Shown in pieces: positions 1-64,000 of a stretch of 64,000 nucleotides of DNA; within the stretch, counting starts at the first letter, position 1, and every line of letters starts with the position of its first letter. The stretch is taken from NCBI RefSeq assembly GCF_044324875.1, contig NZ_CP172185.1, one strand, 5' to 3'. Source of the stretch: Escherichia coli (GTDB lineage Bacteria > Pseudomonadota > Gammaproteobacteria > Enterobacterales > Enterobacteriaceae). Made by a program: the position numbers and the translations under genes. The notes beneath the pieces were generated by a model. That model worked only from the letters and a program-made list of their open reading frames with translations. It was not told the origin of the DNA and searched no databases.

Positions 1-494
1 ACGAAGATTTCGATCTCCATATCTGGCACCTGATTGCGGATCTCTTCAATCTCTTCCAGTGACAGTTCGCGAGAGAGGATCACGCGGGTCAGACCCATTT
101 GCTGCCAGAATTTCACCGTCGCCCAGTTCACGGCGTTAGCCTGTACTGAGAGATGGATCGGCATTTCAGGGAAGTGCTCGCGCACCAGCATAATCAGCCC
201 TGGATCAGACATAATCAGCGCATCCGGCCCCATTTCCACCACCGGTTTCAGGTCACGGATAAAGGTTTTCAGCTTGGCGTTGTGCGGTGCAATGTTGACC
301 ACGACATAAAACTTTTTCCCCAGCGCGTGGGCTTCATTGATGCCGAGCTGAAGATTTTCGTGGTTAAATTCGTTGTTGCGCACACGCAGGGAGTAACGCG
401 GCTGGCCCGCATAAACAGCATCTGCGCCATAAGCGAAAGCGTAACGCATATTTTTCAGCGTTCCCGCCGGGGAAAGGAGTTCCGGTTTAAACAT
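1..494 (-). CDS. yegQ: U32 family peptidase YegQ, N-terminal part only (gene runs off the window start)
   Basis: Reverse complement from 494 reads ATG TTT AAA CCG GAA CTC CTT TCC CC = MFKPELLSP, and the frame stays open to position 1. N-terminus matches my recollection of YegQ. Not in the ORF track because there is no stop inside the window. Confidence 0.75.
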   Translation of the reverse strand, partial: MFKPELLSPAGTLKNMRYAFAYGADAVYAGQPRYSLRVRNNEFNHENLQLGINEAHALGKKFYVVVNIAPHNAKLKTFIRDLKPVVEMGPDALIMSDPGLIMLVREHFPEMPIHLSVQANAVNWATVKFWQQMGLTRVILSRELSLEEIEEIRNQVPDMEIEIF

Positions 495-695
495 AATTCT
501 CTCGTTCTGATGACAGGTCAGATCCGCTTCACCTGATGAAGCGGCCAGGGGAGTGCCCCCACTTTAAGGGCGGGCATTGTAGCGCAATCGTCGGGGTTGG
601 CTCCAGTGTAATTGTGATGAGCTTTTCGATGCCTGGCGTACAATTGACATCAGAATTGAGTATATTTACGACCGTGAATGCTAAGGAGTTAAAAC

Positions 696-1301
696 ATGTG
701 GATGTTAAAGAAGGGAATCACGCTGGCTCTGTTGGTTCTGTTTTCTCTGCCCGCTACTGCCGGTCTTTCGCTGGAGGAGACTGCTCGTAAGGTGATTATC
801 GGCTTTCAGCAAAAAGATGCTCAATTAATCAACTCGTTAATTGATAAAAAAACGGGGTTGTATGTTCTCTTCCAGCGTGGCGCTTCGATGGATGTCGAAA
901 ATTTTAAGTCAATTGATTTTAAAACGCCTGTTCCCGAGTATTTGCTGTGGCCTTCGGCAGGGGAACATATTCCGCGAGATGAAGAGTTTGATAAGAAAAC
1001 TATCCCGGAATTTGACTGTGAACGTGGCTGGAATAAGCACGGATATTTTATTAGCAGCAGCGATACACACCATAAAGTCAGCCGTAATTTGGTCTTCACG
1101 CAGATGTTTGGTTCACCGCGAAACACTATTTCTGATGCGCAGATTGCCGCAGCGCGTCGAATGGAGTACGGGGCCGTGCGTGTGGTCGCTGCGCCAGAAG
1201 GGGGTAGCGATGGACTGGTATTTTATTTAAGTCAACTTTACGGTTATGACCGTGACTGGTATCTGACGGTGGTGGATCAGATTGGTGATTGTGGGGCGTG
1301 A
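696..1301 (+). CDS. hypothetical exported protein (N-terminal signal peptide, two Cys in mature part), function unknown
   Basis: 201-aa ORF. AAGGAG Shine-Dalgarno about 6 nt upstream of ATG 696. N-terminus MWMLKKGITLALLVLFSLPATAGLS has a basic n-region, hydrophobic core and an A-x-G type cleavage site. No family recognised by eye. Confidence 0.55.
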   Translation: MWMLKKGITLALLVLFSLPATAGLSLEETARKVIIGFQQKDAQLINSLIDKKTGLYVLFQRGASMDVENFKSIDFKTPVPEYLLWPSAGEHIPRDEEFDKKTIPEFDCERGWNKHGYFISSSDTHHKVSRNLVFTQMFGSPRNTISDAQIAAARRMEYGAVRVVAAPEGGSDGLVFYLSQLYGYDRDWYLTVVDQIGDCGA

Positions 1302-1331
1302 TAAAGATTTATTCGCCCGCAAGCAGTGATG

Positions 1332-2732
1332 CTATTTAAAAGGTATGTAACCCCTTAATCTGTTGTGAAGTTCCGGATTGCGGGTAAAAAGCGCCTGAAG
1401 TTGCTGACGCTGAAGAGCATTCGGTTGAATGCCCGAAAGATTGAAATTGCGTTGCCATATCGCGAGCTGTTTACCTGCAAATTCTTCAGTTAGCTTGTGT
1501 TGCGATTGCAGAAGAAGAATTAAACCGTCCCATTTGTTCAAGTTATGATACAACCGACAATATGCGCAAGCATGTTTAACTGACGGTGCGTTTTCCAGCA
1601 ACTGACGTATTTCCTCGAACGTGAGCGGAACTCGACACCATACACAGATGTTAACCATAAATCGAAGCCCGGAGGCGTCCGGGTTAGCTAGTGTGGTCAG
1701 AATAATCCCTTTGACACCACCATCAGGATTGGCTTTCGCAAGAATATACATAGCGGCTAATCGCAGTGGGAATACATCCTGTGATAATCCCCATTCAGCC
1801 AGTTTTAAAATATTGGCATCATGAATGGAGTCCAGCCCGTATAAAGCTGCCCGGCGCTGTGAGGGAGTATATTCAGTCGAGGTGACAACATGACGCCAGA
1901 ATTGCGCAACATCCATGACGTCATTAAGCATGTTTTTAGCGCGTAGACGGATCAACATATTGTTATCCAGCAGTAATGCGCTGTACAGAGCCGGAGGAAT
2001 TTCTATAGCTCGGTCAGTAAGGCTAAACAACGTTGCTTGTCGAATACGCGGCCAGCGGTCTTTTAACAGACGAGTTAATACCGCTTCGCTTAACGATAAT
2101 TGTTGACGCAGCCAGTGGGTGACTGCCAGCATTCGTAAACCTTCGTCGGGCTGCTTGAGTATTAAAAGCAGCGAAGATTCATCATTAAAGTAGCCATATT
2201 CAATCAGCGTTTGTAATACTGCGCGGGAAAGTTTTTTATCAGGGCAAGTAAGCCAGCACGTTAATTGCGGGCGGTTATTTTCTTCCAGCAAGAAGCTCAG
2301 TATCTCGTTTACAAATGCACGATGATCGTAACGCTGGCATTGGAGAAGGTTACGTATCATGGGAAGATTAACCGCAAATGCCGCTGCATTCTTATCCTTC
2401 TTTAAATGACGTAACGCTATGGTTGCAGCAAGGCGAACCTCTTTTACCCAGTCATTAGCTGCAAGTAATAATTCTTCTATAGCTGCAACATCCTCTTTTT
2501 GTCCCAGACATTGCACGGCCTTTTCTCGTATATATCCATTGTGGTGATGGGTAAGCTGGCAAAGAACCAGAGTATCGTTGAGATCACAATCATGCGCTAT
2601 ATAATTGCCTGGATCGGCTATCATCGCCTGGAGTTGTTGCTGGATAAGAAATAATTCACAGTCAACAGAATTATTCATTTCGACGTTAAACAAAACCCTG
2701 CGTGTAAATAATGTACGCAATCCTTTGAGCAT
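1332..2732 (-). CDS. hypothetical HEAT/armadillo-like alpha-helical repeat protein with C-terminal paired CxxC motifs, function unknown
   Basis: 466-aa ORF with AGGA-type SD upstream of ATG at 2732. Repeated motifs of the form D/E..V(R/K)..A...L throughout (e.g. NDWVKEVRLAATIALRHL, PDEGLRMLAVTHWL). C-terminus has CVWC and CAYC about 23 residues apart. Locally lower GC than flanking core genes. An internal ATG at 2678 is an alternative start. Confidence 0.6.
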   Translation of the reverse strand: MLKGLRTLFTRRVLFNVEMNNSVDCELFLIQQQLQAMIADPGNYIAHDCDLNDTLVLCQLTHHHNGYIREKAVQCLGQKEDVAAIEELLLAANDWVKEVRLAATIALRHLKKDKNAAAFAVNLPMIRNLLQCQRYDHRAFVNEILSFLLEENNRPQLTCWLTCPDKKLSRAVLQTLIEYGYFNDESSLLLILKQPDEGLRMLAVTHWLRQQLSLSEAVLTRLLKDRWPRIRQATLFSLTDRAIEIPPALYSALLLDNNMLIRLRAKNMLNDVMDVAQFWRHVVTSTEYTPSQRRAALYGLDSIHDANILKLAEWGLSQDVFPLRLAAMYILAKANPDGGVKGIILTTLANPDASGLRFMVNICVWCRVPLTFEEIRQLLENAPSVKHACAYCRLYHNLNKWDGLILLLQSQHKLTEEFAGKQLAIWQRNFNLSGIQPNALQRQQLQALFTRNPELHNRLRGYIPFK

Positions 2733-2854
2733 AATTTTCCTTATCAGTTATGAGGAGAAAACTCATTTCATGATTAATAATTTCTTGAGGGATAGTAACT
2801 CTGTGGTGAGAGAAAATAAAGCCGGACGCCAACAACCCACGCCCGGCATCGTAA

Positions 2855-3187
2855 TTACGTATTGTCTTTCACCGTCTGGCTTGTGCCATTGGCTTTAACG
2901 GAGGCAATTCCGGTTTCACGAGATTGCGCGGTGGCGTACATCTGGCTGGAGCCGATAATTTGATGATTGGCGGCTTTCAGATTGAAATAGAATTTGCCGT
3001 TGCTTGCCGTTTTTTTCTCATAGCGTTCTTCTTGCGGGCTGTTGCTACGCACCGATGCGATGCCCTTTTCCGCAGAGGCTTTTGAGGTATACAGCTCGCT
3101 GGTGAGGATAGTCTCACCATTGCCCGCTTTTAGCACAAACCGGAACTGATTATCACTGCTCTTACTGAGTTCAAACCAACCAGCCAT
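2855..3187 (-). CDS. yegP: YegP (UPF0339/DUF1508 family small protein)
   Basis: ORF track 2855..3226 contains an internal Met giving MAGWFELSKSSDNQFRFVLKAGNGE (110 aa). ATG at 3187 is preceded by AAGGAG. Matches recalled YegP. Confidence 0.8.
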   Translation of the reverse strand: MAGWFELSKSSDNQFRFVLKAGNGETILTSELYTSKASAEKGIASVRSNSPQEERYEKKTASNGKFYFNLKAANHQIIGSSQMYATAQSRETGIASVKANGTSQTVKDNT

Positions 3188-3366
3188 AATGACTCCTTGA
3201 TTGAAATTGCGTATCGAAAACAGCATCTAAAAGAACTGTTTACCGATTAAAGTATGAGCGATTTTCAGGCGGTTGCCAGGGCGGAGAGATAATGTCAGTT
3301 TGCTGACCATGCGCGGGATAATGTTGCCGGATGCGGCGTGAATGCCTTCTCCGGCAGGTAAAAATG

Positions 3367-4089
3367 TTAAACGATGCGGCAGGCGTCGGCTTCCCAGCGG
3401 TAACCGACGCCGTAAACGGCACGGATAAAAGACTGTTCGGCGTCGAGAGATTCCAGCTTGCGACGCAGGTTTTTAATGTGGCTGTCGATGGTGCGGTCGG
3501 TTACTACGCGGTAGTCGTCATAAAGATGATTGAGCAATTGCTCGCGGGAGAACACTTTTCCTGGTTCATGAGAGAGCGTTTTCAACAGACGAAATTCCGC
3601 AGGCGTCAGGTCAAGCATTTTACCGCGCCATGAAGCCTGAAAACGACCTTCGTCGATAATCAACGGGCTTTCGGCATCCTGTTGCTGAAGTTCGCGTTGC
3701 GGTTTGCAACGGCGCAAAATGGTTTTGACGCGCGCTACCACTTCCCGTGGGCTGTACGGTTTGCAGATGTAGTCATCTGCGCCAATTTCCAGCCCCAGCA
3801 GGCGGTCGATCTCTTCGATTTTTGCTGTCACCATCACGATCGGAATGTCAGAAAAACGACGAATCTCCCGGCACAGCGTCAGGCCATCGGTGCCAGGAAG
3901 CATAAGATCCAACAGAATCAGATCCGGTGGTGTCTGGCGTACATATGGCAGTACCTGATCGCCGTGGCTAATCAACGTTGGCGCATAGCTCGCAGCACGC
4001 AGATAATCAATGAGTAACTGCCCCAGCTTCGGTTCATCTTCCACGATCAAAATACGCGGTGTGTTTTCGTCGATTGGTAACTCGGTCAT
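3367..4089 (-). CDS. baeR: OmpR-family response regulator BaeR
   Basis: 240-aa ORF with receiver domain ([13 protein letters not shown]..., [14 protein letters not shown]) and winged-helix C-terminus. Overlaps the upstream kinase gene stop by 4 bp. Confidence 0.95.
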
Positions 4090-5489
4090 ACTTCTCTCTG
4101 TAAATCCCGTTCCAGCGGTAACTCTACTGTAATGCTTACCCCGCCAAAAGGCGAATGGGCAGCAATAATGCGACCATTATGTGCTTCAACAATGTTCAGG
4201 CAAATCGCCAGCCCCAGCCCGGAACCGCCGCTGGCTCGGTTGCGGGAACCTTCGGTGCGATAAAAACGTTCAAACAATTTTTGTAGCTGATCGTCACTGA
4301 CGCCCGGCGCGCTGTCGGCAAAGGTCAGTCGCACCGTTTTGTCGTGCTGCTCGGCAGAGATTTTCAGGCTACCGCCGCTGTCAGTGTAGCGCAGGCTGTT
4401 TTCCAGTAAGTTATTGAATAACTGCATTAAACGGTCGCGATCGCCAAATACGGTAATACTGTCTGGCAGGGAAAATTGCAGTTTCAGGCCACGGCTGGCG
4501 AATCGTTCGCGAAATGCGCCGCCCGCCACTTCCAGCAGTGGGATCAAATCTACCGGTGCTTTTTGATAGGCGAGAGCGCCTTCATCAGACATCGACAACT
4601 GATGGAGATCGTCAACCAGTTTGGTCAGTGTACCGACCTCCGCCTGTAAAGACGCCACCGTCTCCGGCGTGAATTTACGCACGCCATCCTGAATGGCTTC
4701 CAGTTCACCGCGCAGCACCGCTAATGGCGTACGCAGTTCGTGAGAAATATCGGCCATAAAATCGCGCCGCATTTGCTGGTTTTTCTCCAGCGTGCTGGCA
4801 AGCTGGTTGAAGTCTTGCGCCAGTTTGCCCAGTTCATCTTCACTGGTGGGTGTCACGCGGGTAGTGAAATCGCCCGCCGCCAGTTTGTGCGTGCCGTCCA
4901 CCAGCCGTTTGACCGGGGCCAACAGACCACGCGCCAGCAGAAAGGTGGCGAGTGCCGCGAGTAACGTAGCCAGGGCGACAATCAGCCAGCTGGTTTGCCG
5001 CTGTTGTTTATCGAAATTGATATCAGTATTGCGGGTCAGTCGCTCAACAGGGGAGGCAATCACCGCACCCACTTCCGCACCGTTGACCAGAATGGGTCGC
5101 CGTGTACCGTCAGGTGGAATCGGCGCTCGCGGACCAACCAGCACTTTGTTGTTTTGATCGATCACCCAGAACTGAGTACGCCAGCCGTGCGGAGGCATAC
5201 CCGGGCCGGGTTTATCTTCCGAATTATCGTGTTCAAATGAACGCAGGATCTGAAAGACAAAGCGATCGTTGTTGCGCAGGAAGCGCCAGTTGCCATGCTG
5301 CGCATACTGCTCGCCAAGCGCATCACTTAACAGCTGTAATCGCTGTTCATTGCCGTGTTTGATGTAATCAATAAAGCCACGCTCAAAACTGATACGCACC
5401 GCCCAGTGCATACTGATCAGCAAGACAATGCAGGTGGCGAAAATCGCCAGAAACAGTTTGCCGGTAATACCGGGTCGCCAGAACTTCAT
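4086..5489 (-). CDS. baeS: envelope-stress sensor histidine kinase BaeS
   Basis: 467-aa ORF with N-terminal TM segment, HAMP, H-box (SHELRTPL) and HATPase motifs (GGSGLGLAI). Confidence 0.95.
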
Positions 5490-6901
5490 TGCGCGCTCCT
5501 TTTTCGCCGCGAAATAGCTACATTTTGATGCGTATCGTTCGGCACTCTGGCAAAGATGAACGCCGGAAGGGCGATGATAAACGCCATGCTAAGCCAGGTG
5601 TACATAAAGACGGTTTGTGTGGTGCCGCTGTCGACGCTGACATGCTGCGAACCAAAAAGTCCCAGCAACAGCCCGGCGATAGTGACGCCGATACTCATCG
5701 ACAATTGCATAATCATCGACAGCAGGCTGTTTCCGCTGCTCGCCAGATTGTCCGGGAGATCTTTCAGCGTCAGGGTGTTCATGGAGGAGAAACGGGTCGA
5801 GTTGACCATCCCTTGTAAAAACAGGACGAACGGCAAAACGTAGTACCAGCCCAACAGAGCGGTAGTCATAAACAATAGGGTGACCAGCGACAGACCCAGC
5901 GTGGTCGCTACCAGTACCCGACGATAACCAAAGCGATTCACTACCTGTACCACAATTCGCTTCATCCCCATGCTGCCGAGCACCATCGGGATCATCATCA
6001 GTCCGGCATGAAACGGTGAGAAGCCAAGGCCAATTTGCAGGAAAACCGGCGTCATAAAGGGCAACATGCCGCTACCGATACGTCCGGCAAAACTCCCCGC
6101 CAGGCCCAGCGAAAAGGTACGAGTACGGAACAGTTTCAGACTGAAAAGAGCGCGGTTGTTATTTCTGGCGTGCAGCAGATAAAGCACCAGTGCTACCACG
6201 CCAACTGCGACCAGGCCAGCAATCGCCAGCGGCGATAAACCTGTACCTTTACTGCCGTCCAGCGCCAGGGTTAATACCGCCATGCCAACCGCCAGCAATA
6301 AAAAGCCGGAGAGATCGAAGCGCCGCGTCTGCATGGTATAGTTCGGCATTAACATCAATGTGGCGATCGCGCCAATAATCCCCACCGGAATGTTGATTAA
6401 AAAGATCCAGTGCCACGACGCATATTCCACCAGCAGACCGCCGAGCGCCGGACCGAGCAGCGGACCGACCTGACCGGGTAACGTGACAAAGGTCATCGCC
6501 GCCATATACTGCTCGCGCGGTACGATTTTCATCACCGTCAACCTGCCGACCGGCACCATCATCGCACCGCCAACGCCCTGTAACGCGCGTGCCAGCAACA
6601 GTTCGTTCAGCGTGCCGGAAAGCGCGCAAAACAGTGAACCGAGAGTAAACAGTACGATGGCGGTAAAGAAAATATTGCGCACGCCGACTTTGTCCGCCAG
6701 CCAGCCGCTGGCGGGCAGCATCACCGCCACGGTCAGCACATAAGAGACAATGACCATGTGCATATGCAACGGACTTTCCCCGAGGCTTTGCGCCATTGAG
6801 GGAAGGGCGGTGTTTACGATGGTGGTGTCCAGCGACTGCATAAAGAAGCCGAAAGCCACAATCCACAATTGCCAGCGGGTGCTGTCGGGAAGATCTGTCA
6901 T
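5486..6901 (-). CDS. mdtD: MFS transporter MdtD
   Basis: 471-aa polytopic membrane protein with MFS-type motifs, located between mdtC and baeS as in the known mdtABCD-baeSR operon. Confidence 0.93.
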
Positions 6902-9900
6902 TTACTCGGTTACCGTTTGTTTAGGTTTACGCGAAAAACGCAGCCGCAGACGGTCGAAAAAGAGATACACCACCGGCGTGGTATACAGCGTCAGAAGCTG
7001 GCTCATTACCAGACCGCCGACAATGGTGATCCCCAGGGGTTGCCGCAGCTCCGAGCCGTCACCGCCCGACAATACCAGCGGCAGCGCACCAAACAGCGCC
7101 GCCAGGGTAGTCATCATAATCGGGCGAAAACGCAGCAGACAGGCCTGGAAAATAGCTTCCTGCGGCGTGAGGTTACCGTGCCGTTGGGCTTCAAGCGCAA
7201 AATCGACCATCATAATGGCGTTTTTCTTCACGATGCCGATTAATAGCATGATCCCTATCAGGGCGATTAGGCTGAACGGGGCATTGAACAGCTCCAGCGC
7301 CAACAGCGCTCCAACGCCCGCCGAGGGCAGGGTGGAGAGAATCGTCAGCGGATGTACGTAACTCTCGTAAAGGATACCCAGCACGATATACACCGTGGCG
7401 ATGGCGGCGATAATCAGGATCACCTGCGAGTTCATCGTCTCCTGGAACACCTGCGCCGTGCCGGCAAAACTACCGCGCACCGTCGAAGGCACACCAAGCT
7501 GGGTCATTGCGCGATCGATCGCCGCACTGGCGTCCGAGAGCGATTTCCCGGTCGGCAGGTTAAACGAAATGGTCGAGGCCGCCGATAATCCCTGATGATT
7601 CACCGACAGCGGAGCATTCGCCGGTTGCCATTTAGCGAAATACGACAGCGGGATCGCTTTTCCTTCGTTATTGATAACGAACATTTTTTCCAGCGCACTG
7701 ATGTCCTGGGTATAGCGCGGATCCACTTCCATCACCACTTTATACTGGTTCATCGGCTGGTAAATGGTCGAGATTTGTCGCTGACCGAAGGCGTTATTTA
7801 ACAGGCTGTTGGCGGCCTGCACGTCGATTCCCAGCCGTGCCATAGTGTCGCGGTCGTAAACCAGATTCATCTCCGCGCCGTTATCCTGCTGGTCGGAGTT
7901 CACGTCCGCCAGTTCCGGCAATGTCGCCAGTTTTTTGCGGATTTTCGGTTCCCATTCGCGCAGTGCCGCCAGGTCGTCGGACAGTAACGTGTACTGATAG
8001 CTGGCGTTCGACTGACGTCCGCCAACGCGAATATCCTGTACCGCCATCAGGAACAGATTCGCCCCTGGTTCTTTCGCCAGCTTCACGCGCAGACGGTCGA
8101 TAATTTGCTGCGCCGTTTCGCTGCGTTCGCCGCGTGGCTTGAGGGTGATAAACATCATCCCGCTGTTCACCCGCGAACCGCCGGTAAATCCGGTGACATT
8201 ATCCACTGCCGGATCGTCACGGATAATTTTCATGAAATCCTGCAACTTACCGCGCATCGCCTGAAACGAAATACTCTGATCCGCCTGTATCCCGCCCATC
8301 AACACGCCGGTGTCCTGCTCCGGGAAGAAGGTTTTCGGGATCGAGATATACAGCCAGATATTCAAAGCAATGGTGCCAAGCAGCACCACGCCCACCAGAC
8401 GGGTATGATTAAGCCCCCATTTCAGCGACTTACCATAGCCTTGTTGCAGGGCTACCAACATGCGACCAAAACCACGTAGTCGCTTTTGCTCGCGCGGCTT
8501 GCTGGCTTTTAGCATCCAGCCGCACATCATCGGCGTTAGCGTCAGGGAAACCAGCAACGAAATCCCAATGGCGACAGAAAGCGTCACGGCAAATTCGCGT
8601 AACAGTCGGCCCGGCAATCCGCCCATCAACAGCAGCGGCAGGAACACCGCCACCAGTGACAGACTCATCGACAGCACCGTAAAACCGACTTCGCGAGTGC
8701 CTTGCAGCGCGGCCTGTAGCGGTTTCATCCCCGCCTCCAGATGACGGGCGATGTTTTCCAGCACCACGATGGCGTCATCCACCACGAAACCAGTAGCGAT
8801 GGTGAGCGCCATTAACGAAAGATTATTGAGACTGAATCCGCACAGGTACATCGCCGCAAACGTACCAATCAGCGAAACCGGCACCGCAACGGCGGGAATA
8901 ATAGTGGCGCGACCCGAGCGCAGGAATAAAAAGACCACCAGAATGACCAGCGCCACCGAGATAATCAGCGTTTGCTCGACTTCCTCCAGCGAGGCGCGAA
9001 TAGTGGGGGAGCGATCCTGGGCAATTTGCAGATCAATCGCCGCCGGAATGGTCTCCTGCAACTCCGGTAATTTTGCCCGGATGCTGTCAACCGTCTGGAT
9101 AATATTGGCTTCCGGCAGCTTGCGGATCATCAGCAAAATAGCCGGTTTGGCGTTGGTCATCCCGGCGTTGCGCACATCCTGCACTGAGTCGGTCACCGTC
9201 GCCACATCGCCCAGACGAACCGCGCCGCCGTTGTTGTAATGAATAATCAGCGGCTGATATTCAGCGGCGGTTTTCAGTTCATCGTTAGTCTGGATCTGCC
9301 AGCGGTGAGTGCCATCTTCCAGCGCCCCCTGCGGTTTACGCACGTTGGCATTGCTGATGGCAGTGCGAACATCGTCCAGCGACACGCCCTGATTAAACAG
9401 CGCCTGCGGATTCAGCCCGACGCGTACGGCGGGCAGTGAGCTGCCGCCGACATCGACATCACCAACACCGTCGATTTGCGAAATCGTCGGAGCCAGCTGC
9501 GTCGAGGCGAAATCGTACAGTTCACCCTGCGAATAAGTATCGGATGTCAGCGTGAGGATCATTATTGGCGCATCCGACGGGTTCGCTTTGCGATAGGTCG
9601 GACGGCTTGGCATCCCGCTGGGCAGCAAACTTTGCGCGGCGTTGATCGCCGCTTGCACATCGCGCGCTGCGCCGTTGATATCGCGGTCAAAATCAAACTG
9701 CAAAATAATGCGCGTGCTGCCGAGCGAACTGCTGGAGGTCATTTCACTGACCCCGGCAATGCGCCCAAGTGAGCGCTCCAGCGGCGTGGCAACGGAAGAC
9801 GCCATTGTTTCTGGTGACGCACCGGGCAGCGAGGCGCTGACCATAATCACCGGAAAATCGACCTGCGGCAGCGGGGCGACCGGCAGCATACGGAAGCCCA

Positions 9901-9979
9901 GTATGCCGCACAGGGTAATGGCGACCGACAGTAAAATCGTCGCCACCGGGCGGTAAATGAAGAGGGCAAAAAACTTCAC
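6902..9979 (-). CDS. mdtC: RND multidrug efflux permease MdtC
   Basis: 1025-aa ORF with the typical RND/AcrB-family N-terminus [25 protein letters not shown] and 12-TM/large-loop architecture. Confidence 0.95.
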
Positions 9980-12900
9980 TTACGCCTCCTCTTCATGACG
10001 AGCAAAGCGGCTTTTGGTCCACAATGCCAGGCGGTCGAATAGCAGATAAATCACCGGCGTGGTGAACAGCGTCAGCACCTGGCTGACAATCAGACCGCCG
10101 ACCATGCCGATACCTAACGGACGACGCAGTTCCGCGCCGACCCCGGTACTCAACATCAGCGGCAGCGCGCCAAGCAGAGCCGCCAGGGTGGTCATCAGGA
10201 TCGGACGAAAACGCAACAGACAAGCCTGGTAGATTGCATCGCGCGGCGACATGCCTTGCTCGCGCTCAGCAGCCAGCGCGAAGTCGATCATCATGATGGC
10301 GTTCTTCTTCACGATACCGATCAGCAAAATAATGCCGATAATTGCAATCACATCCAGTTCGCTACCGGCAATCATTAACGCCAGCAGTGCGCCAACACCT
10401 GCCGTGGGTAGCGTCGAGAGAATGGTGATCGGGTGAATAAAGCTCTCGTACAGAATGCCGAGCACGATATACATCGCCACCACCGCCGCGACAATCAGCC
10501 AGACAGTGCTGCCCAGCGCCGACTGGAAAGCGAGGGTGCTGCCCTGGAACTGCGTGGTGATATCCACCGGCAGATTCAGCGTCTTTTCGGTGTCCATAAT
10601 CGCCTGCACCGCATCGCCCAGCGAATAGTTATCCGGCACGTTAAAGGAGATAGTCGTTACCGGGAACTGATCCAGATGGTTGATGGAGAGCGGCGCAAAA
10701 CGCTGCTCAATTTTGGCAATTGAGCTTAGCGGCACCACGCCGCCGTCGCTGCTGGTCAGGCGAATGGTATCCAGCGCCGCGAGGCCTGGGGTATTTTCGG
10801 TGTTGTGTTCCAGCACCACGCGATACTGGTTAGCCTGAGTATAAATAGTGGAAATCAGCCGCTGACCAAACGCGTTGTACAGGGCGTTATCGACATCCGC
10901 CATGCTGATCCCCAGACGGCTGGCGCTGTCGCGATCAACATTGACATACGCCACCAGCCCTTGGTCCTGCCAGTCGCTGGAGACATCAGAAAGCTGTGGC
11001 AACTGCTGGAGTTTTTCCATCAACTGTGGCACCCAGGTACTGAGCGCATCCAGTGACGTGGCCTGCAAGGTAAACTGGTACTGGGTGCGGCTGACCTGAG
11101 TATCGATGGTCAGGTCCTGCGTTGGTTGCAGGAAGAGATCGACGCCCGGCACTTTATCCACCGCCGTTTGCAGACGGGCGATGACTTTTTGCACCCGGTC
11201 ATCTCGTTCATCCAGTGGTTTGAGATTGATCTGTAAACGCGCACTGTTCAGCGACGGGTTAGTGCCATCAACGCCAACAAATGAGGTCAAACTTTGCACT
11301 GCCGGATCCTGCAAAATCACGTCCGCGACCTGGCGTTGCCGCTGGGCCATATTGGCAAAGGAGCTGGATTGCGGTGCCTGCAAAGTGCCCTGAATAATGC
11401 CGTTGTCCTGCACCGGGAAGAAACCTTTCGGAATGAACACCCACAGCAGCACGCTAAGCAGCAGCGTGCTGAGTGCCACGCTTAAGGTCAGCCACGGATG
11501 ATTCAGCACTTTCGCCAGTCCACGACCATAGGCGGCGATTATCCTGTCGAACATTTTCTCCGAGGCTCGGGAGAAGCGATTCTGTTTACGCAGCGACTCC
11601 TGGCTGAGCATCCGCGCGCACATCATCGGCGTCAGAGTCAGCGACACCACGGCTGAGATCAAAATCGCGACTGCCAGAGTAATAGCAAATTCGCGGAACA
11701 GTCGCCCGACGATATCGCCCATAAATAGCAGTGGGATCAACACTGCAATCAGTGAGAAGGTCAGCGAGATAATGGTAAAGCCGATTTCACCCGCGCCTTT
11801 GAGCGCCGCCGCCAACGGTTTTTCGCCTTTTTCGATATAGCGGGAAATGTTTTCGATCACCACGATGGCGTCATCGACCACAAATCCGGTGGCGATAGTT
11901 AACGCCATCAGCGTCAGGTTATTGATTGAAAAATCGAGAAACACCATGACCGCGAAGGTGCCGATTAACGACAGCGGCACTGCGACGCCGGGAATGATGG
12001 TCGCCGGAATATTACGCAAAAACAGGTAGATAATCATGACTACCAGCGCGATAGCCATCATCAATTCAAACTGAGTATCATCGACGGATGCGCGAATATT
12101 GGTGGTACGGTCAGAAAGTACTGTCACCTTCACCGATTTCGGCAGACTCTCGGTGAGCTGTGGCAGCATCTGCCGGATGCTGTCGGCGGTGGAGATAATG
12201 TTAGCACCGGGCTGGCGCTGAACATTCATCACAATGGCCTGTTCTTTGTTCGCCCACGCGCCGAGCCAGCTGTTTTCTGCTCCTTGCTCTACGGTTGCGA
12301 CATCGCCCAGACGAATCGGCGCGCCGTTCTGGTAGGCGATGATTAGCTGGCGATACTCTTCGGCGGATTGCATCTGGTCGTTAGCGGAAAGCGTAACCGC
12401 ACGGGAAGGGCCGTCGAGGCTACCTTTTGCCGAGTTAACGTTAGCGCCGGTAATGGCGGTGCGCACGGTTTCGCTGGTCAGGCCGAGGGCGGCAATCGCC
12501 TGAGCGTTAAGTTTGACGCGAACAGCCGGACGCTGGCCGCCGGAAAGCGTCACCAGGCCGACGCCGGAAATCTGCGAGATTTTCTGCGCGACGCGGGTTT
12601 CCACCATATCTTCCACTTGCGTCATCGGCATGGCGGTTGAGGTGACGGCGAGCGTCATGATTGGTGGATCTGCCGGGTTCACTTTGCTGTAAACCGGCGG
12701 GTTAGGCAGATCGCTCGGCAACAAGTTGGTCGCAGCGTTAATCGCGGCCTGCACTTCCTGCTCGGCGACATCGAGCGGTAATGTTAGCTGGAACTGCAAA
12801 GTGATAACTGACGCACCGCCGGAACTTTGCGACGACATCTGTTTCAGGCCAGACATCTGCCCAAACTGGCGTTCAAGCGGCGCGGTAACGGCAGAGGTCA

Positions 12901-13102
12901 TGACATCCGGGCTCGCACCTGGGTAGAGCGTGACTACCTGAATGGTCGGATAGTCCACTTCCGGCAGCGCCGAAACGGGCAGGGCTCGATAACCGATAAT
13001 CCCGGCGAGTAAGATCGCCACCATCAGCAGCGTGGTGGCGACAGGACGCATAATAAACAGGCGCGACGGGCCGCCTGTGCTGCTCGGGGGTAACACCTGC
13101 AT
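9980..13102 (-). CDS. mdtB: RND multidrug efflux permease MdtB
   Basis: 1040-aa ORF, RND family, immediately upstream of mdtC (adjacent stop and start). Confidence 0.95.
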
Positions 13103-14349
13103 CAGGAGCGTGCTCCTTTTTTCGCGTATTCGCGGCTGGTGGCTTTCTCTTCCGGAGTGGTGGCGCTCTGGGCTTCCACTACTTCCACTTTCGCCCCTTC
13201 GGTCAGGCGATCAATGCCGTCCGTCACTACGCGGTCGCCCGCAGAAATACCTGCGCGGATCACCACTTTCTGACTGTCCTGAATGCCCGGCGTCACCAGA
13301 TGTTTGCTGACCTTGTTTTCGCTATTCAGCACCCAGACAAAATGGCCTTCGTTGCCCATTTGCAGAGCGGCGGTGGGGATCACCACGGCGTTTTGTTCGG
13401 TGTCGACTAACATACGCGCGTTAACAAACTGATTGGGAAACAGCGCATCATCCTGATTATTAAAGCGGGCTTTCACTTTAATCGTACCGGTAGTGGCATC
13501 GATTTGGTTATCGAGACTTAACAGCGTGCCTTCACTTAATTTCTTCGAGTTGGTGCGATCCCAGGCTTCAACAACCAGCGGTTTTCCGGCTTTTTGCGCC
13601 TGTACTACGGTAGCGATATCGCTTTCCGGCAGGGTAAAGAGCAAATCGATAGGATGCGTCTGGGTGATCACCACGATCCCGGTGGTATCACCACTGGAGA
13701 TTTGGTTACCAACATCAACCTGCTTGAGACCAACGCGACCATCAACTGGTGCAGTAATACGGCTCCAGTCGAGTTGCAGCTGCGCGCTGGCGACGCTTGC
13801 TTCATCAGCCTTAATGGTGCCTTCGGTTTCACTGACCAGCGCTTGTTGGGCATCCAGTTCCTGACGAGATACGAGATTGGTTTTTGCCAGTTGCTGATAA
13901 CGCGCCAGGTCACGGCGGGCGTTGGCAAGCGTGGCTTTATCTTTTGCCAGTTGGCCCTGGGCTTGTGCTAATGCAACTTTGAACTGGCTGGGGTCAATTT
14001 CTGCCAGTAAATCGCCTGCTTTGACCTGCTGGCCTTCCTGGAAATGTAACGCTATCAGTTGGCCGTCCACGCGGCTGCGCACCGTAACGGTATTAGCGGC
14101 GGTAATGGTGCCAAGCCCGGTGAGGTAACGCGGAACTGCCTGTTCTACGGCGGTCGCCGCCTGAACCGGGGCTAATGGGCCGGAACGCATACCACGGCGA
14201 CCACCCGCTGGCGATTGCTGCGCTTGTTTCGTCGCCCCTGGGGCTGCACTCCGGGAGTCATTGCGGCCTTGCCAGAACCAGAATGCGGCGATGGCGGCGA
14301 TAACCACCACGATTACGATTACCCAACGGGATTTATAACTGCCTTTCAT
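13102..14349 (-). CDS. mdtA: RND efflux membrane-fusion (periplasmic adaptor) protein MdtA
   Basis: ORF track gives 13102..14496, but the internal ATG at 14349 yields [25 protein letters not shown] (415 aa), matching recalled MdtA. Long coiled-coil/lipoyl-type adaptor region. The N-terminal extension was rejected. Confidence 0.9.
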
Positions 14350-14402
14350 CGTTAAGAGTTTCTCTTCCTGAAACGTTTCGCGGAATGATACTAGTGTAGC
14401 CA

Positions 14403-14420
14403 GCCAATAAGGGAGAAAAA
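14403..14420 (-). promoter_or_regulatory. candidate BaeR-binding box in the mdtA promoter
   Basis: Minus strand reads TTTTTCTCCCTTATTGGC, a near match to the published BaeR box TTTTTCTCCATDATTGGC as I recall it, about 55-70 bp upstream of the mdtA start. Confidence 0.5.
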
Positions 14421-14585
14421 TGGAGGAATTATGAAACACTGTCGGGAATCGTCTGAATGACGGGCACATTTGCGAGCACGCATCCAGTAATAACACATGA
14501 AACTATTTTATCTACGCGTTAGCGATAGACTGCTTGCATGGCGAAAGGAGGTAAGCCGACGATTTCAGCGGGACGCTGAAACGGG

Positions 14586-14727
14586 AAAGCCCCTCCCGAG
14601 GAAGGGGCCTTAAATAAGGAAAGGGTCATGATGAAGTGGATCATCATCGTGGTGCTCTTAGTGATTAGCTACCCAGCATACTAAGACTACCAGGGCGGGG
14701 GAAACCCCGCTCTACCCTCACTCCTGA
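14586..14727 (-). ncRNA. Sib-type antisense sRNA (antitoxin) covering ibs copy 1; ends approximate
   Basis: Sib RNAs are known to be encoded fully antisense to ibs ORFs. A GC hairpin at 14589..14610 on the minus strand is followed by a short T run and could be the Sib terminator. The 5' end is not determinable from sequence. Confidence 0.45.
14628..14684 (+). CDS. Ibs-family type I toxin (18 aa, MMKWIIIVVLLVISYPAY)
   Basis: ATGATG start preceded by aaggaaaggg; 18 hydrophobic codons then TAA; sits inside repeat unit 1. Matches the Ibs toxin family pattern. Confidence 0.75.
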   Translation: MMKWIIIVVLLVISYPAY

Positions 14728-14913
14728 AAGTATGCCTTCACGATAAGATTGTCAATCTGCAGGCTTTGCAGTCTGCGATCCTGCCAGCAAATATTCTTTG
14801 CGAGACGTTACGCAATAATCACACTGGAAACTATTTTATCCGCAAGTCAGCGATAGACTGCATACAGGGCGAAAGGAGGTAAGTCGACGATTTCAGCGGG
14901 ACGCTGAAACGGG

Positions 14914-15055
14914 AAAGCCCCTCCCGAGGAAGGGGCCTTAAATAAGGAAAGGGTCATGATGAAGCTACTCATCATCGTGGTGCTCTTAGTCATAAGCTTC
15001 CCCGCTTACTAAGACTACCAGGGCGGGGGAAACCCCGCTCTACCCTCACTCCTGA
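14914..15055 (-). ncRNA. Sib-type antisense sRNA covering ibs copy 2; ends approximate
   Basis: Placed by position equivalence with copy 1 within repeat unit 2. Confidence 0.45.
14956..15012 (+). CDS. Ibs-family type I toxin (18 aa, MMKLLIIVVLLVISFPAY)
   Basis: Same architecture as copy 1, in repeat unit 2. Confidence 0.75.
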   Translation: MMKLLIIVVLLVISFPAY

Positions 15056-15242
15056 AATTATGCCTTCACGATAAGATTGTCAATCCGCAGGCTTTGCAGT
15101 CTGCGATCCTGCCAGCAAATATTCTTTGCGAGTCGTTACGCAATAATCACAGAGGAAACTATTTTGTTCACGCGTTAGCGATAGACTGCATTCAGGGCGA
15201 AAGGAGGTAAGCCGACGATTTCAGCGGGACGCTGAAACGGGA

Positions 15243-15385
15243 AACCCTCTCCCGGAGAAGAGGGCTTTTAATAAGGAAAGGGTTATGATGAAGCACGTCA
15301 TCATACTGGTGATACTCTTAGTGATTAGCTTCCAGGCTTACTAAGAACACCAGGGGGAGGGGGAAACCTCTCCCTAACCCTCACT
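15243..15385 (-). ncRNA. Sib-type antisense sRNA covering ibs copy 3; ends approximate
   Basis: Placed by position equivalence. Hairpin ccctctcccggagaagaggg replaces gcccctcccgaggaaggggc of unit 1 with compensatory changes. Confidence 0.45.
15285..15344 (+). CDS. Ibs-family type I toxin (19 aa, MMKHVIILVILLVISFQAY)
   Basis: Same architecture in repeat unit 3. Flanking hairpins differ in sequence from units 1-2 but keep complementarity. Confidence 0.75.
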   Translation: MMKHVIILVILLVISFQAY

Positions 15386-15564
15386 CCTGAAATTATGTCA
15401 CTCCGCCCTTAGTGTCAATCGACGGCTCTCCGTTCTTGCGAGGCGAATAGCAAAATTTTCTGCGCCGCCGGGCCTAATTCTGAAAGTTGCTTTGCCTGCT
15501 CATATTTCATTGTTGCAGTCGGTATGATACCGGACCTCAATAATTCTCTAAGAAAGGATTTCTT

Positions 15565-16224
15565 ATGAGCGAACAAATCACGTTTGCCACCAGCGATTTT
15601 GCCAGTAACCCGGAACCACGTTGCCCCTGCATTTTGCTGCTGGATGTTTCTGGTTCTATGAACGGTAGACCCATTAATGAACTTAACGCCGGATTGGTTA
15701 CCTTTCGCGATGAGCTGCTTGCCGATTCGCTGGCCTTAAAAAGAGTGGAACTCGGTATTGTGACGTTCGGCCCGGTGCATGTGGAACAACCCTTTACCAG
15801 CGCCGCTAATTTTTTCCCGCCCATCCTGTTTGCCCAGGGCGATACACCAATGGGGGCCGCCATTACCAAAGCCCTGGATATGGTTGAGGAGCGCAAACGT
15901 GAGTATCGCGCCAATGGTATTTCCTATTATCGCCCGTGGATTTTCCTGATCACCGATGGCGCTCCAACCGATGAGTGGCAGGCTGCCGCCAACAAAGTGT
16001 TTCAGGGGGAAGAAGATAAGAAGTTTGCCTTCTTTTCCATCGGTGTTCAGGGGGCGGATATGAAGACTTTGGCACAAATCAGCGTTCGTCAGCCTTTGCC
16101 ACTGCAGGGATTACAATTCCGTGAACTGTTTAGCTGGTTATCCAGTTCGCTGCGTTCGGTTTCCCGCTCCACGCCGGGAACGGAAGTTGTGCTGGAAGCG
16201 CCAAAAGGCTGGACGTCAGTGTGA
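15565..16224 (+). CDS. yegL: von Willebrand factor A (vWA) domain protein YegL
   Basis: 219-aa ORF with MIDAS-like motif near the N-terminus ([12 protein letters not shown]) and the conserved TDGAPTD motif. AGGA SD upstream. Confidence 0.9.
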
Positions 16225-16982
16225 GCTGGCGTCTGGTCTATGCATCAACCGTTGGAACGTCGCACATCAGCGCGGACTTGCCTTGCCAGGATGCCTGCCA
16301 GATGCAGGTTGCCTGGTTAAATGACCAGCAGCCATTATTGTCGGTATTTGTCGCTGATGGCGCAGGCAGCGTCTCGCAGGGTGGCGAAGGTGCGATGCTC
16401 GCCGTCAATGAAGCGATGGCTTATATGTCGCAAAAAGTGCAGGGCGGGGAATTGGGGCTTAATGATGTCCTCGCAACGGACATTGTGCTGACCATTCGTC
16501 AGCGACTTTTTGCCGAGGCGGAAGCCAAAGAATTAGCGGTTCGCGATTTTGCCTGCACGTTTTTGGGATTGATTTCATCAGCTAATGGCACCTTGATTAT
16601 GCAGATTGGCGATGGCGGCGTGGTGGTAGATTTGGGTCACGGTCTGCAATTGCCTCTCACGCCGATGGTGGGTGAATATGCCAACATGACGCACTTCATT
16701 ACCGATGACGATGCTGTTTCCAGACTGGAAACTTACACCAGCACTGGGCGTGCGCATAAAGTTGCAGCATTTACGGATGGTATCCAGCGACTGGCGTTAA
16801 ATATGCTGGATAATTCTCCTCATGTGCCTTTCTTTACCCCGTTTTTCAATGGACTGGCGTCAGCAACGCAGGAACAACTCGATTTATTACCTGAATTGTT
16901 AAAGCAGTTTTTGTCCAGCCCGGCGGTAAACGAGCGTACGGATGATGATAAAACGTTGGCACTGGCGCTGTGGTTACCATGA
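16221..16982 (+). CDS. pphC: PP2C-family Ser/Thr protein phosphatase PphC (YegK)
   Basis: 253-aa ORF. GTG start overlaps the yegL stop (GTGA). PP2C-like metal-binding motifs ([17 protein letters not shown]). Confidence 0.85.
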
Positions 16983-18919
16983 AACCCACTTTATATACTG
17001 CTACTGGTGAGTGCGTTACGCCAGGCCGTGAACTGGGAAAAGGTGGCGAAGGCGCGGTTTATGATATCGAGGAGTTTGTCGATAGCGTCGCCAAGATTTA
17101 TCACACGCCGCCACCCGCCTTAAAACAGGACAAACTTGCCTTTATGGCTGCGACAGCTGACGCGCAATTGTTGAATTATGTCGCCTGGCCGCAGGCAACG
17201 CTTCACGGTGGACGAGGCGGAAAGGTTATCGGTTTTATGATGCCAAAAGTTTCTGGTAAAGAACCGATTCATATGATCTATAGCCCGGCACATCGTCGCC
17301 AACGTTACCCTCATTGTGCGTGGGATTTTCTACTCTATGTTGCGCGCAATATTGCTTCATCTTTTGCTACGGTTCACGAGCACGGGCATGTCGTGGGTGA
17401 CGTAAACCAGAACAGCTTTATGGTAGGCCGTGACAGCAAAGTGGTGTTGATTGATAGCGACTCCTTTCAGATTAACGCCAATGGCACGCTGCATTTATGC
17501 GAAGTCGGCGTGTCGCATTTTACGCCGCCAGAGCTGCAAACCTTGCCATCATTTGTCGGCTTTGAACGCACCGCGAATCACGATAATTTTGGCCTTGCGT
17601 TGCTGATTTTTCACGTCTTGTTTGGTGGGCGGCATCCTTATTCCGGTGTAACGCTTGTCTCTGATGCGGGTAATGCACTGGAGACGGATATTGCCCATTT
17701 CCGTTATGCCTACGCGTCAGATAATCAGCGACGTGGTTTAAAACCGCCGCCACGATCTATTCCGCTGTCGATGTTACCGGGCGATGTTGAAACCATGTTT
17801 CAGCAGGCATTCACGGAAAGTGGCGTGGCAACCGGGCGTCCGACGGCAAAAGCGTGGGTTGCGGCACTTGATTTACTACGCCAACAGTTAAAGAAATGTA
17901 CCGTTTCGGCAATGCATGTTTACCCCGGTCATTTGACTGACTGCCCGTGGTGTGCGCTGGATAATCAAGGCGTTATCTATTTTATTGATCTCGGCGAAGA
18001 GGTCATTACCACCAGCGGTGATTTTGTGCTGGCGAAAGTCTGGGCGATGGTGATGGCGTCAGTAGCACCGCCAGCATTGCAACTGCCATTACCCGATCAT
18101 TTCCAACTGACTGGCAGGCCGCTTCCTTTAGGCCTGTTACGGCGCGAATACATCATTCTGATTGAGATCGCACTGTCAGCGTTATCGCTGTTGCTTTGCG
18201 GCCTTCAGGCAGAACCGCGTTATATTATTTTGGTTCCTGTGCTGGCGGCTATCTGGATTATTGGCAGCCTGACAAGCAAAGCGTACAAAGCAGAAATCCA
18301 GCAACGCCGTGAGGCGTTTAATCGCGCGAAAATGGACTATGACCATTTAGTCAGCCAGATCCAACGGTTGGGCGGGCTGGAAGGTTTTATCGCCAAACGG
18401 ACGATGCTCGAAAAAATGAAGGACGAAATTCTTGGGTTACCGGAAGAAGAAAAGCGCGATCTGGCAGCACTTCAGGACACCGCAAGGGAACGGCAGAAGC
18501 AGAAGTTTCTGGAGGGATTTTTTATTGATGTTGCCTCTATTCCCGGCGTTGGCCCTGCGCGTAAAGCGGCGTTACGGTCCTTTGGTATTGAAACGGCGGC
18601 AGACGTTACCCGACGGAGCGTTAAGCAAGTTAGAGGTTTTGGTGATCATCTGACCCAGGCGGTTATCGACTGGAAAGCGAGTTGCGAACGCCGTTTTGTT
18701 TTCAGGCCGAACGAAGCGGTAACGCCTGCAGACAGACAAGCGGTAATGGCAAAAATGGCCGCCAAACGACATCGGCTGGAATCGACGTTGACTGTCGGTG
18801 CGACAGAGTTGCAGCGATTCCGCCTTCATGCTCCAGCACGGACCATGCCGTTGATGGAACCGTTACGTCAGGCGGCAGAAAAACTGGCTCAGGCGCAGGC
18901 AGATTTAAGCCGCTGCTGA
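16979..18919 (+). CDS. yegI: eukaryotic-like Ser/Thr protein kinase YegI
   Basis: ATG at 16979 overlaps the pphC stop (ATGA) and gives [11 protein letters not shown]..., matching recalled YegI. Gly-rich loop GKGGEGAVYD and kinase-like core (HVVGDVNQNSFMV), then TM segments and a C-terminal helical region. The ORF-track start at 16970 is a GTG three codons upstream. Confidence 0.85.
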   Translation: MKPTLYTATGECVTPGRELGKGGEGAVYDIEEFVDSVAKIYHTPPPALKQDKLAFMAATADAQLLNYVAWPQATLHGGRGGKVIGFMMPKVSGKEPIHMIYSPAHRRQRYPHCAWDFLLYVARNIASSFATVHEHGHVVGDVNQNSFMVGRDSKVVLIDSDSFQINANGTLHLCEVGVSHFTPPELQTLPSFVGFERTANHDNFGLALLIFHVLFGGRHPYSGVTLVSDAGNALETDIAHFRYAYASDNQRRGLKPPPRSIPLSMLPGDVETMFQQAFTESGVATGRPTAKAWVAALDLLRQQLKKCTVSAMHVYPGHLTDCPWCALDNQGVIYFIDLGEEVITTSGDFVLAKVWAMVMASVAPPALQLPLPDHFQLTGRPLPLGLLRREYIILIEIALSALSLLLCGLQAEPRYIILVPVLAAIWIIGSLTSKAYKAEIQQRREAFNRAKMDYDHLVSQIQRLGGLEGFIAKRTMLEKMKDEILGLPEEEKRDLAALQDTARERQKQKFLEGFFIDVASIPGVGPARKAALRSFGIETAADVTRRSVKQVRGFGDHLTQAVIDWKASCERRFVFRPNEAVTPADRQAVMAKMAAKRHRLESTLTVGATELQRFRLHAPARTMPLMEPLRQAAEKLAQAQADLSRC

Positions 18920-18931
18920 GCCATTTTTCAA

Positions 18932-20284
18932 TTAACGAAACACCACTTCCGCCCAGCGTGCCAGCCCGGCGGTGACGGAGCCAAAGTCATCGCCGCCTGC
19001 AATCGGAATGCCCGGCAACTGTTCTGCCAGCGCTTTTTTAATCAGCGGTGAACGGGCGCTACCGCCGGTCAGATAGATAACATCCGGTTTTTCCTGGGCG
19101 TTATCCAGCGCCAGTTGCACCTGTTCCAGAATCCGCGCCAGTGGCTGGTTGAGGGCGCTTTCCAGCCCTTGCTGGCTAATCAGCGTAGCCAGTTCATCGC
19201 TGATAAACGGCAGTGAGGCGCGGGTTTCCGCTACGCTTGAAAGCGCAATTTTGCTCTCTTCTGCGCTACGTACCAGGCGATAGCTTAAACGCTGACGCCA
19301 GACTTTCTGTAACAGGGCCACTTTTTCCGGTTCGCGGGCATCGCGTACCAGATCGTTAAGCAGACGACCGTTGGCACTACTGTAGAAATCACTTTGCGCA
19401 GGTACGTCGTTGATGGCAACCGCATTCCACCACGGCAGAATCGGCAGGGCGATGCCTTTTTCGGTTTCGCCACCCATGCCCAGTAACGGCATCAGGTTTT
19501 TAAACGCCAGTGCGATATCCAGATCGTTACCGCCAATACGGCAACCACTGTGACCCAGCAGGCTGGCTTCACGATCGAGACGCGAACGCCACTGCGGCCC
19601 CATCAGCAGCAATGAACAGTCAGTCGTACCACCGCCGATATCCACCACCAGCACCCGTTTTTCTTCCTGCAAGGTGGCTTCGTAATCCAGCCCAGCCGCG
19701 ACCGGCTCGTACTGGAATACCACATCCTTAAACCCGGCACGCTTCGCCGCGCGTTCCAGAATCCCCTGCGCCTGGGTGTTTGCTTCATCGCCGCCCAGCC
19801 CCTGGAAGTTGATAGGGCGACCAATCACCGCCTGAGTAATCGCTTCTGGCAGCTGTGCCTGCGCCTGCTGGCGAATGTGCAACATCATTGCGCAGACCAG
19901 ATCCTCAAACAGCGCTACCTGCTGCGGTTTTAAGCCGCTGGCACCGAGGAACGATTTTGGTGATTTCACAAACCACACTTCTTCTGGATCATCAATGTAC
20001 TGTGCCAGTGAGGAAAGACCGAACTGCACGCTTTTCGCCGTAACATCGATATATTCTTCGCGGTTATAACGAATCGCCCGACGCAGCAGCGCCTGCGTTT
20101 CATCGTCGTCTGCCGGAACATCATGATGGCGGTACAGCCATTCGCTTACCGCTTCACGCGTTGGCGCGCAAAGCATTGAAGGCAGCAGCGTGCTGTCGTT
20201 TTCCATTTTCAGTAATTGCGGCTTACCGTCGCGCATGACCGCCACTGAACAGTTTGCTGTACCGTAATCAAAACCAATAAACAC
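18932..20284 (-). CDS. yegD: Hsp70/actin-fold ATPase family protein YegD
   Basis: Probable GTG start at 20284 giving (M)FIGFDYGTANCSVAV (450 aa), matching recalled YegD. Hsp70 phosphate-binding motifs (VDIGGGTTDCS). The ORF-track extension to 20347 is probably not translated. Confidence 0.85.
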   Translation of the reverse strand: MFIGFDYGTANCSVAVMRDGKPQLLKMENDSTLLPSMLCAPTREAVSEWLYRHHDVPADDDETQALLRRAIRYNREEYIDVTAKSVQFGLSSLAQYIDDPEEVWFVKSPKSFLGASGLKPQQVALFEDLVCAMMLHIRQQAQAQLPEAITQAVIGRPINFQGLGGDEANTQAQGILERAAKRAGFKDVVFQYEPVAAGLDYEATLQEEKRVLVVDIGGGTTDCSLLLMGPQWRSRLDREASLLGHSGCRIGGNDLDIALAFKNLMPLLGMGGETEKGIALPILPWWNAVAINDVPAQSDFYSSANGRLLNDLVRDAREPEKVALLQKVWRQRLSYRLVRSAEESKIALSSVAETRASLPFISDELATLISQQGLESALNQPLARILEQVQLALDNAQEKPDVIYLTGGSARSPLIKKALAEQLPGIPIAGGDDFGSVTAGLARWAEVVFR

Positions 20285-20417
20285 GAAATAATCCCCATGC
20301 CGGTGAAGAAGGGGCGTGACTTTAGCGAAATGTTGCCGTCGCGACAACCGGAATATGAAAGCAAAGCGTAACGTCTGAATAACGTTTATGCTGAAAGCGG
20401 ATTAACAAGGAGATGCG

Positions 20418-21275
20418 ATGTATACCCTGAACTGGCAGCCGCCGTATGACTGGTCGTGGATGTTGGGATTTCTCGCCGCCCGTGCGGTGAACGGTGTGGA
20501 AACGGTCGCTGACGATTATTATGCCCGTAGTCTGGCGGTGGGCGAATATCGCGGCGTGGTGACTGCTATTCCGGATATAGCCCGCCATACTCTGCACATA
20601 AATTTAAGTGCAGGTTTAGAACCAGTTGCCGCAGAGTGTCTGGCGAAAATGAGCCGCCTGTTTGATCTGCAATGTAACCCGCAGATTGTTAACGGTGCGT
20701 TGGGCAAGTTAGGCGCGGCGCGGCCCGGATTGCGTTTACCCGGCAGTGTTGATGCTTTTGAGCAGGGCGTGCGGGCGATTTTAGGCCAGCTGGTGAGCGT
20801 GGCGATGGCGGCAAAATTGACCGCCAGAGTGGCACAGCTTTATGGCGAACGGCTGGATGATTTTCCGGATTATGTCTGCTTCCCCACGCCTCAGCGGCTG
20901 GCAGCAGCCGACCCGCAGGCATTAAAAGCGTTAGGTATGCCGTTGAAACGGGCAGAGGCGCTGATTAATCTGGCAAATGCGGCGCTGGAGGGCACCTTAC
21001 CAATGACAATTCCGGGCGACGTAGAGCAAGCGATGAAAACGCTGCAAACTTTTCCGGGTATCGGGCGCTGGACGGCGAATTATTTCGCCTTACGTGGCTG
21101 GCAGGCGAAAGATGTTTTCCTGCCGGATGATTATCTGATTAAACAGCGATTTCCGGGAATGACACCGGCACAAATCCGCCGTTATGCCGAACGCTGGAAG
21201 CCCTGGCGTTCTTATGCGCTGTTGCATATCTGGTATACGGAAGGCTGGCAACCAGACGGAACGGACGAATTGTAG
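20418..21275 (+). CDS. alkA: 3-methyladenine DNA glycosylase II AlkA
   Basis: 285-aa ORF beginning MYTLNWQPPYDWSWMLGFLAARAV, with helix-hairpin-helix glycosylase fold. Matches recalled AlkA. Confidence 0.95.
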   Translation: MYTLNWQPPYDWSWMLGFLAARAVNGVETVADDYYARSLAVGEYRGVVTAIPDIARHTLHINLSAGLEPVAAECLAKMSRLFDLQCNPQIVNGALGKLGAARPGLRLPGSVDAFEQGVRAILGQLVSVAMAAKLTARVAQLYGERLDDFPDYVCFPTPQRLAAADPQALKALGMPLKRAEALINLANAALEGTLPMTIPGDVEQAMKTLQTFPGIGRWTANYFALRGWQAKDVFLPDDYLIKQRFPGMTPAQIRRYAERWKPWRSYALLHIWYTEGWQPDGTDEL

Positions 21276-21297
21276 GCCTGATACGCCGCATCAGGCG
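21273..21297. repeat. REP-like palindrome, probable bidirectional terminator between convergent alkA and dgcE
   Basis: gcctgatacgccgcatcaggc is an imperfect palindrome of the REP family, sitting between two convergent stop codons. Confidence 0.6.
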
Positions 21298-21312
21298 ATG
21301 GGGAAGCACGCC

Positions 21313-24300
21313 TCAGTTAATCGCGAAATAACTGCTATTCACCAGCAAATCCAGCGGTTGGGCATCGGCAAACACATCGCCATAAATCAGATCGACGCCG
21401 ATGCCAGAAAGCGTATCCATCACCAGGGGTAAAACTACTGGCCCGGCGATGGTCTTCATCCCGAGCCGCTGAGCGTGCCCCTGAATGATCGTAATCAGCA
21501 TCTCATCCATCAAATTTCCCTGCACATTGGCGCATAACTCACCATCAAGTAGCAGGTAATCTGCCATATTCGCTTTCAGCGAGTTGAAGATTTGCAGATC
21601 GCGGCCCACCTGACTGAATACGATCCGACATCCCGCCAGCCGCAGTTTTTGCACGCTTTCTGCGTGATCTAAAATCGCGTCTGCCGGAATAATCAGATGT
21701 AATAACCGTGGTGGTAGAGGGCTATTTTCCAGCTGCTCAATTAGTTCATTCACCAGCGTGGCGCTACTCAAACCGGCAACGGAAAGCGGGAGGGCGATGC
21801 TTATACCTTTACTGGCAACCGCTTTGGCGGCCTGCTGGAAAAAATCGTGGAATACCCGTCGGTCAAGAGCATGGCTAAGTGCCGGATCGCTGAAGCTACG
21901 ACGAAATGTTTGTTCATCAATAATCTCGCCTTCGCAACTCCAGAGCTTAAGTGAAATCAGCCACAAATTACGCGCTTGCGGGATCCGCGGCGAAGCGACA
22001 CCGTGGGCGATCATCATCAACTGATTCTCTTTAATCATCCGCCACTGTTCATCAAGCGATATCGCCGCCCGTTCGCTATGTGCGGCAGCTTGCTGCGGTT
22101 CGTAAATCGTCACCCGGCCCCGGCCACCATTTTTGGAGGCATAACAGGCGATATCAGCCTGCGACATCACTTCAGCCGCCTGATGATTGTTGTCATCAAT
22201 CAAGGTAATCCCGGCACTGGCACCTACCCGATGTACACGTCCTTCCCAGATAAAGTGATAGTCATTCACGGCGCTGATAATGCGTGTAGCGATAAAACGC
22301 GCACTTTCGACATTACAATCTGGCAGCAGCAGACCAAATTCATCGCCACCGAGTCGCGCCAGCACGTCGCTGGAGCGCAGCATACTCAGCATCAACGACG
22401 CCAGTTCGCGCAGCAAAGCGTCGCCAGCGGCGTGCCCGGCGCTGTCATTCACCGCTTTAAAGCGATCAAGATCGATAAACACCAGTGCATGTCGCTGATG
22501 TGTACTGTTTACCGTTTGCAGCAGGATACGCAGTTGCTTCTCAAAACTGGCGCGATTGGCGAGATGCGTCAGTGCATCATGGGAGGCGCTGTAGCTCAGC
22601 TGGCGCAGCATTTTGCGTGATTCGGTGACGTCCTGAATCACCAGAACCGAGCCTATATTGCTGCCGTCCAGAGTACTTAACGGCGTAATACTGTAATGCA
22701 CGTCGTAGCTGCCGCCGCTCCGGCAGTGCAACACCACATCTTGTTCAATCGCGGAACGTGAGGTGTCGGCACTGTAAATGTTCTCCATTAATGGTCCGTT
22801 GTCGCCAAAAGTAATATGCAACACCGTCAGGAGTGGAACACCTAACGCTTCTTCCTGCGTCCAGCCGCTCATCTTCTCCGCCACCGGATTCATAAAGGTA
22901 ATTTTCATTGCCATATCAATACAGACCACGGCTTCGCCGATGGAATCCAGCGTTATGTGCAGGCGCTCTTTTTCCTGAAACAATGCCTCGTTAAGATGTT
23001 TCACTTCGGTCATATCCATATTAATGCCGAGCAGGCGTTCGACTTCGCCTTCTTTATTCAGTACCCGGTTAGCGAGGGCGCGGATATGGCGGATGCCATC
23101 TTTCACGGCAATGCGAAATTCCAGCTTAAAGGGCGAGCGTGATTGCAACGAATCACGAATCACTTTTTCGGCATGCTGGCGATCTTCCGGCAGCACGCAC
23201 TCGTACCACACCTGCCAGTTCGGTTTGATATGCGGAGGAATTTCATACAGCTCGAACATCCGCTTATCCCAGCTAAAAATATTCGGCTTTAGCTCCCACT
23301 CCCAGATGCCAATCCCGCCCGCTTCGTTAGCCAGCGTGATGCGCTCCATCAGTTGCTGGTTCACCTGTTCGGTGCGTTTTAGCTCGTTAATGTCTTCAAT
23401 CTGAGCGATAAAATAGAGCGGCGTGCCATCGGTGTGGCGCACCAGTGAGACGGCAAGCAACGCCCAGACAACATCGCCATTGCGGTTGTAGTAGCGTTTT
23501 TCCATGGAATAGGTGTTTATTTCACCGCTGATCAGCTTTTCAACCTGTTGCAGATCTTTATTGAGATCCTCCGGCCAGGTCAGTTGCTGAAAGGTGAGTC
23601 CGCGCAGTTCTTCCTGACTGTAACCGAGAAACTGGCAGAGTGCTTTGTTGGATTGCAGCCATTGCCCTTCGGTGCCCACTAATGCCATGCCGATGGCGGA
23701 ATATTCCATGGCGTTACGAAAACGGGTTTCGCTTTCGGAAATGTGTTTGCGTTCCGCACGAAAGGCATACATCACCATGGTCATGATGTTGGCGGGCAGC
23801 AGGATCAGCAAAAACGGTAGCCACGGCATATGGCTCATCAGGTATGTACGCGGCGTAGCAAGCAGGGAGGGATCAGCGGCCATCATCAGTGACACCATCA
23901 TCACCGTGGTAAGGAAGATCAAAAAGGCTTCCATTCGTGGCAGGCGCACGGCGCTCCACATCAACAGCACAATAATGAAAGTAAAAGGCCACGGCAGATA
24001 CAGCATCGAAAGCCAGCTTAACGTCAGTGTGATGGCTAACGTGAGCAGCGACTCAAAAAGCAACCGTGGGTTGCGATGGCGCAGCAGATAGTGTGGTTTA
24101 AATAACAATCCCAGCGGCACCAGTGCCAGTGCGCCGATGGATTCTGACAGTACCCATATCAAAAATGCCCTGAGAGGATCGTCTCCGGGCGTCAGCAGGA
24201 TAACCAGAACACCCCCCAACAGAGGCGGAACAATGGCGCTGCCGAGTGCCAGACGCAGCCAGTCAGCCAGATTTTGCAATGGGTTATACCACGGCAGCAA

Positions 24301-24630
24301 TTTACGCAGTAGCACTGCCCCGACCACGGCTTCAACAATATTGATGGTCGTCCAGGTCATGTTCAGCGAGCTGGTGGAAAAAAGCAGGATGGATGCGGCG
24401 ATATTTCCCAGCGAGCAGCTCAGCGCAATTCCCGGCCACATGCGCCCGGCATGGCGATAAAACGCCACCATCATGATGGACGTCGGGAACCACAATGGGG
24501 CGAGTTGGGTGCCAAACTGCGAAAGCTCAAGCGAGAAAAGGGTAAAGATAAACGAGACTAAACCTAAACTGACCAGGTGAAGCAGCGGGTGGGGCAGGGC
24601 AATTAATACATGCTGTGATTGTTTGCTCAT
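21313..24630 (-). CDS. dgcE: diguanylate cyclase DgcE (YegE): MASE1 membrane domain, PAS domains, GGDEF and degenerate EAL
   Basis: 1105-aa ORF with N-terminal polytopic region, PAS-like segments, GGDEF motif (RLGGDEFGLLL) and a C-terminal EAL-like domain. Confidence 0.92.
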   Translation of the reverse strand: MSKQSQHVLIALPHPLLHLVSLGLVSFIFTLFSLELSQFGTQLAPLWFPTSIMMVAFYRHAGRMWPGIALSCSLGNIAASILLFSTSSLNMTWTTINIVEAVVGAVLLRKLLPWYNPLQNLADWLRLALGSAIVPPLLGGVLVILLTPGDDPLRAFLIWVLSESIGALALVPLGLLFKPHYLLRHRNPRLLFESLLTLAITLTLSWLSMLYLPWPFTFIIVLLMWSAVRLPRMEAFLIFLTTVMMVSLMMAADPSLLATPRTYLMSHMPWLPFLLILLPANIMTMVMYAFRAERKHISESETRFRNAMEYSAIGMALVGTEGQWLQSNKALCQFLGYSQEELRGLTFQQLTWPEDLNKDLQQVEKLISGEINTYSMEKRYYNRNGDVVWALLAVSLVRHTDGTPLYFIAQIEDINELKRTEQVNQQLMERITLANEAGGIGIWEWELKPNIFSWDKRMFELYEIPPHIKPNWQVWYECVLPEDRQHAEKVIRDSLQSRSPFKLEFRIAVKDGIRHIRALANRVLNKEGEVERLLGINMDMTEVKHLNEALFQEKERLHITLDSIGEAVVCIDMAMKITFMNPVAEKMSGWTQEEALGVPLLTVLHITFGDNGPLMENIYSADTSRSAIEQDVVLHCRSGGSYDVHYSITPLSTLDGSNIGSVLVIQDVTESRKMLRQLSYSASHDALTHLANRASFEKQLRILLQTVNSTHQRHALVFIDLDRFKAVNDSAGHAAGDALLRELASLMLSMLRSSDVLARLGGDEFGLLLPDCNVESARFIATRIISAVNDYHFIWEGRVHRVGASAGITLIDDNNHQAAEVMSQADIACYASKNGGRGRVTIYEPQQAAAHSERAAISLDEQWRMIKENQLMMIAHGVASPRIPQARNLWLISLKLWSCEGEIIDEQTFRRSFSDPALSHALDRRVFHDFFQQAAKAVASKGISIALPLSVAGLSSATLVNELIEQLENSPLPPRLLHLIIPADAILDHAESVQKLRLAGCRIVFSQVGRDLQIFNSLKANMADYLLLDGELCANVQGNLMDEMLITIIQGHAQRLGMKTIAGPVVLPLVMDTLSGIGVDLIYGDVFADAQPLDLLVNSSYFAIN

Positions 24631-24947
24631 TACCGCTTTATCCGCAAGACCAGGTCGCCAGTATTCGTTTCTGTGTTTATGCTAGTACAAAAGTTTTACA
24701 TTTTATATGCGAATTGCTCATAAAGTGACGTAAAGGCGGATAATTTGCGCAACTTCGTATAACAATTTTTACCTTGCATTAAAACTGAACAACGTAATTT
24801 GCCACCGGGAATTATTCGTCAACAATTACTCTGAGCGCGCGGCAACGCTATTCGACTGGTATCAGGCGGATGAAATCCCTATAATTGCCGCGTTTGGCGC
24901 TTCGTCGCCCCCTTCCTAACATCCAGGTTAATCAGGTCGCTAAATAT

Positions 24948-25589
24948 ATGACTGATCAGTCTCATCAGTGCGTCATTATCGGTATCGCTGGCGCATCGGC
25001 TTCCGGCAAGAGTCTTATTGCCAGTACCCTTTATCGTGAATTACGTGAGCAAGTCGGTGATGAACACATCGGCGTAATTCCCGAAGACTGCTATTACAAA
25101 GATCAAAGCCATCTGTCGATGGAAGAACGCGTTAAGACCAACTACGACCATCCCAGCGCGATGGATCACAGCCTGTTGCTTGAGCATTTACAAGCGTTGA
25201 AACGCGGCTCGGCAATTGACCTGCCGGTTTACAGCTATGTTGAACATACGCGTATGAAAGAAACGGTGACGGTTGAGCCGAAGAAAGTCATCATTCTCGA
25301 AGGCATTTTGCTGCTAACGGATGCGCGTTTGCGTGACGAACTTAACTTCTCAATTTTCGTTGATACCCCGCTGGATATCTGCCTGATGCGCCGCATCAAG
25401 CGTGACGTTAACGAGCGTGGGCGTTCAATGGATTCAGTGATGGCGCAATATCAAAAAACCGTGCGTCCGATGTTCCTGCAATTCATTGAGCCTTCTAAAC
25501 AATATGCGGACATTATCGTGCCGCGCGGCGGGAAAAACCGCATCGCCATCGATATATTGAAAGCGAAAATAAGTCAGTTCTTTGAATAA
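24948..25589 (+). CDS. udk: uridine/cytidine kinase Udk
   Basis: Internal ATG at 24948 gives [25 protein letters not shown] (213 aa) with a P-loop. The upstream extension in the ORF track was rejected. Confidence 0.93.
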
Positions 25590-25680
25590 GCTTGATAAAT
25601 TGTGTACCGTTCAGTGATAACCTGGTATGCCCTTGACGTAATTGGCGTTAAGGGAGTGATGCACGAAAGGAGAAAATGCC

Positions 25681-26262
25681 ATGCGTCTGTGTGACCGAGA
25701 TATTGAAGCCTGGCTTGATGAAGGCCGTTTGTCGATCAACCCACGTCCGCCAGTGGAGCGTATTAATGGCGCGACGGTGGATGTGCGCCTGGGCAATAAA
25801 TTTCGTACCTTCCGTGGTCACACGGCAGCGTTTATCGATCTGAGCGGTCCCAAAGATGAAGTGAGCGCCGCGCTTGACCGCGTGATGAGCGATGAGATCG
25901 TACTCGATGAAAGCGAGGCGTTTTATCTTCACCCAGGAGAGCTGGCGCTGGCGGTGACGCTGGAGTCGGTGACGCTGCCAGCCGATCTGGTGGGATGGCT
26001 GGACGGTCGTTCCTCACTGGCGCGTCTGGGGCTTATGGTGCACGTCACCGCGCACCGTATCGATCCGGGCTGGTCTGGCTGTATTGTGCTGGAGTTCTAC
26101 AACTCCGGTAAGCTGCCGCTGGCGCTGCGTCCGGGCATGTTAATTGGTGCGCTGAGCTTTGAGCCGCTTTCCGGCCCGGCGGCGCGACCTTACAACCGCC
26201 GTGAAGATGCGAAATATCGCAACCAGCAGGGCGCGGTAGCCAGCCGAATCGATAAAGACTAA
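25681..26262 (+). CDS. dcd: dCTP deaminase Dcd
   Basis: 193-aa ORF beginning [17 protein letters not shown], a dUTPase-fold deaminase. Confidence 0.95.
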
Positions 26263-26283
26263 TTCAGGCCCATTGAGGATACC

Positions 26284-28137
26284 ATGAGACGATTTCTGAC
26301 GACGCTGATGATACTCCTGGTCGTGCTGGTGGCCGGGTTATCTGCGTTAGTGTTGCTGGTGAATCCGAATGATTTCCGCGACTATATGGTCAAGCAAGTT
26401 GCTGCACGTAGCGGTTATCAATTGCAGCTCGACGGGCCACTGCGTTGGCACGTCTGGCCGCAACTTAGTATCCTCTCCGGGCGAATGTCTCTCACTGCCC
26501 AGGGCGCGAGCCAGCCACTGGTTCGCGCAGACAACATGCGTCTGGACGTGGCGCTTTTACCACTGCTGAGTCATCAACTGAGCGTTAAGCAGGTGATGCT
26601 AAAAGGGGCAGTGATTCAACTGACGCCGCAGACGGAAGCGGTGCGCAGTGAAGACGCTCCGGTTGCACCGCGCGACAATACCTTGCCGGATCTGTCAGAC
26701 GATCGCGGATGGTCGTTTGATATATCCAGTCTTAAGGTGGCGGACAGCGTGCTGGTGTTCCAGCATGAAGATGACGAGCAGGTGACAATCCGCAATATTC
26801 GCCTGCAAATGGAACAAGATCCCCAACATCGTGGTTCATTTGAGTTCTCCGGGCGGGTTAATCGCGATCAGCGCGATCTCACGATATCCCTTAACGGTAC
26901 GGTAGATGCTTCTGATTATCCGCATGATTTAACGGCGGCTATTGAACAAGTTAACTGGCAGTTGCAGGGTGCAGATTTACCAAAACAAGGTATTCAGGGG
27001 CAGGGGAGTTTCCAGGCCCAGTGGCAGGAGTCACATAAACGCCTTTCATTTAACCAAATTAGTTTGACCGCCAATGACAGTACGCTGAGCGGGCAAGCAC
27101 AGGTCACACTGACAGAGAAACCGGAATGGCAGCTGAGACTGCAATTTCCGCAACTGAATCTTGACAACCTCATCCCGCTTAATGAAACAGCGAACGGTGA
27201 AAACGGTGCCGCGCAGCAGGGGCAGAGCCAATCAACGTTGCCGCGCCCGGTCATTTCTTCGCGTATTGATGAACCGGCCTATCAGGGACTGCAAGGCTTT
27301 ACGGCTGATATTTTGTTGCAGGCCAGTAACGTGCGCTGGCGCGGAATGAATTTTACAGATGTTGCCACGCAAATGACCAACAAGTCGGGTTTGCTGGAAA
27401 TTACTCAACTGCAGGGCAAACTTAACGGTGGACAGGTTTCACTGCCGGGCACGCTGGACGCGACATCAATAAATCCGCGGATAAACTTCCAGCCACGGCT
27501 GGAAAACGTTGAGATTGGTACCATTCTGAAGGCGTTTAACTATCCGATTTCGTTGACCGGAAAGATGTCACTGGCTGGTGATTTCTCCGGTGCTGACATA
27601 GATGCCGACGCATTCCGCCATAACTGGCAAGGACAGGCACATGTCGAAATGACCGACACGCGCATGGAAGGGATGAACTTCCAGCAGATGATTCAGCAAG
27701 CGGTAGAACGTAATGGTGGTGATGTGAAGGCCGCTGAAAACTTCGATAACGTAACGCGTCTTGACCGCTTTACCACCGATTTGACGTTGAAGGATGGCGT
27801 CGTGACGTTAAACGACATGCAAGGTCAATCGCCCATGCTGGCGCTTTCCGGGGCTGGTACGTTGAATCTGGCGGAGCAAACCTGTGACACCCAGTTTGAT
27901 ATTCGGGTCGTGGGGGGCTGGAACGGGGAAAGCAAACTGATTGATTTCCTCAAAGAAACGCCAGTACCGCTGCGGGTTTATGGCAACTGGCAGCAACTCA
28001 ATTACAGTCTGCAAGTGGATCAGTTACTGCGCAAACATCTACAGGACGAAGCGAAACGTCGCCTGAATGACTGGGCCGAGCGGAATAAAGATTCCCGCAA
28101 TGGCAAAGATGTGAAGAAGTTGCTGGAGAAGATGTAG
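26284..28137 (+). CDS. asmA: outer-membrane assembly/lipid transport protein AsmA
   Basis: 617-aa ORF with N-terminal membrane anchor MRRFLTTLMILLVVLVAGLSALVLL and a long periplasmic AsmA-like domain. Confidence 0.93.
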   Translation: MRRFLTTLMILLVVLVAGLSALVLLVNPNDFRDYMVKQVAARSGYQLQLDGPLRWHVWPQLSILSGRMSLTAQGASQPLVRADNMRLDVALLPLLSHQLSVKQVMLKGAVIQLTPQTEAVRSEDAPVAPRDNTLPDLSDDRGWSFDISSLKVADSVLVFQHEDDEQVTIRNIRLQMEQDPQHRGSFEFSGRVNRDQRDLTISLNGTVDASDYPHDLTAAIEQVNWQLQGADLPKQGIQGQGSFQAQWQESHKRLSFNQISLTANDSTLSGQAQVTLTEKPEWQLRLQFPQLNLDNLIPLNETANGENGAAQQGQSQSTLPRPVISSRIDEPAYQGLQGFTADILLQASNVRWRGMNFTDVATQMTNKSGLLEITQLQGKLNGGQVSLPGTLDATSINPRINFQPRLENVEIGTILKAFNYPISLTGKMSLAGDFSGADIDADAFRHNWQGQAHVEMTDTRMEGMNFQQMIQQAVERNGGDVKAAENFDNVTRLDRFTTDLTLKDGVVTLNDMQGQSPMLALSGAGTLNLAEQTCDTQFDIRVVGGWNGESKLIDFLKETPVPLRVYGNWQQLNYSLQVDQLLRKHLQDEAKRRLNDWAERNKDSRNGKDVKKLLEKM

Positions 28138-28157
28138 GTTACCAGGTGACCTGTCCT

Positions 28158-28194
28158 GTAGGCCTGATAAGACGCGTAAAGCGTCGCATCAGGC
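28158..28194. repeat. REP element downstream of asmA
   Basis: gtaggcctgataagacgcg...gcgtcgcatcaggc palindromic REP consensus. Confidence 0.7.
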
Positions 28195-28429
28195 GTTCGT
28201 GGCGGCACCATTATATTCTGAATATGTAAGATCGAAGGCTGTTCCGTTCACTTGATGTTCCTCGCTACTATGGAACGCTCAAGCCGGTGAACGTGCCAGG
28301 GTGGCTCAATCTCCACCACCCTGGCAACCCGGACCCACACCCCCGCTGTGATGTCCGTTTACCACAGACAATGCTTCATTGCTGAAGTTATAAGGCGTTA
28401 CGCAGCATTGGGTAAAATGGCCGATACCA

Positions 28430-30013
28430 TCACACCTCGTACTCCATCTCGCTATCCTTACGCAGCGGTATAATCTGCACCTTCTGCACGCGATGGCTTT
28501 CCACCTGCAACGTTTTAAGCAAATAATCCCCCACCTGAACTTCTTCGCCAGGTTTTGGAATACGCTGCAAATATTCCATCAGCAGCCCGGCAATGGTGTG
28601 ATATTCGCGTTTCTCATCCAGCGGTAGCGGCACATATTGCACCAGATCTTCCAGTGGCATATGACCATTCGCCGTCCAGGAACCGTCGGCGTTTTTCTGA
28701 ATATCATGGCGGGCGTCGATCTCTTCCACTTCGTTCGGCAAGTTACCGGCAATAGTTTCCGTGACGTCACTTAATGTCACAATCCCTTCCACCGAGCCAA
28801 ACTCATCCACTACAAAAGCAAAGTGCGTGCGGGCATTACGGAACTGCTCCAGGGCAGGTAACAACGGCAAGGTTTCCGGGAACACCAGCGGCTGGCGAAT
28901 CAACACCCGCAGGTTGAGCGGTTCGCCGCGCAGAGACTGTTGTAGCAGGTCGATAACGTGAACAACACCGAGCAAATCTTCTGCGTCATCACCGTCGGTA
29001 ACCACCAACCGCGTATGCTGATTTCGCTCCAGCAACTGGCGGATTTCTTCTTCCGGCGCGTTGAGATCGATATGCTCAATATCGTGGCGCGACGTCATAA
29101 TGCTGCTGACGGTACGCTGGTTAAGATTAAGTACCCGCTCAATCATCCGCCGTTCCTGCGGATTAAAGATCTGCTGGTTACCATGATCCACCAGCATGGA
29201 CGCGGTTTCGGCGTCCAGTTCCGCATCTTCTTTTTGCCCGCTAAGCAGGCGCATTACCGCTTCGGTAGTCCGCTGGCGCAGCGTCTGGTTAGCGGAAAGA
29301 AAACGTCGCCGGTTAAAGATAGCCAACTGATTGAGCGCCTCGATCATCACCGAGAAACCAATAGCAGCGTACAGGTAGCCTTTCGGAATGACGAAGCCGA
29401 AACCTTCTGCCACCAGGCTAAAGCCAATCATCAACAGGAAGCTTAAGCAGAGAATAACGATCGTCGGGTGACTGTTAACAAATTGCGTTAACGGCTTGCT
29501 GGCCATCAACATCAGGCTAATAGCGATAACGACGGCGGCCATCATGACCAGTAAATGGTCGACCATCCCGACGGCGGTAATCACCGAGTCGAGTGAGAAG
29601 ATGGCGTCCAGTACCACAATTTGTGTCACCACCCCCCAGAACTTCGCACCTTTGCGTTGCGTGGGGTTATTGCTGTCTTTCCCTTCCAGCCGTTCGTTCA
29701 GCTCCATCGTGGCTTTGAACAGCAGGAAGAAACCACCAAACAGCATGATTAAGTCGCGGGCGCTAAAGGTAAACGAGCGAAAGCTGAATAGCGGTTGTGT
29801 CAGGGTGACCAGCCAGGAGATTGACGCCAGCAGTAACAGGCGCATTAACATCGCCAGCAGCAGCCCGGTAACCCGTGCGCGGTCGCGCTGCTTCGGCGGT
29901 AGTTTTTCGGCGAGGATGGCAATAAAGACCAGGTTATCAATGCCGAGGACCAGTTCGATCACAATCAGCGTGATTAACCCGGCCCAGATAGACGGATCGG
30001 CAATCCATTCCAT
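28430..30013 (-). CDS. yegH: TerC-family membrane domain fused to CBS/CorC domains, YegH (UPF0053)
   Basis: ATG at 30013 gives [34 protein letters not shown] (527 aa), matching recalled YegH. The ORF-track N-terminal extension was rejected. Confidence 0.88.
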
Positions 30014-30454
30014 AGTAAGTACAAAACCTATTCGTTGTATGACAAATGTCACAATTCGATCATGGATAAATCGGGGCAAAAATGCAATGTTGCAGCACTA
30101 TTTATCTCATATTATTTGAGGGTAATAACCTCACATTATCCCTGAATTAAAAGTGGTAATAATAAAATATTATTTAAGAAATATCGCATGTGGAGACGCA
30201 ATATTAAATATTGTCAACCTAAAGAAACTCCTAAAAACCATATTGAATGACACTTAATATAATTCTTAAAAATAGCCAATTGCCGAATTGTTACCTTGCC
30301 TGCTATTCCGTTAGCTGTAACACTTCCTCCTGCATTATTGGAGAGCCAATATTCAATTACCATAATGTCACCTTATATTCGGAAGTTAATTTCCGTAATA
30401 ACCCTTTCTCATCAACGACTGCATGCTGAGAGGGTGTGAAAAATTAAACTAAAT

Positions 30455-30493
30455 CAGTGTATTGGTAGCTAAAAAGCCAGGGGCGGTAGCGTG
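30455..30493 (+). promoter_or_regulatory. JUMPstart element with ops site (RfaH-dependent antitermination) in the colanic acid operon leader
   Basis: cagtgtattggtagctaaaaagccaggggcggtagcgtg contains the ops core GGCGGTAGCGTG (30482..30493), about 180 bp upstream of wza. Confidence 0.8.
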
Positions 30494-30671
30494 TCTGGAT
30501 GCCTGAAAGACCAGTCTGAATTATTCTGTCAATAGCCTGCGGATGAAATCAATTTTTTTAGGACTGATGCCAGTTAAATTTTTATTCAATTAACTGCAAG
30601 GTAAATGTGCATGGCGACATTGCTATTAATAGTGCACAGGATAATTACTCTGCCAAAGTGATAAATAAACA

Positions 30672-31811
30672 ATGATGAAATCCAAAATGAAATTGATGCC
30701 ATTATTGGTGTCAGTAACCTTGATAAGCGGTTGCACAGTACTTCCGGGCAGCAATATGTCGACGATGGGTAAAGACGTCATCAAACAGCAGGACGCTGAT
30801 TTCGATCTCGACAAAATGGTGAATGTTTATCCGTTGACCCCGCGCCTGATTGATCAATTACGTCCACGACCCAATGTAGCGCGCCCCAATATGACGCTGG
30901 AAAGTGAGATCGCGAATTACCAGTATCGCGTCGGGCCGGGGGACGTTCTTAATGTCACCGTCTGGGATCACCCGGAACTCACCACGCCAGCCGGTCAGTA
31001 CCGCAGCTCCAGCGACACCGGCAACTGGGTACAGCCTGACGGCACTATGTTTTATCCGTATATCGGCAAAGTTCACGTGGTGGGGAAAACGCTCGCTGAA
31101 ATCCGCAGTGATATTACCGGGCGCTTAGCGACGTACATCGCTGACCCGCAGGTGGACGTTAATATCGCCGCCTTCCGCTCGCAAAAAGCCTATATCTCCG
31201 GCCAGGTGAATAAATCCGGCCAACAGGCGATCACCAACGTGCCACTGACCATTCTCGACGCCATCAACGCCGCAGGTGGCCTGACCGACACCGCTGACTG
31301 GCGCAACGTGGTGTTAACACACAATGGTCGTGAAGAACGCATTTCATTGCAGGCGCTGATGCAAAACGGCGACCTCAATCAGAATCGACTGCTTTATCCT
31401 GGCGATATTCTCTACGTGCCGCGTAATGATGATCTGAAAGTGTTTGTGATGGGTGAAGTGAAGAAACAGAGCACCCTGAAAATGGACTTTAGCGGCATGA
31501 CCCTGACTGAAGCCCTTGGTAATGCTGAAGGCATCGACATGACCACCTCCAACGCCAGCGGCATCTTTGTCATTCGTCCGCTGAAAGGCGAGGGTGGGCG
31601 TAACGGCAAGATTGCCAATATCTACCAGCTGGATATGTCCGATGCCACGTCGCTGGTGATGGCGACAGAATTCCGCCTGCAACCTTATGACGTGGTGTAT
31701 GTCACCACCGCACCGGTTTCCCGCTGGAACCGTCTGATCAATCAGTTGCTGCCAACTATTAGCGGTGTCCGTTACATGACGGATACAGCCAGCGACATTC
31801 ATAACTGGTAA
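30672..31811 (+). CDS. wza: outer-membrane polysaccharide export lipoprotein Wza
   Basis: 379-aa ORF with lipoprotein signal [21 protein letters not shown] and polysaccharide export domain. Matches recalled Wza. Confidence 0.95.
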
Positions 31812-31816
31812 TCGTC

Positions 31817-32260
31817 ATGTTTAACAACATTTTAGTTGTCTGTGTCGGCAATATTTGCCGTTCCCCGACGGCGGAACGCTTACTGCAACGTTATCACCCG
31901 GAGCTAAAAGTGGAGTCCGCTGGACTCGGCGCGCTGGTCGGAAAGGGCGCTGATCCTACCGCTATCAGCGTCGCCGCAGAACATCAACTGTCTCTGGAAG
32001 GTCATTGCGCACGGCAAATCAGCCGCCGTCTGTGTCGCAACTACGACCTGATTTTGACCATGGAAAAGCGCCATATCGAACGCTTATGCGAGATGGCACC
32101 GGAGATGCGCGGCAAAGTGATGCTGTTTGGTCACTGGGATAACGAACGTGAAATCCCCGATCCGTATCGCAAAAGCCGGGAAACGTTTGTAGCGGTGTAC
32201 ACATTACTTGAACGGTCTGCCCGCCAGTGGGCGCAGGCATTGAACGCAGAGCAGGTATAA
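31817..32260 (+). CDS. wzb: low-molecular-weight protein-tyrosine phosphatase Wzb
   Basis: 147-aa ORF with CVGNICRSP active-site motif. Confidence 0.95.
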   Translation: MFNNILVVCVGNICRSPTAERLLQRYHPELKVESAGLGALVGKGADPTAISVAAEHQLSLEGHCARQISRRLCRNYDLILTMEKRHIERLCEMAPEMRGKVMLFGHWDNEREIPDPYRKSRETFVAVYTLLERSARQWAQALNAEQV

Positions 32261-32262
32261 GA

Positions 32263-34425
32263 ATGACAGAAAAAGTAAAACAACATGCCGCTCCGGTAAC
32301 GGGCAGTGATGAAATCGATATTGGTCGCCTGGTCGGCACCGTCATTGAAGCGCGCTGGTGGGTGATTGGCATCACCGCCGTATTTGCCCTCTGTGCCGTG
32401 GTTTACACCTTCTTCGCCACGCCGATTTATAGTGCCGACGCACTGGTACAAATCGAGCAAAACAGCGGCAATTCGTTAGTGCAGGACATTGGTTCGGCAT
32501 TAGCCAACAAACCGCCAGCATCGGACGCCGAGATCCAGTTGATTCGTTCGCGCCTGGTGCTTGGTAAAACGGTGGACGATCTCGACCTCGATATTGCGGT
32601 GAGCAAAAACACGTTCCCGATTTTCGGTGCGGGCTGGGATCGCCTGATGGGACGCCAGAACGAGACGGTAAAAGTGACCACCTTTAACCGCCCGAAAGAG
32701 ATGGCGGATCAGGTGTTTACGCTTAATGTGCTGGACGATAAAAACTACACTCTGAGCAGCGATGGCGGCTTTAGCGCCCGTGGGCAAGCGGGCCAGATGC
32801 TGAAAAAAGAAGGCGTCACACTGATGGTTGAAGCCATTCACGCCAGCCCGGGCAGTGAGTTTACCGTCACCAAATACTCCACGCTGGGGATGATCAACCA
32901 ACTGCAAAACAGCCTGACGGTAACGGAGAACGGCAAAGATGCTGGCGTTTTGAGCCTGACTTATACTGGAGAAGATCGCGAACAGATCCGCGACATTCTT
33001 AACAGTATCGCTCGTAACTATCAGGAACAAAATATTGAGCGCAAATCGGCGGAAGCGTCGAAAAGCCTCGCTTTCCTCGCGCAACAGTTACCGGAAGTAC
33101 GTAGCCGCCTCGATGTTGCCGAAAACAAACTGAATGCCTTCCGTCAGGATAAAGATTCAGTTGATCTGCCGCTGGAAGCGAAAGCGGTGCTCGATTCGAT
33201 GGTGAACATCGACGCGCAGTTGAACGAACTGACCTTTAAAGAAGCGGAAATCTCCAAGCTGTACACCAAAGTTCACCCGGCGTATCGCACGCTGCTGGAG
33301 AAACGGCAGGCGCTGGAAGACGAAAAAGCCAAACTTAATGGTCGCGTAACGGCGATGCCGAAAACCCAGCAGGAAATTGTGCGCCTGACCCGCGATGTCG
33401 AGTCTGGGCAGCAGGTCTATATGCAACTGCTGAATAAAGAGCAGGAGCTGAAAATCACCGAAGCCAGCACCGTCGGTGATGTGCGCATTGTTGACCCGGC
33501 AATCACCCAGCCTGGTGTGCTAAAACCGAAGAAAGGGCTGATTATCCTTGGGGCGATTATCCTCGGCCTGATGCTCTCTATCGTGGGTGTGCTGCTGCGC
33601 TCGTTGTTTAATCGCGGTATCGAAAGCCCGCAGGTGCTGGAAGAACACGGTATCAGCGTCTATGCCAGCATCCCGCTGTCGGAATGGCAGAAAGCGCGCG
33701 ATAGCGTCAAAACCATCAAAGGGATTAAACGCTATAAACAGAGCCAGCTACTGGCGGTGGGGAATCCAAGCGATCTGGCGATTGAAGCCATTCGCAGTCT
33801 GCGTACCAGTCTGCACTTCGCGATGATGCAGGCACAGAACAATGTGTTGATGATGACAGGGGTTAGCCCGTCAATCGGTAAAACCTTTGTCTGCGCCAAC
33901 CTGGCGGCGGTGATCAGCCAGACCAATAAACGGGTGTTGTTGATCGACTGCGATATGCGCAAAGGCTACACCCACGAGCTGTTGGGCACCAATAACGTCA
34001 ATGGCCTGTCGGAAATTCTGATTGGTCAGGGCGATATTACTACCGCAGCTAAACCGACCTCTATTGCCAAATTTGACCTGATCCCGCGCGGTCAGGTGCC
34101 GCCAAATCCTTCTGAACTGTTGATGAGCGAACGCTTTGCCGAACTGGTGAACTGGGCGAGTAAAAACTATGACCTGGTGTTGATTGATACGCCGCCGATT
34201 CTGGCAGTGACCGATGCGGCAATTGTTGGTCGTCATGTCGGAACCACGTTAATGGTGGCGCGTTATGCGGTCAACACCTTGAAAGAAGTGGAAACCAGTC
34301 TGAGCCGCTTTGAGCAAAACGGTATTCCGGTGAAAGGGGTGATTTTGAACTCCATCTTCCGCCGCGCCAGCGCGTATCAGGATTATGGCTATTACGAATA
34401 CGAATATAAGTCGGACGCGAAATAA
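32263..34425 (+). CDS. wzc: tyrosine autokinase/polysaccharide co-polymerase Wzc
   Basis: ATG at 32263 gives MTEKVKQHAAPVTGSDEIDIG (720 aa). Walker A (SPSIGKT) and C-terminal Tyr-rich tail (YQDYGYYEYEYKSD). Confidence 0.95.
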   Translation: MTEKVKQHAAPVTGSDEIDIGRLVGTVIEARWWVIGITAVFALCAVVYTFFATPIYSADALVQIEQNSGNSLVQDIGSALANKPPASDAEIQLIRSRLVLGKTVDDLDLDIAVSKNTFPIFGAGWDRLMGRQNETVKVTTFNRPKEMADQVFTLNVLDDKNYTLSSDGGFSARGQAGQMLKKEGVTLMVEAIHASPGSEFTVTKYSTLGMINQLQNSLTVTENGKDAGVLSLTYTGEDREQIRDILNSIARNYQEQNIERKSAEASKSLAFLAQQLPEVRSRLDVAENKLNAFRQDKDSVDLPLEAKAVLDSMVNIDAQLNELTFKEAEISKLYTKVHPAYRTLLEKRQALEDEKAKLNGRVTAMPKTQQEIVRLTRDVESGQQVYMQLLNKEQELKITEASTVGDVRIVDPAITQPGVLKPKKGLIILGAIILGLMLSIVGVLLRSLFNRGIESPQVLEEHGISVYASIPLSEWQKARDSVKTIKGIKRYKQSQLLAVGNPSDLAIEAIRSLRTSLHFAMMQAQNNVLMMTGVSPSIGKTFVCANLAAVISQTNKRVLLIDCDMRKGYTHELLGTNNVNGLSEILIGQGDITTAAKPTSIAKFDLIPRGQVPPNPSELLMSERFAELVNWASKNYDLVLIDTPPILAVTDAAIVGRHVGTTLMVARYAVNTLKEVETSLSRFEQNGIPVKGVILNSIFRRASAYQDYGYYEYEYKSDAK

Positions 34426-34435
34426 CGAGATCCGC

Positions 34436-34500
34436 TGTCGGATGCGATGCTGACGCATCTTATCCGACCTCCGTTCACGCCGCATCCGGCAACAGAACCC
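34436..34500. repeat. REP element between wzc and wcaA
   Basis: cggatgcgatgctgacgcatcttatccgacc...gccgcatccggca REP-type palindromes. Confidence 0.65.
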
Positions 34501-34553
34501 GTAAACAAGCTTATAAACCGGCAGAACATCTCGACACTCCGGGAGAACAACCT

Positions 34554-35393
34554 ATGAAAGACAATCCGCTGATCTCAATCTATATGCCGACCTGGAATCG
34601 CCAACAACTGGCGATTCGGGCGATAAAATCGGTCCTGCGCCAGGACTATAACAACTGGGAGATGATCATCGTGGATGATTGCTCCACCTCCTGGGAACAA
34701 CTCCAACAGTACGTCACCGCCCTCAACGATCCGCGTATCACTTACATTCACAACGACATTAACAACGGGGCGTGCGCGGTACGTAACCAGGCGATTATGC
34801 TGGCGCAAGGGGAATATATCACCGGGATCGATGATGATGATGAATGGACCCCCAACCGTCTGAGCGTCTTCCTCGCCCATAAACAGCAACTGGTCACACA
34901 CGCCTTTTTGTACGCTAACGACTACGTTTGCCAGGGCGAAGTCTATTCCCAACCGGCAAGTTTGCCACTGTATCCCAAATCGCCGTATTCACGCCGCCTG
35001 TTCTACAAACGCAATATCATTGGCAATCAGGTCTTTACCTGGGCGTGGCGTTTCAAAGAGTGTTTGTTCGATACCGAACTGAAAGCGGCACAGGATTACG
35101 ACATTTTCCTGCGGATGGTGGTGGAGTATGGCGAACCGTGGAAAGTGGAAGAGGCGACGCAGATCCTGCATATCAATCACGGTGAAATGCAGATCACCTC
35201 GTCACCGAAAAAATTCTCCGGATACTTCCACTTTTACCGTAAGCACAAAGACAAATTTGACCGCGCCAGCAAAAAATATCAGCTGTTTACCCTCTACCAG
35301 ATCCGCAATAAACGCATGACCTGGCGCACTTTGCTGACGCTGCTGTCGGTGCGTAACGGCAAACGTCTGGCTGATGGTATTCGGGGGCGCTAA
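34554..35393 (+). CDS. wcaA: colanic acid GT2 glycosyltransferase WcaA
   Basis: 279-aa ORF; GT2 signatures (ISIYMPTWNR, DDDDEW); position in the cluster. Confidence 0.9.
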   Translation: MKDNPLISIYMPTWNRQQLAIRAIKSVLRQDYNNWEMIIVDDCSTSWEQLQQYVTALNDPRITYIHNDINNGACAVRNQAIMLAQGEYITGIDDDDEWTPNRLSVFLAHKQQLVTHAFLYANDYVCQGEVYSQPASLPLYPKSPYSRRLFYKRNIIGNQVFTWAWRFKECLFDTELKAAQDYDIFLRMVVEYGEPWKVEEATQILHINHGEMQITSSPKKFSGYFHFYRKHKDKFDRASKKYQLFTLYQIRNKRMTWRTLLTLLSVRNGKRLADGIRGR

Positions 35394-35395
35394 AG

Positions 35396-35884
35396 ATGCT
35401 GGAAGATCTGCGCGCCAACAGCTGGAGTTTACGCCCGTGCTGCATGGTTCTTGCCTATCGCGTCGCTCATTTTTGTTCGGTGTGGCGCAAAAAGAACGTC
35501 CTCAACAATCTGTGGGCGGCCCCGCTGTTGGTGCTGTATCGCATTATTACCGAATGCTTTTTCGGTTATGAAATCCAGGCCGCCGCGACCATTGGCCGCC
35601 GCTTTACTATCCATCACGGTTACGCCGTAGTGATCAATAAAAACGTGGTAGCGGGGGATGATTTCACCATTCGCCACGGCGTCACTATCGGCAATCGTGG
35701 TGCCGATAACATGGCATGTCCACACATTGGCAACGGCGTCGAACTCGGTGCCAACGTCATTATTCTTGGTGATATCACGATTGGTAACAACGTCACCGTG
35801 GGCGCGGGCAGCGTGGTGCTCGACTCTGTCCCGGACAACGCGCTGGTGGTGGGAGAAAAAGCGCGAGTGAAGGTAATTAAATGA
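35396..35884 (+). CDS. wcaB: colanic acid acetyltransferase WcaB (hexapeptide-repeat)
   Basis: 162-aa ORF with left-handed beta-helix hexapeptide repeats (IGNRG..., IGNNVTVGAGSVV). Confidence 0.9.
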   Translation: MLEDLRANSWSLRPCCMVLAYRVAHFCSVWRKKNVLNNLWAAPLLVLYRIITECFFGYEIQAAATIGRRFTIHHGYAVVINKNVVAGDDFTIRHGVTIGNRGADNMACPHIGNGVELGANVIILGDITIGNNVTVGAGSVVLDSVPDNALVVGEKARVKVIK

Positions 35885-37098
35885 ATATTCTGCAATTTAA
35901 TGTGCGACTGGCGGAAGGCGGGGCAGCAGGTGTGGCGTTAGATCTCCACCAGCGCGCGCTGCAACAGGGGCTGGCGTCACATTTTGTCTACGGCTACGGC
36001 AAAGGCGGCAAAGAGAGCGTCAGCCATCAGAACTATCCGCAGGTCATCAAACATACGCCGCGGATGACCGCGATGGCGAACATTGCGTTGTTTCGTCTGT
36101 TTAATCGCGATCTGTTTGGCAATTTCAATGAGTTATATCGCACTATTACCCGCACACCGGGTCCGGTGGTCCTGCATTTTCATGTGCTGCACAGCTACTG
36201 GTTGAATCTTAACAGCGTGGTGCGCTTTTGCGAAAAAGTGAAAAACCATAAACCGGATGTCACTCTGGTCTGGACGCTGCACGACCACTGGAGCGTTACC
36301 GGACGCTGCGCCTTTACCGACGGTTGCGAAGGCTGGAAAACGGGCTGCCAGAAATGCCCGACCTTAAATAATTATCCGCCGGTGAAGATTGATCGCGCAC
36401 ACCAACTGGTGGCGGGCAAACGGCAGTTATTCCGTGAGATGCTGGCACTGGGCTGTCAGTTTATTTCCCCCAGCCAGCATGTGGCTGACGCTTTCAATAA
36501 CCTGTACGGTCCAGGGCGTTGCCGGATTATCAATAACGGTATTGATATGGCAACCGAAGCGATTTTGGCGGACTTGCCTCCGGTACGCGAAACCCAGGGC
36601 AAGCCGAAAATCGCGGTGGTGGCGCATGATCTGCGTTACGACGGCAAAACTAACCAGCAACTGGTACGCGAGATGATGGCGCTGGGTGACAAAATCGAAC
36701 TGCATACTTTCGGTAAGTTCTCACCGTTCACCGCTGGTAATGTGGTCAATCACGGCTTTGAAACCGACAAACGTAAACTGATGAGCGCGCTCAACCAGAT
36801 GGATGCGCTGGTATTCAGTTCTCGCGTCGATAACTACCCGCTGATTTTGTGTGAGGCGTTATCGATTGGCGTGCCGGTGATTGCCACCCATAGCGATGCG
36901 GCGCGTGAAGTGCTGCAAAAATCCGGTGGTAAAACCGTCAGCGAAGAAGATGTGCTGCAGCTGGTGCAGTTAAGCAAACCGGAAATCGCACAGGCGATAT
37001 TTGGTACCACGCTGGCTGAGTTCAGCCAGCGCAGCCGCGCCGCCTACAGTGGACAACAGATGCTGGAGGAGTATGTCAACTTCTATCAGAATCTGTAG
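35881..37098 (+). CDS. wcaC: colanic acid GT4 glycosyltransferase WcaC
   Basis: 405-aa ORF; start overlaps the wcaB stop; position in the cluster. Confidence 0.9.
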   Translation: MNILQFNVRLAEGGAAGVALDLHQRALQQGLASHFVYGYGKGGKESVSHQNYPQVIKHTPRMTAMANIALFRLFNRDLFGNFNELYRTITRTPGPVVLHFHVLHSYWLNLNSVVRFCEKVKNHKPDVTLVWTLHDHWSVTGRCAFTDGCEGWKTGCQKCPTLNNYPPVKIDRAHQLVAGKRQLFREMLALGCQFISPSQHVADAFNNLYGPGRCRIINNGIDMATEAILADLPPVRETQGKPKIAVVAHDLRYDGKTNQQLVREMMALGDKIELHTFGKFSPFTAGNVVNHGFETDKRKLMSALNQMDALVFSSRVDNYPLILCEALSIGVPVIATHSDAAREVLQKSGGKTVSEEDVLQLVQLSKPEIAQAIFGTTLAEFSQRSRAAYSGQQMLEEYVNFYQNL

Positions 37099-38290
37099 CT
37101 ACCTGCTGCTGCCGCTGATTTACCTGTTGGTTAACGTCAAAATCGCCCAGCTTGGCGAAAGTTTCCCCATCACCATCGTCACTTTTTTACCTGTCTTGTT
37201 ACTGCTGTTTTTAGAACGCATCAGCGTTAAAAAATTGATGATTGCCTTAGGGATTGGTGCGGGACTCACGGCGTTTAACTATCTGTTTGGTCAGTCGTTG
37301 GATGCCAGTAAATACGTCACTTCAACCATGCTGTTTGTCTATATTGTGATCATTATTGGCATGGTGTGGAGTATTCGCTTTAAAACGATTTCGCCACACA
37401 ACCATCGCAAGATATTACGTTTCTTTTATCTGGTGGTCGGGTTGGTGGTGGCGCTGGCGGCGGTGGAGATGGCGCAAATTATCCTCACCGGCGGCAGCAG
37501 TATTATGGAATCGATTTCGAAATATCTGATTTACAGCAACAGCTATGTGCTGAATTTCATCAAATTCGGCGGCAAGCGCACGACAGCACTTTATTTCGAA
37601 CCGGCATTTTTCGCTCTGGCATTAATCTCAATTTGGCTCAGCATCAAACAGTTTGGTATCAAAACCCCTAAAACCGATGCTATGATTCTCGCAGGGATAA
37701 TATTATCCGGATCGTTTTCAGGGGTTATGACCTTTATCCTGTTTTATTTGCTGGAGTGGGCATTTCAATATCTGAATAAAGAGGCGATTAAGAAAAAGTT
37801 ACCGTTAGCATTGATTTCTCTGGCTGTATTCCTGGTTGGTGTGGTAATCGCGTTTCCTTATATTTCCACCCGTCTGGGCGATTTAGGTACGGAAGGATCG
37901 TCATCATATTATCGTATTGTCGGTCCGCTGGTGATGGTCGGTTATTCTTTGACCCATATTGACGGTGTAGTCAGATTTGGCTCACTTTATGAATATGTCG
38001 CATCATTCGGAATATTTAACGGTGCGGATGTCGGAAAAACCATAGACAATGGTTTGTATCTGCTGATTATTTATTTTTCCTGGTTCGCGGTGTTTTTATC
38101 ACTGTGGTACATGGGGAAAGTGATAAAAATGATGATCAACGCTTTTGGTGATAACCGCAATTTTCGCGTGCAATTATATCTTTTTACTCCGGTATCGCTG
38201 TTTTTTACCGGTTCGATATTTAGCCCGGAATATGCATTTTTAATCGTCTGTCCGTTTATTTTGCGAAAAGCGTTAAATATTACGAGGTAA
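37073..38290 (+). CDS. wcaD: colanic acid polymerase WcaD
   Basis: ATG at 37073 gives [28 protein letters not shown] (405 aa), a polytopic membrane protein. Overlaps the wcaC 3' end in another frame. The upstream TTG extension was rejected. Confidence 0.88.
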
Positions 38291-38300
38291 GAATAAGAAC

Positions 38301-39047
38301 ATGTTGCTTAGCATAATCACTGTCGCGTTTCGTAACCTCGAAGGGATAGTCAAAACACACGCCTCGCTGGCGCATCTGGCGCAGGCGGACGATATCAGCT
38401 TCGAATGGATTGTTGTCGATGGCGGTTCCAATGATGGCACCCGTGAGTATCTGGAAAATCTCAATGGTATCTTTAACCTACGCTTTGTCAGCGAGCCAGA
38501 TAATGGTATCTACGACGCCATGAACAAAGGCATTGCGATGGCACAAGGCAAGTTCGCGCTGTTTCTCAACTCGGGCGATATTTTTCATCAGGATGCCGCA
38601 AATTTTGTCCGTAAGTTAAAAATGCAAAAAGATAACGTGATGATCACCGGCGATGCGCTGCTGGATTTTGGCGACGGGCATAAAATTAAACGTAGCGCCA
38701 AACCGGGTTGGTATATTTATCACAGCCTGCCCGCCAGTCATCAGGCGATATTTTTTCCGGTATCCGGCTTGAAAAAATGGCGTTATGACCTGGAATATAA
38801 AGTTTCTTCCGACTACGCGCTGGCAGCCAAAATGTATAAAGCCGGTTATGCATTTAAAAAACTCAATGGCCTGGTGTCTGAATTTTCTATGGGTGGAGTA
38901 TCTACCACCAATAATATGGAATTATGTGCTGACGCCAAAAAAGTCCAACGGCAGATATTGCACGTGCCTGGCTTTTGGGCTGAATTATCCTGGCATTTAC
39001 GCCAACGTACTACCTCAAAGACGAAAGCCTTATATAACAAAAGCTGA
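38301..39047 (+). CDS. wcaE: colanic acid GT2 glycosyltransferase WcaE
   Basis: 248-aa ORF; GT2-like N-terminus ([23 protein letters not shown]). Confidence 0.9.
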
Positions 39048-39062
39048 ATATAAGGGAAAACG

Positions 39063-39611
39063 ATGCAGGATTTAAGTGGTTTCTCGGTACCGAAAGGGTT
39101 CCGGGGCGGCAACGCTATTAAAGTGCAATTGTGGTGGGCAGTACAGGCAACATTATTTGCCTGGTCGCCGCAAGTATTGTATCGCTGGCGGGCTTTTTTA
39201 TTACGTTTATTCGGCGCAAAAATAGGAAAAAACGTAGTTATTCGTCCGTCAGTAAAAATTACCTATCCGTGGAAATTAACTTTAGGTGATTACGCGTGGG
39301 TCGGCGATGAGGTCAATTTATATACCCTCGGTGAAATAACCATTGGCGCACATTCTGTGATATCGCAAAAAAGTTATTTATGCACCGGTAGCCACGACCA
39401 TGCAAGTCAACATTTCACCATTAACGCCACGCCTATTGTGATTGGCGAGAAATGCTGGCTGGCGACAGATGTTTTTGTTGCCCCTGGCGTCACGATCGGC
39501 GACGGCACCGTCGTGGGTGCGCGAAGCAGTGTTTTTAAATCGCTTCCGGCAAATGTGGTTTGCCGGGGGAATCCCGCAGTGGTGATACGCGAACGCGTTG
39601 AAACTGAATAA
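39063..39611 (+). CDS. wcaF: colanic acid acetyltransferase WcaF (hexapeptide-repeat)
   Basis: 182-aa ORF with hexapeptide repeat region. Confidence 0.9.
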   Translation: MQDLSGFSVPKGFRGGNAIKVQLWWAVQATLFAWSPQVLYRWRAFLLRLFGAKIGKNVVIRPSVKITYPWKLTLGDYAWVGDEVNLYTLGEITIGAHSVISQKSYLCTGSHDHASQHFTINATPIVIGEKCWLATDVFVAPGVTIGDGTVVGARSSVFKSLPANVVCRGNPAVVIRERVETE

Positions 39612-39637
39612 ATTCAAAAAATACAGAGGAATAAGAC

Positions 39638-40759
39638 ATGTCAAAAGTCGCTCTCATCACCGGTGTAACCGGACAAGACGGTTCTTACCTGGCAGAGTTT
39701 CTGCTGGAAAAAGGTTACGAGGTGCATGGTATTAAGCGTCGTGCATCGTCATTCAACACCGAGCGCGTGGATCACATTTATCAGGATCCGCACACCTGCA
39801 ACCCGAAATTCCATCTGCATTATGGCGACCTGAGTGATACCTCCAACCTGACGCGTATTTTGCGTGAAGTGCAGCCGGATGAAGTGTACAACCTGGGCGC
39901 AATGAGCCACGTTGCGGTTTCTTTTGAGTCACCGGAATATACCGCAGACGTCGATGCGATGGGTACGCTACGCCTGCTGGAGGCGATCCGCTTCCTCGGT
40001 CTGGAAAAGAAAACCCGTTTCTATCAGGCTTCCACCTCTGAACTGTACGGTCTGGTGCAGGAAATTCCGCAGAAAGAGACCACGCCGTTCTACCCGCGAT
40101 CTCCGTATGCGGTCGCCAAACTGTACGCCTACTGGATCACCGTTAACTACCGCGAATCCTACGGCATGTACGCCTGTAACGGTATTCTCTTCAACCATGA
40201 ATCCCCGCGCCGCGGCGAAACCTTCGTTACCCGCAAAATCACCCGCGCAATCGCCAACATCGCTCAGGGGCTGGAGTCGTGCCTGTACCTCGGCAATATG
40301 GATTCCCTGCGCGACTGGGGCCATGCCAAAGACTACGTAAAAATGCAGTGGATGATGCTGCAACAGGAACAGCCGGAAGATTTCGTTATCGCGACCGGCG
40401 TTCAGTACTCCGTGCGTCAGTTCGTGGAAATGGCGGCAGCACAGCTGGGTATCAAACTGCGCTTTGAGGGCACGGGCGTTGAAGAGAAGGGTATTGTGGT
40501 TTCCGTCACCGGGCATGACGCGCCGGGCGTGAAACCGGGTGATGTGATTATCGCCGTTGACCCGCGTTACTTCCGTCCGGCAGAAGTTGAAACGCTGCTC
40601 GGTGACCCGACCAAAGCGCACGAAAAACTGGGCTGGAAACCGGAAATCACCCTCAGAGAGATGGTGTCTGAAATGGTGGCTAATGACCTCGAAGCGGCGA
40701 AAAAACACTCTCTGCTGAAATCTCACGGCTACGACGTGGCGATCGCGCTGGAGTCATAA
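39638..40759 (+). CDS. gmd: GDP-mannose 4,6-dehydratase
   Basis: 373-aa ORF with SDR N-terminus [31 protein letters not shown]; matches recalled Gmd. Confidence 0.95.
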
Positions 40760-40761
40760 GC

Positions 40762-41727
40762 ATGAGTAAACAACGCATTTTTATCGCTGGCCATCGCGGG
40801 ATGGTCGGTTCTGCCATCAGGCGGCAGCTCGAACAGCGCGGTGATGTGGAACTGGTATTACGCACCCGCGACGAGCTGAACCTGCTGGACAGCCGCGCCG
40901 TGCATGATTTCTTTGCCAGCGAACGTATTGACCAGGTCTATCTGGCGGCGGCGAAAGTGGGCGGCATTGTTGCCAACAACACGTATCCGGCGGATTTCAT
41001 CTACCAGAACATGATGATTGAGAGCAACATCATTCACGCCGCGCATCAGAACGACGTGAACAAACTGCTGTTTCTCGGATCGTCCTGTATCTACCCGAAA
41101 CTGGCAAAACAGCCGATGGCAGAAAGCGAGTTATTGCAGGGTACGCTGGAGCCGACCAACGAGCCTTACGCCATTGCCAAAATCGCCGGGATCAAACTGT
41201 GCGAATCTTACAATCGCCAGTACGGACGCGATTACCGCTCGGTCATGCCGACCAACCTGTACGGGCCGCACGACAACTTCCACCCGAGTAACTCGCATGT
41301 GATCCCTGCATTGCTGCGTCGCTTCCACGAGGCGACGGCACAGAATGCGCCGGACGTGGTGGTGTGGGGCAGCGGTACGCCGATGCGCGAATTTCTGCAT
41401 GTCGATGATATGGCGGCGGCGAGCATTCATGTCATGGAGCTGGCGCACGAAGTCTGGCTGGAGAACACCCAGCCGATGCTGTCGCACATTAACGTCGGCA
41501 CGGGCGTTGACTGCACTATCCGCGAGCTGGCGCAAACCATCGCCAAAGTGGTGGGTTACAAAGGTCGGGTGGTTTTTGATGCCAGTAAACCGGATGGTAC
41601 ACCGCGCAAACTGCTGGATGTGACGCGCCTGCATCAGCTTGGCTGGTATCACGAAATCTCACTGGAAGCGGGGCTTGCCAGCACTTACCAGTGGTTCCTT
41701 GAGAATCAAGACCGCTTTCGGGGGTAA
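40762..41727 (+). CDS. fcl: GDP-L-fucose synthase (GDP-4-keto-6-deoxymannose 3,5-epimerase/4-reductase)
   Basis: 321-aa ORF with [19 protein letters not shown] Rossmann N-terminus. Confidence 0.95.
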
Positions 41728-41729
41728 TG

Positions 41730-42209
41730 ATGTTTTTACGTCAGGAAGACTTTGCCACGGTAGTGCGCTCCACACCGCTTGTCTCTCTCGACTTTATTGT
41801 TGAGAACAGTCGCGGCGAGTTTCTGCTTGGCAAAAGAACCAACCGCCCGGCGCAGGGTTACTGGTTTGTGCCGGGAGGGCGCGTGCAGAAAGACGAAACG
41901 CTGGAAGCCGCATTTGAGCGGCTGACGATGGCGGAACTGGGGCTACGTCTGCCGATAACAGCAGGCCAGTTTTACGGTGTCTGGCAGCACTTTTATGACG
42001 ATAACTTCTCCGGCTCGGATTTTACCACTCACTATGTGGTGCTCGGTTTTCGCATCAGAGTCGCGGAAGATGAGCTGTTACTGCCGGATGAGCAGCATGA
42101 CGATTACCGCTGGCTGACGCCGGACGCGTTGCTCGCCAGTGACAATGTTCACGCTAACAGCCGCGCCTATTTTCTCGCTGAGAAGCGTGCCGGAGTACCC
42201 GGATTATGA
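41730..42209 (+). CDS. gmm: GDP-mannose mannosyl hydrolase (Nudix)
   Basis: ATG at 41730 gives [24 protein letters not shown] (159 aa); Nudix fold. Confidence 0.9.
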
Positions 42210-43429
42210 AAATACTGGTCTACGGCATTAACTACTCGCCGGAGTTAACCGGCACCGGCAAGTACACCGGCGAGATGGTGGAATGGCTGGCAGCACAAGG
42301 TCATGAGGTGCGGGTTATTACCGCGCCGCCTTACTACCCGCAGTGGCAGGTGGGCGAGAACTATTCCGCCTGGCGGTACAAACGGGAAGAGGGGGCCGCC
42401 ACGGTGTGGCGCTGCCCGCTGTACGTGCCAAAACAGCCGAGCACCCTGAAACGCCTGTTGCATCTCGGTAGTTTTGCCGCCAGCAGTTTCTTTCCTCTGA
42501 TGGCGCAACGTCGCTGGAAGCCGGATCGCATTATCGGCGTGGTGCCAACGCTGTTTTGCACGCCGGGAATGCGCCTGCTGGCGAAACTCTCTGGTGCGCG
42601 TACCGTGCTGCATATTCAGGATTACGAAGTGGACGCCATGCTGGGGCTGGGCCTTGCCGGAAAAGGCAAAGGCGGCAAAGTGGCACTGCTGGCGACGGCG
42701 TTCGAACGTAGCGGACTGCATAACGTCGATAACGTCTCCACGATTTCGCGCTCGATGATGAATAAAGCCATCGAAAAAGGCGTGGCGGCGGAAAACGTCA
42801 TCTTCTTCCCCAACTGGTCGGAAATTGCCCGTTTTCAGCATGTCGCAGAGGCCGATGTTGATGCCCTTCGTAACCAGCTTGGCCTGCCGGATAACAAAAA
42901 AATCATTCTTTACTCCGGCAATATTGGTGAAAAGCAGGGGCTGGAAAACGTTATTGAAGCTGCCGATCGCCTGCGTGATGAACCGCTGATTTTTGCCATT
43001 GTCGGGCAGGGCGGCGGCAAAGCGTGGCTGGAAAAAATGGCGCAGCAGCGTGGACTGCACAATATGCAATTTTTTCCGCTGCAATCGTATGACGCTTTAC
43101 CCGCACTGCTGAAGATGGGCGATTGCCATCTGGTGGTGCAAAAACGCGGCGCGGCAGATGCCGTATTACCGTCGAAACTAACCAATATTCTGGCAGTAGG
43201 CGGTAACGCGGTGATTACCGCAGAGGCCCACACAGAACTGGGGCAGCTTTGCGAAACCTTTCCGGGCATTGCGGTTTGCGTAGAACCGGAATCGGTCGAG
43301 GCGCTGGTGGCGGGGATCCGTCAGGCGCTCCTGCTGCCCAAACACAACACGGTGGCACGTGAATATGCCGAACGCACGCTCGATAAAGAGAACGTGTTAC
43401 GTCAATTTATAAATGATATTCGGGGATAA
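42206..43429 (+). CDS. wcaI: colanic acid GT4 glycosyltransferase WcaI
   Basis: 407-aa ORF; start overlaps the gmm stop; position in the cluster. Confidence 0.9.
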
Positions 43430-43431
43430 TT

Positions 43432-44868
43432 ATGGCGCAGTCGAAACTCTATCCAGTTGTGATGGCAGGTGGCTCCGGTAGCCGCTTATGGCCGCTTTCC
43501 CGCGTACTTTACCCCAAGCAGTTTTTATGCCTGAAAGGCGATCTCACCATGCTGCAAACCACCATCTGCCGCCTGAACGGCGTGGAGTGCGAAAGCCCGG
43601 TGGTGATTTGCAATGAGCAGCACCGCTTTATTGTCGCGGAACAGCTGCGTCAACTGAACAAACTTACCGAGAACATTATTCTCGAACCGGCAGGGCGAAA
43701 CACGGCACCTGCCATTGCGCTGGCGGCGCTGGCGGCAACACGTCATAGCCCGGAGAGCGACCCGTTAATGCTGGTATTGGCGGCGGATCATGTGATTGCC
43801 GATGAAGACGCGTTCCGTGCCGCCGTGCGTAATGCCATGCCATATGCCGAAGCGGGCAAGCTGGTGACCTTCGGCATTGTGCCGGATCTACCAGAAACCG
43901 GTTATGGCTATATTCGTCGCGGTGAAGTATCTGCGGGTGAGCAGGATACGGTGGCCTTTGAAGTGGCGCAGTTTGTCGAAAAACCGAATCTGGAAACCGC
44001 TCAGGCCTATGTGGCAAGCGGCGAATATTACTGGAACAGCGGTATGTTCCTGTTCCGCGCCGGACGCTATCTCGAAGAACTGAAAAAATATCGCCCGGAT
44101 ATTCTCGACGCCTGTGAAAAAGCGATGAGCGCCATCGATCCGGATCTCGATTTTATTCGTGTGGATGAAGAAGCGTTTCTCGCCTGCCCGGAAGAGTCGG
44201 TGGATTACGCAGTCATGGAACGTACGGCAGATGCTGTTGTGGTGCCGATGGATGCGGGCTGGAGCGATGTCGGTTCCTGGTCCTCTTTATGGGAGATCAG
44301 CGCCCACACCGCCGAGGGCAACGTTTGCCACGGCGATGTGATTAATCACAAAACTGAAAACAGCTATGTGTATGCCGAATCTGGCCTGGTCACCACCGTC
44401 GGGGTGAAAGATTTGGTGGTAGTGCAGACCAAAGATGCGGTGCTGATTGCTGACCGTAACGCGGTGCAGGATGTGAAAAAAGTGGTCGAGCAGATCAAAG
44501 CCGATGGTCGCCATGAGCATCGGGTGCATCGCGAAGTGTATCGTCCGTGGGGCAAATATGACTCTATCGACGCGGGCGACCGCTACCAGGTGAAACGCAT
44601 CACCGTGAAACCGGGCGAAGGCTTGTCGGTACAGATGCACCATCACCGCGCGGAACACTGGGTAGTGGTCGCGGGAACGGCAAAAGTCACCATTGATGGT
44701 GATATCAAACTGCTTGGTGAAAACGAGTCCATTTATATTCCGCTGGGGGCGACGCATTGCCTGGAAAACCCGGGGAAAATTCCGCTCGATTTAATTGAAG
44801 TGCGCTCCGGCTCTTATCTCGAGGAGGATGATGTGGTGCGCTTCGCGGATCGCTACGGGCGGGTGTAA
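43432..44868 (+). CDS. cpsB: mannose-1-phosphate guanylyltransferase (colanic acid copy)
   Basis: 478-aa ORF with [13 protein letters not shown] nucleotidyltransferase motif and C-terminal cupin ([17 protein letters not shown]). Confidence 0.95.
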
Positions 44869-44995
<127 letters not shown>

Positions 44996-45060
44996 TAACG
45001 ACAAAAACAAAATTGGCCGTTTCGGTCAGGGCCAACTATTGCCTGAAAAAGGGTAACGAC

Positions 45061-46431
45061 ATGAAAAAATTAACCTGCTTTAAAGCCTATGATATTCGCG
45101 GGAAATTAGGCGAAGAACTGAATGAAGATATTGCCTGGCGTATTGGGCGTGCCTATGGCGAATTTCTCAAACCGAAAACCATTGTGTTAGGCGGTGATGT
45201 CCGCCTCACCAGCGAAATCTTAAAACTGGCGCTGGCAAAAGGTTTACAGGATGCGGGTGTCGATGTGCTGGATATTGGCATGTCCGGCACCGAAGAGATC
45301 TATTACGCCACGTTCCATCTCGGCGTGGATGGCGGCATCGAAGTCACTGCCAGCCATAATCCGATGGATTACAACGGCATGAAGCTGGTACGCGAAGGGG
45401 CTCGCCCGATCAGCGGCGATACCGGACTGCGCGACGTCCAGCGTCTGGCAGAAGCCAATGACTTCCCTCCTGTCGATGAAACCAAACGCGGTCGCTATCA
45501 GCAAATCAATCTGCGTGATGCTTACGTTGATCACCTGTTCGGTTATATCAACGTCAAAAACCTCACGCCGCTCAAGCTGGTGATTAACTCCGGGAACGGC
45601 GCAGCGGGTCCGGTAGTTGACGCCATTGAAGCCCGCTTTAAAGCCCTCGGCGCACCTGTGGAATTGATCAAAGTGCACAACACGCCGGACGGCAATTTCC
45701 CCAACGGTATTCCTAACCCGCTGCTGCCGGAATGCCGCGACGACACCCGCAATGAGGTCATCAAACACGGCGCGGATATGGGCATTGCCTTTGATGGCGA
45801 TTTTGACCGCTGCTTCCTGTTTGACGAAAAAGGGCAGTTTATCGAGGGCTACTACATTGTCGGCCTGCTGGCAGAAGCGTTCCTCGAAAAAAATCCTGGC
45901 GCGAAGATCATCCACGATCCACGTCTCTCCTGGAACACCGTTGATGTGGTGACTGCTGCTGGCGGCACGCCGGTAATGTCGAAAACCGGACACGCCTTTA
46001 TTAAAGAACGTATGCGCAAGGAAGACGCCATCTATGGTGGCGAAATGAGCGCTCACCATTACTTCCGCGATTTCGCTTACTGCGACAGCGGCATGATCCC
46101 GTGGCTGCTGGTCGCCGAACTGGTGTGCCTGAAAGGAAAAACGCTGGGCGAACTGGTGCGCGACCGGATGGCAGCGTTTCCGGCAAGCGGTGAGATCAAC
46201 AGCAAACTGGCGCACCCCGTTGAGGCGATTAACCGCGTCGAACAGCATTTTAGCCGCGAGGCGCTGGCGGTGGATCGCACCGATGGCATCAGCATGACCT
46301 TTGCCGACTGGCGCTTTAATCTGCGCTCCTCCAACACCGAACCGGTGGTGCGGTTGAATGTGGAATCGCGCGGTGATGTGCCGCTGATGGAAGCGCGAAC
46401 GCGAACTCTGCTGGCGTTGCTGAACGAGTAA
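45061..46431 (+). CDS. cpsG: phosphomannomutase (colanic acid copy)
   Basis: ATG at 45061 gives [29 protein letters not shown] (456 aa) with phosphohexomutase active-site Ser motif (TASHNP). The upstream extension was rejected. Confidence 0.93.
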
Positions 46432-46485
46432 TGTCGGATCTTCCCTTACCCCACTGCGGGTAAGGGGCTAATAACAGGAACAACG

Positions 46486-47880
46486 ATGACAAATCTAAAA
46501 AAGCGCGAGCGAGCGAAAACCAATGCATCGTTAATCTCTATGGTGCAACGCTTTTCAGATATCACCATCATGTTTGCCGGACTATGGCTGGTTTGCGAAG
46601 TGAGCGGCCTGTCATTCCTCTACATGCACCTGTTGGTGGCGCTGATTACGCTGGTGGTGTTCCAGATGCTGGGTGGCATCACCGATTTTTATCGCTCATG
46701 GCGAGGTGTTCGGGCAGCGACAGAATTTGCCCTGCTGCTACAAAACTGGACCTTAAGCGTGATTTTCAGCGCCGGACTGGTGGCGTTCAACAATGATTTC
46801 GACACGCAACTGAAAATCTGGCTGGCGTGGTATGGGCTGACCAGCATCGGACTGGTGGTTTGCCGTTCATGTATTCGCATTGGGGCGGGCTGGCTGCGTA
46901 ATCATGGCTATAACAAGCGTATGGTCGCCGTAGCGGGGGATTTAGCCGCCGGACAAATGCTGATGGAGAGCTTCCGTAATCAGCCGTGGTTAGGGTTTGA
47001 AGTGGTGGGCGTATACCACGACCCAAAACCGGGCGGCGTTTCTAACGACTGGGCGGGCAATCTGCAACAGCTGGTAGAGGATGCAAAAGCGGGCAAGATT
47101 CATAACGTCTATATCGCGATGCAGATGTGCGACGGCGCGCGCGTGAAAAAACTGGTCCATCAACTGGCGGACACCACCTGTTCGGTGCTGCTGATCCCCG
47201 ATGTCTTTACCTTCAACATTCTCCATTCCCGTATCGAAGAGATGAACGGCGTACCGGTGGTGCCGCTTTACGACACACCGCTTTCCGGGGTTAACCGCCT
47301 GCTCAAACGTGCGGAAGACATTGTGCTGGCGACGCTTATCCTGCTGCTGATCTCCCCGGTGCTGTGTTGCATTGCGCTGGCGGTGAAACTCAGTTCACCT
47401 GGGCCGGTTATTTTCCGCCAGACTCGCTACGGCATGGACGGCAAACCGATCAAAGTGTGGAAGTTCCGTTCCATGAAAGTGATGGAGAACGACAAAGTGG
47501 TGACTCAGGCGACGCAGAACGATCCGCGCGTCACCAAAGTGGGGAATTTTCTACGCCGCACCTCGCTGGATGAATTGCCGCAGTTTATTAATGTGCTGAC
47601 CGGGGGGATGTCGATTGTCGGTCCGCGTCCGCATGCGGTGGCGCATAACGAACAGTATCGCCAGCTCATTGAAGGCTACATGCTGCGCCATAAGGTGAAA
47701 CCGGGCATTACCGGCTGGGCGCAGATTAACGGCTGGCGCGGCGAAACCGACACGCTGGAGAAAATGGAAAAACGCGTCGAGTTCGACCTTGAGTACATCC
47801 GCGAATGGAGCGTCTGGTTCGATATCAAAATCGTTTTCCTGACGGTGTTCAAGGGCTTCGTTAACAAAGCGGCATATTGA
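46486..47880 (+). CDS. wcaJ: undecaprenyl-phosphate glucose-1-phosphate transferase WcaJ
   Basis: 464-aa ORF with N-terminal TM segments and C-terminal bacterial sugar transferase domain (SIVGPRPH). Confidence 0.93.
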   Translation: MTNLKKRERAKTNASLISMVQRFSDITIMFAGLWLVCEVSGLSFLYMHLLVALITLVVFQMLGGITDFYRSWRGVRAATEFALLLQNWTLSVIFSAGLVAFNNDFDTQLKIWLAWYGLTSIGLVVCRSCIRIGAGWLRNHGYNKRMVAVAGDLAAGQMLMESFRNQPWLGFEVVGVYHDPKPGGVSNDWAGNLQQLVEDAKAGKIHNVYIAMQMCDGARVKKLVHQLADTTCSVLLIPDVFTFNILHSRIEEMNGVPVVPLYDTPLSGVNRLLKRAEDIVLATLILLLISPVLCCIALAVKLSSPGPVIFRQTRYGMDGKPIKVWKFRSMKVMENDKVVTQATQNDPRVTKVGNFLRRTSLDELPQFINVLTGGMSIVGPRPHAVAHNEQYRQLIEGYMLRHKVKPGITGWAQINGWRGETDTLEKMEKRVEFDLEYIREWSVWFDIKIVFLTVFKGFVNKAAY

Positions 47881-47881
47881 T

Positions 47882-49360
47882 ATGAGCTTACGTGAAAAAA
47901 CCATCAGCGGCGCGAAGTGGTCGGCGATTGCCACGGTGATCATCATCGGCCTCGGGTTGGTGCAGATGACCGTGCTGGCGCGGATTATCGACAACCACCA
48001 GTTCGGCCTGCTGACTGTGTCGCTGGTGATCATCGCGCTGGCAGATACGCTTTCTGACTTCGGTATCGCTAACTCCATTATTCAGCGAAAAGAAATCAGC
48101 CACCTTGAACTCACCACGCTGTACTGGCTGAACGTTGGGCTGGGGCTTGTGGTGTGCGTGGCGGTGTTTTTGTTGAGTGATCTCATTGGTGACATGCTGA
48201 ATAACCCGGACCTGGCACCCTTGATTAAAACATTGTCGCTGGCGTTTGTGGTGATCCCCCACGGGCAACAGTTCCGCGCGTTGATGCAGAAGGAGCTGGA
48301 GTTCAACAAAATCGGCATGATCGAAACCAGCGCGGTGCTGGCGGGCTTCACTTTTACGGTGGTTAGCGCCCATTTCTGGCCGCTGGCGATGACCGCGATC
48401 CTCGGTTATCTGGTCAATAGTGCGGTAAGAACGCTGCTGTTTGGCTACTTTGGCCGCAAAATTTATCGCCCCGGTCTGCATTTCTCGCTGGCGTCGGTGG
48501 CACCGAACTTACGCTTTGGTGCCTGGCTGACGGCGGACAGCATCATCAACTATCTCAACACCAACCTTTCAACGCTGGTGCTGGCGCGTATTCTCGGCGC
48601 GAGTGTGGCAGGGGGGTACAACCTGGCGTACAACGTGGCCGTTGTGCCGCCGATGAAACTGAACCCCATCATCACCCGCGTGTTGTTTCCGGCGTTTGCC
48701 AAAATTCAGGACGACACCGAAAAGCTGCGCGTCAACTTCTACAAGCTGCTGTCGGTGGTGGGGATTATCAACTTTCCGGCGCTGCTCGGGCTGATGGTGG
48801 TGTCAAATAACTTTGTACCGCTGGTCTTTGGTGAGAAGTGGAACAGCATTATTCCGGTGCTGCAATTGCTGTGTGTGGTGGGGCTGCTGCGCTCAGTGGG
48901 GAACCCGATTGGTTCGCTGCTGATGGCGAAAGCGCGGGTCGATATCAGCTTTAAATTCAACGTATTCAAAACCTTTCTGTTTATTCCGGCGATTGTTATT
49001 GGTGGGCAGATGGCGGGCGCAATCGGCGTCACGCTTGGCTTCCTGCTGGTGCAGATTATCAACACCATTCTGAGCTATTTCGTGATGATTAAACCGGTGC
49101 TCGGTTCCAGTTATCGCCAGTACATCCTGAGTTTGTGGCTGCCGTTTTATCTCTCGCTGCCGACGCTGGTGGTTAGTTCTGCGCTGGGCATTGTGCTGAA
49201 AGGGCAACTGGCGCTGGGGATGCTGTTGGCGGTGCAAATAGCCGCGGGCGTGCTGGCGTTTGTGGTGATGATTGTGCTGTCGCGCCATTCGCTGGTGGTG
49301 GAAGTGAAGCGTCAGTTTTGTCGCAGCGAAAAAATGAAAATGCTTTTACGGGCGGGGTGA
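47882..49360 (+). CDS. wzxC: colanic acid repeat-unit flippase WzxC
   Basis: 492-aa polytopic MOP-family membrane protein; position in the cluster. Confidence 0.93.
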   Translation: MSLREKTISGAKWSAIATVIIIGLGLVQMTVLARIIDNHQFGLLTVSLVIIALADTLSDFGIANSIIQRKEISHLELTTLYWLNVGLGLVVCVAVFLLSDLIGDMLNNPDLAPLIKTLSLAFVVIPHGQQFRALMQKELEFNKIGMIETSAVLAGFTFTVVSAHFWPLAMTAILGYLVNSAVRTLLFGYFGRKIYRPGLHFSLASVAPNLRFGAWLTADSIINYLNTNLSTLVLARILGASVAGGYNLAYNVAVVPPMKLNPIITRVLFPAFAKIQDDTEKLRVNFYKLLSVVGIINFPALLGLMVVSNNFVPLVFGEKWNSIIPVLQLLCVVGLLRSVGNPIGSLLMAKARVDISFKFNVFKTFLFIPAIVIGGQMAGAIGVTLGFLLVQIINTILSYFVMIKPVLGSSYRQYILSLWLPFYLSLPTLVVSSALGIVLKGQLALGMLLAVQIAAGVLAFVVMIVLSRHSLVVEVKRQFCRSEKMKMLLRAG

Positions 49361-49387
49361 ATGGTTGTTTTCGGTTCCGACAACGGT

Positions 49388-49672
49388 TGCCGGATGCGGC
49401 GTGAACGCCTTATCCGTCCTACGGCTCTGTGCTCGGGTCTTGTAGGCCTGATAAGACGCGCCAGCGTCGCATCAGGCACTAAATGCCGGATGCGGCGTAA
49501 AACGCCTTATCCATCCTACGGTTCTGTGCTCGGGACCTGTAGGCCTGATAAGACGCGTCAGCGTCGCATCAGGCACTGAATGCTGGATGCGGCGTGAACG
49601 CCTTATCCGGCCTACGGTTCTGTGCTCGGGTCTTGTAGGCCTGATAAGACGCGCCAGCGTCGCATCAGGCAA
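49388..49672. repeat. BIME cluster: three tandem ~95-bp units of paired REP elements between wzxC and wcaK
   Basis: Three near-identical copies of gccggatgcggcgtgaacgccttatccg.cctacgg.tctgtgctcggg.cttgtaggcctgataagacgcg.cagcgtcgcatcaggca. Confidence 0.85.
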
Positions 49673-49731
49673 AAAACGGCAACGAACACAACAAACACAG
49701 CCTCACCTGGCATCAAATTTATGAGGAAAAA

Positions 49732-51012
49732 ATGAAATTACTTATTCTGGGCAACCACACTTGCGGCAATCGTGGCGACAGCGCCATCTTGCGCGGCTTA
49801 CTTGATGCCATCAACATCCTCAATCCACATGCCGAAGTGGACGTGATGAGCCGCTATCCTGTCAGTTCTTCCTGGCTGCTCAACCGCCCGGTAATGGGCG
49901 ATCCGCTGTTCCTGCAAATGAAACAACACAACAGCGCGGCGGGCGTTGTCGGGCGCGTTAAAAAAGTCCTCCGTCGCCGCTACCAGCATCAGGTATTGCT
50001 CTCACGCGTCACCGACACTGGCAAGCTGCGTAATATCGCCATCGCCCAGGGATTCACTGACTTCGTGCGCCTGCTGTCAGGTTACGACGCCATTATTCAG
50101 GTCGGCGGATCGTTTTTTGTCGATCTCTACGGCGTGCCGCAGTTTGAACATGCGCTTTGCACATTTATGGCGAAAAAGCCGCTGTTTATGATTGGTCACA
50201 GCGTCGGCCCCTTCCAGGATGAGCAATTTAACCAACTGGCGAACTACGTTTTCGGTCACTGTGACGCGCTGATCCTGCGCGAGTCGGTTAGCCTCGATCT
50301 AATGAAACGCAGCAATATCACCACTGCAAAAGTGGAACATGGCGTCGATACCGCGTGGCTGGTCGATCACCACACAGAAGATTTCACCGCCAGCTATGCC
50401 GTCCAACACTGGCTGGACGTTGCCGCACAACAGAAAACGGTAGCAATTACCTTGCGCGAACTGGTACCGTTCGACAAACGTCTCGGCACCACTCAACAAG
50501 CGTATGAAAAAGCCTTTGCCGGGGTGGTCAATCGCATTCTCGACGAAGGATATCAGGTGATTGCGCTCTCCACCTGTACGGGTATCGACAGCTATAACAA
50601 AGACGACCGCATGGTGGCGCTCAATCTGCGCCAGCATATCAGCGATCCTGCCCGTTACCACGTAGTGATGGATGAACTCAACGATCTGGAAATGGGCAAA
50701 ATTCTCGGTGCCTGTGAACTCACCGTCGGTACGCGCCTGCACTCCGCCATTATCTCAATGAACTTTGCCACTCCGGCGATTGCCATCAACTATGAACATA
50801 AATCCGCCGGGATTATGCAACAGCTGGGACTGCCAGAGATGGCGATTGATATCCGTCATTTACTGGACGGCAGCCTGCAAGCGATGGTTGCGGATACCTT
50901 AGGCCAACTTCCGGCGCTGAACGCACGACTTAACGAAGCTGTCAGTCGTGAGCGTCAGACAGGAATGCAGATGGTGCAATCTGTGCTTGAGCGCATCGGG
51001 GAGGTGAAATGA
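49732..51012 (+). CDS. wcaK: colanic acid pyruvyl transferase WcaK
   Basis: 426-aa ORF beginning MKLLILGNHTCGNRGDSAIL; position in the cluster. Confidence 0.92.
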   Translation: MKLLILGNHTCGNRGDSAILRGLLDAINILNPHAEVDVMSRYPVSSSWLLNRPVMGDPLFLQMKQHNSAAGVVGRVKKVLRRRYQHQVLLSRVTDTGKLRNIAIAQGFTDFVRLLSGYDAIIQVGGSFFVDLYGVPQFEHALCTFMAKKPLFMIGHSVGPFQDEQFNQLANYVFGHCDALILRESVSLDLMKRSNITTAKVEHGVDTAWLVDHHTEDFTASYAVQHWLDVAAQQKTVAITLRELVPFDKRLGTTQQAYEKAFAGVVNRILDEGYQVIALSTCTGIDSYNKDDRMVALNLRQHISDPARYHVVMDELNDLEMGKILGACELTVGTRLHSAIISMNFATPAIAINYEHKSAGIMQQLGLPEMAIDIRHLLDGSLQAMVADTLGQLPALNARLNEAVSRERQTGMQMVQSVLERIGEVK

Positions 51013-52229
51013 AGGTCGGCTTCTTTTTACTGAAATTTCCGCTGTCGTCGGAAACCTTCGTCCTCAATCAAATTACCGCGTTTATTGATATGGGCTTTGA
51101 AGTGGAGATTGTCGCGCTGCAAAAAGGTGACACACAAAACACCCACGCGGCATGGACGAAATACAACCTTGCCGCAAGAACCCGCTGGTTACAGGACGAA
51201 CCTACGGGCAAAGTGGCGAAGCTGCGCCACCGTGCCAGCCAGACCTTACGCGGCATTTATCGTAAAAATACCTGGCAGGCGCTCAACCTCAAACGCTATG
51301 GTGCCGAGTCGCGGAACCTGATTTTGTCTGCCATTTGCGGCCAGGTCGCAACACCGTTTCATGCCGATGTCTTTATCGCTCATTTTGGTCCGGCAGGGGT
51401 AACCGCAGCAAAACTACGCGAACTGGGTGTCATTCGCGGCAAAATTGCCACTATCTTCCACGGCATTGATATCTCCAGTCGGGAAGTGCTCAACCACTAC
51501 ACTCCCGAATATCAGCAACTGTTCCGCCGTGGCGACCTGATGTTACCGATAAGCGATCTGTGGGCCGGAAGGCTGCAAAAAATGGGCTGTCCGAGGGAAA
51601 AAATCGCCGTATCGCGTATGGGCGTGGACATGACGCGCTTTAGCCCGCGCCCGGTGAAAGCGCCCGCAACGCCGCTGGAAATCATTTCCGTCGCACGCTT
51701 AACCGAGAAAAAAGGCCTGCATGTGGCGATTGAAGCCTGCCGTCAGTTGAAAGAGCAGGGCGTGGCATTTCGCTATCGCATCCTCGGCATTGGCCCGTGG
51801 GAACGACGCCTGCGCACCCTCATCGAACAATATCAACTGGAAGATGTGGTGGAGATGCCGGGCTTTAAACCGAGCCATGAAGTGAAAGCGATGCTCGACG
51901 ACGCGGATATCTTCCTGTTGCCATCGGTAACGGGCGCGGATGGCGATATGGAAGGCATTCCGGTCGCGCTGATGGAAGCGATGGCGGTCGGCATTCCGGT
52001 GGTTTCTACTCTGCATAGCGGAATACCGGAACTGGTCGAGGCCGATAAATCCGGCTGGCTGGTGCCTGAGAACGATGCTCGCGCACTGGCGCAACGACTG
52101 GCGGCGTTTAGCCAACTGGACACCGACGAACTGGCTCCGGTCGTCAAACGAGCGCGCGAAAAAGTCGAACACGATTTTAACCAGCAGGTGATTAATCGAG
52201 AACTCGCCAGCTTGCTGCAAGCTTTATAG
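51009..52229 (+). CDS. wcaL: colanic acid GT4 glycosyltransferase WcaL
   Basis: 406-aa ORF; overlaps the wcaK stop; GT4 EX7E-type region. Confidence 0.92.
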
Positions 52230-52239
52230 AGGAGAACGT

Positions 52240-53634
52240 ATGCCATTTAAAAAACTCTCCCGACGCACCTTCCTGACGGCAAGCTCCGCGCTTGCCTTCC
52301 TCCATACCCCTTTCGCTCGCGCACTTCCCGACCAACAGAGCGTTAACATTAACGACTACAACCCTCACGACTGGATCGCCTCATTTAAACAAGCCTTCAG
52401 CGAAGGACAAACAGTCGTCGTGCCTGCCGGATTCGTTTGTGACAATATCAACACCGGCATCTTCATCCCTCCCGGCAAAACGTTACACATCCTTGGAAGC
52501 CTGCGCGGCAACGGCAGAGGGCGATTTGTCTTACAGGACGGCAGCCAGGTGACAGGGGAGGAGGGCGGCAGTATGCATAACATCACCCTGGATGTGCGTG
52601 GTTCTGACTGCACCATCAAAGGGCTGGCGATGAGCGGTTTCGGCCCGGTAACGCAGATTTATATCGGCGGCAAAAACAAACGGGTTATGCGTAACCTGAC
52701 CATCGATAACCTGACCATTAGCCACGCTAATTACGCCATCTTACGTCAGGGATTTCATAACCAGATTATCGGTGCCAACATCACCAATTGTAAGTTCAGC
52801 GACTTACAGGGGGACGCCATTGAATGGAACGTGGCGATTAACGACAGTGATATTTTGATCTCCGACCACATCATCGAGCGCATCAACTGTACCAACGGCA
52901 AAATCAACTGGGGAATCGGCATAGGCCTTGCGGGGAGTACTTATGATAATAACTACCCGGAAGACCAGGCAGTGAAAAACTTTGTCGTGGCGAATATCAC
53001 GGGATCGGATTGTCGACAACTGATCCATGTTGAAAATGGTAAACATTTTGTTATTCGTAATATCAAAGCCCGCAATATCACGCCGGATTTCAGTAAGAAA
53101 GCAGGTATTGATAACGCCACGGTCGCTATTTACGGTTGTGACAATTTCGTGATTGATAATATTGAAATGATTAATAGCGCCGGGATGTTAATCGGTTATG
53201 GGGTAATTAAAGGCAAATATCTCTCGATACCGCAAAATTTCCGAGTGAATAATATTCAGCTGGATAACACCCACCTTGCTTACAAATTGCGCGGTATCCA
53301 AATCTCTGCCGGGAATGCTGTCTCCTTTGTGGCACTGACTAACATTGAGATGAAGCGTGCCTCGTTGGAGTTACACAACAAACCGCAACATCTTTTTATA
53401 CGAAATATCAAAGTGATGCAGGAATCCTCTGTTGGACCCGCATTGAGCATGAACTTCGACATGCGCAAAGACGTTCGCGGCGTCTTTATGGCGAAAAAAG
53501 AAACACTGCTGTCTCTTGCAAATGTTCATGCGGTGAATGAAAGAGGGCAAAGCTCCGTCGATATCGACAGGGTTAATCACCATATTGTTAATGTGGAAAA
53601 GATTAACTTTAGATTGCCAGAACGGAGAGAGTAG
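52240..53634 (+). CDS. wcaM: colanic acid biosynthesis protein WcaM (secreted, beta-helix-like)
   Basis: 464-aa ORF with Tat/Sec-like N-terminus [21 protein letters not shown]; position in the cluster. Confidence 0.9.
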
Positions 53635-53808
53635 ATTTGCGACCATTCCTGGAAAAATGGAGCCATACTTAGGAACAATGCTACTGCAATCCACAACGAA
53701 GCGGCGTAACATCACAAGTAATTCAGTAATCAATTCAGGGTAATTGATGCTGGCGAAAAAAATCGAACAAGCTATAATTCAGCAACCATTTTACAGGTGG
53801 ATGAAATA

Positions 53809-54702
53809 ATGACGAATTTAAAAGCAGTTATTCCTGTAGCGGGTCTTGGGATGCATATGTTGCCTGCCACTAAGGCGATTCCCAAAGAGATGCTACCGAT
53901 CGTCGACAAGCCAATGATTCAGTACATTGTTGACGAGATTGTGGCTGCAGGGATCAAAGAAATCCTCCTGGTAACTCACGCGTCCAAGAACGCGGTCGAA
54001 AACCACTTCGACACCTCTTATGAATTAGAATCTCTCCTTGAACAGCGCGTGAAGCGTCAACTACTGGCGGAAGTGCAGTCCATCTGTCCGCCGGGCGTGA
54101 CCATTATGAACGTGCGTCAGGGCGAACCTTTAGGTTTGGGCCACTCCATTTTATGTGCACGACCTGCCATTGGTGACAACCCATTTGTCGTGGTACTGCC
54201 AGACGTTGTTATCGATGACGCCAGCGCCGATCCGCTACGCTATAACCTTGCTGCCATGATTGCGCGCTTCAACGAAACGGGCCGCAGCCAGGTGCTGGCA
54301 AAACGTATGCCGGGTGACCTCTCTGAATACTCCGTCATTCAGACCAAAGAACCACTGGATCGTGAAGGTAAAGTCAGCCGCATCGTCGAATTTATCGAAA
54401 AACCGGATCAGCCGCAGACGCTGGACTCAGACATCATGGCCGTTGGTCGCTATGTGCTTTCTGCCGATATTTGGCCGGAACTTGAACGCACGCAACCTGG
54501 TGCATGGGGGCGTATTCAGCTGACTGATGCTATTGCCGAACTGGCGAAAAAACAGTCCGTTGATGCCATGCTGATGACCGGCGACAGCTACGACTGCGGT
54601 AAAAAAATGGGCTATATGCAGGCGTTTGTGAAGTATGGACTGCGCAACCTGAAGGAAGGGCCAAAGTTCCGTAAGAGCATTGAGAAGTTGCTCGGGGAAT
54701 AG
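53809..54702 (+). CDS. galF: UTP-glucose-1-phosphate uridylyltransferase regulatory subunit GalF
   Basis: ATG at 53809 gives [39 protein letters not shown] (297 aa). The upstream GTG extension was rejected. Confidence 0.95.
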
Positions 54703-54962
54703 ATCCCAAGCCAATGTAACAATAATTTAGATAAATAGCGGCAGCTAACATCCCGGCGTCTATGCTTTAAACAAAGGAATGTTACTGTCGTTTTTCTTTT
54801 TAAAACAAAGAATAACAACGAGTTAACCTACTAAGTTTAATCTATTTTTTGTTGGATTTATCCTTGTTTCTGACAGCATTTGGTAAGACAATTGGCGTTT
54901 GAATTTAAGATAGCTTTGCGATAGCTAGCGGGGCGGGGTACATCTTTGGCATTTTGCTAGTG

Positions 54963-54996
54963 CACTGGTAGCTGTTAAGCCAGGGGCGGTAGCGTG
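54963..54996 (+). promoter_or_regulatory. JUMPstart element with ops site upstream of the O-antigen gene cluster
   Basis: cactggtagctgttaagccaggggcggtagcgtg contains the ops core GGCGGTAGCGTG (54985..54996), in the galF to O-antigen intergenic region. Confidence 0.85.
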
Positions 54997-55095
54997 GTAA
55001 GATTGTGTTTATATGATGCGTTCTCAAAATAAGAAATAATAATCCTGACTATTTTTATACTATTGATAATATCTGAAATAAACTTAAGAGCAAAC

Positions 55096-56100
55096 ATGAA
55101 AGTAATTGTAAATAATTTTTTTGATGGTATTTTGAAAAGAGGAATACCGATCTATACTTCTGAACTTGTGCAAAAGTTAAGAGACAATAATGTTCAGGTT
55201 ATTTATGTTGCATGTCCAAAAGCATTCCATAAGCTGCCTTCATGGTTTCTGAATGTTCTTTTTATAATAGTAGAGCAGCTTTTAATACCAATTATGGGTA
55301 TATTTTATAGAACTAAGTATAATATATATCCCTATAATAGTAGTTCCATCATTGACTTGTTATTAGGTAAGGCAATTGTTATAATTCATGACTTCATTAG
55401 TCTTAAGAAAAATAAACGAAATCTTGCTGCCATTTATGTGAAAGTCTGTATTTATTTTTCATCTTTTTTAGCAAAGAAAGTAATATTTATTTCTCAAAGC
55501 ACTCAGCGAGTATCTAAGAGAATATCGCTATTTAAGTGTATAGAATCTATCCTGCTCCCAAATCCATTTTTCTCATTTGAGAAAATTGCTAATGTTACCG
55601 AAATAAAAGATCTTGGATATTTACTTCTAGTTTCAGGTTTAGGGGATAATAAGGATCTAGGCACAGCTCTGGACTATTATTTTTCAATCCCAAGGGAAGA
55701 AAGAATACCATTAAAAATATTAGGTTGTGGGAATGGTATTAGCAAGGTTAACGACTTAATTGATGGGCGGGATACAGATAAAGAAATTGAAATTATTGGT
55801 TTTGTTTCTTTAGAGGAAGTCGTCAAACTATATTGTAATTCTAAAATTGTTTGGGCTCATTCGCTTGCCGAGGGGTATGGAAGGACTTTAGCTGAAGCAA
55901 AACTCACATGCAAAAATGTTATATGCACACGGATCTCTGCTTTCCGCGAACAAAAGGATTCGAATATTTTCTTTTATACTTACTATTCTGAGTATTATGA
56001 AGTCTATTCATACTTGGTAGATAATTCACCCAGTGTCGAAAGGAAAGCTCTGCATGAACATATTTTATTTGAAAATGAATTGAGAAAGATTTATGAGTAA
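55096..56100 (+). CDS. O-antigen glycosyltransferase, probable GT4 family
   Basis: ATG at 55096 (MKVIVNNFFDG..., preceded by TAAGAG) chosen over the ORF-track start at 55063. EX7E-like region AHSLAEGYGRTLAEA. Very AT-rich codon usage. Confidence 0.75.
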   Translation: MKVIVNNFFDGILKRGIPIYTSELVQKLRDNNVQVIYVACPKAFHKLPSWFLNVLFIIVEQLLIPIMGIFYRTKYNIYPYNSSSIIDLLLGKAIVIIHDFISLKKNKRNLAAIYVKVCIYFSSFLAKKVIFISQSTQRVSKRISLFKCIESILLPNPFFSFEKIANVTEIKDLGYLLLVSGLGDNKDLGTALDYYFSIPREERIPLKILGCGNGISKVNDLIDGRDTDKEIEIIGFVSLEEVVKLYCNSKIVWAHSLAEGYGRTLAEAKLTCKNVICTRISAFREQKDSNIFFYTYYSEYYEVYSYLVDNSPSVERKALHEHILFENELRKIYE

Positions 56101-57295
56101 TATTGATATAAATAAGAAACAGATATTAGTTTTGACTCCACGGTTCCCGTTTCCTGTCATTGGTGGGGATCGATTACGTATCTATAAGATCTGTAAAGAA
56201 CTGTCTAAGCATTATGATCTTACGTTGCTGAGTCTGTGTGATAAACGCGAAGAGCTCAACTATGAATATGATCGTGAAGTTTTTAGTAGTGTTCACAGAG
56301 TATATCTTTCAAAGAAAAAATCTATTTTAAATGTCATATTCTCTTTGTTTTCAAATACTCCCCTACAGATTGGGTATTATAAATCTAAAGAATTTGAAGA
56401 TAAACTTAAGCAGTTATTACCTGAACATTCTGCAACTCTTTCACATTTGATAAGGGTTGGTGATTATGTGAAAGAGAATAAAGATATAAATTTTTTAGAG
56501 ATGACCGATGCCATTTCACTTAATTATAAACGAGTAAAGGAAAAAGCATCTTTATTGAGTTTAAAAACATTTGTATATTCTTTTGAACAAAAAAGACTCG
56601 AACGATATGAGCGAACTATAAATAACAAGTTCAGCTTGACTACTTTGGTATCACAGGTTGACTCCGATTATTTATATCCAGACCGTCCGAATAATGTATT
56701 AGTCTGTGGAAATGGTGTTGATGCCGTTAGCTTACCTTTTTCAGAACGAAAAATAGCTAAAGATAAAAAGATAACCCTTGTATTTATAGGTAATTTATAT
56801 TCTTTGCAAAATATGGATGGTGTGAGATGGTTCACCAAGGAAGTTTTACCATTTCTTAACAAGCATGGTAATTTTGAATTTAAGGTCATCGGACGTATTA
56901 CAGATAAAGATAAGAGTTGGTTAGAAAGCCAGCCTGGCGTTGTTGTCACAGGTGAAGTTGATAGCATAACTTATGCAGCAGCTGATGGGCATATTGGTGT
57001 ATGTCCTATTAGATTAGGGGCAGGTATCCAAAATAAGGTACTTGAATATATGGCGTTGGGATTACCTTGTATCTCTTCTACTGTAGGCTTTGAAGGCTTG
57101 GGAGCAGAGGAGGGTAAGGAGATTTATGTTGCCAATACAAAAGAAGAATATTTACGTGTATTAAATTATTTTATAACAAATCTGGATAAATATACCGAAA
57201 CAGCATTAGTTGCGAAAAAGTTTATCGGTGAGAATTTTTCATGGGAAGCTAAATTGAGCCCATATATCCAGAAAATTAAGGAGTCTGTTAAATAA
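56093..57295 (+). CDS. O-antigen glycosyltransferase, GT4 family
   Basis: 400-aa ORF; start overlaps the previous gene. GT4 C-terminal region ([33 protein letters not shown]). Confidence 0.8.
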
Positions 57296-57296
57296 A

Positions 57297-58712
57297 ATGA
57301 TTATCCCAATTATTATGGCCGGTGGTTCTGGTACTCGCTTATGGCCTCTTTCGCGTTCGTTATACCCGAAACAATTTTTATCATTGATTAATGAAAATAG
57401 TTTGCTCCAGGAAACGTTGAAGAGACTTGATGGATTAAATTGTTTGCCTCCTGTCATTGTTAGCAATAATGAGCATAGATTTATTGTTGCTGAACAATTG
57501 CGACAGTTCGGTGTGGATGACTTCCAGATTATTCTAGAACCTGTAGGTAGAAATACTGCGCCCGCCGTTGCGCTGGCTGCTCTAAAGTCTCTAGAACTCC
57601 ATGGCGATCATCATATGCTGGTTCTTGCTGCTGACCATGCTATTCAGGATATTGAAGCCTTCCATGCAGCTGTTTTAGCTGCAGAACAAGAGTCCGTTGA
57701 CAATAAGTTAGTGACTTTTGGCATCGTCCCGACCAAACCTGAAACTGGGTATGGCTATATTAAAAAGGGCGAACAAGTTAAAAACTCTGTATTTAAAGTA
57801 AATTCTTTCGTCGAAAAACCTGATTTAGAAACGGCTAAAAATTATCTCGAACAAAAATGCTATTTGTGGAATAGTGGTATGTTCATGTTCAAGGCGAGCG
57901 TATATTTAGATGAATTGAAAAAATTTCGCCCTGATATTTTAGCAGCGTGTAAAGAGTCGCTTTCCAGTGCTAGTACTGATCTAGATTTTATCAGATTAAA
58001 TTCTGATGTCTTTGCAGAATGTCCCGATGAGTCAATTGATTATGCGGTAATGGAAAAAACTCAGGATTGTGTAGTTATTCCACTTGATGCTGACTGGAGT
58101 GACATCGGTTCATGGACATCACTTTGGGAAATATCAGAGAAAGATGAACATGAAAACGTATCGCATGGCGATGTAATTAACTATAACAGCAGGAACAACT
58201 ACATTTACTCTGAAGGTTCACTGATCAGCACTGTAGGAGTTAATAACCTTATTATAGTTCAAACTAAAGATGCGCTCCTGGTAGCACAGCAAGACAACGT
58301 ACAAGACATAAAGAAGATTGTCGAAATTCTTAAAAAGCAAAAACGTAGCGAACATATATCCCATCGCGAAGTCTATCGTCCTTGGGGACGTTATGATTCT
58401 GTAGAACGTGGCGACCGTTATCAGGTAAAGCGTATTACCGTTAAGCCTGGTGAATGTCTCTCAACACAAATGCATCATCATCGAGCTGAGCATTGGGTGG
58501 TTGTCGCTGGTACTGCAAAGGTGACTTGCGGCGAACGCACTTTTTTCGTCACTGAAAATGAGTCAACTTTCATACCAATTGGCACAGTTCATACCTTGGA
58601 AAATCCAGGAAAGATACCATTAGAAGTAATTGAGATTCAGTCGGGTGTATATCTAGGTGATGATGATATTGTGCGCCTAAGTGATAAATATGGTCGTGTT
58701 GAGGATAAATAA
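57297..58712 (+). CDS. manC: mannose-1-phosphate guanylyltransferase (O-antigen copy)
   Basis: 471-aa ORF; N-terminus [28 protein letters not shown] and C-terminal cupin nearly identical in motif to cpsB, but in AT-rich codon usage. Confidence 0.9.
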
Positions 58713-58716
58713 TTAT

Positions 58717-60138
58717 ATGAATATTACCAATGATGTAATTAAAAATAGCGGAATTGCATTTGGTACAAGTGGTGCTCGTGGATTAGTGAAAGATTTTACA
58801 CCCAACGTGTGTGCTGCATTCACTTATGCTTTTATCGATGTAATGATGAAGGATTTTTCTTTTAAAGAGGTTGCGCTCGCAATAGATAATCGCCCAAGCA
58901 GCTATGCTATGGCACAAGCTTGCGCAGCAGCATTGTTGGAATGTAGTATTAAACCTATTTACTACGGTGTAATTCCAACTCCAGCTTTGGCAAATCAAGC
59001 GATTGCCGATGGGATTCCTGCAATAATGGTTACTGGAAGTCATATTCCATTTGATAGAAATGGTTTGAAATTCTATCGTCCAGACGGGGAAATTTCAAAA
59101 GAAAATGAGAACAGCATTATACATGCTGAAAAAGAGTATCCTGATGTAACTGTATTGCCAGAATTACAATGTTCAAAGCGTGCCGCTGATACTTATATCG
59201 AGAGAAACACTTCAATTTTTTCAAATATATTTAAAGGTAAACGTATCGGGATTTATGAACATTCAAGTGCGGGACGGGATCTTTATTCAGAAATATTCAG
59301 TAAGCTTGGTGCTGAAGTTGTAAGTATTGGTAGAAGTGATGAGTTTGTGCCTATTGATACTGAAGCAGTATCAAAAGAAGATGAAGAAAAAGCTTTACAC
59401 TGGTCATCTGAGTATGACCTCGATATGATTTTTTCTACCGATGGTGATGGCGATCGTCCTTTGGTTGCTGACGAAAATGGCGTTTGGTTACGGGGTGATA
59501 TATTAGGACTATTTTGCTCAAAGGCAATGAATATTGAAGCGGTAGCTGTACCTGTAAGTTGTAATACGGTTATTCAGACTTGCGGGTGGTTTAATCATGT
59601 AACGCTGACTAAAATTGGTTCACCATACGTCATTTCAGCGTTTGATTCTCTGAATAATAGTTTTGATAGGGTTGCAGGGTTTGAGGCTAACGGTGGGTAT
59701 CTTTTAGGTAGCGATGTAAATTATAACAGCGGTATGATTAAAGCGCTTCCAACAAGAGATGCTGTTTTGCCTGCTTTAATGGTACTGGCACTGGCTATAA
59801 AAAATAATGTGACTATTTCAAAACTCTTGGCGGAGTTGCCACCACGATTTACCTACTCAAATAGAGTTCAAAATTTTGCAACAAGCAAAAGTAAAAGCAT
59901 TATCGCGTCAGCTCAAGAAAATCCTCAAGAATTTATCGAAAGAATAGGCTTTGTCGATCTTCATGTACAATCGGTGGATACAATTGACGGGTTAAGATTG
60001 ACACTAAGTGATGGTTCAATAATCCATTTGCGACCGTCAGGCAACGCACCTGAATTGCGATGCTATGCAGAAGCAGATAACATAATAAAAGCTGAAAAAT
60101 TAGTGTTAGAAGTTTTGCATAAAGTTACTCTTTTGTAA
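58717..60138 (+). CDS. manB: phosphomannomutase-type phosphohexomutase (O-antigen copy)
   Basis: ATG at 58717 gives [29 protein letters not shown]...; active-site region [17 protein letters not shown]. The ORF-track start at 58681 is a GTG inside manC. Gene symbol assigned by function and cluster context, not by match to a specific known locus. Confidence 0.8.
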
Positions 60139-60321
60139 AAAAATATAAACTTTTTTCTACTCTTGAGCGGTTTGTCATTTAACCGCTCAGTAATAGATTG
60201 TTTATAAATTGTTTATATTTAGCATTGGTGTTTTTATTTGCGTTCATCCCGAATAAGAGATTGTAAAATTAACTGTTTCTTATTTTTCAAATGAGTTACT
60301 TCACTAGTAAAGCTAATTACT

Positions 60322-61653
60322 ATGCATAAGCAATATTATTCATTATTGTGCAATAAAATACAGTTTAAACATCTGGCTATATATTTTTCTGTATTTCTTT
60401 CACTATCCTCATGTTTCTTGTGGGGAGGGGCGGATACATTTGTATCGCAAGTGTATATTGATATTTTAGCCACTATATCTACAGCGCTATTAGTTGTTTT
60501 GATGTTCTATTATTATATTAATAGAGTTCGCTATTTATCACTAACCTTACTTTTTGCATTCGTTTTTTCTTTGATTATTGGTTTGCCATCGATTTATCTT
60601 TACTATTTTAAAAACGCAAATCATGGGTTTGAAATAATTTGTATCTGGGGGATGTTGATCAATTCCATCCTTTACTTGCAAACAACAGAGACTGTCATAA
60701 AAGAAGAAAAAAGATATTTAACTAGTTTATTTTATATTTTGTTTTCTATTGTTGCACTGTGTCAATTATACAAAATATTAATTTATCTTATGTTTATATT
60801 GAATTCAGGAGAAGGGCATTTAGCAATTTATACTGAAAGCGAAGAATTGCTATCCCAAGTTCCATTTTTTATTCGTGCTATTAGTGGTTTTGCAGTTGTA
60901 ATGTCATTGTCCACTTTTTATTTTAAAACACCGACCTACATTAAAGTTATTGCATTTGTTTTACTTGCATCTGATTTAGCTATTGGAATACGTAATAAGT
61001 TTTTCTTTTCAGTGATTTGTATTTTTATACTATATATGTACTCTAATGAGTATAGAGTAAGAAATTTATTTAAGCAACTCTCAAAACCAATATTTCTCAT
61101 CGCCGGTTTTTTATGCTTCTCGATGGTATCGTATTTCCGTGAAGGGTACCAAATCGATTTTATGATTTATATTGGCATTGTTTTAGATTCGCTATCCTCT
61201 ACTCTTGGGGGGATGCAGAATTTGTTTGATATGCAATCATCAGGATGGGATCAACTTCATCCCGCTGTGGTATTCACACAAGTATTACCGCTAAGCGGTC
61301 TTGGTTTTCTTGATGATCAACAAATCGCAAAAGATTTTTCAATAATTGTTTTAGGTGATGTATCCTCTGGTATTGCGTTGTCATCTTCAGGATTGTTAGA
61401 GTCATCGTTGCTGAGTCTAAACTTGGGAGTGATTATTTATTTACTGTATTTATCAGGGGTGATGCTTTTTATTAAATGGGGACTAAATAATCAACGGATA
61501 ATAATAAACTTTGTTGCCATCTCCATGATATCTGGATTTTTTTATGCTGTTCGTGGTGAACTGATTTTGCCATTGGCTTTTCTTCTAAAATCATTGCCGA
61601 TTGTTCTTATATCTCCATTACTTGTTAAAAATAAAATTTATCATGGTCAGTAA
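60322..61653 (+). CDS. wzy: probable O-antigen polymerase (Wzy-type polytopic membrane protein)
   Basis: 443-aa strongly hydrophobic, very AT-rich ORF with about 10-12 predicted TM segments and no MOP-family N-terminal motif. Assigned by exclusion and cluster context. Confidence 0.6.
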   Translation: MHKQYYSLLCNKIQFKHLAIYFSVFLSLSSCFLWGGADTFVSQVYIDILATISTALLVVLMFYYYINRVRYLSLTLLFAFVFSLIIGLPSIYLYYFKNANHGFEIICIWGMLINSILYLQTTETVIKEEKRYLTSLFYILFSIVALCQLYKILIYLMFILNSGEGHLAIYTESEELLSQVPFFIRAISGFAVVMSLSTFYFKTPTYIKVIAFVLLASDLAIGIRNKFFFSVICIFILYMYSNEYRVRNLFKQLSKPIFLIAGFLCFSMVSYFREGYQIDFMIYIGIVLDSLSSTLGGMQNLFDMQSSGWDQLHPAVVFTQVLPLSGLGFLDDQQIAKDFSIIVLGDVSSGIALSSSGLLESSLLSLNLGVIIYLLYLSGVMLFIKWGLNNQRIIINFVAISMISGFFYAVRGELILPLAFLLKSLPIVLISPLLVKNKIYHGQ

Positions 61654-61694
61654 GTGGTTTATTTTTCGACCAGGATCTCACCAGTAGGCATGAC

Positions 61695-62930
61695 ATGATC
61701 AAAGAAATTTTCTCCGATGGCATTTTTTCGCTATTTAATAAAATATGTTACTTCGGTTTTAAAACACTTGCAATAATTCTGATTACTCGTTCCTTAGGAG
61801 AAGATGTAGGCGGAGAGTTCATTTTTTTAGTTGGTTTTCTCGAAGTCCTTCGGGTGGTTACTGATTTTGGTGTGGATCTGTTTGTTATAAAAAAATATAA
61901 TGATTCTACAGATAAAATAAAACTATTAAATGTAACGTTTGCACAAAAAATTCTTTCTGGAGTAATTGTTTTACTACTGTTTTGTTTGTATTCTTTTGTT
62001 CAGGGTTATCAATATAATGTCTATATTCCTATTGTGTTAGCCTTACCTGTTGCTTTATTTTTTAATTTCTCAAATAGCTATTTTCAATCTCTCAATTCCA
62101 ATAAATCTCTCACGTTTCCGATCGCAATTGCATCTATTGCAACGTGTACGATCTTCGCTATTCAGTATTTTTTAAACGTTAAATTTAACGCATGGGATTA
62201 CCTGTGTGTTGAACTATTATTCGTATCGCTGGTTACACTAAAACTATTCGTTAGTGTCAAGTTTAGGTTTATTAGAACGTCAGCTTTTGATGTGCTAATG
62301 TCAATTCTTTCTTTATATAAATATACATTAAGTATAGGTCTTACAGCTGTTGTTGTAATTATTTATAGCCGTATAGATAATTTTTATCTCAAGACATTTG
62401 CCCCAGGGGATCTTGCAGCATATGGCCAGATATTTAGGATGGTTGATCCACTGGTTATGGTTTCTTCTGTATTTTCTACAGTTGCCTATGCAAGATTTTG
62501 CCGAATTAACTTACAAGAAAAAAATGCTTTTACTAAGGTGTTTCAGTTCCTGTTATGTATTGTGGCATATGGCGTGCTGAGTTCATTAGTTTATTTCTTT
62601 ATAATAAAATACCTGGGTCATTTTGTATTGATTTCTAATGTTAATAATGATTTCTTGATAATGATGTTCTTGATTGTTGCATGTGTGAAATGTATCAATG
62701 GTGGTACAACTGCAATAATTCAGTCACAGGGGTTTTATAAAGTGGGTTTGTATGTTTCGTATGTTTGCATTTTGACATCGATACCAACTATGTATTTCTT
62801 AATAATGAAGTACGGTGTTAAAGGTGCTGCTATGACGATTCTGCTTGTAGAGTGTATTAGTTTCATATTACTTCTCTGCAGCTTTTTTATGATAAAAAAG
62901 ATGCGTCCTAAAAAAACATTCGAAATGTAA
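61695..62930 (+). CDS. wzx: probable O-antigen flippase (Wzx, MOP family)
   Basis: 411-aa polytopic membrane ORF with N-terminal FNKICYFGFKTLAIILITRSLGEDVGGEF resembling the Wzx/polysaccharide-biosynthesis-protein N-terminal motif. Confidence 0.65.
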   Translation: MIKEIFSDGIFSLFNKICYFGFKTLAIILITRSLGEDVGGEFIFLVGFLEVLRVVTDFGVDLFVIKKYNDSTDKIKLLNVTFAQKILSGVIVLLLFCLYSFVQGYQYNVYIPIVLALPVALFFNFSNSYFQSLNSNKSLTFPIAIASIATCTIFAIQYFLNVKFNAWDYLCVELLFVSLVTLKLFVSVKFRFIRTSAFDVLMSILSLYKYTLSIGLTAVVVIIYSRIDNFYLKTFAPGDLAAYGQIFRMVDPLVMVSSVFSTVAYARFCRINLQEKNAFTKVFQFLLCIVAYGVLSSLVYFFIIKYLGHFVLISNVNNDFLIMMFLIVACVKCINGGTTAIIQSQGFYKVGLYVSYVCILTSIPTMYFLIMKYGVKGAAMTILLVECISFILLLCSFFMIKKMRPKKTFEM

Positions 62931-63082
62931 TCAATGAGTCCTCTTTGAATAGAATTAGTTTGTTCTATTTATGAACACTTAGCTTGAGTAAGTTCTAACA
63001 TAGATTACTAATTGTTTGATACTATCTGCTTTACAAGCATAACCGCGTATGTCGCGGTGACCACACCTGACAGGAGTATGTA

Positions 63083-64000
63083 ATGTCCAAGCAACAGATC
63101 GGCGTCGTCGGTATGGCAGTGATGGGGCGCAACCTGGCGCTCAACATCGAAAGCCGTGGTTATACCGTCTCCGTCTTCAACCGCTCCCGCGAAAAAACTG
63201 AAGAAGTTGTTGCCGAGAACCCGGGTAAGAAACTGGTTCCTTATTACACGGTGAAAGAGTTTGTCGAGTCTCTTGAAACCCCTCGTCGCATCCTGTTAAT
63301 GGTGAAAGCAGGTGCAGGCACGGATGCTGCTATTGATTCCCTCAAACCATATCTCGATAAAGGTGACATCATCATTGATGGTGGTAACACCTTCTTCCAG
63401 GACACTATTCGTCGTAATCGTGAGCTTTCAGCAGAGGGCTTTAACTTCATCGGTACCGGTGTTTCCGGCGGTGAAGAGGGGGCGTTGAAAGGACCTTCCA
63501 TCATGCCTGGTGGGCAGAAAGAAGCCTATGAACTGGTTGCACCAATTCTGACCAAAATCGCCGCAGTAGCTGAAGACGGTGAGCCATGCGTTACCTATAT
63601 TGGTGCCGATGGCGCAGGTCACTATGTGAAGATGGTTCACAACGGTATTGAATACGGCGATATGCAGCTGATTGCTGAAGCCTATTCTCTGCTAAAAGGT
63701 GGCCTGAACCTCACCAACGAAGAACTGGCGCAGACTTTTACCGAGTGGAATAACGGTGAACTGAGCAGCTACCTGATCGACATCACCAAAGATATCTTCA
63801 CCAAAAAAGATGAAGACGGTAACTACCTGGTTGATGTGATTCTGGATGAAGCAGCAAACAAAGGTACGGGCAAATGGACCAGCCAGAGTGCGCTGGATCT
63901 CGGCGAACCGCTGTCGCTGATAACCGAGTCTGTGTTTGCACGTTATATCTCTTCTCTGAAAGATCAGCGCGTTGCCGCGTCTAAAGTTCTCTCTGGCCCG
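63083..64000 (+). CDS. gnd: 6-phosphogluconate dehydrogenase (decarboxylating), 5' part (gene runs off the window end)
   Basis: CAGGAG SD then ATG at 63083 gives [35 protein letters not shown]..., the classical Gnd N-terminus with Rossmann motif. No stop before the window end. Confidence 0.95.

Follow-up and report, generated by a model that had tools for sequence, protein, structure and literature searches.

A structurally conserved RNA hairpin between manB and wzy in the O-antigen operon of the Escherichia coli O77 group: a candidate mRNA-decay boundary

The O-antigen operon and the manB-wzy gap

The window, by which we mean the whole 64-kb stretch of DNA analyzed, carries in its last 9 kb the O-antigen gene cluster common to E. 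coli O17, O44, O73, O77, and O106. As summarized in a review, the clusters of these 5 serogroups are >99% identical and specify one backbone, rich in mannose, that is common to all (PMC7685785). RefSeq and Pfam give the same order of genes, all on the + strand: galF, 2 glycosyltransferase (GT) genes, manC, manB, a 183-nt gap, wzy, wzx, and gnd. The following features were annotated in the operon and, for the Sib RNAs, elsewhere in the window:

54985-54996, + strand: ops element GGCGGTAGCGTG in the operon leader, approximately 100 nt 5' of the first glycosyltransferase gene
57297-58712, + strand: manC (Pfam and RefSeq)
58717-60138, + strand: manB, the phosphomannomutase gene, which closes the manC-manB precursor module (Pfam PGM_PMM I-IV domains and RefSeq; approximately 39% G+C)
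60136-60138, + strand: TAA stop codon of manB (from the sequence)
60139-60162, + strand: A/U/C-rich 24-nt spacer between the manB stop codon and the stem (from the sequence)
60139-60321, + strand: manB-wzy intergenic region of 183 nt (27% G+C), the sole long gap inside the operon
60322-61653, + strand: wzy, encoding the O-antigen polymerase, which opens the wzy-wzx segment (RefSeq; approximately 30% G+C)
61695-62930, + strand: wzx (RefSeq)
14613-14755, 14941-15083, and 15270-15418, - strand: Sib RNAs (Rfam RF00113)

The layout of the operon is ops-GT-GT-manC-manB-hairpin-wzy-wzx, and the presence of the ops element in the leader places it among the RfaH-dependent operons known from O-antigen and capsule loci (PMC9765446, PMC2871177). 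Three ops-type sites were found in the window against 0.05 expected. A further ops site, again GGCGGTAGCGTG, is located at 30482-30493 (+ strand), approximately 190 nt 5' of the 379-aa ORF that opens the colanic-acid (wza) operon, and another ops-type site, GGCGGTAGCCTG, at 4365-4376 (- strand). Also outside the cluster, a 328-bp tandem array (window 14488-15397) holds the 3 Sib antitoxin RNA genes (139-150 bits), which are Ibs/Sib type I toxin-antitoxin repeats; K-12 carries 2 copies at the corresponding locus.

The region around the hairpin is 100% identical to that of E. coli 042 and is present in 93 of 5426 complete E. coli genomes. By blastn, the manB-wzy gap occurs a single time per genome and only in these 93 genomes, which carry this O-antigen cluster. 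Two properties of the operon change across the gap. The G+C content steps at the hairpin from approximately 39% in manC-manB to approximately 30% in wzy-wzx, and wzy is devoid of a Shine-Dalgarno sequence, with a predicted anti-Shine-Dalgarno duplex of -0.1 kcal/mol compared to -8.5 kcal/mol for manC and -6.0 kcal/mol for manB. Ribosome density on wzy-wzx was judged from this Shine-Dalgarno strength (-0.1 kcal/mol for wzy), which is only a proxy.

Structure and conservation of the hairpin

RNA folding placed a stem-loop in the gap, and RNAalifold independently gave the same helix:

60163-60190, + strand: RNA stem-loop
60163-60172, + strand: 5' arm, UUGAGCGGUU
60173-60180, + strand: loop, UGUCAUUU
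60181-60190, + strand: 3' arm, AACCGCUCAG

The core 8-bp stem is formed by GAGCGGTT (60165-60172) and AACCGCTC (60181-60188), which enclose the loop tgtcattt (60173-60180). The pairs T60164-A60189 and U60163·G60190 extend it to 10 bp, consisting of 9 perfect pairs and 1 wobble and including 5 G-C pairs. In having a G+C-rich stem-loop of approximately 5-14 bp, the hairpin resembles an intrinsic terminator. The energy calculated for positions 60160-60195 was -15.1 kcal/mol, compared to a mean of -3.7 kcal/mol for shuffled sequences (z = -6.1), and none of the 200 shuffles was as stable. Across foldings, the energy of the hairpin ranged from -14.7 to -15.1 kcal/mol with z values of about -6 to -7, and the stem was retained when the entire gap was folded. 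The sequence-only reading had described a perfect 8-bp stem with an 8-nt loop (60165-60188) between manB and wzy in the O-antigen operon, directly after the manB stop and followed by AT-rich sequence, and had named low predicted stability as an observation that would speak against it. The stem, the loop, and the flanking genes (Pfam, RefSeq) are as it described, and the calculated energy is not that of a low-stability structure. Its placement of the hairpin after manB also holds, but the structure begins 24-26 nt past the stop codon and is not strictly adjacent to it.

How much of this could arise by chance was estimated in the window and in the gap. Perfect stems of at least 8 bp gave 26 matches in the 64-kb window, approximately 20 of them distinct, against approximately 8.5 in Markov simulations, and a bare 8-bp stem is therefore unremarkable by itself. 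Shuffled versions of the 183-nt gap contained an 8-bp stem in 6-7% of cases; 9-bp stems were rarer (1.5-2.3%), and none of 20,000 shuffles had an 8-bp stem with 5 or more G-C pairs.

Relatives of the operon were reached through Wzy homologues, and all contigs found in this way carry manC-manB-wzy-wzx. ManB proteins with >70% identity are present in only 3 lineages of the protein database, the E. coli O77 group, the contig L005 (90%), and Salmonella enterica (L006/L045, 75%), and the comparative sample therefore cannot grow. A protein search of genome contigs with a single ManB found no relatives, and a search of genome contigs with a ManB alignment returned 8 loci of only 54-64% identity with non-homologous downstream regions. 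Scanning metagenome contigs with a degenerate manB 3' pattern produced 25 loci, made up of 12 identical E. coli copies and distant ManBs, with no new hairpin variants.

In all 3 lineages the hairpin begins exactly 24 nt past the manB stop codon, and the core of the 5' arm, AGCGGUUU, is identical while the 3' arm is altered. The substitutions keep the helix: G60165-C60188 is A-U in Salmonella, U60164-A60189 is G·U in L005, C60183 and C60184 are each replaced by U in one lineage, giving G·U, and the outer U·G pair of E. coli is U-A in both relatives. Among the 12 aligned pairs of the 3 lineages, 2 changed on both sides; another 4 changed on one side only and are still paired in 1 lineage or more. 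Overall, 91.7% of the cells were paired, compared to 26-47% when the partner columns were slid. The sample is small, at 3 lineages. The shuffle control is modest: 37 of 500 shuffles matched the observed covariation. In neutral simulations with 4 random stem substitutions, an energy of -13 kcal/mol or lower was kept in only 1-6%. The rest of the gap is 80% identical between E. coli and L005, and its alignment between E. coli and Salmonella does not rise above shuffle level. Judged from these comparisons, the hairpin is a real structure that evolution has maintained beyond chance expectation.

The sense strand folds at -14.7, -13.0, and -13.1 kcal/mol in the 3 lineages and the antisense strand at -14.3, -7.3, and -11.2 kcal/mol. 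Stability of the sense strand with weakening of the antisense strand is the asymmetry expected if an mRNA tolerates G·U pairs. The loop differs among the lineages in sequence and in length (8, 3-4, and 5 nt); this suggests a role that is structural and generic, not one in binding a specific ligand. Altogether, these patterns favor selection on a generic sense-RNA stem. They also bear on the idea that the feature works as DNA, either as a palindromic protein-binding site or as an internal wzy-wzx promoter with a -35 element (TTGTCA) in the loop and a -10 element (TAGATT). The palindrome is perfect in E. coli and the promoter-like match at 60172-60199 scores 9/12; however, G·U-type changes break the DNA symmetry, the loop with the putative -35 element varies in both length and sequence, neither L005 nor L006 has kept the hexamers, and promoter-like matches are about as common as chance predicts (36 against 34.2 expected). 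We rejected the internal promoter on the match score, the chance frequency of such sites, and the lack of hexamer conservation, and consider a DNA-level element of any kind very improbable.

Several other features of the gap and of the related clusters were noted. A tandem direct repeat, 2 copies of ATTGTTTATA with an 11-nt period, is located just 3' of the hairpin (60197-60217, + strand), and L005 has a similar tandem, AATTATTT, at the same place. In the MFE fold an outer helix pairing 60142-60150 with 60211-60219 encloses the hairpin; it was discarded, being absent in L005 and L006. A second, AU-rich hairpin followed by UUC is found at 60251-60285 (+ strand), approximately 35 nt 5' of the wzy start. 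Its energy is -9.0 kcal/mol (z = -1.8), with 12 of 200 shuffles as stable, and L005 keeps it with 4 pair-preserving changes (A-U to G·U and the reverse), but Salmonella L006 does not have this hairpin; whether it is part of the same feature as the main hairpin is uncertain. A 12-codon mini-ORF (MSYFTSKANYYA, then a stop codon) spans 60291-60329 (+ strand), has no Shine-Dalgarno sequence, and ends with a stop codon that overlaps codons 2-3 of wzy. This frame is open in L005, where all 3 differences are non-synonymous, and absent in Salmonella, and it is probably not coding. In the Salmonella-type cluster (L006 5625-5894), an 89-aa HTH_29 ORF between wzx and gnd is likely a transposase remnant.

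Terminators after manB and other classes of element

No U-tract follows the stem, the tail being UAAUAGAU. The d'Aubenton-Carafa tail score of the window hairpin is 0.5-1.4, and a terminator scan did not call the hairpin. On these 3 grounds it was rejected as a canonical intrinsic terminator. The same holds for the tail in all 3 hairpin lineages, which have scores of 0.5-2.0 and no U-tract in any of them. Scanning 59000-61500 against Rfam 15 at E <= 10 gave no match that overlaps 60160-60195. A REP/BIME or other repeated extragenic palindrome was excluded because each of the 93 genomes with the cluster has the element at a single place and none of the other genomes has it; 9-mers of the arms do occur elsewhere in the window, only singly and never paired.

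Genuine terminators are nonetheless found at this position in other clusters. An offset of 23-24 nt from the stop codon to the hairpin is shared by L005, L006, L007, L011, L046, and L052. In L007/L008, where manB also precedes wzy, a strong hairpin, AAAAAGGUAAUAAC...GUUAUUGCCUUUUUAU, is located at 23-24 nt, and in L046-L051, in which manB closes the cluster and an unrelated LysR gene follows, the hairpin AAAAAGGGCAACA...UGUUGCCUUUUUUU is located at 23-24 nt; neither is homologous in sequence to the window hairpin. Both have the textbook form of a terminator, and their tails score 4.3 and 5.2. The one in L007 (2811-2850, same sequence in L008) is a canonical intrinsic terminator between manB and wzy made of an A-tract, a 9-bp GC-containing stem, and UUUUUAUU, in a relative with 61% Wzy identity. 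It follows that wzy-wzx in L007/L008 must need antitermination or a promoter of its own, and that true termination at the manB-wzy junction is tolerated and could be the ancestral role of this site. L052, from another E. coli serogroup, has a 13-bp hairpin 23 nt past the manB stop codon, and L009-L011, which encode an enterobacterial ManB of 456 aa, have hairpins of -13 to -19 kcal/mol 16-23 nt past the stop. Many, though not all, of the distant marine and metagenomic ManB loci also have a post-manB hairpin. In other serogroups of E. coli, manB stands at or near the end, before gnd. The shared offset, together with the G+C step, indicates that the window hairpin sits where manCB cassettes normally end in a terminator. 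The equivalence is one of position only, since multiple and local alignments of the window hairpin with the canonical terminators of L046, L007, and L052 were no better than alignments of shuffled sequences. The canonical terminators after manB in L046 and L007/L008 thus have the position (23-24 nt) and a similar stem energy in common with the window hairpin, and differ from it and its 2 homologues in their A-tract/stem/U-tract architecture (tail scores of 4.3-5.2 versus 0.5-2.0).

One reading of this shared position is that the hairpin is a leaky intrinsic terminator, or stabilizes a pause, and so halts part of the polymerases after manB, and that RfaH-modified polymerase reads through it, which would make expression of wzy-wzx RfaH-dependent. 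The ops element upstream would fit, as would the offset in common with canonical terminators in L007/L008 and in L046, the latter with manB as its last gene. A precedent exists in other polysaccharide operons: the capsule stem-loop attenuator was reportedly described by Rahn and Whitfield in 2003. Stem-loop attenuators are found after wzc in RfaH-controlled operons, those for colanic acid and group 1 capsule (PMC2516531, PMC3438125), and the attenuator role of the capsule element is based on experiments that both cite. Against this reading, the hairpin was not called by the terminator scan and has no A-tract upstream, and a U-tract is missing in all 3 lineages, whose tails score well below the 4.3-5.2 of real terminators. 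Release of E. coli polymerase normally depends on a U-tract (see also PMC6061677). We therefore regard attenuation as possible but unlikely. The suggestion of a partial terminator made in the sequence-only reading is likewise a weak one, given the missing U-tract, the scan, and a tail score of 0.5-1.4 versus 4.3 and 5.2. Its other proposal, a processing site or boundary between the precursor genes and wzy-wzx, fits better in view of the sense-strand conservation, the G+C step, and the missing Shine-Dalgarno sequence of wzy.

A second reading takes the hairpin for a functionless relic, the remnant of a terminator that once ended the manC-manB cassette and was carried along when the cassette was joined to wzy-wzx. 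Such a history would agree with the drop from approximately 39% to approximately 30% G+C at the hairpin, with the relatives in which manB is terminal and has a true terminator at the same offset, with the last or near-last place of manB before gnd in other E. coli serogroups, and with a surrounding gap that is saturated with change. The compensatory changes disfavor it: approximately 7 arm substitutions in 3 lineages all keep the pairing, at -13 to -15 kcal/mol, an outcome expected in 1-6% per lineage in the neutral simulations. The asymmetry in favor of the sense strand and the failure to find sequence homology to the canonical terminators also speak against a relic, which we consider doubtful, about as much so as attenuation.

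The third reading assigns the hairpin to Rho. Rho would stop transcription in the untranslated gap and exonucleases would trim the transcript to the hairpin, which would then mark the steady-state 3' end of a Rho-dependent terminator. Stable stem-loops without a U-tract do mark Rho-dependent 3' ends in E. coli (PMC6061677), and the locus is AT-rich foreign DNA with a long untranslated gap. However, C is not enriched over G downstream: the skew (C-G)/(C+G) is -0.37 for the first 80 nt (60191-60270) and -0.12 for 60191-60321, on which grounds a Rho-utilization (rut) site was rejected. Moreover, on operons with ops, RfaH keeps NusG away and opposes Rho (PMC9765446, PMC2871177). Rho-dependent termination thus appears as remote an explanation as a DNA-level element.

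A candidate decay boundary and its relation to known systems

The explanation we tentatively prefer, with slightly less than even confidence, is that the sense-RNA hairpin is the structure-selected 3' boundary of GT-GT-manC-manB and acts as a barrier to 3' exonucleases for this upstream segment. RNA polymerase would transcribe through the hairpin because no U-tract follows to release it, and any pausing or termination would be reduced further by RfaH loaded at ops. Cleavage or premature ending would then affect the RNA downstream, namely the AU-rich leader and wzy-wzx, which is poorly translated, and 3'-to-5' exonucleases (PNPase, RNase II) would trim this RNA back to the hairpin and halt there. 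Because of this halt, the precursor and transferase segment would outlast the wzy-wzx segment, resulting in a low dosage of polymerase and flippase. A search of the literature and for 3'-end, half-life, expression, or TSS data found none for the locus or for strain 042. We infer the cleavage, the exonuclease block, and the differential stability. The hairpin, which appears not to have been described individually before, probably belongs to an ordinary kind of element, as a barrier to mRNA decay or at most a weak attenuator that RfaH can override, and not to a new kind.

A more elaborate version, which we consider improbable, though less so than a Rho-dependent end, combines elements of these readings. 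The hairpin would be the 'defanged' descendant of a manB-terminal terminator that lost its U-tract and kept its stem by selection, and would now, as a decay boundary and a checkpoint gated by RfaH, determine how much Wzy/Wzx is made relative to the glycosyltransferases and the precursor enzymes. If so, it could influence O-antigen polymerization and chain length and could recur at manCB module boundaries in Wzx/Wzy-type clusters. More generally, should relative mRNA stability or read-through between manB and wzy indeed be set by the hairpin, this would help to explain how polymerase and flippase levels stay far below those of the sugar-precursor enzymes, which the same operon encodes. Efforts to engineer or attenuate O-antigen expression in pathogens of the O77 group, such as EAEC 042 and the recent O77g STEC strains, would then also have a point at which to intervene. 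As matters stand, the hairpin is a minor candidate for a regulatory detail, plausible in itself, in an operon of a well-known type.

Within polysaccharide operons, the closest counterpart is the wzc attenuator of the colanic-acid, group 1 capsule K30, and Klebsiella cps operons. Both this attenuator and the manB hairpin lie inside an ops/RfaH-controlled operon, at the border between functional modules, and part one gene block from the block that holds wzy and wzx; the sequences of the two elements are unrelated. The colanic-acid operon of the window itself has a REP-like hairpin, GUCGGAUGCGAUGCUGACGCAUCUUAUCCGAC, at 34437-34468 (+ strand), 11 nt past the wzc stop codon in the wzc-wcaA gap (34426-34553). 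It is located at the position of the reported stem-loop attenuator and is also without a U-tract.

[quoted passage not shown] It has the stable boundary hairpin without a U-tract that characterizes protective 3' hairpins (PMC5927463), and it is conserved in homologous operons, those of L005 and Salmonella L006/L045, with only 3 lineages in all. The model case of the class is malE-malF of the maltose operon (PMC5927463). The manB hairpin has in common with this class a stable stem-loop without a U-tract, located within the operon just past the upstream cistron, a structure retained in more than one species, and a downstream segment for which poor translation is predicted. It differs in being single-copy and intergenic, whereas malE-malF has a multi-copy REP sequence and many of the examples of Dar and Sorek are located inside the downstream ORF.
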